A stretch of 64,000 nucleotides of DNA, from contig CM075991.1 of NCBI GenBank assembly GCA_038087875.1, forward strand, positions 1,860,001 through 1,924,000. Direction: 5' to 3'. Shown piece by piece: positions 1-64,000 of this stretch. The stretch comes from Malacoraja senta (Eukaryota). Each line of letters begins with the position of its first letter. Within the stretch, counting starts at the first letter, position 1. The translations under genes and the position numbers were made by a program. Under the pieces are notes generated by a model. The model was not told the origin of the DNA. It worked only from the letters and a program-made list of their open reading frames with translations, and made no database searches.

Positions 1-993
1 GCATAGATCTGCAAAATGCATATTATTCTGTGGCAATGCATGGTAATGATCAAAGATATTTGAAATTTAGATGGATGTCAGTTATGGCAATTTAAAGCAT
101 TGCCCAATGGTCTGATTTCAGCACCAAGATTATTCACTAAATTGCTCAAACCAATTTTAGCTCTGTTAAGAGCTGAGGGCCATGTATTAATGGTTTATTT
201 AGATGATATCCTCATTGTAGGGGACACTTTGGCTGCTGCAAAATTGTCAGTATCCAGTCAAATACATTTTGAGAAATTAGGTTTCATTATTCACCTACAA
301 AAATCTAAATTGTTACCAAGCAAAAAGATTGATTACCTAGGGTTCACAATTAACTCCGAACACATGGTAATCACTTTGCCAAAAGATAAAAAGCTGCAGT
401 TAATTGAAGGTTGCATAAAACTCATTAACGAGGGCACACCTTCAATCAGAGAAGTGGCAAGCTTGCTAGGCAAATTAATTGCAGGGTTTCCAGCGGTCAC
501 GTTTGGACCATTGCATTATCAATGTTTACAGAGAGCTAAGGTACAAGTGTTAAAAATGAATGGAGGGCATTTTGATAGGCCCATGAAATTAACAATTCAA
601 TCCATTACAGAAATAGAATGGTGGATTAACAATGTTTCTAATGCTTCCAGAAAAGTTCTGGTAGAAACACCTTCCGTCACTCGACAGACTGATGTAAGTG
701 CGCTGAGTTTGGGCGCTACTAACATGATTTCCAGCTGTGGAGGTAGGTGGAATGTGAAGAAGTACCTTTGCTGGAAAAACTGGGAATCAATTACCTAGAG
801 CTATTAGGCGCATTTTACGGCCTTAGAGCTTATTGCACTGATATGGGAAATGTGCATGTTCAGGTACAGGTTGACAATACTACAGTCTGTAGCATACATA
901 AATCACATGGGTGGTATAAAATCAGAATCATGTGATAAATTGGCAAATGAAATTTGGACCTGGGGTATTGCCAGAAAAATGTGGCTGTCAGCA
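1..993 (+). pseudogene. DIRS reverse transcriptase / RNase H, frameshifted
   Basis: ORF 100..798 has the YLDD motif and YLGFTINS. ORF 747..935 has RNase H motifs. The reading continues to WLSA just before the insertion and resumes as YLPGK after about 1876. Confidence 0.9.
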
Positions 994-1863
994 ATAGTAT
1001 AGTATAGTATTTTAATGACCACACAGCCAAGCTGGTGGAATTTTGGTTTGTCAGCAGCGATACAATAATAAGAACACACAACCTCAATAAAAAAATGTAA
1101 CACAAACATCCACCACATCATTCATCACTGTGGTGGAAGGCACAAAAATTTGGCCAATCCTCCTCCATTTCCCCTCCGTGAACAGGACCAGAGTCCAGAG
1201 TCAGTCCAGGATCGGCTCTTCCTCACCGGAGACCGCGGCTTTAAGTTGTTGTAGGCCGCAGGCCGGCTGTCGAGATTTAAAGTCTCCGCCGCAGCCAGAA
1301 GCACCGTAGACTGCAGGGCCGGCGGTCGAAGCTCCCCTGCAGGGGTGTTGGTAAGTCCATGCCGGCCCCGCGGTAGAAGTTGGCCGCGGGCCGGCAGTGA
1401 TGGCTTCTTCTTCCCCCCCGGGTCCCCCACGAGGGATCCCGGGCTGTGGACGCCGCACCAGCTGGAGCTCTGCAGACCGCGACTTCAGGCTGCGACTTCA
1501 GGCTGCCGGCTGCCCCGGGCCAGCGAAACAGAGCGCTCCCCTCCAGCGAGGGCTCACCCGCTCCACGCCGAGAGTCCACGCTGCGCCCGCAGCTGAAGCC
1601 CCGGGCGCGTCTCCGGGAAAGGCCGCGCCGATCCTTGATGTTAGGCCACGGGGGAGGCGACCCGGAAAAAGTCGCCTCTCCATGGAGGAGGCGACCGAAG
1701 CGGTTTCCCCCTTACCCCCTTACCCCCCCACCATCCCCCACACAAGACACACAAAGAAACACAAAATACATACTTTAAAACATACTAAAAAATAAGAAAA
1801 AGTTGAAAAAACTGACACGCTGCTGACATGGCCGCTGCCCAGAGCAGCGCCCCCTACCCGGAT
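994..1863 (-). mobile_element. GC-rich non-autonomous retroposon with LINE-type 3' tail, inserted in DIRS RNase H
   Basis: Minus strand ends in (ACTAT)n. It shares GGGAAACCG, GGCCTAACATC and GCCTTCCAYCACAGTGA plus a hairpin with 17265-18045, and it splits the DIRS reading frame. Confidence 0.8.
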
Positions 1864-1945
1864 TTTTACCAGGTATATTTACCAGGTAAAATTTAATACA
1901 ATTGCAGACAAAAGATCACGTAAATTTAATGATAATACAGAATGG

Positions 1946-2388
1946 ATGTTAAATCGGAAAATATTCACACAAATTATCACACAATTTGGAATGCCAGAAA
2001 TTGATCGGTTTGCATCAAGATTGAACCACCAGTTGCCTAAGTATGTGTCATGGGAACCTGATCCTGGAGCAGTAGTGGTGGATGCTTTCTCGCTACATTG
2101 GGGTGGTTTGTTTCTGTATGTTTTTCCACCATTTTGTTTAATCCACAAATGCATACAGAAAATTAAACAAGATTCAGCCTCAGGGATTTTGGTAGTACCT
2201 GATTGGCCTACACAGGTATGGTACCCACTGGTGTTAAAAATGGAGGGAAAAAAAAAAAAAAAGAAGAAGTAAAAAAAAAAAAAACCCTTATGGTTATTCC
2301 AAAACAGATTAAACTGCTTGTACACCCTGTGACTAATGAATCACATCCTTTACATAATCGTATTGGTTTGTTGATTTGCAGATTCTAA
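1946..2388 (+). pseudogene. DIRS DNA N6-adenine methyltransferase-like (Dam-type) domain
   Basis: PEIDRFASRLNHQL...VDAFSLHW...LYVFPPF...LVVPDWPTQVWYP, the MT domain typical of DIRS1 pol. An A-rich run at 2248-2284 disrupts it. Confidence 0.85.
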
Positions 2389-2399
2389 GAAGGCCATAT

Positions 2400-3343
2400 C
2401 TTGGAAAAGGATTATCAGACCGTACGGTGGATGTTATGACAGCAGCCTGGAGGAATAGTACCCAGAAGCAGTACATTTCCTATATAAAGAAATGGGAGGT
2501 GAAACAGCAGAAATTTCAGATGTAATAGAGTTTCTTTCAACTCTACACTATGAATTGAAATTAAGTTATAGTGCAATTAATACTGCACGAAGTGCACTCC
2601 CTGCATATTTAAGCAGTGAATCAGAACAAACTCCAATTGGAGCACATCCTTGGGTCTGTAGGTTTATGAAAGGAATTTTCAACTCTAATCCTCCCAGACC
2701 CAGGTATACAGAAATTTGGAATGTAAAAGATGTACTGATGTTCCTAAGAAATTGGAATCCAGTTGAAACTCTGTCATTATCCAAAATTACCATGACATTG
2801 GTTATACTCATGGCATTAGTTTCAGCGCAGAGAGTTCAAACATTACAGAAACTCAGAATTGATAGAATGAAAGTAGGGCAAAATGCCGTGACATTCTATG
2901 TGTATGATTTACTGAAGCAAAGTAGACCTGGGTTCACAGGATGCAAGTTGGAATTTTTAGCATATCCTACAGATTCACGACTGTGTGTAGTCACATATGT
3001 GAAATGTTACATAGAAACAACAAAAGTTTTAAGAGGCGCCGAATTGGCATTTTTTATTAGTCATAAAAAGCCTCATAAGAAAGTGTGAACACAAACAATT
3101 TCACGATGGTTGAAACAGGTGTTGAGATATTCAGGTATTGATACTGATAAATTTAAATCTCATTCCACCAGGGCGGCATCAACATCAGCGGCCAGGGATT
3201 CAGACGTGCTAATAGACCTTATTCTCATGGCCGCAGGATGGGCAAGTGAACAGATGTTTCACAAGTATTACCACAAGGAGATTAAAGATCTCAGAGGGTT
3301 TGGTAATGCCGTGCTGGATACAGTATTAAACCCCCCATTATAA
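2400..3343 (+). pseudogene. DIRS tyrosine recombinase (one internal stop, one frameshift)
   Basis: N-terminal AAWRNSTQKQYISYIKKW and LSYSAINTARSAL. Catalytic R (SAQR), K (LKQSRP), HSTR, AGW and FHKYY are present. TGA at 3086-3088. Confidence 0.9.
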
Positions 3344-3479
3344 TAAATGGGCCTAATTTTGTTACTTTTATTAAAATAAATAAAACCATTAACTGATTAC
3401 ATTCAAATGTTGTGGTTATGCATTGTTGATTGTGCTTACTCAAATGCAGTGAACACCTGGATTTGAATCCACGGTGTGA

Positions 3480-3768
3480 AATCGCAGAGCTTTGAAATCT
3501 TCACGTAGTCACTCACGTGACTCCGAAGTAAAATAGTAAGATTAAACGAGAACTTACCAAGTTTGAAGTTTGATCTTTATTTTATGAGGAGTAATGTTGA
3601 GGGATTACGTGCCCTCCGCTCCCACCCTCATAAAAGGATCAAGCTGGTAGTTCTAAGTCTTTATGCATCTTACTATCATACTTCAGTAATTATCGTCTGT
3701 GATTGTCACTCCGCTGCTTTGAAAGATTGACGCGTGTGCGGCTGGACGGGGCTTCTTCACGTAATCCC
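3480..3768 (+). repeat. DIRS internal complementary region / right terminal repeat (truncated)
   Basis: GGGATTACGTG (3601-3611) is the reverse complement of CACGTAATCCC (3758-3768). TCTTCACGTA recurs at about 3499 and 3754. Confidence 0.7.
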
Positions 3769-3800
3769 GCGTACTTTCTTACCTGTTAAAAACCGCCGAA

Positions 3801-4011
3801 ATGGTCAATTTTGTCACTGTAAATAATTGTGGAAATCGGGGGAGACATTTATCCTACTTCAGAATTCCAAAAGTGAGGAGAAATGTTCGTAGAGAGAAGC
3901 GACGGGTGAAGGAACAACAACAGCTAAAGTGGTTGGCGAACATTGGCCGTGCAGATATCAAGATTGAAAATATTGGGAATTATCACGTTTGCTCACAGCA
4001 TTTCATCAACA
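3801..4011 (+). pseudogene. THAP zinc-finger exon of a DNA transposon (duplicated copy)
   Basis: MVNFVTVNNC...SYFRIP...KW...HVCSQHF followed by donor GTGAGG. The first Cys is lost. Confidence 0.8.
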
Positions 4012-4242
4012 GTGAGGCATTATTTGTGTTTCTTCTTGATTCCTTTAGTATCTAAAAAGTTTCAGAAGTGATAAATCTGACCGTAAAATGTTAAAATCGC
4101 CCATGGTTCTCAAGTGGGTTTTTACATGCAAATAGAAAACGCTTCTGAAGCCAAATTTATCGTTTAAAAAATCTCCAGACTTACCAATGGTGTGTGGGAA
4201 AGTAAGTTTTCTATCATTATGCTATTGAGATATATATTTTGG

Positions 4243-5113
4243 CAAATAATAAAATAATAAAATAATAAGTTAAACAAGATATACTCAGACCAAGTTATAA
4301 AACTTTATCAACATACAAAACAATTAAATTTTGAATTTGATGATAAACCACAAAAACTAATAGCGCGTCAACTTTGTAAACTGGACGGGGAAAAAACAAT
4401 TTACAAAATTAGATCAGACAAGGGAGAAACATTAACACTGCCTAAAGATATTAATGATAGATTTTTACAATACTATCAAAAACTGTACTCATCTAAAACG
4501 ACAGAACAATCAGCAGGAATGGAAAAATTTCTACAGAAATGTAATCTTACGGGTTTAGACCAGAAAGAGAGAGAATCACTGGATGCTGAAATTACGGTAA
4601 AAGACATAGAAGAGTCAATTAGATCATTAAAAAACGGAAAGGCCGCAGGTCCTGATGGTCTAAGCTCTGAATTTTATTAAAAATTTATGAACTGATTTCT
4701 CCACGCCTACAGACACTGTACAAATACGCTTACACTCAACAGAAACTCCCAGAAACTCTAAATGAATCTACAATCATACTTATACCAAAAACGGATAAGG
4801 ATCCTGAAGACCCAGGTTCATATAGAACAATAGCTCTCTTAAATACTGATCAGAAAATATTAACCAAAATCCTATCTCATAGATTGAGCTTAGTGATTAA
4901 CAAATTAATACACCCCGACCAAACAGGTTTTATTCCAAAATGTTACTCATTCTATGATCTGAGAAGACTATTCAATATTATATACTCAAATAGAATTCCT
5001 AATGCAGATCTAGCAATTATTTCGTTAGATGCTGAAAAAGCATTTGACCAGGTAGAATGGTCATGTTTATTTTCGGTAATGGAAAAATTTCAACTGGGAG
5101 AGAAGTACTGTAC
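4243..5113 (+). mobile_element. L1 ORF2 fragment (duplicated copy)
   Basis: GKAAGPDG, SYRTIALLNTDQKILTKILS, IHPDQTGFIP, SLDAEKAFDQVEW. Confidence 0.9.
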
Positions 5114-5500
5114 CAGGGCTCCAAATTAGAGGTTGCCCGGGTGCCACTGACCACTCAAAGCGCCGCCGGGCAACCTAAACACCGAGTCATTTTGCCCGGC
5201 TTGGCAACCAGATACTGGTTTGTACCGAAGAAAGACACAAAAAACTGGAGTAACTCCGCGGGTCAGGCAGCATCTCTGGAGAAAAGGAACGCAATGTTTG
5301 TATCGGCGGTGACGGCTGTATTGCGGGGCAAAGATACTAGGTGCGGGGTGAGGAAGGGTCGGAGTGAATGACGGGCTTCGCACAGCGGCAGCAGCGGCCG
5401 CGACAGCGGCTCCATCTCCTCCTCCTCCCGCACCCACCCGCCCTGATAAGGGCCTCTGCTTGGAAACCCGCGAGCAGCAATAACCGCTTTCGAAACAAAC

Positions 5501-7000
5501 AATCTCCCAGATGTACTGGAGGACAGAGGATCTAAGGGGGTAGAGGAACGGAAATACATTTTCATCAGGCGAGAAATAGTATTGGGTAGACTAATGGGAC
5601 TGAAGGATAATAAATCCCCTGGGCCTGATGGTCTGCATCCCAGGGTCCTCAGGGAGGTGGCACTAGAAATAGTGGACGCATTGGTGATCATTTTCCAATG
5701 TTCAATAGATTCAGGATCAGTTCCTGTGGATTGGAGGATCGCTAATGTTTCAAGAAAGGAGCGAGAGAGAAAACAGGGAATTACAGACCAGTTAGCCTGA
5801 CTTCGGTGGTGGGAAAGATGCTGGAGTCAATTATTAAAGAGGTAATAATGGGGCATTTGGATAGCAGTAAAAGGATTAGTCCAAGTCAACATGGATTTCT
5901 GAAAGGGAAATCATGCATGACTAATCTTCTGGAATATTTTGAGGATGTGACAAGTAAAATGGATGAAGGGGTTCCAGTGGATGTAGTATATCTAGACTTT
6001 CAGAAAGCCTTTGATAAGGTCCCGCACGGGAGACTGGTAACTAAAATTAGAGCACATGGTATTGGGGATAGAGTGTTGACATGAACAGAAAATTGGTTGG
6101 CAGACAGGAAGCAAAGAGTAGGATTAAACGGGTCCTTTTCAGAATGGCAGGCAGTGGCGAGTGGAGTGCCGCAAGGCTCGGTGTTGGGGCCGCAACAGTT
6201 TACCATATATATTAATGATTTGGAAGAGGGAATTAGGAGCAACACTAGCAAGTTTCCGGATGACACAAGCTGAGTGGCAGGGTGACCTTGTACACCGGTC
6301 ACTGAAAGTTGGCTTACAGGTACAGCAGGCAGTGAAGAAAGCTAATGGAATGTTGGCCTTCATAACAAGAGGATTTCAGTATAGGAGTAAAGAGGTTCTT
6401 CTGCAGTTGTATAGGGCTCTGGTGAGACCACATCTGGAGTATTGTGTACAGTTTTAGTCTCCTAATTTGAGGAAGGACAACCTTGTGATTGAGGCAGTGC
6501 AGCGTAGGTTCACGAGATTGATCCCTGGGATGGCGGGACTGTCATATGTGGAAAGATTGAAAAGACTAGGCTTGTATTCACGGGAGTTTAGAAGAATGAG
6601 GGGGGATCTTATAGAAACATATAACATTATAAAAGGACTGCAGCAATATAGATGCAGGAAAATGCAGGAAAAATGTTCCCAATGTTGGGCGAGTCCAGAA
6701 CCAGGGGCCACAGTCTAAGAATAAAGGGGAGGTAATTTAAGACTGAGGTGAGAAAAAAAAAATTTACCCAGAGAGTTGTGAATTTATGGAATTCCCTGCC
6801 ACAGAGGGCAGTGGAAGCCAAATCACTGGATGGATTTAAGAGAGAGTTTGATAGAGCTCCAGGGGCTAGTGGAATCAGGGAGGGGAGAAGGCAGGCACGG
6901 GTTATTGATAGGGGACGATCAGCCATGATCACAATGAATGGCGGTGCTGGATCGAAGGGCCGAATGGCCTCCTCCTGCACCTATTTTCCATGTTCCTATG
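5501..7000 (+). mobile_element. CR1-clade LINE (HER1-like), 5'-truncated, internally deleted RT plus 3' tail
   Basis: KSPGPDGLHPRVL, SQHGF, YLDFQKAFDKVPH, LVRPHLEYCVQF. Tail ATGGCCTCCTCCTGCACCTA. Confidence 0.92.
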
Positions 7001-8009
7001 AGCTACCCCACCCCCTCTGCCCACTTGTCTGTGATTTGGATAGGATGTGTAACATTGCATATTCCATTCCCAGCTCTTATCCTCTTTCATCCACATCTCT
7101 GTGATGCCCACAAAGTCGTACCTACAAACTTCTATCTGAGCTATAAGCTCATCCACTTTCTTCCATATAATGTGGGCATTTGAATCTAACAATTTTAGTT
7201 CAGTATTCACTCCCCTTCTTCTCACATTGGTCCCCATTTTGCCTGACCTTAGGCACTTACCCCTACTTAAACTTTCTGCCCCTTACTTCGAGACTCTTCA
7301 GCAATTCCTCCTGCAATTTCCCTCCCTTCAGCTTCATCTGCACATTTCCAATTTGTTAACCCCTCCCTTTCCTCCCACTATTTACGGCCTACGGCCGCAG
7401 TTATGCGCTTCCCCAGGACCCTGGTACCAGCAGGGTTCAACTGGGGTCCGTCCATCGCAACATTTCCCTCCTTCCCCAATACTGATGCCAATGACCCCTA
7501 ATTCAAATCCGGGTTGGGTACGGACCATTCTTCAGACTGTAAGATGGGCTTTTGTCAGAACCAGGGAGGTGCAAACCTCACAGTGGCCTTCTGCCAAACA
7601 GTCACAGAAGACATTATCCATAATGAGACGAGAGAGACGGTGAAGGATATAAAGGCAATCTCCTAAGCTCTCACTTTCAAAGACAGTTTTCCATCTTTTC
7701 ATAAGTAGCTGGACATTACTGATGATTTCGACAATGCTCATTTCTGTTCTAATTTCCCAAAGGAGTGATGCAAAGCCTTGATAGGAATCAGGCGAGCACT
7801 CATGCTGGCGCATAGCTTTCATACCACACAAGTGCCAGCACTACAGTGAGTGAAGCTCTAGCCATCTCGCTTTGACAGTCTGAGCCGCTACATCACAGTA
7901 TCTGTAACATGGGAGCAAAGTGACCAAAGCTGAACCAGACATTGCACATAAATGCAGTGGCTAAAACACCGGGTGAGAATTTACTTCAATGGAGCCAAAT
8001 GACTCAACA

Positions 8010-8485
8010 AGGACAGCAGATAGACACAAAAAGCTGGAGTAACTCAGTGGGACAGGCACTATCTCTGTAGAGAAGGAATAGGTGACCAAGAAACTCGATC
8101 CAAAACGTCACCCATTTCTTCTATACAGAGATGCTGCTTCTCTCACTGAGTTACTCCAGCTTTTTGTGTCTATTCTCAGCATCTGCAGTTCCTGCTTACA
8201 CAAAGAACTGCAGCTGCTGGTTTAAATAAAAAATAAACACAAAAAGCTGGAGAAACTCAGTGGGTCAGGCAGCATGTGTAAGAAAGAACTGCACATGCTG
8301 GTAAAATCAAAGGTAGACACAAAATGCTGGTGTAACTCAACGGGTAAGGCATCATCTCTGACGAGAAGGAATGGGTGACATTTCGGGTCTGAAGAAGGGT
8401 CTCGACCCGAAACGTCACCCACTCCTTCTCTCCAGAGATGCTGCCCGTCCCGCTGAGTTACTCCAGCTTTTTGAGTCTATCTGTT
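8010..8485. mobile_element. Penelope-like pseudo-LTR fragments in inverted arrangement, with hammerhead-like core
   Basis: GCTGGAGTAACTCAG / CTGAGTTACTCCAGC inverted pairs. CTGAAGA-AGGGTCTCGACCC-GAAA-CGTC at 8389-8416. Confidence 0.7.
8385..8420 (+). ncRNA. Minimal type-I hammerhead ribozyme motif (PLE-associated)
   Basis: Stem I GGGU/ACCC, core CUGAAGA, stem II GGGU-CUCG-ACCC, GAAA, palindromic ACGU helix III, GUC cleavage triplet. Confidence 0.6.
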
Positions 8486-8764
8486 GGCTCCTCAACATCT
8501 TTCTATCGTATAAAAGGCAGCGTTCAGGAATGTCCAGGAAGGCTTTCATGGGTCAACTCTGATAATACTCAGGAAGTTTGAGAACAAATCAGGGGAAAGC
8601 AGTTCACTTACTGACCCCATATCCAGCACCATAACCATTTCCTCTAGCACATTATCCGTTCATTCGCTCTGTGACTACGACACTTCATTTCAGCCTGAAC
8701 GAATTGCATTGCACTTTCTCTGCCAGGTTAATGAAGATGCAGACCTTCCATAGAATAATAGACA

Positions 8765-9180
8765 TAGAAACCGGGAGGGGGGAGCTGCTGTGCTGGCCTC
8801 TGCTCGTCTGCTGGAGGATGGAGCCAGTGATGTACGGGCGAAGAGCAAGGCCAGTTGGAGAGGAAAGGAGAGGGAACCAGGGTCTGGCTTACCCCACCCT
8901 CGTGATCGGCTGCGGGAGGCACCCTGGGCTACAAAGGACGGGTGAAGAGAGTGACGTGGCGTCCAAGGTCGGAGGCGGCTGGAGGCCAGCAACAGCCTGG
9001 GACTTGCCTGGAACAGGCACCGCTCGTTAGAACTAGAGCCTGGATTTTGAACATGGCGCCAGAACATGGCTCCTCCTGCATGTGGCTCGGTAGATGATTC
9101 CTGTACACTTGCTAATTGGGGATCGGAGGTATGGTATTACTCCACTTGACTGTTTGTAAGGAAAATAATTTCACTCTGTT
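8765..9180 (+). mobile_element. GC-rich non-autonomous retroposon fragment with LINE-type tail
   Basis: GGATTTTGAACATGGCGCC motif and AATTTCAC tail resemble 35464-35905. Confidence 0.5.
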
Positions 9181-9463
9181 AACAACTAATATATCTGACA
9201 ATAAAACGCACTATTGATGAGAGACGGCAGATGATGGAACCTGGTGCAAAAAAAAACTGCTGGAGCATCTCAGAGGGTGGAGCAGCATCTGTGGGGGAGG
9301 GGAACTGCGGATGTTCGGGGTCGAGCCCCTGCAGCAGGACTGAGAGTGTTGATAATAGGGGGGTTGCATGTAAGGTCATCGGGTCAAAGGGCATGACGCA
9401 CGGAGCAGCTCAACCCGTCTGGAGGACATAGCAGCCTACGGCACACACTTTTAACACACAAAA

Positions 9464-11193
9464 CGCGTACTTTCTTACCTGTTAAAAACCGCCGAAATGG
9501 TCAATTTTGTCACTGTAAATAATTGTGGAAATCGGGGGATACATTTATCCTACTTCAGAATTCCAAAAGTGAGGAGAAATGTTGGTAGAGAGAAGCGACG
9601 GGTGAAGGAACAACAACAGCTAAAGTGGTTGGCGAACATTGGCCGTGCAGATATCAAGATTGAAAATATTGGGAATTATCACGTTTGCTCACAGCATTTC
9701 ATCAACAGTGAGGCATTATTTGTGTTTCTTCTTGATTCCTTTAGAATCTAAAAAGTTTCAGAAGTGATAAATCTGACCGTAAAATGTTAAAATCGCCCAT
9801 GGTTCTCAAGTGGGTTTTTACATGCAAATAGAAAACGCTTCTGAAGCCAAATTTATCGTTTAAAAAATCTCCAGACTTACCAATGGTGTGTGGGAAAGTA
9901 AGTTTTCTATCATTATGCTATTGAGATATATATTTTGGCAAATAATAAAATAATAAAATAATAAGTTAAACAAGATATACTCAGACCAAGTTATAAAACT
10001 TGATCAACATACAAAACAATTAAATTTTGAATTTGATGATAAACCACAAAAACTAATAGCGCATCAACTTTGTAAACTGGACGGGGAAAAAACAATTTAC
10101 AAAATTAGATCAGACAAGGGAGAAACATTAACACTGCCTAAAGATATTAATGATAGATTTTTACAATACTATCAAAAACTGTACTCATCTAAAACGACAG
10201 AACAATCAGCAGGAATGGAAAAATTTCTACAGAAATGTAATCTTACGGGTTTAGACCAGAAAGAGAGAGAATCACTGGATGCTGAAATTACGGTAAAAGA
10301 CATCGAAGAGTCAATTAGATCATTAAAAACGGAAAGGCCGCAGGTCCTGATGGTCTAAGCTCTGAATTTTATTAAAAATTTATGAACTGATTTCTCCACG
10401 CCTACAGACACTGTACAAATACGCTTACACTCAACAGAAACTCCCTGAAACTCTAAATGAATCTACAGTCATACTTATACCAAAACGGATAAGGATCCTG
10501 AAGACCCAGGTTCATATAGAACAATAGCTCTCTTAAATACTGATCAGAAAATATTAACCAAAATCCTATCTCATAGATTGAGCTTAGTGATTAACAAATT
10601 AATACACCCGACCAAACAGGTTTTATTCCAAAATGTTACTCATTCTATGATCTGAGAAGACTATTCAATATTATATACTCAAATAGAATTCCTAATGCAG
10701 ATCTAGCAATTATTTCGTTAGATGCTGAAAAAGCATTTGACCAGGTAGAATGGTCATGTTTATTTTCGGTAATGGAAAAATTTCAACTGGGAGAGAAGTA
10801 CTGTACCAGGGCTCCAAATTAGAGGTTGCCCGGGTGCCACTGACCACTCAAAGCGCCGCCGGGCAACCTAAACACCGAGTCATTTTGCCCGGCTTGGCAA
10901 CCAGATACTGGTTTGTACCGAAGATAGACACAAAAAACTGGAGTAACTCCGCGGGTCAGGCAGCATCTCTGGAGAAAAGGAACGCAATGTTTGTATCGGC
11001 GGTGACGGCTGTATTGCGGGGCAAAGATACTAGGTGCGGGGTGAGGAAGGGTCGGAGCGAATGACGGGCTTCGCACAGCGGCAGCAGCGGCCGCGACAGC
11101 GGCTCCATCTCCTCCTCCTCCCGCACCCACCCGCCCTGATAAGGGCCTCTGCTTGCAAACCCGCGAGCAGCGATAACCGCTTTCGAAACAAAC
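9464..11193 (+). repeat. Segmental duplication copy B
   Basis: Near-identical to 3768-5500 and embedded in intact context on both sides. Confidence 0.95.
9497..9707 (+). pseudogene. THAP exon, left arm
   Basis: ORF 9497..9751 with NNC...FRIP...W...VCSQHF, then a GT donor. Confidence 0.8.
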
Positions 11194-11397
11194 CCTCCCG
11201 CACTCCGAGGCCGGGAGCAGGGAAGGAGGGAGGGGGAGGCCTCGGCGTGCGGGAGTGTTTGTTTTGAAAGCGGTTAACGCTGTTAGCGGGTTTGCAAGCA
11301 GAGGCCCTTATCAGGGCGGGCGGGGGGCGGGAGGAGGAGATGGAACCGCTGTCGCGGCCGCTGCTGCCGCTGTGCGAGGCCCGTCATTCGCTCCGAC
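11051..11397. repeat. Long GC-rich inverted repeat (about 160-bp arms, about 25-nt loop)
   Basis: GTCGGAGCGAATGACGGG...CCGAGGCC (to 11212) pairs with GGCCTCGG (11238)...CCCGTCATTCGCTCCGAC. Confidence 0.92.
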
Positions 11398-11559
11398 TCG
11401 TCTGAAGCAGCTGCACCAAAGATCTTATAGCTATAGGATCTTTGAGCTGCAACGCCCGGCCCCGCACCTTGCTGTTGACTGGCGGAGGAGGGAGGCGGTG
11501 GCGAGGAGTTCCCAACGGCCAAGGCAGCGGGGCAATGTTGTCCGAGGAGCGCTGACCTT

Positions 11560-12400
11560 CCTTCCTCCCCACCTCGTCCCCCCTCTCCCTCTCTCTCTCT
11601 CTTGTATGCCCCCTCCACCCCCTTATCCTGGGACCCCTCCACTCCATCCCACACTGATCCCCATTCCCGCCTCTATTCAGTCCTCACTGACATCCACTTT
11701 GCTCCCCTCCCCATCTACCCCCCCCCCCATCTATTCATCCTGCGCTGATCACCCTATCCACCTCGCACTGATTCTCCTGCCACCCCCCCCCCCATCCATC
11801 CTACACTGGTTCCCCAATTCACCCTGTACTTACTCCTTTCCCATCCATCCTCCACTTCTCCTCCATCCATCCTGTACTGATCGCCCATCCATCCTGTACT
11901 AATCCACGCATTCATCCCATACTGACCCACCCTCCATTTACCCTGCACCTTCCCCCCTTCCCCTCATTCATCCTGTAGTGATCCCCCATTCATCCTGCAC
12001 AGACCCTCCGATCCACACTGTACTGACCCCCCCCCCCCATTCATCCTGCACTGATCTCCCCCCCCATCCATCCTGTACCGACCCTCCCATTCAAGAAGAA
12101 TGGGGGGAACAGTCGGAAGAAGGGTCTCGAACCAAAACGTTGCCTATTTCCTTCGCTCCATAAATGCTGCCTCACCCGCTGAGTTTCTCCAGCACTTTTG
12201 TCTGACTGAACCCCCCCCAATTCAACAACACTGACATCCCCAGTGCTCTCCCCTCACAATTTTACCTACTCCAACCAACACGTACTAATTCACCTGCCTC
12301 AATCCATCCATTCTGCACCGACTGCCTTCTAATCGCCCGCCCCCCACCCCCGCCATCTGTCCACCCCGCACTGATTCACACACGCCCCCCTCCCTGACCC
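11560..12400. repeat. C-rich degenerate minisatellite
   Basis: Recurring (C/T)CATCCTG(T/C)ACTGA followed by C-runs. Confidence 0.8.
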
Positions 12401-14260
12401 TATTGTGCTGGAAATGTCTTCAGAGCGAACTTTGACTATGTTTGATAACGGAATGCAATCAAATGTGTTTTAATTCCCAATGTTATTATTTGTTTTAATA
12501 CATAAAGATGGATTAATTAAATTGTGAACACGTGAAACATTAAAACGGCACTGCTGCTGTTGACACGTTATTACAGAATTCATTTTAACGGCAAATCAAT
12601 GCTCTTAATATGGAGTATCAGTACTGTAGTTATTTAATGAGCAACATTCACAACTATACGTAAGCATATATGTTACCATGGTCCAGGATTTATTTACACA
12701 GGTTGATCATACGCTGAATAATCCAACCACATTGTTGTTTGGAAGTGGAAAGAACTAATAGAAATTGCATTCATTGCAATGTGTAAAAAGAGTTGAGATA
12801 CTGTCTTATAATTTTGCTGCATGTCATTGTGCGATATATCATGCCTTGATTGGTGAATATTTGTTTGTGACTTTATTTGAAGCAGAAATAATATGTGAAT
12901 GCTTCATTGAGTATAATTCCGACTGGTAACTACGCACTTTGTCCGAGCACATTATTGCATGCGTCATGCAAGCCATCTTAAATGACCACCTAAACTGTCA
13001 TTTGGCAACCTAAAAAGCTGCCACGGTTGCCCGGCTGGCAACAGGGGGAAAAAATTAAGCGAGAGCCCTGTGTACATGGGTTAAATTGTTATACTCTAAC
13101 CCGACAGCTGGAATATTAACAAACCAAATGTTATCAGCTAAATTTAATCTTTCTAGAGGTTGCAGACAAGGATGTTCACTATCCCCACTATTATTTGCTC
13201 TTGCAATTGAACCATTAGCAGAAAGCGTTAGAACCCATCCAGGAATACACGGGTACAACACTAGAGACACAAGGAATAACATTTCTTTATATGCAGATGA
13301 TGTACTAATATATATTACAAAGTTAGAAACTAGTATTCCAAATCTATTAAATCTAATAACTCAATTTGGTCAGTTCTCAGGATATAGAATTAACTGGAAT
13401 AAAAGTGAAATCATGCCAATAACAAAATTCAATTTACATACATTACAGCAATCCCCTTTTAAAATAGTTAAAGATAAACTTAAATATTTAGGAATCTACG
13501 TAACTAAGACATATACCTCTTTATTTAAACTAAATTTTCCACCCTTACTGAATAAATTACACAAGAATATTCAGTACTGGAAAACACTTCTCATTTCAAT
13601 GCTTGGTAGAATTAATGCTATAAAAATGATCTGCTTACCGCAACTACTGTACCTATTTCAATTAATTCCGATATATATCCCAAAAAACTTTTTCAAAAAA
13701 GTAGATTCCATTGTTACAAGCTTTATTTGGGATTATAAGAATCATAGAATAAGTAAAAAACATTTATGTAAGTCAAAGAGCAATGGAGGTTTGGCCTTGC
13801 CAAATTTCTTATTTTATTTCTGGGCAGTCCATATTAAAAACATGAATTTCTGGCTGGAAGAAATGGATCAACAAGCAGATTGGTTAAGGATGGAAAAGGA
13901 AGACTGTTTACCTTTTGAAATTGGTTCGATTATATTTGCTCCCACAAAACTGCATTAAAAAAACTATAAGGAAAACCCTATAATACATAGTGGAATATGA
14001 ATTTGGAAACAATTAAAAAGAGCTTTGAAACTGAATAATATACCACTATGTCTTCCCATTGTAAATAATCCTTTATTCAAGCCATCCATATTGGATAAAG
14101 TTTTCACACAATGGAAACATTTTGGAATTAAAAAGATTGGACATCTTTATAGGAAAGGCATCTTTCTTTCATTTCAAGAGTTACAACGGAATCATGGACT
14201 GCACTCAAATAATTTCTTCAGATTTCCACAAATTAGAGATTATGTTAAATCTAATACACA

Positions 14261-16275
14261 AAAGTGAAATCATGACGTTAAAACCTCAAGAATCTACACA
14301 CTTATTGAAGTTCCCCTTTAAAATTGCAACAGAAAAATTTAAATATTTGGGTATTCAAATTACTAGAAAATATAAAGCATTATTCAATGCTAATTTTATA
14401 CCTTTATTAAATAAACTCAATATGTTGATTAAATTTTGGAAAACACTTCCTTTATCATTAATAGGTAGAATAAACGCTATAAAAATGATCTTTCTACCAC
14501 AATTATTATACCTATTTCAGTCTATACCATTATATATACCAAAATATATATTTTTAAAATTAGACTCTAATATTACTAATTTTATTTGGGATTATAGATC
14601 ACATAGAATAAAAAAAAACACTTATGTAAACCAAAAGATGTCGGGGGACTTTCACTCCCGAATTTTTTGTATTACTATTGGGCAGTGCATATTAAGAATA
14701 TAGTTTACTGGTTGGACAGTTCTACCCAACAGAGAGAATGGTTAAGAATGGAGAAAGAGGATTGTTTTCCTTGTAATATAGGAACGATCCTCTTCTCCCC
14801 GAAAAAACTGAACACAATATATAAGAACCCAATTATACACGATACAATAAGAATTTGGAAACAAATAAAATTATCTTTAAAATTAAGAAATTTATCATTG
14901 TTAATGCCAATAGCGAATAATCCTTTATTTAAACCATCTCTTATTGATAAAACATATAACCAATGAGAAAGATTGGGAATTAAAAGGATCGGTGTTATGT
15001 ATGAAATGGGAAATCTATTATCATTCCAACAATTACAATTAAAATTTAAACTGAAAAACAACCTATATTTTAAATATCTTCAGATTTGCGATTTCATGAA
15101 GAAATAATAATAATAATAATAGATTTTATTTATATAGCGCTTTTCAGGACTCAAAGTCGCTTTACATTGAGAGTCAGGAATAAACAAAACAAAATAGAGC
15201 AGTAAAACAAAATAGAGCAGTAATACATACAAGGATATCAAAAAATAACTTTTGATTTACTGGAAGAAGCAATGAATATTAAGGCTGACTCACAAAATTT
15301 AATATCATATTTATATAATAGTATTTTAAATATAGACCTACCATCGACAGAGGTACTTAGCGAAGAGTGGGAACGGGAATTAATGATAAAAATTACGAAG
15401 GTTACATGGGAAAAGTATTTGATATATATACACAAATGTTCGATTAATGCAATACATAATTTAATTCAATCTAAAATTTTACATAGATTATATTATTCAA
15501 AAACTAGATTGAATAAATTTTATCTAAATATATCCCCCATTTGTAATAAATGTCTATCCCAAAATGCAACTATAACACATTCTTTCGTTTCCTGCATAAA
15601 ACTTTATAAATTTTGGAGTGATATTTATGAAATATTTACAAAATTATGGCAAGATAAGAATGGAACCTAATACTGAAATGATTATATTTGGAGTAATGGA
15701 AGATGGGAATAAATTGAACTCATCTCAAAATTTATTTTAAAATTATGGTTTAATAATAGCAAAAAAACTAATACTTAAATTTTGGAAAAAATACACCAAT
15801 ACTAACGCTTAAAATGTGGATTTCAAGCATGTTGGACACCGCACATCTTGAGGAAATGCGATTCCTCCTAATAGATAAATCAGACCAATTCTTAACGAGT
15901 TGGTCTCCATTTGTCATCTTTTTGGAATCATATGGTGCAACATAATTGTAGAAGCTAACTGTTCCAGGACTGGGTGAGGGATGGTCAAGATTATAAATAA
16001 TGATCTCTTACTTTTATTTTTTTTCTTTTTGTTATCTCTTTTTTCTATTTTCTTTTCTTCAACTTTCTTCTTTCACTCTTTTTTTTTCTTTTTCACACAC
16101 TATATATTTCACGTTTTTCTATCTTTTATTATTTAATTATTTTTTTCTTATTCTTCTTTACCATAATAAAAAATATAAGAAGCTGTACATAAAATGTATT
16201 ATGTCAATATATATTAGGCACTTTGGTGCCATATGATTGTACTTACTTCTAATAAAATTAAAATATATATTTTTT
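14261..16275 (+). mobile_element. L1 element B (different subfamily) nested in L1 A
   Basis: TSD AAATCTAATACACA (14247-14260, 16276-16289) after TT, the L1-EN-type TT|AAA site. KYLGI, GRINAIKM, CNKC...HSFVSC, T-rich 3'UTR, AATAAA. Confidence 0.92.
15104..15222 (-). mobile_element. Short L2-type 3' tail inserted in L1 B
   Basis: (AAT)n followed by TTTATTTATATAGCGCTTTTC...AAAGTCGCTTTACA, the reverse of an L2 terminus. Confidence 0.6.
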
Positions 16276-17264
16276 AAATCTAATACACATGTTTATAGGA
16301 CTAGGGAACCAGAAATTCTTGATGAATGTTTGAATAAGCATCCTAACACTGAAAAATTTATAGCTTATATTTATAACACCCTCTTAAACAACGAGGTACC
16401 ACCGATGGAACTATATAGACACACATGGGAAACTGAGTTAGGTCATCCTATAACGAAAGATATTTGGGACGAAAGTTTACAACATATACATCGATGCTCG
16501 TTAAATGCCAGACATGCTTTAATACAATTTAAAGTCTTACACAGATTACATTACTCCAAAATAAAACTAAATAGAATCTTCCCACATATTTCTCCTATTT
16601 GTGATAAATGTCTGAATCTAGAGGCCAATTTAACACATACTTTTGCAAATTGTACAAAAATTAAAAATTTCTGGACTGATATTTTTGAAATAAATTCTGA
16701 AGTTGTTAATACTAAATTGGATCCAGACTCAAAATTAAATAATACTTGGGATATCAAAACAAAGTTTAACACTCACAACAAGCCAAAGAAACTTCCTCGA
16801 CCACAGTATAATAACTGGGAAAAAATTAATATTAAAATTTTGGAAAGGCCCTATAACCCCTACAATTAAAATGAGGATTGAGGAAATGAGGAAATGTCGG
16901 AGACCCTACATCTAGAAAGAATTAGACTTGTCTTAATGGAAAAACAAGAACTTTTTGTTAAAATATAGGCTCCATTCATTAACTATTTGAAGGGATAGAT
17001 TGGCCCAGCACGAAAACCCAACTGAAGCTTGAACTCAGGATTAGATGTAAAATTATACTTCATAACCTACGAACTTATCTCCAATGACATATTATAAGTA
17101 ATTCATTCCACCTTCTCTTTTTTTTTGATATTTGTAATTCTTTTTTCTTTCTATCTCTCTTTTTCTATCTATAAAAAAAAACACTAGAAGCAGAATTAAT
17201 GGACAATTGAAAAGTTTAATAATGTATGATTGATGTATATGAAAAGTTTTTTTACTATAATACT

Positions 17265-18045
17265 AACGGCAGCGGCTCGACTACAGTCGTCCGTCTTTTT
17301 TTAATTTTTGTCTTGTTAAATGTATGTCTTGAGCTTAGTTTTTATTATTTTTTAGCTGGTGTATATGTGGGGGGTGGGGGGTGGAGGGGGGGATGTGGGG
17401 GAAACCGTTAGTCTCTTCCCTGTAGGGGAACCGACGTTTTCCATGTCGGGTCTCCGATGTCGTTGGGCCTAACATCGTGGAGCAATGGCGGCTGCCTCCG
17501 GCCGGGACCAACCTGAGGGCTCCAGTCGCGGAGCCTGGGACCTGGCCGGCTTCGGAGGGGAGAGCTGTGGTGGCGCTCGGCTGCGACCCGACTTTGGAGT
17601 TTCGGAAGCTCCGGCTGCTGGCCCGGTGGACAGGAACATCGGGAGCTCCAGGTCCCTGGTGGGAGACGGCTTTTCAGAGCTCCCGCAACGGCAACTTCTC
17701 CCGCTGGAATCGCGGAGTTTGGAGGACACGGAGCGGGGCCTAACACCGCCCGGCGCGGGTTAGCGGCCACGGGACTTACCGTCGCCCGCCGGGGGCTCTA
17801 ACATCGGAGCCCCAGTTCGCCTAGACGCTGCAGGTGACTGTTGGACCGCGGGTGAAGAATAAAAGGGAAGAGATAAGACTTTGCCTTCCATCACAGTGAG
17901 GAGGTGTTGGAGACTCACTGTGATGGATGTTTATGTAAACTGTGTTAAATGTGGGTCTTGTTTTTTTTGTAATGTAAAAAAAACTGTAGTAATGAAATTT
18001 CGTTCAAGCCTGGTTTGAATGACAATAATATAGCATTCAATTCAA
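17265..18045 (+). mobile_element. GC-rich non-autonomous retroposon in L1 A 3'UTR
   Basis: Homologous motifs to 994-1863, 14-bp stem at 17887-17927, tail GAAATTTCGTTC...TGACAATAAA...(TTCAA)n. Confidence 0.8.
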
Positions 18046-18399
18046 TATGTTACTATACTTTATAATATGTTTGCTTCTAATAAAAAATACAAAATTAAAA
18101 TTTAAAAAAAGACCTGACAGCTTAAACACCCACTCAAAGATATTGTCAATTTGCTGAGGTTGATTATGTCCAATTAACAGCTAACAATTATGCCATTCCT
18201 TGCCTTGCATCTGAGTAAAATGTAATTCAAAACCCACGTATGGTTTGCGATTTTTTTTAAATGATAAATTTAGCTTCAGAAGCGTTTTCTTTGTGCATGT
18301 AAAAACCCACTTGAGAACCATGGGCGATTTAAATTTTAAAGACAGATTTATCACTTTTGAAACGTTTGACACAAAGGAATGAAGAAAAAACACAAATAA

Positions 18400-18627
18400 T
18401 GCCTTACTGTTGATGAAATGCAGTGAGCAAACGCGATAATTCCCAATATTTTCAATCTTGATATCTGCACGGCCAATGTTCGCCAACCACTTTACCTGTT
18501 GTTGTCCCTTCAACTCTCGCTTCTCTCTACCTTCATTTCGCTTCACTTTTGGAATTCTGAAGTTGGGTACATGTCTCTCACACTTACCCGACTTCCACAA
18601 TTTTTTACAGCGAAAAAATTCAACATT
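18400..18627 (-). pseudogene. THAP exon, right arm (frameshifted)
   Basis: MLNFFAVKNC / NFRIPKV...VKWLANIGR...YRVCSLHF, then GTAAGG. Confidence 0.8.
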
Positions 18628-19071
18628 TTGGCGGTTTTTAACAGGTAGGAAAGTAGCGTTTCTGCATAATAACATATACCGGAGGTTACGGATGTCCTCC
18701 AGAAGGATGGAGCTGCTCCGTGTGTCACGCCCTTTGACCCGATGACCTTACGTGCAACCCCCCTATTCCTCTCTTGCCACCAGTCCCCGACAGTTGCTGC
18801 TTCACCAACTCAGTTCCTCCAGCGCTTGTTTCTTGGCCCCGTCATTGTACCCGGGTGAGAGTAATTAATGCTCCCGGTTGTGTTTGTTTAATAAAAACGA
18901 GAATGTGAGATCCAGAAGTGAAATTTGATTCCAATTGGAAAGGAATAAAACCGACAGACACTGGATTTAATTTCACACCACTCGCCGCGGGCGGTCAGTC
19001 GAGTAATTTACATCCAGGGCATCCGGAAATCACCAAACTGCGGAACAAAGAGAGAAAAAGCTGATGTTTAC

Positions 19072-19386
19072 CTTCGCAGATAACGCCGGCATCGTAGGAG
19101 TGTGGAACGTTATAGTCCCTCCATGGCTCTGATCTACACTCCCGCAGAGCGGCCTCGCTCCCGCTGCACCGAACATCTGACGTCACAATGGGTCCGGACC
19201 CCGGTCCAAAGTGAGCATCGCCCGGGGCTCCCGTCGCGGGGCCGCAGCCCAGCTCCCGACACACCACCGCCGCGTCCTGCAGGTCCCAGCCGTAATCATA
19301 CACAGTCCCCCAGTTCCCCTTGTAGTGAACCTCCACTCTCCCGGCGCATGGACTGCCCCCGTTCACCAGCCCTCACTTCACGCTTT
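19072..19386 (-). CDS. Group B scavenger receptor cysteine-rich (SRCR) domain exon, CD163/DMBT1/WC1-like. An in-frame TGA near the start makes it possibly pseudogenic
   Basis: Acceptor TTTTTGTTTCAG, 315 nt, phase 1-1, donor [48 protein letters not shown]...HFGPGSGPI...[13 protein letters not shown]...DAGVICE. TGA at 19375-19373. Confidence 0.9.
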
Positions 19387-19727
19387 CTGAAACAAAAATC
19401 AGAAAATAGAAGAACAAACGTTACCGCCGGTTTGAGCCGCGGGTCAGTCGGCGCCCCGCACACCGCGCTCCCAGCCACCCCTAGCTCCAACCATTCAAAG
19501 TCCACATGTATCACGGAATGATCAACGGAGCGGCAGACCGGAATGAACTGTTAACAGTGTCAACAATAGTCAGTAAGCTGGTAACCGTCCGGAGAACCGG
19601 GATCACCCGGTCATTCTCGGGGAGAGCGGCTGATGAGCTGCGCGGGTCAGTGTCCCGTTGTACTCAAAGCTCATGTGACGGGCAATGGAACCCAAACGTG
19701 TTAGAGGTGTGAAGGCATTCCTGGAAT

Positions 19728-20591
19728 ATGGAGGTTTCACGGCAGTCGGGTGACGACCCCATGACCCGTACTGTTGCTACGCTACGCCAAGTGGATTACA
19801 CGCGATGAACTGCAGGCAGGCACTTACCATTGTTTCCAGCGTAGCGGGCCCGTAAAACCCGCCGAAATGGTCAATTTTTGCGCTGTAAATAATTATGGAA
19901 ATCGGGATAAGCGTGAGAGACATTTAGCCAACTTCAGAATTCAAAAAGTGTGGAGAAATGACGGTAGATTGAAGCGAGAGCTGAAAGGAACAACAGCCAG
20001 AGTGCTTGGCGAACATTGGCCGTTTGCTCACTGCATTTCATCAACTAAGGCATTATTTGTGTTTTTTCTTGATTCCTTTGGCATCTAAAAAGTTTCAGAA
20101 GAGATAATCGCCCCTGGTTCTCGTGGGTTTTTACATACAAAAATAAAACGCCTCTGAAGCAAAATTTACAACCAGATTTACCACTTCTGAGACTTTTTAG
20201 ATACCAAAGAAATAATTTAAAAAAAAATAATGCCTTACCGTTAATGAAATGCAGCGAACAAACGCGATAAATCCCGATATTTTCAATCTTGATATCTGCA
20301 AGGCCAATGTTCGCCAAGCACTTTAGCTGTTGTTGTCCCTTCAGCTCTCGCTTCTCTTTACCTTCATTTCGCTTCACTTTTGGAATTCTGAAGTTGGGTA
20401 CATGTCTCTCACACTTACCCCACAATTTTTTACAGCGAAAAAAATCAACATTTTGGCGGTTTTTAACAGGTAGGAAAGTAGCGTTTCTTGTATTAATAAC
20501 ATATACCGGAAGTGACGGATGTCTTCCAGATGGATTGAGCGGCTCCGAGCGTCAAGCCCTATGACCCGGTGACATTACGTGCAACCCCCCT
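19728..20591. mobile_element. Compact ISL2EU/PHIS-like element with two convergent THAP arms
   Basis: AT|ATGGAGGTTTCACG ... CGTGCAACCCCCCT|AT (11/14 terminal match). THAP remnants MVNFCAVNN on + and NFRIPKV...YRVCSLHF on -. Confidence 0.75.
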
Positions 20592-20833
20592 ATTGGACGC
20601 CAAAGGTGAAAGATCCGGACTGGGACTCCACAGTGGGATGAGCAGTGGGAAGACGCTTGGAACCGGGAACCATGTCAGCAGAGTCGATTCCCCACACTGC
20701 GCGCTTCAGGGACATTACTGATCGTCACTCCGTCTGTAGACGGCAGTCACCTCGCAAGTAGCATTAAAGGTCTTCAGTACCAATCAGTCTCAGTAGCCGC
20801 ACTCTTAACGCAGTGAAAGTTAAGCGAGGTTAC

Positions 20834-20866
20834 CTGAAGGGTCCGCCTGACAATCCCCGGGTCGGC
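20834..20866 (-). CDS. Candidate 33-bp linker micro-exon of the SRCR gene
   Basis: Acceptor TTCTTTATTTCTCATTTCAG, donor CAG|GTAACC. In phase 1 it reads (G)RPGDCQADPS(E), compatible with the SRCR exon. Confidence 0.55.
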
Positions 20867-21184
20867 CTGAAATGAGAAATAAAGAATGAGATTTGGCTGT
20901 GTGACGGGTGGAGTGATGGGGTTGGGATGTGGGAGCGAATGGGTCCATGGGGAGGTGGGCATCTCATTAATGAATCCATCACCGGAAAAAGTCCCGACAG
21001 TGACCTGAGAGGCAGCGTTCCGAACCGCTACAGAGTTGTTTCACCTTCCCACCTGCTTTTTTAGATGTTACTGTAAATGAATATCAGCAGTCAGAAAATC
21101 GTATCGTGTCTCTGTTGCAAATAAATTTATTGTTAGATCTACAGAGATCTGGATACAATTTACCGATGTGGTAAATTTGGTCCA

Positions 21185-21660
21185 TGCCGACCAGATTGTC
21201 CCATCTAAGTAAGTTCAATTTGCCCACGTTTGGCCCATGTCTCTTTAAAACGTTCCAATGCTTGTACCCGATCAATGAATTTTAAATGCATTAAATACCT
21301 TAAATACCTGCCCCAGCTGCCTCCCCTGGCAGCTTGTTCCATATACCCACCACCCTGTGTCTGGAAAAAACGCCCCTCTGGAAGAGATCTTTCCCTTCTC
21401 ATCTTAAAACCTTTAGCCTCTGTTGTTTTAATTTCTCCTATCCTGGTTTAAAATACTCTGTGCCATTCACTTTATTAATTCCTCTCGTGATTATATGCTC
21501 CTCCATCGCCCCTTGGTCTCCTGCGCTCCAAGGAATAAAGTCCTAGCTTGCCCAATCTCTCTCCACAACTCGGGTCCTTAAGTGCTGGAAACGTCTCGTA
21601 AATCTTCACTGCATTCTTTCCATCTTAATTGCATCCGTCCTATACTGGGGTGACCCTTTA
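21185..21660 (-). mobile_element. CR1 3' fragment
   Basis: Reverse strand has FFQTQGGGYME and CR1 tail sequence. Confidence 0.75.
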
Positions 21661-22894
21661 GAACGACAGGGAACAATATACCTGAAAACTAAGCCTGTCG
21701 GGCCACGACAACTCTCCTATCGCCTCTGGTGAACTATCAGGTTCGGGCACATTTTACTTAGCCTTGAAAATACATTGTGTTGCCACTCTAACTGATAATT
21801 CGCATGGGAAAATTCATAATGCAATTAACAGTGAATAACCCCATCCTTATTCCCCTAGAATAAATCTTTTCGTTTTTTTCAGTTTTCAGTACATATAATA
21901 ATAATAATAATACATTATATATGACAGTAAAAAAAAAAAAACACTCTTGAAATAGCTATTGTCTGTGAGGTTCATACTGTCACGAGTTCAGATTCTCATT
22001 TCAATTTTATTTCCCACAGGCGATACAAAGTGAACTGACCCGTGTGCCAAACTCGATCATTTTAATTTTCTGCGGACAGCCATTCCTTGATTTCCCCTCC
22101 AACAAAATTTACGATGATATTCCCTCCGATGGATTTGCAGGATATTTTTCTGTGTTCAACACCATCTACCACATGATGGACAAATGACCTGATCCCAGAC
22201 TACTGAAGATATTCTGCCCCCGATTTCTATAATACTTTCCAGTATCTTAATACAGGTGCGGCGATGCTAATATTTACGACTATGACTATTTATTTTCAGA
22301 TTTGCTTGTGGAGAATGCTTGAATGATATCCCGTTACAAGTTGGTTCGTTTGTGTCCTGCGTTGTCCAGCAATAACTGGGCACGACTTGCTCCCACACCT
22401 GAGTGCTGTTATCAACTTGGCTCCAGGAACAGACACTGTCTCGCGAGTTGCCATTTTCTTTTAACCGATTTTCAAGAAGTGGGGAAAGTCTATTTACGTT
22501 CACAGTTTCAAACCCGCGTTACAATTTTTGAATCTAGATAATGTTATTCAATTCTATGCCTTTCACCGATTGCACAAACTCAGCCCGTGGACAATGCAGT
22601 GGACAATTGATCGCATGCACAACAGTCTCATTAATTTAGCGTTATATCTCACGAAGTAATAATATAAACAGCACAATCGTATCTGACAATTTGGGAATCA
22701 TTAGGATCATATTTTCTCAGATGTGCATTACGATTATGCAAGTATTTAATGCACGCGGAAGCAATAGGACAAAAGGAGACCATTCAGCCCATCGGCTCCA
22801 TACCAAGCACCGTACAACAATCTCGTTGATTTAATTTACCCTCTCCTTATTTCCCTTCATTCGGGCCCATCAACCCTTCTTTCATCTGTTTGAC

Positions 22895-23082
22895 CATTCT
22901 ACTCAAGATAATTTACAGTTGGTAATTAAACTACCTAGCAACAAATCATTGGGATGCGCGAAGAAACCCGAGCACCCGGGCAAACGCGCACAGTCACAGG
23001 GAAGATGCAAGTGTAATAGCATGTCATACAGCACCGGTGGTAAGGAATGAACCGAGATCGCTACAACTGGGTGGAAGCAGCG
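22895..23082 (-). mobile_element. HE1/V-SINE-like fragment
   Basis: GAAACCCGAGCACCCGG...CACAGTCACAGGGAAGATGCAA matches the reversed V-SINE core. Confidence 0.6.
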
Positions 23083-23096
23083 GTATTATAATTAAA

Positions 23097-26135
<3,039 letters not shown>

Positions 26136-26539
26136 ATAAATATAGAGTATAATTATAAATATAATGTTAATTGATCACCGAATACTTTCAACATTCTCAA
26201 TGAACTCACAGTTCCAAATCTGCAATACAATCAAAGTCAAGAAGGACCGCAGCATTCTCCCAGCGGCCAATTGCAGCGAAGACACCAGGACATCAACTGA
26301 ACACCCACTACGGGCATAGAATGGTCTCTCCAAAATCTTCCGACACACTAACGTATCTGAGAGTTAATTCTTTGATAACTGTTTTCATAGTAAATGATGT
26401 TTTGCTCCAAACAACCAATAGATTGTGAACGAAGTAAGGCGTGAACTGCAGTCTGCTCTAATGCACCAATGAGAAAGAACCTGCCCATTAATGGGTTTAT
26501 CGGATCCATTTTCTTTCTTTCGCCTTCTCTTGAGAAACC

Positions 26540-27460
26540 AATGAAGGGATTAAAAGTAACATTAACAAATTTGCAGATGACACAAAGCTGGGTTGCAGTG
26601 TGAACTGTGAGGGGGATGCTGCAGGGTGACTTGGACAGGTTGGGTGAGTGGGCAGATGCATGGCAGATGCATTTTAATGTGGATAGATGTGAGGTTATCC
26701 ACTTAAGTGGCAAAAACGGGAAGGTAGATTATTATCTGAATGGTGTCAAGTTGGGAATAGGGGAAGCACAACGAGATCTGGGGGGGGGGGGTCCTTGTTC
26801 ATCAGTTACTGAAAGTAAGCTTGCAGGTACAGCAGGCAGCGAAGAAAGTGAATGGCATGTTGGCCTTCATAACAGGAGGAGTTGAGTACAGGAGCAAAGA
26901 GGTCCTTCTGCAGTTCTACAGGGCCCTAGTGAGACCACACCTGGAGTATTGTGTGCAGTTTTGGTCTCCAAATTTGAGGAAAGACATTCTTGCTATTGAG
27001 GGAGTGCACCTTAGGTTCACAAGGATAATTCCCAGAATGGCAGACAGTGGTATGTTGATAGAATGGAGCGGCTGGGCATGTATACCGTGGAATTTAGAAG
27101 GATGAGAGGGTATCTTATTGAAACATATCAGATTATTAAGGTTTTGGACACGCTAGGGGCAGGAAACATGTTCCCGATGTTGGGGGAGTCCAGAACCAGG
27201 GGCCACTGTTTAAGAATAAGGGGTAAGCCATTTAGAACGGAGATCAGGAAAAACCTTTTCACACAGAGAGTTGTGAGTCTGCAGAATTCTCTGCCTCAGA
27301 GGCTGGTTCTCTGGATGCTTTCAAGAGAGAGCTAGCAGAGTCAAGGGATATGGTGAGAAGGCAGGAACGGGGTACTGATTGTGGATGATCAGCCATGATC
27401 ACAGTGAATGGCAGTGCTGGCTCGAAGGGACGAATGGCCTACTCCTGCACCTATTGTCTA
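26540..27460 (+). mobile_element. CR1 LINE 3' portion
   Basis: KFADDTKL, WQMHFNVDRC, LVRPHLEYCVQFWSP, CR1 tail. Confidence 0.9.
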
Positions 27461-29259
27461 ATATCTATTGAACTTGAAATGAGTCACCGAGCCGATACCT
27501 GCATCCAAGAAGCATACAGTTAAAGAAGCTTACCGTCAGAGAGGAGATGGTTGATCCCATTGTCCACAGTGTGATCCAGACCATGTGGGTGCTCTTCTCA
27601 TTTCCATCGTTCCACCACCAGGGACTTTGTCAATTTGTAAACAATTCAGAGCACCCAGCCCACCCGCACTCTCAGCACCCGCCTGAAAATACCACACCAT
27701 GCCGAATGCAGTTTAAATTCATTTTTATTGTGCCCTGTATCACAGTCTCCAATGTAGAAGAGAACAAAAATGCTTCATGCTCTCATGTTTTTATGTTTAT
27801 GTCATAGGAGTAGAATTAGGCCGTTTGGCCCATCAATTCTATTCCACAATTCAATCTTGGTTGATCTTTCCCTCTGAACCCCATTCCCCCACCTTCTTCC
27901 TAACATTTTACACCCTTGTTAATTAATAACCTTTCAATCTCTGCTTTAAAAATACCCAATGCCTTGGCTTCCACAATCATCTCAGGCAATTAATTCCACA
28001 GATAAACTAATGTCTGGCAAAATAATATTCTCATCATCATTCTAAAATGATGTCCTTTTATTCTGAGGCTGTGCCCTGTGGGCCTAGATTTTCCCACTAC
28101 TGGAAATATCCTCTCAACATCCACTCTATGTGGTCCTTTCATTATTTAGTAGGTTTCAATGAGATTCCTACTCATCCTTCTAAACACACACAAGTCCAGG
28201 CCCAAAGCCCTCACAGGCTCCTCATACGTTAACCCACTCCTCCTTCGGATCATTCTCATCAATCTCTTCTGGACTCTCTCCAATGCTAGAAAATCAGATA
28301 TGTGGACCAAAACTGTTCACAAAACTCCAAATGCAGTCTGACTGGGCATCCTATAAAGCATCAGCATTGCATCCCTGCTTTTATATTCTAGACTTCTCAA
28401 AATAATTGCTAACATGACATTTGCCTTCCTTACTACCGATTTAACTTGCAAATTAATCTTTTGGGAACACTCCACCAGCACTCCCAAGTCCATTTGCATC
28501 TCAGATTTCTGAATTCTCTCCCTATTTACAAAATACTTTTGTCCTACTATCAAAGTGCATGACTGTACACTTTGCTGCACCATATTCTATCTTCCACCTC
28601 TTCCAACCTGTCCTTCTGCAGACTCCTGCTTCTCTACATTAGCTACTCCTCCACTTATCTTTGTATCATCTGCAAACGGCCAAATATCCATCAATTTCCT
28701 CATCCAAATCATTGATAAACTATGTGAAGTGGCCTCAACCCGACCCCAACGGAACACCATGAGTCACTAGTAGCCTATCACAAAAAGTCCCTTTTTCCCA
28801 CTCGTTGCCTTCTGCCATTCAGCCAACCTGCTATCCATGCAGGTATCTTCCCTCTAATACCTTGTGCTCTCATCTTGTTTAGCAGCATCACATGGGGCAA
28901 GTTATCCATCTGTCATAGTCATACAGCATGGAAACAGGCTCGACAGCCCTAATTGTCCATGTTCACCAAATTGCCCATCTAAGGTGGTCTCATTTGCACA
29001 CATTTGACCCATATGGCTCTAAACCTTTCCTTTCATGTATCTCTCCATGTGTCTTTTAAATGCTGTTATAGTACTTGCCACAGCTGCTGTACCTCCTCTG
29101 GCAGCTCGTACCAGAAAACCCACCATTCTCTGAGTAAAAAGATGTCCCTCGGATTTCTAATAAAATTTCTCGTCTCCTTAAACCTTTGTCATCTGGTTAT
29201 TGATTTCCCTACGATAGATAAAAGATTGTGCATTAATGGAAAGGGCCGTGTGTCAGATG

Positions 29260-29353
29260 CTGTGGGGGTGGGGTGGGTCTGGTGCTGTGTGGGGGGGAGG
29301 GGCAAATGCTGTGTGTGGGGGAGGGGCAAGTGCTGCATGGGGGGGAGGGGGAG
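29260..29353. repeat. G-rich 24-bp tandem repeat
   Basis: TGCTGTGTGGGGGGGAGGGGCAA repeated about three times. Confidence 0.8.
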
Positions 29354-31644
29354 TTGATTAAGAGGATAACATAAATTCTGCACTAAGTTGTGTGTGAGTC
29401 TTGTGATTGTTTTTGGTGGGTGAGCATGAGAAAAGGAAATAGACAGGGAGTGCATGTGACCTCTGTGGATCACCCTATATAGTTTAAACCCACCCATATA
29501 GTAGAGCCTACCTGCTTGCCGGGATAATTGTTCCCTTCCAGTTCAGGTGCAACTCATCCTTCTCGTACAGGTCTGGATCAATTGGCCTGGTGGGCGGAGG
29601 AATGGTTGATGGAATTTAATACTGAGAAGTGTGAGGTGTTGCATTTTAGGTAGTTGAACAAGGGCAGGACCTACACGGTAAATGATAGACCTCTGGGTAG
29701 TGTTGTAGAGCAGAGGGATCTAGGAGTACAGGTGCATGGTTCTTTGAAGGTCGAGTCGCAGGTGGGTAGAGTGGTCAAAAAGGCTTTTGGCACTTTGGCC
29801 TTCATCAGTCAGATTGAGTATAGAAGTTGGGAGGTCATGTTGCAGTTGTATTAGATGTTGGTGAGACCGCATTTAGAACATTGTGTTCAGTTCTGGGCAC
29901 CATGTTATAGGAAATATATTGTCAAGCTTGAAAGTGTTCAGAAAAGATTTATGAGGATGTTGCCATGACTGGAGGGTGCAAGCTATAGAGAGAGGTTGAG
30001 TAGGGCGATCTTATAGAGGTGTACAAAATCATGAAAGGAATAGATCAGGTAGATGCACTGTCTCTTGCGCAGAGTATGGGAATTGAGGACCAGATTACAT
30101 AGGTTCAAGGTGAAGGGGAAAAGATTTAGACAGGAGCATGGATAGGACACGTTTGGAGGGATATAGACCAAGCACAGGCAAGTGAGACTAGTGTAGCTGG
30201 GACATTGTTGGCTGGTGTGGGCAAGTTGGGCTGAAGGGCCTGTGTCCACACTGTATCACTGTATGACTCTATGATTCTATGTAACCAAAAAGGTTGATGG
30301 CAGAGCTGTAGACATTTTCTACATAGATTTCAGCAAGGCATTTGACGAGGTTGCACATGGTAGGCTGTTCTGGAAGTTTGATCGCATGGGATCCAAAGAT
30401 AGCTAATGGCCTGGATAGAAAATTGGCTTCATGGATGGAAACATGCGATGGTGGAACATTGGTTTTTGGACTTGGGGACTGATTAGTGGCATGCTTCAAG
30501 GATTGGTGCTGGATCCATTGCTGTTTGAGGTTCACATCAACAATTTGGATGTGAACTTACAAGGCATGGTAAGTAAATTTGCAGATTACATTCAAGTGGC
30601 TGGTGTTGTAGACAATGAAAATGGTTGTCAACAAGTGCAGCAGGATCTTGATCCGTTGGCAAGGAGGCAGCAGAATGGTTAATAGAGTTTACTGCAGATA
30701 AATGTGAGGTACAGCATTTCGGGAACTTTAATCAGGGCGGGTTCTTCACTATAAATGTCAGGACTGGGGAGTTTTACAGAGCAGAGATCTCGGAATGCAG
30801 GTGAATAGTTCATTGAAATTGGTAGCACTGGTTGACAAGGTGGTCAAAAAGGATTTTGGCACTTTGGCCTTCATCAATCAGGATTTTGAGGATATAAGTT
30901 TGGATGTTTCAGCTGTACAAGGTGCTAGTGAGGCCACAGTTGGGGTATTGTGATCAGAGTTGGTCACCCAGCTGTAGAAGATGTTGTTAAACTAGAAAGA
31001 ATGTAGAGATTTACCTGTACAAGGATGTTGTCAGGAACTGAGGGACTGAGCTATAAGGACTGGATGGGCAGGGTAGGACTGTATTCTGTGGAGAGTGCAT
31101 GGATGAGAGGTGATCTTATAGAGTTGTATATGATCATGAGAGGTATGGATAGGATGGATAGTCTATTACCCATGTAGGGGAATCAAGAACCAGAGAATTA
31201 GGTTTAAGGTGAGAGGGGTAATATTTAATAGGAATCTGAAGGGGAACTTTTTCCAAACACAGGGTGATGGGTACAAGAGATGAGCTGCTGGTGGACTGTA
31301 ATTGAGGCAGAAACAATAACATTTAAAAGACATATGCACAGGTACATGGAAAGGAAAGGTTTAGAGGGATTATGGGCCAAACTTGGCCAGGTGGAACTAG
31401 TGTAGATGGGGCACATTGGTTGTCATGGGCTAGCTGGGTCAAAGGGCCTGTTTCTTTTCTGTATGACTCGGAGATACCCTAAGACACCCCACCTTGTAGC
31501 TATGACCTCTAGTGTTGGACTTTTCCACCCTTGGATAAAAGGTTCTGACCACCTACCCTATCCATGCCTCTCATAATTTTGTTTACTTCTATCAAGTCTC
31601 TCCGCAACCTCTGACATTCCAGAGAAGAAAATTCAAGTCGTGGA

Positions 31645-31917
31645 AACCCGGACAACTGGCAACTGAAACATCTTTTCACCAGAGAGAGTGCAGTCCTGAC
31701 CTCCCATCTACCACATTGGAGACTTTTGAACTATCTTTAATAAACTTTATCAGACTTTTTCTTGCACTGAATGTTGTCCCCTTTATCTTGTACCTCGACA
31801 CTGTGGACAGCATGATTGTAATCATGTATAGTTTTTTTCATTGACTGGATGGCATGCAACAAAAAGCTTTTCACTGTTCCTGAGTGTATGTGACAATAAT
31901 AAACTAAACTAAACTAA
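31645..31917 (+). mobile_element. LINE 3'UTR fragment (probably Rex1/Babar type) inside CR1
   Basis: AAAGCTTTTCACTGT...TGTGACAATAATAAACTAAACTAAACT, homologous to 38092-38356. Confidence 0.65.
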
Positions 31918-32095
31918 TCAGGTAGCATTCTGGTAAATCTCCTCTGCACCCTCTCGAAAACCTCCACATCTTATGAACTATCTTTCCGGTAGTGGGGCGA
32001 CCAGAACTGTAGACAATACTTCAAATGGGGCCTAACCAAAGTCCTATGTAGCTGTATCGTGACTCCCAGACTCTTACATCAGGTAATTTATACAT

Positions 32096-32355
32096 TGTGA
32101 CAACATGTCCACTTTAAGGTCCGCTCCGATTCCCAGCCACGAGCAAACGAGCAACAGTTGGATCTGATTAATGGTTATTGGACCAATTCATCTGATCCTT
32201 GTCCTTATAAACCCTGGGGGAGAGGGAGGTGGGAGAGGGATGATCTTGTTTTGTGAAATAAAGCCCATTCTGTGAGTTCACCTTACTGTGTGTTCCAGCG
32301 TGTTTATTGCTGATGTGGTGTCATGACCAATGCCACATTGGTGGAAAATGTGGGC
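32096..32355 (+). mobile_element. LTR with primer binding site (tRNA-Ala-like), Gypsy-type relic
   Basis: TGTGACA...TATAAA...AATAAA...CCACA (32337), then TGGTGGAAAATGTGGGC, close to the complement of the tRNA-Ala(AGC) 3' end (TGGTGGAGAATGCGGGC). Confidence 0.7.
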
Positions 32356-32619
32356 CTGAGTCCTGAGTCCTGAGGGACTGATCTGGCATTTATTTGAGAC
32401 CAGCATTGAATAACAGTGAGTTGCCTGAGAACTATAGCAGCAACCCAAGAGTAGACCCATAACTTTGCTTGGGTAACAGAATCAGAGAGAGAGAGCGAGA
32501 GAGAGAGAGAGAGAGAGAGAGAAAACTGTCCTATGTTCAGGTCGGGGATGAAGTTTCTGTATAATTATTTATGTTCACTGTACTTTTTATCGTCACTATT
32601 TTTTGCTGATGTTCATAAG

Positions 32620-35463
32620 TTACAAGAGCAGAATTAGGCCTACTCTCCACCTAGTAGGCACAACACCGCTAGTCACTGGCAGCCAACCAGAAAAAGCCAC
32701 CTATATTGCCATTTTTTGCCTTCTGTCCTCCAGCCAACCTGCTATCCATGCTAGTATCTTCCCCCAATCCCTGATACCATGGGCTCTCATCACCTTTCAC
32801 AGCTTCACACATGGCACTTTATCAAAGGCCTTCTCAAAATCCAGGTAAACAACATCCACTGACTTTCCTTTGTCTATCCTACTATTTAATCCCTCAAAGA
32901 ATTCCAACAGGCTCATCAGGCTAGATCTCCTTTTTCACAAAACCATGCTAACTTTGGCTTATTTTATCATGTGTTTTTAAGTACTGTACTCAGAATCCTC
33001 ATCCTTTGGACTCGCTAATCTTACCAACCACTGAAGTCAGGATAACCGGCCAAGTGTTTCCTCTCTTTTTTTGCTCCAGAATTGAATAGCGGAGTAATAT
33101 TTACAATTTTCCAATCGACTGGAAGCATTCCTGATTTTAGTGATTCTTGAAATATCACTACTAATGCCTCAAATCTCTAAAGACACCTCTATCAGAACCC
33201 TGGGGTGCAGTCCATCCGGTCCAGGTGACTTATCCACCTTTAGACCTTTCAGCTTCCCAAGCACCTTCTCCTTGGTAATAGCCACGGCGCTAACTTTTAC
33301 CTCCTAACTCTTGTATTTCAGGCACATTGCTGGTGCCTTCCACTGTGAAGAATGATGCTAAAAACATATTCAATTCATCTACCATTTCTATATTCCCCAT
33401 TATCACTTCTCCAGCATAATTTTCCAGTGGTCCAAAGTCCACTCTTGTCTCTTTCTTACACGTTATGTATCTGAAGATACTTCTGATATCCTATTTTATA
33501 TTACTGGCTAGCTTGCATTCATATTTAATCTTTTCGCCTCATATTGGCTTTTTAGTTACCTTCTGTTGTTTTTTAATAGCTTCCCAAACCTCTAGCTTTC
33601 TACTAATCTTTTCAAAGTTTTTTCCCTTTTCTTTTAGTTTTTTTTACTGTTTCTGACTTCCCTTGTCACCACGGCCATCTCATTTTCCTCTTAGAATCTT
33701 TCTTCCTCTTTGAAATGAAAAGATCCTCCATCTTCTGAATTATTCCCTGAAATTCCTGCCATTGCTGTTCCATTGTCATTCCAGCTCGGGTCCCTTTCCA
33801 ATCTCTGGAAATTAATTTGCAGCAACCAAACTGAATGGTACCCTTCCATTGTTCAGCATGTGGTATTATGGATATGTGGCGACAAATCCCTATTTCCGAA
33901 TTGGATTGGGACATCTACCATGGGATACCTAGCCCCTAATGTTTGGGGAATTAAAACCCTCCAGACTCACTTGATCAGGAATCATAGTCATCCATCCCCA
34001 GGGAAGGGTAGATGCTGAAGAGAGTTGAAAATCCACTTGTTGTCTGCAATACAGGGTTCCACAGATTCCTCCGCACCCTGATACCTGGCCTGGGAGTAAA
34101 CGAGCTGGAGAAAGCAATCATGGAACAAATAGAGAACAGGACGGTAGATGCGATGTTGGCTCTTCACTCCGAAGTCCAGTCTCTGTCCAAGATGGTTATT
34201 CAAAATCGGATGGCTCTGGACTTTCTCCTATTGGCCCAGGGGGAGGGTGTGCAACGCTCAACGAATCCTGTAGTTTCTTCTCTAACCAAGGACAAACAAA
34301 TGAAACTGATGAAAGGATTATTCAAGATCATATCCACACCTTGCACAAGATTTCAGAAATTACACATTTTGACTGGTGGGGATGGCTCCCTGACCTAGGA
34401 AACTGGTCTGGAGGGCTCTTTAAGACCATTTTAAAATATGCTATTAATATTTCAGCCGCTGTTGTCACCATATATGTACTGTTCCAGCTATCACTCTGCC
34501 TCATTCGAGCTCTCTGCTCATCAAAACCGCACTCCCGTCTCAGTGCTGAGAACCACAACACATTATGCTTCAATATGATCTTGATCACGCTATCATGCAA
34601 CTCATAAATATCCTCCAGTATGATGATACTGATAATACGGACTAACATTTTTATTCAAGGTTTCAAGGTCAAGTTCAGTTTATTGTCACATGTAAAGCAA
34701 GAATTTCATTGTCCTATCAGGGACACATGACAATAAACTCTCTTGGATCTTGAATCTTGAATCTCTTGACATGTACCATTTAATGTACAGTGAAATTTGC
34801 GTTACCATACAGCCATACTAAGTCCTGTTGGGACAAAAAAGCGGGATTGTGGGAATTGTGGGAAGAACTGAGCTGCTCTTCCATTTTGTCTTTCAACATG
34901 GGCAGCACTTCACTCTGTGGGAATCGAACTTTACTCCAGTGAATAGCTAAACAGGCCTGGTGCTGGTGGTCCATAGAGACAAAGGTTTGCTTAATACAAA
35001 GAGGTGCTTATGAACTCAAGGCTACACCGAGACTGCCTTATCTTCCCACATACTTAAACAAGCCTGTTTCTCAGTGGAAAGTTACTGAACGCTGGATCAC
35101 AATAGGTAACCCTGTTCCATCGTCATTCCAGCTCGGGTCCCTTTCCAATCAACTTTAGCCAGCTCCTGCCTCATGCTTCTGTAGTCACCATTGCTCAATA
35201 GTATTACCGACACATCCAATTTCTTCTTCTCCCTCTCAAATTGAAGGTTAAATTTTGTCACTATCTCCTAGTGGTTCCATTAACTTAAGCTGCCTAATCA
35301 AATCTGGTTCATTACACAATACCAAATCCAGAATTGCTTTTTCCCTGGTAGGCTCAACTACAAGCTGCTCTAAAAACTCATTTCTGAGGCACTCTACAAA
35401 TTTGCTCTCTTGGGACCAGCAGCAACCTGTTTTTTCCAGTCGACCTGCATGTTTAAATCCAGA
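32620..35463 (-). mobile_element. CR1 LINE (EN-RT fragment) split by ERV insert
   Basis: FLEQLVVEPTREKAILDLVLCNEPDL and KSPGPDGLHPR on the minus strand. Confidence 0.85.
33804..35111 (+). mobile_element. env: Endogenous retrovirus fragment: env (SU end + TM), PPT and start of 3' LTR
   Basis: LWICG...PNWIGTSTMGYLAP, GFHRFLRTLIPGLGVNELEKAI, heptad repeat, ISD VIQNRMALDFLL, frameshifted CATLNESC, WWGWLPDLGNW plus TM helix. AAAAAAGCGGGAT|TGTGGG at 34848. Confidence 0.88.
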
Positions 35464-35905
35464 CTTGGCCCGGCATGCCCACCGTGGGCCAAGGACCCGC
35501 GCTGTAGACCCCGCCAGGAAAACCCAGCTCCCCGCCCAGAGTGGAAGGAGGACCTGTAAGCAGCTTGGTGGTGGGAGGGAGTGCAGTGCCTCGACAGTGG
35601 AGTGGGCCACCAGGGCCATGCAGCAGCCTGGGGCTCGCTGGATCGGACGCTGCTCCAAGATGCCGAGCACATGGACCGGACGTGGCCTGCAGCTTGCAAA
35701 CTAGGACTTGAAAAGGGTTCAAAAACTGGCGACTCTGTATACTGTCTCAGCGTACTCATGCTATTAACGTACTGTATCTGAGATACATCTAAGTGCAAAG
35801 ATGTATCTAAGTGCGTGTGTTTCATGATACTTGCACTGTACTGTATACAAAAATGAATTTCACCGTAACTCGGTACTTTAGACAAATAAAGTACAAAGTA
35901 ATACC
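35464..35905 (+). mobile_element. GC-rich non-autonomous retroposon fragment with LINE-type tail
   Basis: Ends GAATTTCACCGTAACTCGGTAC...ACAAATAAAGTAC. Confidence 0.55.
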
Positions 35906-36154
35906 TATGAGTTTTCTTGATGTTTTAAATCACCTTGAGACTGAATGATGCTGCAGTCTCTGCTGCTGAGCAAGCGTATTGCCACGATGTGTCCACTGTA
36001 GAACTGCGCATCTTCAGAGGTCTCCAGGTAAGGTTTTTTGCTTTCAGAGATATTTATTTATTTAACTAACTGGATAATTGTTGCTGAAAGTGTGAACTGA
36101 AAATGGTGAGAAACTAACAAAGGAAGAACTATCTCAAGTCCCGGGATCATTGAA

Positions 36155-36420
36155 AGTGAGGGGGAGGTGTCTGTGACAGCACCTTCTCCCTTTGGGGAGT
36201 TGCTCTGATTCTTTTAACTGGCTGATAGGCCAGGAGAGGCCAATTCCCAGCATTATTGCTCTTGATTATCCACTTGAACCACGTCAGCCACTCGCTATAA
36301 AACCCAGGAACTTGAGCCGGAGTGAGTGACAGGGAGAAGGAGAAGAGAAGAAGCAGGAGAGAAAGTGGAAGATGGAAGGAAGAAAGAGAGAGAGGAAGGG
36401 AGACAAAGTGGGCTACCTCC
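36155..36420 (+). mobile_element. Probable 3' LTR relic with polypurine tract
   Basis: AGTGAGGGGGAGGTGTC|TGTGACA...CTATAAAA. Confidence 0.45.
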
Positions 36421-37679
36421 CTCCTAGCTGTGTTCTACTGTTGCAGGTACAAGGAAGACTGAGCTACCATGACAGACCCGAGGCCACAGTGCGATCAAAA
36501 TAGTTGGGGGGGACCTCATATAAACGAACCAAACAGTGAAAGGCTTGGATAGAGTGGATGTGGAGAGGATGTTTCCACTAATCTGAGATCTAGGACTAGA
36601 GGTCATAGCCTCAGAATTAAAGGATGTTCCTTTAGGAAGGAGATGAGAAACATTTCTTCAGATGAGAAAAAGTCAGAGGGTGGTGAATCTGTGGAATTCT
36701 TTGCCACAAAGGCTGTGCAGGCAGTCAATGGATAGTTTTAAGGCAAGGATAGATAGATTCTTGATTAGTTAATTTTTCTCCCTTGCCTTGAGTGAAAGAC
36801 CTAAAGTTCCCATCCAGCAACAGTGTGGGAATAACTTCACTGGAAGCTGGCTGACCATCCAACTCTCAAAGGAAATTAGGAATGGATAACATGTACCAGG
36901 TTGTCAATAAATAATTGGTTTAAAATAAATGAAAAGGAGAGATGGTAGAAATTAATTGAACATTATTTTAGTATAAATGAGAACAATGTGAAGTACTGTT
37001 GGAATAATTTACATGAGATGTGAATAACAGTTAACTTCTTTATTCTCAATAACTTGTCAGACCAGGAGTACAGTCAAACAAGAGACTTTTCTACAGACAG
37101 AAAACATGCAACCTTTTTATATCATTTGTGACAGGGAAAGATGTGGAGTGGGTCACGTAAAGTTGTTTACATGGTTAACTGTACTGCTCTTACCCATAGA
37201 AACACAGCCTTATCACTGAAGAGCAAGATGTGTAAGGTCAGAGTGATTAGACATGCGCAGCCTAGCACTGATGGAACACTTCTGGAATAGTTCAATTCCC
37301 ACAGAATTGAAATGCTGGAAACACTCAGCAGGCCGGGCAATGTTTGTAGACTTGGAACAATGTTGCTTTTGCCCAGTGACTTTCTGTCTGCACCAATAAG
37401 TGTGATCGAAGTGAAAGGCTCGAGATAAGTGGTGAGGTAAAGGAACAGGGATAGGAGAAGGGATGATAGAATCAAAGTTAAGGAATGTGGAGAGAAAGGC
37501 AGATCAGGCAACATATAGGATAATGCTGTCAGCTATTCCCAGAAAAATCGTTTTGAATTCAATGTGGAATCAAAATCATATAATGACCCAAATTAAAAGA
37601 TGAATTGCAGATCTTTAATTTTTCCTGGGCTCTAAATGTCACAAAGAGGTAGATAAATCCAGGCATGTTGGAAAATTTG

Positions 37680-38855
37680 AGGAACATAGAATATAGAACA
37701 GCACAGCACATGAACGAGCCCTTCAACTCGCATTGTTTGCACCGAACACGATGCCTCGTTAAACTGATCTCATCTGCCTGTATATGATCCACATTCCTCT
37801 TTTCCCTGCACTTCCATTTTACAATCTAAAAGCCTCTTAAACACTATCTTATCCACCTCCACCACCGCCCTTGATGTTCCATTGTGTTCCAGACCCCACC
37901 ACTCTCTGTGTAAAGAAAAAAAATGCCCTGCCCTCTAGTGTTGGACATTTCCACCCTTGGACAAACATTTCTGACTTTACCCTATCAAAACCTCACCTAA
38001 TTTTATATACTTCTTTCAAGTCTGCCCTCAATCTCCGATGTTCCAGAGAGAACAATCCAAATCTATCCATCGTCTCTCTGTAGCTGAAAACCTGACAACT
38101 GGCAATTTAACTGTCCTCACACCAGCTAGAGCGGTCCTGACCTCTCATCCCATTGGAGACCTTTAGAGAACTATATTTAATGGATTCTATCAGTCTTTAT
38201 CTTGCAATAAATGCTATCCCCCTTATCCTGTATCTGTACACTGTGGGGGGCTTGATTGTAATTATGTACAGTCTTTTCATTGACTGGATAGCATACAACA
38301 AAAGGGTTTTCACTGTTCTTCAGCACATGTGACAACAATAAACTAAACTAAACTAATTTAGACACCATTCTGGTAAAACTGCTGTTCATCATCTCCAAAA
38401 CCTTCACATATTTCCTGCAATGGGGCAACCATACCTGCACACAATACTCCAAATGCGGCCAAACCAAAGCCCTACGCAAGTGCATCATGACTTCCTGACT
38501 CTTGTATTCAATGCCACTAGCAGTGAAGGCAAGCATACCATACACCTTCTTTACCACCTTCTTTATCTACTCGTGCTGCCACCTTCTGTGAACTATGAAC
38601 TTGGACTCCAAGATCCATCTGTATATCAATGCTGTTAAGGATCTAGCCATTAACTGTATAATCTCTCATTGCATTAAATCTCCTACTTGCTCAGGTTAAA
38701 ATCCACTTGCCATTTCTCAACCCATTTCTGCAGCTGATGTGGATTCCACAGGATCTTCTTACAGAATTCCTCACTATATGAAATGTCCAATTTTGGTGTC
38801 GTCCACAAACTTACACACAAACCCATCGACATTTACATTTTGGTCATTTATATAT
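37680..38855 (-). mobile_element. CR1 3' fragment carrying a second Rex/Babar-like tail (38092-38356)
   Basis: LVWPHLEYCVQVW, tail CATAGAA. Confidence 0.8.
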
Positions 38856-38899
38856 AAATGATAATACATTTGTTGAAAATAATGCCCTATGGACTTCTG

Positions 38900-39340
38900 G
38901 TTCAGGTCAGGTCTGAACTTCAAGATCCTCCTCCATGTCTACAAAGCCCTCAATGGGTTTTCCCCCACCTACATAAAAAAGTCTTCTCACCCACCACTCC
39001 ACCTCCAGGCCCCTCAGATCGGCCGACTTGGGGTTGCTGAATATCCCGCGGTCTAGGCATAAGCTCAGGGGCGACCGCGCCTTTGCGGTTGCAGCCCCTA
39101 GACTGTGGAACAGCATCCCCTTTCCCATCAGAACTGCCCCCTCCATCGACTCTTTTAAGTCAAGACTAAAGACTTATCTATACTCCCAAGCCTTTCTTGA
39201 CGCCCTCTGAGTGAGGGCTAACTGTATATATGTATGTAGTTTGTTTTGTTTGTGCTATTCTTATGACAAATGTAAAACACTTTGGCCAACAAGAGTTGTT
39301 TTTTAAATGTGCTATATAAATAAATGTGACTTGACTTGAC
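38900..39340 (+). mobile_element. L2 LINE 3' fragment
   Basis: GDRAFAVAAPRLWNSIP. Tail GCTATATAAATAAATGTGACTTGACTTGAC. Near-identical to the 3' end of 51561-52835. Confidence 0.9.
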
Positions 39341-39499
39341 ACAGGGATTAAGTTTCTGTATAATTAGTAATGTTTGCTGTATTTTTATCCTTACCATTTT
39401 TTGCCGATGTTTCAATTATTTAATAGAATTTTGATGTTTCCTGCCATCTTGAAGCTTCCATGGATCTGACCCCTTGCATAGAGGGCAATAGATATGAAT

Positions 39500-40980
39500 T
39501 TCCATAAATTCATAAGTTATAGGAGCACAATTAGGCCATTCGGCACATCAAGTCTACTCCGCCATTCAATCATGGCTGATCTATCTTTCCATGTCAAGCC
39601 CATTCTCCTGCCCCATCCCGAAAACCCTGACACCTGTACTAATCGAGAATCTGTCCATTTCCACCTTAAAAATATCCATCGACGTCCCCCACAACCTTCT
39701 ATGGCAATTAATTCCACAGATTCACCATCCATTAACTAAAGAAATTCCTCCTCATCTCCTTTCTCAAGGTAAGTCCTTTATCCACTTTGGGGACAAAAAC
39801 AGGAAGGCAGATTATTATTTGAATTATGTCAAGTTGGGAAAAGGGGAAGTACAAAGAGATCTGGGGGTCCTTGTTCGTCACTCACTGAAAGCAAACATGC
39901 AGGTACAGCAGGCAGTGAAGAAAGTTAATGGCATGTTGGCCTTCATAACAAGAGATGTTGAGCATAGGAGCAAAGAGATCCTTCTGCAGTTGTACAGGGC
40001 CCAAGTGAGACCACACCTGGAGTATTGTGTGCTGTTTTGGTCCACAAATTCGAGGAAGGAGATTCTTGCAATTGAGGGAGTGCAGCGTAGTTTCACAAGG
40101 TTAATTCCAGGGATGGCGGGACTGTCATATGCTGATAGAATGGAGCAGCTGGGCTTCTATACTCTGGAATTTGGAAGGATGAGAGGGTATCTTATTGAAA
40201 CATTTAAGATTATTAAGGGAATAGACACGATAGGGGCAGGAAAAATGTTCCCGATGTTGGGGGAGTCCAGAAGCAGGGGCCACAGTACAAGAATAAGGGG
40301 TAGGCCTTTTAGAACCATGATGAGGAATAATGATTTTACCCAGAAAAGTGTGAATCTGTGGAATTCTCTGTCTCAGAAGGCTGTGGAGGCCAATTCTCTG
40401 GATGCTTTCCAGAGAAAGTTAGATAGAGCTCTTAAAGATAACGGAGTCAGGGGATATGGGGAGAAGGCAGGAACGGGGTGCTGAATGTGAATGATCAGCC
40501 ATGATCACTGCGAATGGTGGTGCTGGCTCGAAGACCGAATGGCCTACACCTGCACCTATTGTCTATTGTCTAATTCTGAGGCTCTGATCCTCAACCATCC
40601 CACTAGCTGAAATATACTCTCCACATCCACTCTAGCCAGGCATTTTAATTATTCGGTAAGTTTCAATGAGGTCCTCCCTCATCTTTCTAAACGCCAGCAA
40701 GTAGAGGCCCAGTGCTGTCAAACTCTCATCATATGTTAACCCAGTCATTCCTGGGATCATTCTTGTAAACCTCCACTGGAACCCCTCCAAAGCCAGCACA
40801 TCCTTCCTCACATATGGGGCCCCAAACTGCTCACAATACTCCAAATGCGGTCAGACCTGTGCCTTGTATAGCCACAGCATTACCTTCCTGTTTTTTATAT
40901 TCTAGTCCTTTCAAAATAAATGCTACCATTGCATTTGCCTTACTTACACTATTGGTTCGACTTGCAGATTAACCTTTTGG
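39500..40980. mobile_element. Minus-strand CR1 with a plus-strand CR1 (39778-40571) nested inside
   Basis: ORF 39591..40484 has RPHLEYCVLFW. Flanking minus-strand CR1 resumes at AATTCTGAGGCT. Confidence 0.85.
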
Positions 40981-42484
40981 GGACCTAAAAGTGGTAAATC
41001 CTAATTTACCACTTTAATGGATTTTATCCGACCGTTGACATTTAGAACTCCTTCAAAACAATTGGCTTTCACGAGGACTTGATGCAGTTGGCTATGAATT
41101 ATAATATATGTATTCTAATAACACACCCTCTTACAGAAATGATCATGTTCAATATCAATAAGCAGTGTCGTGTTCCCAACACACAATTAGGAAAGGTCTC
41201 ATGAGACGGTGTCACTGATATTTTAAACATTGCATGTAAAAAGTACTGGCCACATTCTGCAGAGGCACAGCTTGTCTCTGCAAAATATCTTTTGCTGTTG
41301 AGCTGGCAGGAAACACCTGGGAGAGTGGTGTTTGCTGCGCTTATCTTTCATTTATCTTCTGTGAAGTATTGGTATGCTGACAAACATGTTTCCGCAGCAC
41401 ACTGTGATTTCTGTCAGAAGATTTGGCATCCAAGTTCTATTCCAGGCACATATTCAAAATGGTTCATTTGCAACTTCTGGTTCAGTGCCAGGTAAATGGT
41501 GTGATGTATAACGTGGAATGCTTCATATTTCTCTCTGTGTGGTGACTGATGCATGTCCCTCATCTGGAAAGTTAACTGTGTCTCTTTCCACATAATCTGC
41601 CTATCCTGCATCGATTGTCCAGAATATTCCATTTTCATTTTTGTTGGTCATGTCAAGTCAATTTTCTTTTCTAATTCATCAGTTCTAGCCTGTTTGTTCT
41701 GACCACAACATTGACTGTTGTCCGGACAAAGTTTCTTAATGTGCTGGTAACTGCAGCCATGAAGCCATTTCAATTAATCACATTGCATTCATTCCCTTTG
41801 CTTTATACATCCTTCCCTCGCCTCCTCATCCAATGAAAAGTACCTTGCATCTCTCTCATTACTGATTCTGTTGAATGGGCATCGACCTCAAATGCTGACT
41901 GTTTCTCTTTCCACTGATGCTGAGTTTTACCAGTATTTTCTGTTTTTGTGTCTGATTTCCAGCACATGAAGATTTTTTGTTTTTATCATATTCTTCATTA
42001 CTCTGCAAATGAAGCAGCCTTTGGCTGCCTGCAACAAAATCTAGACAATTTTCTAAAATGTGCTAACAAATGGCAAACAACGAATTAATGTTTTTAGACT
42101 GCAGTCAGTGTAACATTACAACACTGCTGTTTAACCTGATGCAATAAAGGATCAGCCATGTTTATTCCAAAGTGAGATTACATTTAACTGGGAGAACACC
42201 TTGGAAATGGCTCCTTTTTCATCCATCTCCTTTTTTCTTCCCTACAGGTGGCAGAGGCCAGCGATCTGGAAGATTCTAGAAGGTTGCAGCAGTGCCCCCA
42301 ATCCATGTTATACACTACAGACACACTGTGTCGGTGTGGCGGCGGGTGGGAGAAAAGGTTAAACTGTTGGTTGATTTGTTGGTCAGTGGCATATTTAGGA
42401 GTGATTCCACACTCTCTGCAACACCTCCAGTGTTGGTGCAGTCTTGAAACTTACAAACCAACTGTCTCCAATTAGTTAAAAAAT

Positions 42485-42925
42485 CAGAAGTGCTTCAAGA
42501 ACTCAACGGGTCGGGCAGTATCTCTGGAATAAGTGAATGGGAGACGTTTCGAGTTGGAACCTTTCTTCAGACTATTTGTAGTGGGGAGAGAAAGCTGGAA
42601 AAGAGGTGGTGGTGGGAAAAATGCTGGCAACTGAGAGGGGGACACAGGTGAGGGAGGTTGTGATTGGCAGATGGGTGGACAAAGCCAGACATGAAAAGAC
42701 AAAAAGCCATAAAATAACATAGGAGAAGTGAAATGTGAAGCCTGAGGAAAGGGATATTGGGGGAAGGGGCGGGGAATGGAGTGGGGTAGTGGAATAAATA
42801 TTCCTATCTCTCTACCCTGTGCCCCAGCTGGAAGCACACTCATTTCTCCCACTACCCTCCCCCAACCCCCGCCCGACCTATTTCCCTTCCTCCGCTTTTA
42901 CATTACATTCATCTTCTCTTTTTAT
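42485..42925. mobile_element. Penelope-like LTR fragments
   Basis: Minus strand CTGAAGAAAGGTTCCAACTCGAAACGTC at about 42544-42571, with a purine-rich PLE segment. Confidence 0.6.
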
Positions 42926-42929
42926 TACA

Positions 42930-45670
42930 GGAGTGAATGTGAGGGTTAGGCAAAAGATTCAAAAACAGGGCCTTGAGGGTAGTGACCTGTGGATGCTAGC
43001 TCAGTGCCACGTATTACTGAGGGCAGGAATTGGAGTTTAGGATAGATGAGTGTGTGGCTGACGGGATAGTGCTGGGATTCCAATTTTGGGATCATTGGGA
43101 ACTCATCTGGTGCAGAAGTAACCTGTCCTGCAGGAACGGGTTCCACCAGAACTGAAAAGGGACCAATATCCTGATGGGCAGTTTTGCTTGGAATAGTTTA
43201 ATCTCAATTGGCAGGTAGTGGGATCCAAAGCTGTGGTGTGGAATTTGAGACAGGTTAGCTTCAGAATGTTCATTATACAAGGATGGCAGGGCACAAGTAA
43301 AGACCGTTGGATTAAAATGCATTTATTTCAATGCAAGACTCTGACAATGAAATTGGAGATACACGAGTCAAGGATATCATAGCCATTACAAAATCATGGC
43401 TAAGAAAAGGACAGGAATGGCAACTTAATGTTTCAGGATACAGGAGCTACAGTTGACTTAGAGGTGGAGAAAAGAAAGGAGAGAAAGTTTAGTTTTTGAT
43501 TAATGAGAACATTACAGCAGTCGTCTGAGATGACTGCGGGATCATCCAGTTAGGCTGCATGGGTTGATCTGAGAAACGGGGATGATCACCTTGTTGGGAG
43601 TGTATATAGGCCTACAAGAAATTGTGGAAATTAGCAGAACAAATATGCATGGAGATTGGGAGGAGGTGCAGGAATAATAGGGTTGTCTTAAAAGGGGGTT
43701 TTAACTTTCCTGATATAGAAGTGTGTGCAAGGGAGAGGGTAAAAGGGACTTGTTAAGATGGGCATGGATCTACATGGACGAGTGTGTTGAAAAGCTTGGT
43801 TTCATCAGTATGACCCAGAAAAGATTCATGGTGACTTCCTTGTACTTGTACGCCATGTTTTTATTTAGAAATGACAAGTACTGTGGGTATTTTTGACAAC
43901 TTTTCAACTTGCCCTGTCATTTCTACATATACTTAGCTGTGGGTCCATCTATTCTTGTTCTTCTTTTAGAATTGTACTCTTTGGGATTGCCCCTTCTCGT
44001 GCTTTCTATTAATGTGCATCACTTCCTGTTTCTCAGCATTGAATTCCATACCTCATCTACCTGACTATTCCTCTGTTATAGCGAGACATGTGTTGCCAAA
44101 CAAAGTGATTTTATTAAGTTCACACAAAACAGCTCTCAGAACCACAACATGGGGCAAGGGCGTTACCAACAGTATTTATACCCCAGCCGGGACCCGTGAC
44201 CTGATCTGCCCACCACAACTAGTCACATGACCCAACCCCCAGAGCCGAAGGTTCGCACCACGAGTGACTAACCACCAGGGACCGCCACAACACTTTGATT
44301 CTCTGGAGTCAGAACTTTGACATTTAACATAGATTTTGTTTATTTCCAAACATAATCTTTATTCAGCATGAAAGATATATAAAACAAAAACTGTGCAAAG
44401 ACTCTTCAGACATGCTCATCGTCTTTAAATTTGTGAGTGTTATACACAGTAATGTTCATGTTTATACAACAGTACAGCACAATTCAGGCACTTTGGCCCA
44501 CAATGTCCACGGCAAACATCATTCAAGACCATCTCTTATCTCCCTACACATAATCCATATCTCTCCGTTTCCTGCATATTCATATGTCTATCGAAAAGCC
44601 TCATAAATGCCACCACCATATCTGCCTCAAACCACCAACCTTGGCAGCATGTTCCAGGCATTCAACACACTCTGTGCAAAAAAGATATCGTGCACATCTT
44701 TAAACTTAGTACCTCCAACTTTAAAGCTATGCCCTTTTATATTTAAATGTTCCATCTTTGCCGAAAGGCTCTGACTGTCTACCCTACTTATGCCTTCCAT
44801 AATTTTACAATCTTCAAGACAGACCTTGGAAGCCTTCCTCACAGTAAAGCCTTCCTCTAGCCTTCTTGGTGTAATCTAAAAATTTACTAACAGCCCATCT
44901 ACATTTACATCCAAGTCATCTATATATCACCAACAGAAGAGGTCCCAGCACAGAACCCTGCAGAACTGCACTGATCACAGACCTCCATTCTGAATATTGT
45001 CCTTCCTCCACAATATTCTGTATTCAATCAGTAAGCATTGATACTGAGAGTGGTGAGTCTGTGGAATTCTCTGCCTCAGAGGGCAGTGGAAGCAGGTTCT
45101 CTGGATGCTTTCAAGAGAGAGCTAGATAGGGCTCTTAAAATAGCGGTGTCAGGGGATATGGGAAGAAGGCAGGAACAGGGTACTGATTGGGGATGATCAG
45201 CCATGATCACATTGAATGGCGGTGCTGGCTCGAAGGGCCAAATGGCCTACTCCTGCACCTATTGTCTATTGTCTATAGTCTATTGATACAATCAAGTCAC
45301 TATTAATCCAATGCATCTTTATCAACCTATCTTGGATCATCAAATGCATTACTAAAATCCACGTAGACAACATCCACTGCCCTACCCTCAATGATCATCA
45401 CCTCCTCACAAACTCAATCAGGTTAGTAAGACATAACCTGCCATGTACAAAGCCATGTGCTGACTGTCCCCGATTAACTAATTCTCCTTCAAATGGCAGT
45501 AAATCCTATCCCGTGATATTCTCTCCAATAGCTTCCCTTACACTGATGAGTTTCACTGGCAAGATCTTTGTCAAGGCTTTCATGGTCTCCACTCTTGCTT
45601 CTCTCAATAAAATGGGATAAATCCCATCAGCTCGAGGGGATTTATCCACCTTAATGCTCTTCAACACCTC
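42930..45670. mobile_element. Decayed CR1 fragments (ORF1 end/EN +, RT -, short tail + at 45045-45275)
   Basis: KCIYFNAR, IIAITKSWL, GGFNFPDI and CR1 tails. Confidence 0.7.
44074..44289 (-). mobile_element. Probable solo Gypsy LTR
   Basis: Minus strand TGTGGCGG...TATAAATA...AATAAA...ACA. Terminus resembles the LTRs at 53958-57188. No TSD seen. Confidence 0.5.
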
Positions 45671-45684
45671 CTACCGTTACCTTA

Positions 45685-45985
45685 TCGAGAATAGAGTAGA
45701 CCCAAGCACAGAGAGTGCACTGGTTGGTGAAAGTTAAAACTCAGAAGGGCTTCTACTTGAATCGGAGTCGTGAAAACAGGTCGCAGGGTCCAATCCAAAA
45801 GTACACAGGCAGAGGAATTGAGGACCAGTCAATTTTAAGGTTATATTGGACAAGCCTGGGGTGGCCAAGAATGAGGGGAAGTTTAGGAGAATCCATGAGT
45901 TGGATCATTTCAAAATGTTTAGCACTAATTAAGTGCTTCCGTGGAATGGTTTGATTTTCTCTGACCCCAGAGGGCTGCCATCTAA
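45685..45985 (-). mobile_element. Gypsy relic (protease-region fragment plus LTR piece related to 48217-48616)
   Basis: Minus strand DSPKLPLILGHPRLVQYNL. AGAGTAGACCCAAG...AAGTTAAAACTC is shared with 48242-48295. Confidence 0.5.
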
Positions 45986-46094
45986 AGCCGTGACTATTAT
46001 GGGTTTATCAAGAGGAGTTTAAGGAATCCTCAATTTCTTTGCCTGAGAAATGTCGGAAATATTTCCAGCAGACCCCAGAATCACTGCAAGTCAC

Positions 46095-48140
46095 GAGAGT
46101 CTGGCTGAGATCTCCCCCAGGAGATACTTGCCTTCAACAAGGTGCAGTTTGTACTGAGGTTGGGAGAATTAATCAGTGCAAAAGGGAGGCTTATCTAGAG
46201 TGCCGGGGAGTCTAGAGCACATGGGATTGGTGCCCAGCACACCAGAGAAGCCAGGGAGAACAAGGGAGACCTGACAGTGGTCTGGCTTGACCTGACCAAT
46301 GCCTACGGCTCCATCCCACACAAGCTGATGCAGACAGTCATGGCCAAGCACCATGTGCCGGGCCAAGTGGCAGATCTCATCCTGGACTATTACAACCAGT
46401 TCAGCATGAGAGTCTCATCAGGGTCAGTAACATCAGAGTGGCACAGACTGGAAGTAGAGATCAACACAGGCTGTACCATCTCTGTGATCCTTTATGCCTT
46501 GGCGATGAACATGATCGTCAAGTCTGCTGAGCCAGAGTGCCGGGGCCCTCGGACCAAGTCAGGAGTGCGCCAACCATGAATCAGAGCCTTCATGGATGAC
46601 CTGACTGTCACCACTGAGTCAGTGCCAGGAGGCAGGTGGATCCTGCAGGGGTTGGAGAAACTGATTGGATGGGCAAGGATGTGGTTTAAGCCAGGGAAAT
46701 CAAGGTGATTGGTGCTGATTACGGTCAAAGTCATGGGCAGGTTCTGCTTCAGCATCGAACCAATCCTAATTGTCTCCGAAAAGCCAGGGAAGAGTCTTGG
46801 CAAGGTGTTTATCAGCAGCCTGAAGGATACAGCATCAGTCCAGGCAACCTGTCAGTAGTTGGAGAGCTGGTTGAGAGCCGTGGACCGGTCAGGGCTTCCA
46901 GGCAAGTTCAAGGCATGGATTTACCAGCATGGTATCTTGCCAAGGATACTCTGGCCACTGCTTGTTTACGAAGTCCCAATATCCATCAAAGAGAGATTGG
47001 AGAGGAATGTCAGCAGCTTTTTCATGAGGTGGCTGGGACTGCCCAGGAGCCTTAGCAGCATCGCCCTTTACGGAAATAACACCAAGCTCCAGCTGCCCCT
47101 GAAGTCCCTGGGGGAGGAGTTTAAGGTGACTCGGGCCAGAGTGGTGATGCTGTACAGGGACTCCAGCGATCCCAAGGTGGCTCAGGCAGGGATGGAGGTG
47201 AAAACTGGGAGGAAGCGGAGAGCCTGCGAAGCCGTGCTGGAAGGAGAGTCTCGGATAGGCTACAGAGTCCTGGTGGGAACAGTGACTCGGGGAAGAGCTG
47301 GTGTAGGAATCTTCCCAACTCCCCAGTTTAACAAGGCCAAGGGGAAGGAGAGCCACGGGCTGGTCCAGGAGGAAGTGAGGGCAGCGGTGAAGGAGGAGAG
47401 GTCTAGCAGAGTGGTTGGCTAGAGGCAGCAGGGAGCCTGGAGAAGGTGGGAGCAGGCCATGGACCGAAAAGTCACATGGACTGAGCTCTGGCAGGCTAAA
47501 CCACAGTGCATCAAGTTCTTGGTCCAGGCAGTGTACGATATCTTGCCCAACCCATCGAACCTCTTCATCTGGGGCAAAGCGGAATCTCCGGATTGCCCGC
47601 AATGCCCAGTCAACAGAACGTTGGAACACACCCTGAGCTGCTGCCCAAAGGCACTTGGGCAGGGCTGGTACACCTGGCGCCACGACCAGGTTCTTAAAAC
47701 CCATTGTAGAGGTCATCAGCGTGGGAATCAGCAGCTGCAGATGAGCACGCCCCACCACCCAGATGATCACCTTCGTGAAGGCCGGAGTGCAGCTGCCAAG
47801 AACCACAGTCGTCAGGAATCCGTCATGAATCCTGCTGACTGCGCAGGACTGGCAGCTTTCTGTAGACCTGGTGAAACAGCTGAAGTTCGCACAGCATATT
47901 GCCATGACCACCCTGAGGCCAGACATCCACCTGGTCTCAGAGGCGCGGAGAAGGCCTCGAGATGGCTCTGGATCAGGAGAGGAGGTCCATGAGGAGGAGC
48001 GAATGCCACCTGAACATAAGTCGTGGTCTGAGCAACCACGGCTGGGTCGCCTGGGTGAGGGTGAAAGACCCGAAACACCCAATGACCCCGTGTTACATCA
48101 CTGATGATGTGTTCAGGAGCATCAAGAGATGTATTTTTTA
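46095..48140 (+). mobile_element. HERO/NeSL-like non-LTR retrotransposon with restriction-like endonuclease, 5'-truncated and degenerate
   Basis: WLDLTNAYGSIPH, GCTISVIL, AFMDDL, LPGKFKAWIYQHGILPRILWPL, CPQC...EHTLSCC, WRHDQVL, TTLRPDI. 3'UTR GAAAGACCCGAAACACCC. Confidence 0.88.
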
Positions 48141-48216
48141 TCTATCAGGCTGTAAAGAGTTTGAAGGGAGGGGGTAAGATTTGAGAAGAAACTCTTCTGT
48201 CATTGTTCCCATCCTT

Positions 48217-48616
48217 GTCTTGACGGAACATTAATGAAAGCAGAGTAGACCCAAGGTCAGAGGGCACACAGGAGTCAGGAACAAGTTAAAACTCTGAAGG
48301 GATTTTACTGGAATAGTTCTGGTAAGCAGACCACAGGGTCAAAATCAAAAAATTGCAGCAACAGGAATGAAATTGGAGAGATCAGACCAAAGGTCAAAAC
48401 CACAAGTAAAGGTAAACTAGAGAACAAGAAACAGCCAGCAAAAATCCAAGACAAAGCACCAACAGAGACAAACATCAGAACTTAAAAAGGGAACTCAGAC
48501 AGTAACACAAATAATGACACACAGGTGAAAATGCCTAAAACAGGATAAACACAAAAGAGAACACAGACTATGCCACCCTCAAGTGGTCAGCAGAGGAATT
48601 AGCAGACAATGTGACA
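48217..48616 (-). mobile_element. Probable solo LTR
   Basis: Minus strand begins TGTCACA, is T-rich, and is homologous to 45685-45830. Confidence 0.45.
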
Positions 48617-48649
48617 CGTTCTGAATCTCAAAAAAAAACAGCCGATTGG

Positions 48650-48815
48650 TGTTAGTTTAGTTTAGTATTGGTTCGAGATACAGTGTGGATGCAGGCCCTT
48701 CGACACACCGAAACCAAACCCGGGTCTCTGGCGCTGTAAAGCAGCAACTCTACTGCTGCACCACCGTGTCGCCCTAAGTTTAGTTTAGTTTAGTTGAGAA
48801 GTGCAGTGTGGAAAC
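48650..48815 (-). mobile_element. HE1/V-SINE-like tRNA-derived SINE, internally deleted
   Basis: Minus strand GGTGGTGCAGCAGTAGAGTTGCTGC...CCCGGGTTTG (A/B boxes) and (AAACT)n tail. Confidence 0.7.
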
Positions 48816-48989
48816 GGGTGGGTTTAAACAAAAAAGTGGGGGGGAGTGGGGGTGGAGTCAGCAACGTGGAAGCGTATCCGTGCAGCTAACGGGAAAGAGA
48901 GTGTTGGAAAGGTCACATTTAAACTAACAGGACAGGGGGATGCGGCCCAATGCAAGCAGACAGTGGGCCATAAAATGAGGACAGAAGCT

Positions 48990-50580
48990 AAAGTTAGAAG
49001 GGAGATAATAAAAACTAACCTGAAAACTTTGTGTCTTAATGCGAGGAGCATTTGAAAAAAGGTGGATGAATTGAATGCCCAGTTAGTAGTTAAGGGATAA
49101 GAAATAGTTGGAATTATGGAGACATGGCTCCAGGGTGGCCAAGGCTGGGAACTAAACATGCAGGGGTGGTCGATATTCAGGAAGGATAGACAGAAACGAA
49201 GAGGAGGTGAGGTGGCATAGCTGGTTAAAGAGGAGATTAATGCAATAGCAAGGAGAGACATTAGCTTGGATGCTGTAGAATCAATATGGGTAGATCTGCG
49301 AAATAGCCAAGGGCAGAAAATGCTTGTTGGAGTTGTATGCAGACCAGCAAACAGCAGTAGAGAGGTTGGGGACAGCATCAAGCAGGAAATTAGGGATGTG
49401 TGTAGCAAAGGTACAAGGGATATCATGGGTGACTTTAATCTAAATATAGATTGGGCCAACCAAATTGGTAACAGTGCTGAGGAGGAGGATTCCCTGGAAT
49501 GTATACGGGATGGGTTTTTAAACCAATATGTAGAGGAACCGACCAGAGGGCAGGCCATCCTAGACTGGGTATTGTGTAATGAGGAAGGATTAGTTAGTGA
49601 TCTTGTTGTGCAAGGCCCCTTGGGCAGCCGTGACCATAATACGGTGGAATTCTGCATCAGGATGGAGAATGACACGGTTAATTATGAGACAAGGGTCCTG
49701 AACTTGAATAAAGGAAACTTTGAAGATATTAGATGGGAATTGGCTAGGAATGGACTGGCAAATTATACTTAAAGGGTTGACAGCAGAGATGCAATGGCAA
49801 AAATTTAAAGACCGCATGGATGAACTCCAGAAATTGTTCATCCCTGTCCGGCGAAAAAATAAAACTGGGTAGGCGGCTCAACCGTAGGTAATGAGGGAAG
49901 TCAAGGATAGAGTTAGATCCAAGGAAGAAGCATATAAATTGGCCAGAAGAAGCTACAAACCAGAGGACAGGGAGAAATTTAGAACTCAACAGGAGGACAA
50001 AGGGGTTATTTAAGAGGGGGGTTAAAGAGCATGAAAGAAAGTTTGCAGGGAATATAAAAATTGACTGTAAATGTTTCTTTGAGTATGTAAAAAGGAAAAG
50101 ATTAGTGAAGACAAATGTAGCTCCCTTACAGTCAGAGACAGGTGAATGTAGAATGGGAAACAAGGAAATGGCAGGACAGTTAAACGAGTACTTTGGTTCT
50201 GTCTTCATTGAGGAAGACACAAACAATCTCCTGGAAATACTAGGGGACCGAGGATCTACTGGGAGGGAGGAACTGAAGGGAAACCACATTAGTCAGAAAA
50301 TGGTGTTAGGTAAAATATTGGGACTGAAGGGAGATAAATCCCCAGGGCCTGATGGTCTGCATCCCAGAGTACTCAAGGAGGTGGCCCTAGAAATCTTGGA
50401 TGCATTGGTGATCATTTTCCAATGTTCTCTTGACTCTAGATCAGTTCCTGTGGACTGGAGGGAAGACAATGTAACTCCACTTTTTAAAAGAGAAAATGGG
50501 TAATTATAGACCCAGTTAGCCTTACATCGGTAGTGGGGAAGATGCTGGTTGATTATTAAAGATGATATAGCAGCGCATTT
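48990..50580 (+). mobile_element. CR1 ORF2 (APE endonuclease to early RT), degenerate
   Basis: LCLNARSI, IMGDFN, EPTRGQAILDWVLCN, SRDHNTV, KSPGPDGLHPRVLKE. Confidence 0.92.
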
Positions 50581-50705
50581 AGAATGTGGGAGGGAACTGG
50601 AGCATCCAGAGAACACCCATGTGGTCACAAGGAGAACGTACATACTTCGTACAGGCAGACTCGTGGTCAGGATCTAATCCGGGCCTCTGGCGCTGCGCCA
50701 GTATG
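50580..50705 (-). mobile_element. HE1/V-SINE-like fragment
   Basis: GGAACTGGAGCATCCAGAG...GGTCACAAGGAGAACGTAC...GGGCCTCTGGCGCTG. Confidence 0.6.
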
Positions 50706-51137
50706 CAGCCACAAAGCGTGTTCTCCACAATTATCTCACTGTCCTCCATTTCATTTTCCTTGATAAAAACCAATACAAAGTTCTCATTTAGTACCTCTCC
50801 AACATCTCCAGACGCCAAGCACAAATTCCCTTCTTGATCCTTGAGCAGTCCTACTTTCTCCCTGGTTTCCTCCTGTTTTTAATACTGACACTCCTGTTGC
50901 AGGCAAGTTACATTTAACTTACCCTCATGTAAAAAAATTACAATAGGTGGTCCTGATTTCTGAATGACCTGTGCTATTGCAATGGGAGGATGGCAAGGGT
51001 TTCCCGTCAGCTTCATGGATACAAAAACGTTGCATGGGATCGCTGATCTTCCAGCTTCAGCCCCTATCGGATTGGCACTGGAAGGTGAGCGAGAATGAGG
51101 GAGCAAATCCTGGCCGAGTTCCAGTCATCTTTCACAA

Positions 51138-51383
51138 GATGCACCAGCCAGTCCTTCACCAGCTGCTGCACCGTCTAGTTGACATGGCTGTTGATGCGGC
51201 TCATATTGTAGCCCCATGGCCGACGGAGCTTTCTTTGGGCCGCCCCACCAACAAGACACGCGGAGCCACTGTCGGCCTCCCTCCCCTCTCACCATCTACT
51301 GCTTCCAGTCGGCCTTCACTGAGTCCACTCCACCGTTTTGCTTCCACCGCCGCCTCCTCCTTCACCCCCAGAGTTGCCGACAT
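51138..51383 (-). pseudogene. Probable linker histone H1-like pseudogene (globular domain, frameshifted)
   Basis: MSATLGVKEEAA...SGLSEGRLEAV.../KKAPSAM/GYNMSRINSHVN*TVQQLVKDWLV resembles H1 SELI.KAV...KKALAAGGYDVEKNNSRIK...LV.KG.LV. Confidence 0.5.
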
Positions 51384-51560
51384 ATGAAGATGTCAGCGAC
51401 TCTGGAGCAGAAGGTGGAAGAGTCAACAGTGCAGGGGGGAGCTGACAAAGTAAAAGCTGACCAGCAGCACTGGCACAGAGTTTTAAGAAATAGCAGAAAG
51501 TAACAGAAAGTAACTGAGCAGATTAAATCAGTCTTAAGAAGGGTCCAACCCGTAATGTCA

Positions 51561-52835
51561 AGTCAAGTCAAGTCAAGTCACATTTATTTATATAGCACAT
51601 ATAAAAAACAACTCTCGTTGGCCAAAGTGCTTTACATTTGTTATAAGAATAACACAAACAAAACAAAGTACATACATATATACATGTAGCCCTCACTCAA
51701 AGGACGTCAGGAAAGGCTTGGGAGTACAGTTAAGTCTTTAGTCTTGACTTAAAAGAGTCGATGGAGGGGGCAGTTCTGATGGGAAAGGGGATGCTGTTCC
51801 ACAGTCTAGGGGCTGCAACTGCAAAGGCGCGGTCGCCCCTGAGCTTATGCCTAGACCGTGGGATATTCAGCAACCCCAAGTCGGCCGATCTGAGGGGCCT
51901 GGAGGTGGAGTGGTGGGTGAGAAGACTTTTTATGTAGGTGGGGGCAAGTCCATTGAGGGCTTTGTAGACATGGAGGAGGATCTTGAAGTTTATACGGAAC
52001 CGCACAGGGAGCCAGTGGAGAGAGACCAGGATCGGGGTGATGTGGTCCCTTTTCCGGGTGCCCGTCAGGAGTCTCGCTGCGGCGTTTTGGACCAGTTGCA
52101 GGCAGGACAGGGAAGGTTGGCTGATGCCAGTGTAAAGGGAGTTGCAGTAATCTAGGCAGGAGGAGATGAACGTGTGGATGATCTTTTCCAGGTCATCAAA
52201 CTGGAGGAATTGTTTTATTTTAACTATCGTCCGAAGCTGAAAGAAGCTAGCTTTTACCATGGCATTGACTTGTTTGTCAAATTTCAGTGCTGAGTCAAAT
52301 ATCACGCCAAGGTTTTTGACGTGAGGTTTGAGTAGTGGGGTAAGGCTTCCAAGGCTGCCTGCTGTCATTTTGATTGAGTCCAAGGGGCCGAGAAGGATGA
52401 CCTCAGACTTACTCTTGTTTAGTTGGAGGGAGTTCTGGGCCATCCAACACTTTATATCTTCGAGGCAGTGGGTAAGGTTAAACAGATTTGATTGGTTTTG
52501 GGGCTTCAGGGGGAGATAGAGTTGTGTATCGTCTGCGTAGCAATGGAAGGAAATGCCGTGCCTTTCAATGACTTGGCCTAAGGAGAGCATATACAGGGAG
52601 AAGAGAATGGGGCCAAGGATGGAACCTTGTGGAACACTACAGCAGAGATTAGCTGGGGAGGAGAAAGAGTTGCCTATGTTAGTTGAGAAACTCCTACCTT
52701 TGAGGTAGGAGATGAACCAGCTCAGGGCAGTGCCATCAATACCAACCCCATACCGGAGACGGTCAATTAGGATGGTGTGGTCGACAGTATCAAATGCTGC
52801 GCTGAGGTCAAGAAGGAGCAGAATTGCACAGACAG
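51561..52835 (-). mobile_element. L2 LINE, 5'-truncated RT, relatively young
   Basis: LLDLSAAFDTVDH, PQGSILGP, CYADDTQLY, QLVQNAAAR, (GACTT)n tail. TSD AATGTCA at 51554-51560 and 52836-52842 inside a PLE LTR. Confidence 0.95.
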
Positions 52836-52944
52836 AATGTCACCTCCATGATCTCCAGAGATGTTGCCTGACTCGCTGAGTTACTCCAGCACTTTGTGCC
52901 ATTTTGTCCATTAACCTGCATGTGCAGTTCTATATTTCTACCTA

Positions 52945-55900
52945 GTTTTAAAGTGATTCCAACATGAGTAAAATCTGATTTACGTTAGGATTTATGGAAT
53001 GAAACCCTTACATCAATCAGGGAGTGTATGTAAGAAATCCTTTGGGATTTTCTTTAATGTGACTCACCAAAGACATGTTGTGGCCCCTTTTTGACCCTTT
53101 GAATTGCCCACTTGAATTCTTTATATTCCTCAAAGGCCCTCTGATTCCATCCTCAAATCCTGCGTGCACTCCATTTTTCCATTTGACCAAATTTATAACC
53201 TCTTTGGTGATCTAATGTTCCATCAATTTGCCGTCCTCATCCCTCATCCCCATGGGAACAGTTCTGAACTTGAATCAACTGGTCTTTAGGCGATTCCCAC
53301 ATGACGGATGTAGAATTACCACTGACTCAGTGCTCCCACTGTACTCTCCTGAGCTCCTGCCTAATTAATTTGTAGTTTGCCTTAACCTGGTTTAGTACTT
53401 TAGTAAGGTTCAGTCTTTTCCGCATTTAAAACAATATCAAAACCGATGGAGTTGTGATCACTAGCCCTGAAATGCTCTCCCACTGAAACACCAGTCACCG
53501 GGCCAAGCTCATTTCCCAACACAAGGTCCAGTATGTTCCCTTCCAGGGTCAGACTACCCACATAATTGTTCAAGAAACCCTTATGGATACACCTCACAAT
53601 AAGCCTTTTGCAATGAGTAATTTGGAGTCAAAGTCACTACTAAGTCCTCTGTGGGAAATCTGTCTATGTATCTGTTCCACTATCTCCTGCTTGCTATTGT
53701 GTGTGTGTTTGGGGTGGTCTATATACAATCTCATGATTACAGTACAATCTTATTTCTAAGCTTCACTCATATTACCTCCGCAGATGAAACGTCCAATGCG
53801 TCGTCTCTGAGTGCTGCTGTGACAGTCTCCTTTATTAGTCGTGCACCTCCTCCACCTCTTTTGCCTCCCTCCCGACCATATCTGAAACAACAAAACCCTG
53901 GAACATTGAGCTGCCACTGGAATACCTCTCGCAACCACATTTCCACAATGGCCACATTGTAGTAATTCACGCGTCTTTATTCACAATTACAACTGTTAAA
54001 CACACACGTCAGAGCTCTAGCAAGGTCTGTAGGACACACCCGCGGACTGATGATGATCTTCACTCGCAAACTCCCGTGTGACCCAAACAGTCACGTGAAC
54101 TTTCCACCTCAACTGACGAGGGTTCGATCCATAAGTGGCTCAACCACCAGATAGCGCCAAATGGCTCACCCACCCCCCCAGAACCGGAGGAACGAGTAGG
54201 CAGACGAATGTGGTGGCCCGACCTCGTACACACAGCACCCTTGCTCACGGAAACAATCGGCAAAGGCGTGAGCAGAAGTGGGTCGGATGGCGGACGCCCC
54301 TGACGGCGAGGGAAGGCCACATGCACGGGCTGACTAATGTCCAAATGAGCCGGCTGAAGGCGAGCAACTGACACAGTCTCTCGCCGGCTCCCCATGTTGA
54401 GCACAAAATTCGAGGTGCCGTGCTGCAGCACCCGGAAAGGACCCTCATACGGTCGTTGCAGCGGTGTCCGGTGAGCACGATGCAGGAAAACATGCTGGCA
54501 GTCCATGAGGGCAGAAGGGACGTGCGTAGGAGTAAGTCCGTGACAGGACGTCGGAACAGGGGAAAGCGTGCCCACCTTTTCCCGGAGACGCACCAGCAGG
54601 GACGAGGGCGGCTCCTGCTGCCCATGTGCCGCGGGAATGAAATCCCCTGGAACTGTAAGCGGGGTGCCATACACCAACAGCAGAAGTAACCAAGTCCTCC
54701 ATTGGAGCCGCGCGGATCCCCAACAGAAGCCATAGCAACTCATCCAACCAATCCGGACCCGTGAGCCGCACCTTCAAGGAAGCTTACAGGTGTCGGTGAA
54801 ACCGCTCGACCCAACCGTTGGATTGTGGTGGTAATCCATGGTGTGATGTAGCTGAGCTCCCAACAGCCGGGACATGGCAGACCATAACTCGGAAGGTGAA
54901 CTGTGTACCCCTGTCAGACTAGATGTCCATCGACACACCGAAACGAGCAATCCAGTGGGCAGCGAGGGCACGTGCACACATTGCAGCAGAGATATCATCG
55001 AGTGGGACAGCCTCCGTCCACCGCGTGAAGCGATCCACAACGGTGAGAAGCTGAATGAAACCCCTGCATGGGGGGCAGCAGACCCAGATGTCAACGTAAA
55101 CCGCCGGTGAGGTGAGGCAAAATTCTGCAAGGGCGCCTTGACGTGACGCTAGACCTTGTACGTCTGACAGGAATACATGCCCTGGCCCAGTCGCCGACCT
55201 GCTTGTGCAACCCATGCCACATAAACCTGGCCGCCATCAATGCTGTCTTCGCCCGGATGGCAGGGTGAGCCAAACCATAAATCATGTCGAACACCCGGCG
55301 ACACCAAGCTGCAGGGATGATCGGTCTCAGCTGACCAGTAGACACATCACACACAACCGTTGGACCAGCGGCACCAAACCACACATCCTCCATCACCAGG
55401 CCAGAAATGGTGATGCGGTAGGCGAGCATCTCTGCATCCGCCTGCTGTGCAGCCGCCAAGGCCGTATAGTCAATGCCCGGGCCAAATCGTGGACGGCATC
55501 GATGGCAGTGAGGGCGACTGCATCGGCGACCTGGTTGCTCATACCCGCGATATGGCAGACGCAGGTCGTGTACTCGGAAACATAGGCCAAGTGAAGCTGC
55601 TGCCTTGATGACCAGGGATCAGACACCTTCGCGAAGGCAAACATAAGGGGCTTGTGATATGTAAGGCCGTAAAAGCTCTGCCCTCGAAGAAATACCAAAA
55701 AATTTCGAACGACCAGGTAAAGCGCAAGTAGCTCGCGATCAAAAGCACTGTACATCCGTTAGGAGGTCGCAGGTGATGACTGAAAAATGCAAGGGGCTGC
55801 CAGCCTCCAGCAATCAACTGCTCCAGCACGTCCCCCACTGTGGTGTCAATGGTGTCAACCGTCAGTGCGGTCGGGGCATCAGCCCGCGGATGGACCAGCA

Positions 55901-57550
55901 TCGTCGCCTTCGCCAGCGCCTCTTTCGCGCCGGTGAGAGCGGCCGTGGCCTCATCATCCCACACGAGGTCCCGCGGCTTGCTGGCCAGGAATTTGAACAA
56001 CGGCCGCATGATCTGAGCAGCCGCTGGCACGAAACAATGGTAAAAGTTCACCATGCCCACAAACACCTGGAGACGTTTCACCATGGATGGTCGAGGAAAC
56101 TGGCGAATGGCCTCAACCTTGTCCGGGAGCGGGACTGCACCATGCGGGGTAACATGATGGCTGAGGAAAGTTATGGTACTAAGACCAAACTGACACTTAG
56201 CCACGTTGATGGCCAGGCCATGCTCGCTGAGCCATTGACAGGTAACCGAGATGAGCACAGAGTGACTGGCGACGAAGATATCATCCACGTAAATAATTAG
56301 TAAGTCCAAACCATGGCCCACCATGTCCATCGGTCGCTGAAAGCCTGAACACCATTCTTGAGGCTGAACGGCATCCGGAGGAACTCAAACATCCCAAAAG
56401 GGGTGATGAGAGCCGCCTACGGTACGTAGTTCGGATGGACCGGGATCTGGTGACAGCCCCGAACCAGGTCGACTTTAGAAAATAACTTGGCGCTGTCCAG
56501 ATGAGCCGTGAAGTCCTGGATGTGAGGATTGAGATGGCGATAATCCCTACAAGGCCTCCAGCCCCCAGACACTTTGGGGACCATGTGAAGCAGATAGGCC
56601 CGTGGCTGTCGTAGCGACGCACAATACCCATGGCCTCCATCTGACGGAACTCGGCCTTGGTAATTTGAAGCATGTCGGGGGGAGGCCTGCGTGCATGTGA
56701 GTGGAGTGGCGGCCAGTGGTGGGAATATGCTGCACCACCCCATGTTTGGGGTTGGCCGAATGAAACTGGGGGTGTAGAATGTCGGCGAATTCCGCCAAAA
56801 TCTGGGCGTAGGCATTGTCCACGGAAGGCACCGACAGCTTGCGATCGCCGGGACCACCCATGAGTCTCACAGCCCAGTCGCAGCGGCTGAGCCCGAAGTG
56901 CGCAAAGGAGCGCTTTGAGGCCATGTAGTTGCAGTCAGCTGGTGGCTGGTGAAGGTAATGGACAAGGCGACTGATAATGTCCTGATCCAGCGCACGGATC
57001 ACATAGTAATATTTGGTCTCGTCAGCCATACATGGGGCTGCGCCAGTCTCTGCTGCTGCTGTAGGACACACCAGTGGACTGATGACGATCTTCACTCGCA
57101 AACTCCCGCCAACTCAGTCACCTGACCGTTCCACCTCTACTGTCGAGGGTTCAATCTATAAGGTGCTCAACCACCAGATGGCGCCACAACATCATCATTG
57201 TCCCAAGCACCGATCCAGGCTCAAAGTATGTCTGCTTTCTTCACATACTCCTTGCATTGGAATAAACACACTTCAGCCCATCACCATAAACCACCTCTCT
57301 TTCTGTCCTATCTTTGGGTGCTACTGATCCGAACCCCCACCTTTAATCACTTCTTCCAAAATGTGCTTCTCTATTTTAAACCCTCCCAAGTAGCACTAGC
57401 AAACCTTCCAGTAAAGGTAGTGGTCCTTCTCCAGATCAGATGTAACCCATCCGTCTTGTACACGTCACCACTGCCGCAGAAAAGACCCCAATGGTCTAAA
57501 AATCTGAATCCCTTCCGCCTGCAATAGCCCTTGAGCCACACATTCATCCA
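52945..57550 (-). mobile_element. CR1 (EN region) split by the Gypsy provirus
   Basis: LEGNILDLVLGNE, SDHNSI, VAIVEMWL on the left. Continues after 57193. Confidence 0.75.
53958..57188 (-). mobile_element. Ty3/Gypsy LTR retrotransposon, decayed but bounded by both LTR ends and a 4-bp TSD
   Basis: TSD ACAT (53954-53957, 57189-57192). TG...CA ends. LTRs at about 53958-54160 and 57060-57188 (partial). Gag TKYYYVIRALD, RT WRPCRDYR / KVDLVRGCHQIPV / YVDD, RH PLAFFS / YSAFDRELLA, IN LAHP / VVDRFTRW, G-rich PPT. Confidence 0.93.
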
Positions 57551-58539
57551 CTTGTCATTCTGCCTTGTTCATTCTTTCCTTATAACTGAAATCCTGGGGT
57601 CAAGGAAAGAGCGTTCACGTCGCGGCCCTGTTTCCACCAATCTTTCCACCACCACGCACAAGAAGCACAAGAAGCGACAAGACAGACACCATTGTATGCA
57701 GATGCCGAGAAGTGTGTTCAGCTCTGGCTGAGCAACCTCTAATCTTGTGTGTGGACTCGATAAGAAGAAGAACTGAAATCCTCCAATGCAGAGAATTTCA
57801 TGCTTAATCTCGTCTGCACATTTCCTCACAATAGCAGGTGTTTAAACTCCACAAATGAGTTACAACATCTCTGACAGTGCACCACTCTCAGTGATGTCGG
57901 ATGCATTGGCCCAATTTATCTCTTCTGTTCTCCAGAGAGCGACGAGAATTCATGTCCTGACTTAACAAAAAAATTTCAATCATCATACTATGTTGGTGTA
58001 GTATAATTCCACTGTCGCTACAAAACGGTATATTCAGATTGGCATGACACCAGTAACCAGCCTCCAACACCCCTTCCATACACTTACACAATGATATTAC
58101 CAAGTGTCTATAAGAGAGCAATTATGCATGTTGCCGATAAAGGATCCAGTCACACTTCAAGAGAAAGTGTGTGAATGTATTGGGTCGGCCAGCATACATC
58201 CTAAAAACAAATGAATGAGTTATTGGCTTTGGTTTTGGTGTGGTCTTGCCATAGACCGTCATATTTATCTAGATACAGCAATGGTCATTTGTAACTACAG
58301 TAATTCCCCGCAATAACGTATTTCGGTCAAAACAGACCAATTGTGTAAAATAACCGAGTTGGTTGTTTCATGAATGACCACTAGGGGGATGGAACGATTC
58401 TTGGTTTATTTTAGTGTCGAGATACAGGTACTGTACATTGGTGTTGCTTTGTTTCTTCTACTGTCTTTACTACTGTATTAACAAAGCATTTTGAATACTG
58501 GAAAATTACACATTTAAATACAGTTTTGGAACCTTTTTA

Positions 58540-58650
58540 GCTTAGTTTAGTTTAGTTCAGTTTAGGGATACAGCGTGGAAACACAGAATCCGCGCCGATC
58601 AGCGATCACCTGTACGTTAGTTCTGTCCTACACACTAGGGACAATTCACA
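58540..58650 (-). mobile_element. SINE/CR1-type 3' tail fragment
   Basis: (TTTAG)n-GATACAGCGTGGAAAC...CCTACACACTAGGGACAATT. Confidence 0.6.
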
Positions 58651-60008
58651 AAGTATAGGTAGAACTACCGCAGTGGTTCTATCTTCCCTCCCACGTAACT
58701 GCTGTAGTGGTTCTATCCTTGCAGAGACGGAAACCGCTGTCAAAACATGGAGGGGACCCGGGACAGGAGGGCACAATTTCTTGGCGGCCGCACAAGCGAT
58801 GAATCGGAAGCTTCAGCCGTGCGCCCTGTGAACGGTAATTAGCTCGGGATTCTTCCAGTTTCCAGCCCCGCCACGTGGATGCCTCTACTACCGAGCCGTT
58901 ACCGTTAGAATGCATCAATTAGTGTAGATCTGTACTACAGATTTAAAACACTGGACATCATAATATAGGACAGGACACTTTCAAGCAGCTTGTCATGTCC
59001 TATATTATGTTGTCCACTGCCCAGCATGATGTCCAGTGTTTTTTTTTTAAATCTGTGGTAGCTCTAGTATGGAAATTACAGTATGAGCTATTAAAACCAA
59101 GCAATATATAAATGATCTGCATTATATGCAATCTAAAACTTTGTATTCTTTGTATTCTTGGATGTATTAAACATTTTTCCCCCAATTGCCAGCTGTAAAA
59201 ATAGAGGGTGTCAATTAGTTAATAAAATTGCTTTATAATCTGCAGAGCATTTGGGACTGTAATTGTGTGTTTTGTTGCCTTTGGCTCGAAGGGTCGAATG
59301 GCCTCCTCCTGCACCTATTTTCTATGTTTCTATGCAACTGTCATGCACGAAATTTTTGTTCAGACTTGTTTGAATAACAATAAAGGAAATTCAATTCAAT
59401 TCAATTCAATCTAGAGGTGGAGATTCCCTCCCTCTATATGAAATGATTCATGATGGAAATCATACATTCATAATTTCAAGACACAATCAGAATTCAATTG
59501 TATTCAATTTTGTCAATTACTTCATGTAACGCCAATATCTGATTACAACATTCATGAACTTAAATGAGACCCAAGTAAAAACCATAAAATGTATGGATTT
59601 CTCTAATAAAGAACTTAGAAATGTAGTTCATACGAATTCAAATTCCCTCATAAAATGTTAGAAATTTGTAAAAAGGGTTGCAATGAAAGTTTGATTCACA
59701 AGAATTGGTATTTAGCAACACTTTATTAGTATCATTAACACTTAGTTATAATATTTTATTAGTATTATTAACACCTAGTTATATTCATTTAGACAAGTGA
59801 AACTTCCAATACACGCCGTCTGGAATCTGACCGCCGACCACCAACATCGAGCAGCCTTCTGCGGTCTGCGGTCTTGCAGTCTGCGGTCTGCGGTTTGAGG
59901 GCATCTCTTCAAACATCCTCCACATTGGACCGTCAGACATTCGATGTTCACAAATCAGCCTCCACAAGTTCAAATGATTTTTGTGCTCGCGCCTGACTTT
60001 TTAAAAGC

Positions 60009-60189
60009 ATCTCCCGTTAATTTAATTCAAAGGAACGCATCATACTTGAAGTAAGGTCAGTTCATACAATTATATTATGAGGATTAATGAATGGATTTCG
60101 ATGCAACAATGGCAGACAGTTAACACATCGTTTCGTGAAGGGACCTGCTTCAAGTATTCGCGTTCCTTTGAATAAAATTAATGGGAGAT
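60009..60189. repeat. Inverted repeat, about 50-bp arms (MITE-like)
   Basis: ATCTCCCGTTAATTTAATTCAAAGGAACGC...TACTTGAAG pairs with CTTCAAGTA...GCGTTCCTTTGAATAAAATTAATGGGAGAT. Confidence 0.8.
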
Positions 60190-61889
60190 AAACAATAGAC
60201 AATGTCATTAAAACTCAGATGATTCGAGGCATTTAACACTCCATTCCATTCCTCTGACATGAAAACAATGTGACACAATTATAATTACTAAGGATGCAGG
60301 AATCGGATCGATGGCAGTTAACAGTCACAAAGACAGTTAGCAAATCGTTTTTTTTGTCAGAAGAATGCAGTGATACGAATGACTCGAATCGAACATCTCG
60401 ACTCGAACGACTTTAAATGAACGAAAACCTGACATACCTTCCAAAGCTTGTAACATACCTTACAAAGCTTGTAACCTCTGAAAACATGGAGGGACCGTCC
60501 CCTCTGGCCCCCGGGTTTTCCGCCATTGTATCTTTGCTCCACATTGCAAATCCAAAGACATTGTGACAGCATGGGTCCGCCAACCCCGCCATCACGTGCA
60601 GGTCTGTGGCCCAACTAGTCTCCGTGAACCACCGGCGGAGCCGCCGCTGCAGAGTCAGAGAACTGGTCCAACCCCGACCGTCCCCCGTGACCGCGCCCCA
60701 CGCAAAGTGCAGGCCTGCAGCCCAACTGGTTACCCATGAACCGCTGAACCTCAGCACCATCATCCCGTGCCTGACCCCGGCATCCCCTTCCCGCACCCAA
60801 CCCCACCCACCCTCCTCCCCCCGGGTGCCCCCGGTCACACATGCTCCACGCCACACATGACGGCAACTCACAGTGTGGATAGAACCAATAAACAGGAGCA
60901 CAGAAAACCCACGCGGCCACAGGGATCAAAAACCTGGCCCCTGCGTCGCGAGGCAGCAGCTCTCCAGCAACGAACACGGAACCAACAAACCACACACGCC
61001 CCCATGTCTCCGTAACGCAGGAGGAAAGCTCGCTGCCACAGGGAGCACTGGAGGCCTGGATCAAGCTCGGGTCTCTTGCTGCCACTGTGCCATCGCAAGT
61101 TATTGTGAATTTTGGGCCCCTTTATTGCATATTATGTAGTGTATGATTATTAGTTGTTTTTCCCATTAGTATTGTGCTTATTTATCCCCTTGTTCGGTTA
61201 TAGCAGACAATCGGTAATAACGACTCCCCTCCCATATTCCGTTACAGCGTTGGTTTACTGTAATTAACTGATGTGATTTGCTGAGGGTGCAAGTAGATAT
61301 TTAAATATGATAACTTTCAAATTTCATAAAACACCATGCAAATTAACTATTGCCAAGAGATCCATATAGAATTAGTATAGCAACATGTTCAGTTTCATTT
61401 GATGTGTCACACAGACCAAAAAAAAAGTGTTTGGCTCATGCAACTTTAGGGTACGAAAATAAATAGATAACATACAGTATTTATATCAACTACCCTTGAC
61501 ATTGTAAGTCTTGATGCGGGATGTGGACCAAAATGTCAACTGCCCTTTGGCTCCTGAGATGATGCTTGACCTGTTGTGGTCCTCCAAGCAGTTTATTTTG
61601 CATCATATTTGACAATAATTTTTTTTACTTTATGTATATAAAAGTTAATATTTTCAGTGCAAGCGTTGTCTCCTGTTCAGTATTTGCATTTTCAAGCTAT
61701 TTTAGAAGCAACATTTCTCCAATGAGCAATTTATTTCCTGCAAATCTCCAAATTGATTTCCTTGCATTATGCCTGCTTGCCCCAGATCCAGCTGTTACAT
61801 GAGATGTTTACTTTCATCATGCTTCACGCAGTCTTCATTTCTTCAAGGCCTTTGGGGCTTAGATTTAATCTTATGTTTCTCCAGTTAAT

Positions 61890-63927
61890 TCAATAGAAAA
61901 CAACAGGCCGACATCCGCTAAAATCCGAGAAAAACGGGAGAAAAATAACGGACTGACCTGCAGAGATCGCCGCGGCAGCTTGAGTGATGTCATCAGACTG
62001 CGACTCCGGAGATCCAATGTCGGTTAAAGCACTCCCCCCAAAGGGACGGCTTAAAAAACCCGGAAAGGGCAAACAACCGGTGGAAGAAGCAGGCCCGACT
62101 GAAGCCACGGGCTCAGTTTCAACGTCGTCCCAGGAGGACGTTTCAAAAGGGCCAGAAGACAAAGACAAGAAAAGTGAAATGGAGGAACTTTGCATCCTTT
62201 TCACAAAGGAATCTGCAAGTATAAGAGAAGAATTGATAAACTTTAAAAAAGAATAAACATTAAAGAAATACTGAAATGTTTTAAAAAAAAATTAAAGAAG
62301 AACTCTTAGATTTTGAAGATAAAATCACGAATTTGTCGTGAAGAACTGGCTACCATGATGGATGAAATGTCTGCAAATCTCGATTTACAAATCAAAGAAG
62401 TAAACGAGAAAATTAAGTCGATTGAATCCAACCTTAATGCTAGGTTGGATCCTGCCATCACCGCAATAAATCAACAAACTGAAGCCATAACTCAATTGGA
62501 GTCAATTGCCGAAACGAGCTCTGACACTACAAATACACTCTCGCCGAGAACAAGCATTTATCAGCTTACTGCATAAAGTAACTGAAAAATGTATTTGACT
62601 TGGAGGGACGTCAGAGACGTCAGAATTTAAGAATTGTTGGCGTTCGAGAAGGTAAAGACGGAACTAAAGATCTCCGAGACTTTGCCGCAGACTTATTTTA
62701 AAAAGTCTTGAATTTAGATCAAATGCCTTTATTAGGCTGGGCACACAGAGTTCTGGGACGTCGCTCGGACTGAACGCCCCCCCAAGGCAACTGATAGTGA
62801 AGTGCAATTTGATCATGTTTTGGATGATATCATGAAAAAAATTGCTGGCACCAGAAATCTTCTGTTTGAGGGAGACAAAATTAGCATATTTAGAGATTAT
62901 CCTGCAGAGGTGGTCAGAAGGAAAGCGTTATTCACCGAGACAAGAGGGATTCTTAAGAAGATAGACAACTTGAGATATGGACTGCTGTACCCTGCAAGAT
63001 TGGAGTCACCTATAAGCAGAAGGAACATATTTTCACTAATCACAAGGAAGCATTGGCATTCGCCCAGAATATCGTGGACTCGAGGGATGATTGAATAATA
63101 TTCATATGATATCTTCATCTTGCTGAGAATAAATGGTACTTTATACCGCTTTACTCAAGGACTAATGAAAGCTGGATAACGACAGCTGAGCAAACCTTGC
63201 TATGGACATATTTTTTAAATATTTTAGTACTATTACTAACAATTACTAATTATTAAGAATAATTATGATTATTATTAGAATAATAGTTAAAAATTTGAAT
63301 TGTAAACAAGGTATAATCTAGGTATTTTATTTATACAAACTTGGTATGTTTTTCATTTTTTTTTCAATCAGACTAACATTTGACTAATACTTAGCCAAGA
63401 GAGTAATGTTCTCATTACATGATTACTATCTTTTGGACCAAAAATAGTTCTAATATCAATCCCGTAAATTACTTTTATTGATTTTTTTTTTACTATAGCG
63501 TGGAGCTAGTAATAATTTTTTATAAGGCTACGGAAGTCCTTAGATGGCCAACCACGCTAGTGTGGCTATCACTAACTACACTAATTGTAGATGTAGTTTC
63601 TTCTTTTTTCTTGCACTTTACTAACCCTTTATTTTTTTACTTTCTTTATTTTTTACTTAATACTATCTTAAACTTGAATTGAATTATAAGTATTATTTAT
63701 GGAGATATGTCCGTGAGGAAGATCTATTAGATTTAAAACTCATCTGTCTTGTGTTCGGGTGGAATGTCTGGTTTACTGTGCTGAGCTTTCTGCTCTTTTA
63801 TGGACTACCCTAACCACAAGATGCAAGACGTTAATAGAAAAAACGGGGTTCAATGAATTACTTTTTGTAGCTGGAACGTTAAGGGAATTAATGACCAATC
63901 AAGAGAGGTAAAGTATTAGCACACTTA
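61890..63927 (+). mobile_element. L1 5' portion: 5'UTR, degenerate ORF1, AT-rich spacer, start of ORF2 endonuclease
   Basis: Coiled coil, LEGRQRRQNLRIVGVREG, AHRV, KISIFRDYPAEV...YGLLYPARL, then TFCSWNVKGIN. Confidence 0.9.
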
Positions 63928-64000
63928 TATAACCATATAACCATAACAGCACGGAAACAGGCCATCTCGGCCCTTCAAGTCCGTGCCGAACATTTTTTTT

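What the first reader, a model, noticed from the sequence alone, without database searches (positions are those of the whole stretch)
9357..18764. Foldback DNA element whose long inverted arms each encode a THAP exon
Seen: the termini AGGGGGGTTGCAYGTAAGGTCA are inverted and flanked by AT. The inverted similarity continues about 500 bp through an ATG-initiated THAP exon ending at a GT donor on each side, so both arms read inward. Established: ISL2EU-type (PHIS) elements have AT TSDs, THAP-bearing transposases and a second YqaJ-like gene. Inference: either the parent has two convergent genes that each start with the same THAP module, or this non-autonomous family was built from two left ends. 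Either way it spreads promoter + THAP + splice-donor cassettes that could fuse to captured or host exons. This is the best candidate here for an undescribed system.
Basis: partly seen in the sequence, partly recalled or inferred. Interest (0 to 1): 0.7.

Follow-up and report, generated by a model that had tools for sequence, protein, structure and literature searches.

The report
Hairpin offspring of an ISL2EU transposon
This is a dead, 1.25-kb hairpin-shaped fragment of a known kind of DNA transposon (ISL2EU), whose front end, with the first exon of the transposase, was duplicated in reverse; it was later split by 8 kb of other repeats, and no fusion of its exon to host genes was seen.

Summary
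The arms are real: 9357-9867 and 18253-18764, 85% identical, AT on both sides. They are one element. A paralogous locus with the same flanks holds it as 1,251 bp; the window copy was split by about 8.15 kb of L1-type and other repeats. Its 4.5-kb parent is in this genome: convergent THAP-HTH-DDE and YqaJ-PHD genes. The YqaJ gene has no THAP, so the 'two THAP genes' idea fails. The arms are the parent's left end twice, around a 60-bp piece of YqaJ exon 1. The two-left-end form is rare: 0 of 70 dispersed copies, 3 loci in all. The common sister forms keep a left and a right terminus but still carry the exon twice. AT duplication is confirmed at empty sites of sister copies. Both window exons lack the first cysteine, the right one is frameshifted, and only 15 of 93 family copies are intact. 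RNA from related species shows only the native transposase splice. Closest analogues: maize Mu killer and Galileo extended TIRs. This scan noted ISL2EU foldbacks before in two other genomes (unchecked notes).

The parts
9355..9356 (+). AT target-site duplication, left
   Evidence: Sequence. Single AT at empty sites of sister copies. No empty paralog of this site itself was found.
9357..9867 (+). Left arm = inverted duplicate of the parent's left end (parent positions L1-~513: TIR, presumed promoter and 5' UTR, THAP exon, first part of intron 1)
   Evidence: 88.5% to parent L061 positions 1-522
9497..9707 (+). Degenerate THAP exon 1 (ATG 9497, GT donor 9708-9709); first Cys lost, 3 codons deleted, frame open
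9868..9922 (+). Remnant of the parent's YqaJ gene: end of exon 1 plus its GT donor (9898-9899)
   Evidence: tblastn 83% to YqaJ exon 1 residues 113-130; blastn 88.5% to parent L063
9920..9951 (-). Transposase intron 1 (parent L652-683), left of the later insertion
9952..18105 (+). Later nested insertions, not part of the element: L1-type LINE 3' fragments and a DNA element at about 10806-13054
   Evidence: Absent from paralog L024. RVT_1 at 13059-13955, E 6.3e-19. No DDE or YqaJ exon-2 tblastn hit anywhere in the window.
18106..18764 (-). Right arm = the parent's native left end (L1-656); the inverted-repeat part is 18253-18764; the stretch from about L70 inward was replaced by sequence of a later subfamily
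   Evidence: 87% to L061 1-656; groups with late-subfamily arms, support 99/99; late type in 27 of 30 paralogs
18408..18626 (-). Degenerate THAP exon 1 (ATG 18626, GT donor 18407-18406); first Cys lost, frameshift
18765..18766 (+). AT target-site duplication, right
19726..20591 (.). Second, separate member of the same family (short 'C' form): parent right terminus (128 bp) + inverted broken THAP exon + left end
   Evidence: absent from 28 of 29 paralogs, which show a single AT (one paralog gave no match)
3768..4255 (+). Truncated duplicate of the left arm and spacer, part of a 99% segmental copy (3768-5500) of 9464-11193

Best explanation
It is a non-coding foldback derivative of a two-gene ISL2EU DNA transposon in which the parent's left end occurs twice in inverted orientation, likely made by template switching during repair of an excision gap and likely moved in trans by the parent's proteins. 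Shown: the native element is about 1.25 kb, built as L(1-683) + reversed R(486-426) + reversed L(~520-1), where L and R are the parent's ends read inward. It inserted next to an SRCR exon, was copied with that gene array about 30 times, and in most copies was split by LINEs. Sister forms B (about 1.25 kb) and C (about 0.89 kb) swap the outer 121 bp of one arm for the parent's true right terminus and are far more numerous. Inferred: the joints arose at 2-5 nt microhomologies; C came from B by deletion between 14-nt direct repeats; a left plus a right terminus makes a better substrate than two left ends; the THAP exon is a passenger because it lies within 350 bp of the left terminus. Not resolved: whether the two-left-end form preceded B or arose from B by arm conversion.
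For: Compact paralog with the same flanks. Parent with THAP, HTH_Tnp_4, DDE_Tnp_4, YqaJ and PHD in convergent genes. Every part of the element maps to the parent's two ends. Fold-back junction: 262 exact matches, 0 in the reversed control. Both joints together: 203; the deletion joint with an unrearranged YqaJ exon: 0. Left termini 664, right termini 765 exact matches. On C1, 43 left-right pairs, 33 of them 849-903 bp. Single AT at empty sites. 15 of 93 exon copies intact, 28 of 93 frameshifted, 20 nonsense changes against 14.9 expected under a neutral null. Microhomologies seen; 14-nt direct repeats 345 bp apart in a B copy.
Against: No empty site was found for this insertion itself (0 matches; all 30 paralogs of the right flank are filled), so insertion as a two-left-end element versus conversion in place is open. 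The predicted plain deletion intermediate was not found, so a single complex event is equally possible. Synonymous changes in the exon are slightly above the neutral null (0.303 against 0.259, P=0.03). The arm tree is poorly resolved (12 of 61 inner branches strongly supported). Mobilisation in trans is untested.
Confidence: 0.85

Rival explanations
1. The parent has two convergent genes that both start with the same THAP module, and the element is a simple internal deletion.
For: The parent's genes are convergent, and B/C copies place a THAP exon behind the right terminus.
Against: The parent's right end carries a different first exon with no Pfam hit and no THAP-like tblastn hit at E<=10; left and right ends share only 16 bp. 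0 of 120 listed YqaJ homologues have PF05485. A piece of the true YqaJ exon 1 survives in the spacer.
Confidence: 0.02
2. The two arms are independent insertions of solo left ends that happen to face each other.
For: The arms are 8.4 kb apart, only 85% identical and fall in different tree clades.
Against: Paralogs L024 and L025 hold both arms about 225 bp apart with the same flanks. The same spacer lies between arms at unrelated loci. The right arm's different type is explained by conversion, since 3 of 30 paralogs keep the old type.
Confidence: 0.02
3. The family works as a mobile THAP exon cassette: its donor splices to host exons and makes THAP fusion proteins, for example with neighbouring SRCR exons (both end in phase 1).
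For: The donor is real: an RNA contig from a related species joins the THAP exon to transposase exon 2 at the predicted GT-AG sites (X6 record 8). The native acceptor (L~750) is missing from the derivative. 15 of 93 copies keep ATG, frame, C2CH and donor. Family sequence is in poly(A) RNA.
Against: Both window exons are defective. The exon lacks the C-terminal THAP motif, which in Leucoraja transposases follows the splice and which stabilises the fold in THAP1 (PMC3479173, passages). Decay looks neutral. No donor-anchored host sequence among the listed joints and loose ends (129 and 204 loose-end rows were not shown, 6% of the raw run was read, and the runs are of other species).
Confidence: 0.07
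4. The hairpin copies act like maize Mu killer: read-through or inward transcription gives double-stranded RNA of the transposase 5' exon, which likely silenced the autonomous family.
For: Same anatomy as Mu killer (two copies of the transposase-side end of a convergent two-gene element; PMC3440606, passages). Compact copies fold at -845, -717 and -408 kcal/mol against -296, -307 and -225 for 5 shuffles each, with perfect helices up to 82 bp. Family reads come from both strands. The array copies lie 300 bp behind an SRCR exon's donor.
Against: No small-RNA data. Strong folding follows from any inverted repeat. The hairpin subfamilies went on amplifying in successive waves, so any silencing did not stop transposition early. 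In 23 of 25 paired array copies the loop is 6-9 kb. Two-strand reads can come from many intronic copies.
Confidence: 0.15

Closest known systems
ISL2EU group of the PHIS superfamily (Han et al. 2015, PMC4482050)
   Same: AT duplication; parent with DDE+HTH+THAP transposase and a second YqaJ gene; parent length about 4.5 kb (reported mean about 4.84 kb); short parental TIR (16 bp).
   Different: Termini read AGG rather than the usual GG. Flanks are W-AT-W, mostly T-AT-A, not strictly A-AT-T. The derivative's 513-bp inverted arms exceed the reported 6-259 bp TIR range. The host is skate-like, while that paper reports PHIS absent from sharks and PMC9179366 reports ISL2EU absent from elephant shark.
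Mu killer of maize (PMC3440606)
   Same: Internally deleted, partly duplicated derivative of a convergent two-gene element, with both ends from the transposase side and two partial transposase 5' copies in inverted orientation.
   Different: Mu killer is one locus with shown silencing activity. Here the hairpin forms were themselves amplified to many hundreds of copies, most regained or kept a right terminus, and no silencing is shown.
Galileo extended-TIR (2RT) copies in Drosophila mojavensis (PMC3573991)
   Same: THAP-transposase DNA element whose non-autonomous copies lengthen their inverted repeats by recruiting internal sequence, with conversion and chimeras between subfamilies.
   Different: Galileo is a P-superfamily element with natively long TIRs. 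Here the parent's TIR is 16 bp and the recruited sequence includes a coding exon.

Membership tests
ISL2EU | 2-bp AT target-site duplication | tested here: met
   28 of 29 paralogs show one AT where the window's C copy shows two; 4 other insertions show a single AT in homologous empty repeats and 3 more show a 2-nt site with other letters. Not shown for this insertion itself.
ISL2EU | Transposase with THAP, HTH and DDE domains | tested here: met
   Parent L062/L063: THAP 41 bits, HTH_Tnp_4 61 bits, DDE_Tnp_4 154 bits; 91% to a Leucoraja erinacea protein with the same three domains.
ISL2EU | Second ORF with YqaJ exonuclease domain | tested here: met
   YqaJ 67-74 bits plus PHD in the parent; only an 18-codon remnant in the window element.
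ISL2EU | TIRs usually starting GG, target A|AT|T | tested here: inconclusive
   Empty sites place the terminus at AGG. The base beside the AT is A or T at 66 of 68 ends, most often T|A; the window's C site is A|AT|T.
ISL2EU | Placement in the ISL2EU clade of a DDE-domain tree with Repbase references | not tested
   No reference set was available; assignment rests on domain content and TSD.
Foldback / extended-TIR non-autonomous element | Long inverted arms around a short non-coding spacer, no transposase | tested here: met
   513 + 224 + 514 bp in L024; no DDE or YqaJ exon-2 hit in the window.
Foldback (FB-type) | Arms built of internal tandem repeats (recalled feature) | tested here: not met
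   No tandem array in the arms; only short two-copy repeats.
Mu killer-like silencer | Inverted duplication of the transposase-side end | tested here: met
Mu killer-like silencer | Small RNAs and trans-silencing of the autonomous element | not testable with these tools
   No small-RNA or same-species RNA run was listed.

The most novel reading that the evidence does not exclude
ISL2EU elements repeatedly throw off mobile 'killer-like' hairpins: foldback copies of the transposase 5' exon that are themselves amplified to many hundreds of copies, update their termini by conversion from younger autonomous subfamilies, and supply double-stranded RNA against the transposase in a vertebrate. The rarity of two-left-end copies beside abundant left+right copies would be a natural experiment showing that ISL2EU transposition needs unlike ends.
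Probability: 0.15. Interest if true: 0.6.

Novelty: new variant of a known kind. Interest (0 to 1): 0.3.

Why it matters
As it stands this is a well-resolved case of how a short-TIR transposon gives rise to foldback elements, with parent, joints and successive subfamilies in one genome. It also places ISL2EU, with near-intact copies, in a skate-like genome, whereas two surveys found it absent from the cartilaginous fish they examined and one proposed horizontal entry at the base of teleosts. It is not a new system for exon shuffling. If the hairpins prove to silence the parent, or the end asymmetry holds in an assay, it would give a first handle on ISL2EU control and mechanism; one of those papers states that no proof of ISL2EU activity has been reported.

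Tried and rejected
Empty paralog of the window's own site: pattern search 0 matches, and all 30 paralogs of the right flank are filled. Plain deletion intermediate: 0 matches. A first pattern for the right-terminus/left-arm joint was too strict (4 matches) and was not used for counting. A direct genome-wide count of two-left-end copies was not obtained, so their rarity rests on samples. Two loci first scored as two-left-end (L158, L177) proved to carry a right terminus. The one left-left pair on C1 is a C copy plus an adjacent fragment. No RNA holder of this stretch was listed; the RNA laid is from related species. The next SRCR-gene exon left of the element was not identified, so 'intronic' is likely, not shown. 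Terminal variants and the arm tree did not order the two-left-end form and B. Paper searches found no description of this layout or of ISL2EU in skates: 40 of 46 listed; 0 papers; Repbase and Dfam could not be searched, so the family may already be catalogued.
Full report
Observation. The inverted match is real: 9354-9867 against 18767-18253, 85.5% over 524 columns. The termini lie at 9357 and 18764 with AT outside each. Each arm holds an ATG-initiated exon that scores as Pfam THAP (35.1 and 26.1 bits, cut-off 23.9) and ends at GT. Neither is sound. Both lack the first cysteine, the left has lost three codons, and the right is frameshifted after about 13 codons.

One element, later split. The window is G000:C15:1860001-1924000 in a 1.94-Gb genome. 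The closest named relatives of the element's proteins are from the skates Leucoraja erinacea and Rhinoraja longicauda, so the host is probably a skate; that is inference. The locus is one of 30 paralogs that share the right flank and an SRCR exon. Paralog L024 has the same flanks on both sides and holds the element as 513 + 224 + 514 = 1,251 bp. In the window the spacer is interrupted from 9952 to 18105 by L1-type fragments (RVT_1, E 6.3e-19) and other repeats. In 25 paralogs where both ends could be paired the span is 1.2 kb in 2 and 6.2-9.4 kb in 23. No DDE or YqaJ exon-2 homology lies in the window.

The parent. Family searches of the genome gave 32 YqaJ matches (38 of 38 candidates scored) and 150 DDE_Tnp_4 matches (150 of 534 scored). 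Of 20 regions fetched around them, L061, L062, L063 and L074 carry the arm at one end and a different terminus at the other. L063 is 4.48 kb with a 16-bp TIR and AT outside. It has two convergent genes: THAP exon, intron, then HTH_Tnp_4 and DDE_Tnp_4; and, from the other end, an unrelated first exon, intron, then YqaJ and PHD. These copies carry frameshifts or insertions. The right end shares only the TIR with the left and has no THAP-like hit at E<=10. None of the 120 listed YqaJ homologues (of 187 found) has PF05485.

Anatomy of the derivative. With L and R for the parent's ends read inward, the element is L1-~520, then R426-486, then reversed L683-1. R426-486 is the end of YqaJ exon 1 with its own donor. 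The joints overlap by a few bases (about 2-5 nt). The fold-back joint has 262 exact matches and 0 in the reversed control. Both joints together occur 203 times, the deletion joint behind an unrearranged YqaJ exon 0 times. I infer template switching during repair of an excision gap, in one complex event or via an intermediate that left no copies.

The two-left-end form is the exception. I examined 70 dispersed junction loci, the first listed on contigs C1-C11 (70 of 262; one already held and those on later contigs were left out). The script scored 31 as B (right terminus R1-129 joined to L122 onward), 19 as passengers in a Helitron-like repeat, 18 as truncated or interrupted, and 2 as two-left-end. 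Both of those two have a right terminus on inspection, so the count is 0 of 70. Exact left and right termini number 664 and 765. On C1, 86 left and 87 right termini form 43 left-right pairs within 12 kb, 33 of them 849-903 bp, and one left-left pair that is a short copy plus a fragment. The 0.89-kb form C is R1-129 + L122-508 + reversed L440-1 in the 16 such copies aligned; a B copy has 14-nt direct repeats 345 bp apart at those points, so C likely came from B by deletion. Two left ends were seen at three independent places: this array, L028-L030 (one end lacks 8 nt) and L085. So nearly all forms carry the THAP exon twice, but the successful ones keep unlike termini. That a left and a right end are needed for efficient transposition is inference.

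Target site. The window's second copy (19726-20591, form C) is missing from 28 of 29 paralogs, which show a single AT (one gave no match). Four other insertions in host repeats show a single AT in homologous empty copies; three show a 2-nt site with other letters. Among 34 complete copies the next base is A or T at 66 of 68 ends.

Arm exchange. In a tree of 64 arms (12 of 61 inner branches strongly supported) the window's right arm groups with late B/C left ends at 99/99, while the right arms of compact paralogs do not. Late-type sequence from about L70 inward is in 27 of 30 paralogs and old-type in 3. Late B/C left ends also share diagnostic bases with the L062-type autonomous copy. This points to conversion between copies, as described for Galileo (PMC3573991, passages), and explains why the arms are 85% alike here and 90% in L024.

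Is the exon used? Of 93 full-length exon copies from 90 dispersed loci, 15 keep ATG, frame, C2CH and donor; right-side C copies were excluded by the coverage filter. 28 of 93 have a net frameshift and mean divergence from the majority is 6%. Nonsense changes number 20 against 14.9 under a spectrum-matched neutral null, but synonymous changes are slightly high (0.303 against 0.259, P=0.03), which I cannot fully explain. All 17 aligned C copies share a 38-bp deletion in the right-side exon and 16 lack its GT. The exon ends just after C2CH; the motif matching AVPTIF follows the splice in Leucoraja transposases and matters for THAP1 stability (PMC3479173, passages). No RNA run of this species was listed. 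In related species, one contig joins the THAP exon to transposase exon 2 at the predicted GT-AG (X6 record 8), and a second contig of equal length and depth (X8) appears to do the same. The B/C joints are present in runs of organisms A, B and H, so the family predates their split. Raw poly(A) reads cover the arm from both strands (833 laid, 16 at 99% or more), so they come mostly from other copies. No donor-to-host splice was among the listed joints and loose ends; 129 and 204 loose-end rows were not shown and only 6% of the raw run was read.

Comparison and novelty. It is a member of ISL2EU by TSD and parent gene content. In shape it matches maize Mu killer, in which both TIRs come from the transposase end of a convergent two-gene element (PMC3440606, passages). 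Compact copies fold strongly, as any inverted repeat would; silencing is untested. PMC4482050 reports PHIS absent from sharks, and PMC9179366 reports ISL2EU absent from elephant shark, proposes entry at the base of teleosts and asks for more cartilaginous fish (passages); the copies here and the named skate proteins extend that range. Searches (listings only, apart from the six papers named) showed no description of this family; Repbase, Dfam and the papers' supplements were not seen and may hold it. Two unchecked notes of this scan describe ISL2EU foldbacks in other genomes, found after my analysis was done.

Verdict. A real, well-explained non-autonomous ISL2EU foldback derivative: new variant of a known kind, interest 0.3.

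Noticed in passing
L098, L105, L107, L108, L118, L119, L160, L167, L182 and others (19 of 70 junction loci): A Helitron-like composite repeat carries a truncated copy of the element (one arm plus spacer). One end shows a hairpin followed by CTAG and then T in 8 of 12 loci checked; it also holds minisatellites. This second vehicle spreads the THAP exon.
   Followed up: partly
window 19073-19350 (-) and L215-L244: SRCR exon of an array of about 30 paralogs with variable residues in loops; the window copy has an early stop, while most paralogs are open. The rest of the gene was not identified.
   Followed up: partly
window about 10806-13054: DNA element with CAGGG...CCCTG ends and a 5-bp TGTAC duplication inside an L1-type ORF2, with an internal inverted repeat at 11046-11402; hAT5-like by recall, read by eye.
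   Followed up: no
window 1-3767: By eye a DIRS-like retrotransposon (RT/RNase H, methylase-like and tyrosine-recombinase-like frames), directly abutting the 99% duplicate 3768-5500 of 9464-11193; the same junction start occurs at C681.
   Followed up: no
window 38916-39340 and 51567-51990: Another long inverted pair, 425 bp at 95.5% and 12.2 kb apart.
   Followed up: no
L062:6000-6620: The autonomous copy L062 has a GC-rich, roughly palindromic insert of about 0.6 kb inside transposase exon 2.
   Followed up: no
G000:C8:25292821-25356420 (L031-L033, L078): Four tandem YqaJ-domain ORFs of 420-588 aa with no match to this family's ends; another family or a host gene cluster.
   Followed up: no
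P0002: An unnamed JGI protein on a 4-kb contig is 66% identical over 97% of the parent's YqaJ protein, far above the roughly 44% of the next non-skate hits; relevant to horizontal transfer or a close host.
   Followed up: no
L063:2336-2353: This autonomous copy has the right-type 16-bp terminus at both ends, suggesting conversion of the TIR tip.
   Followed up: no
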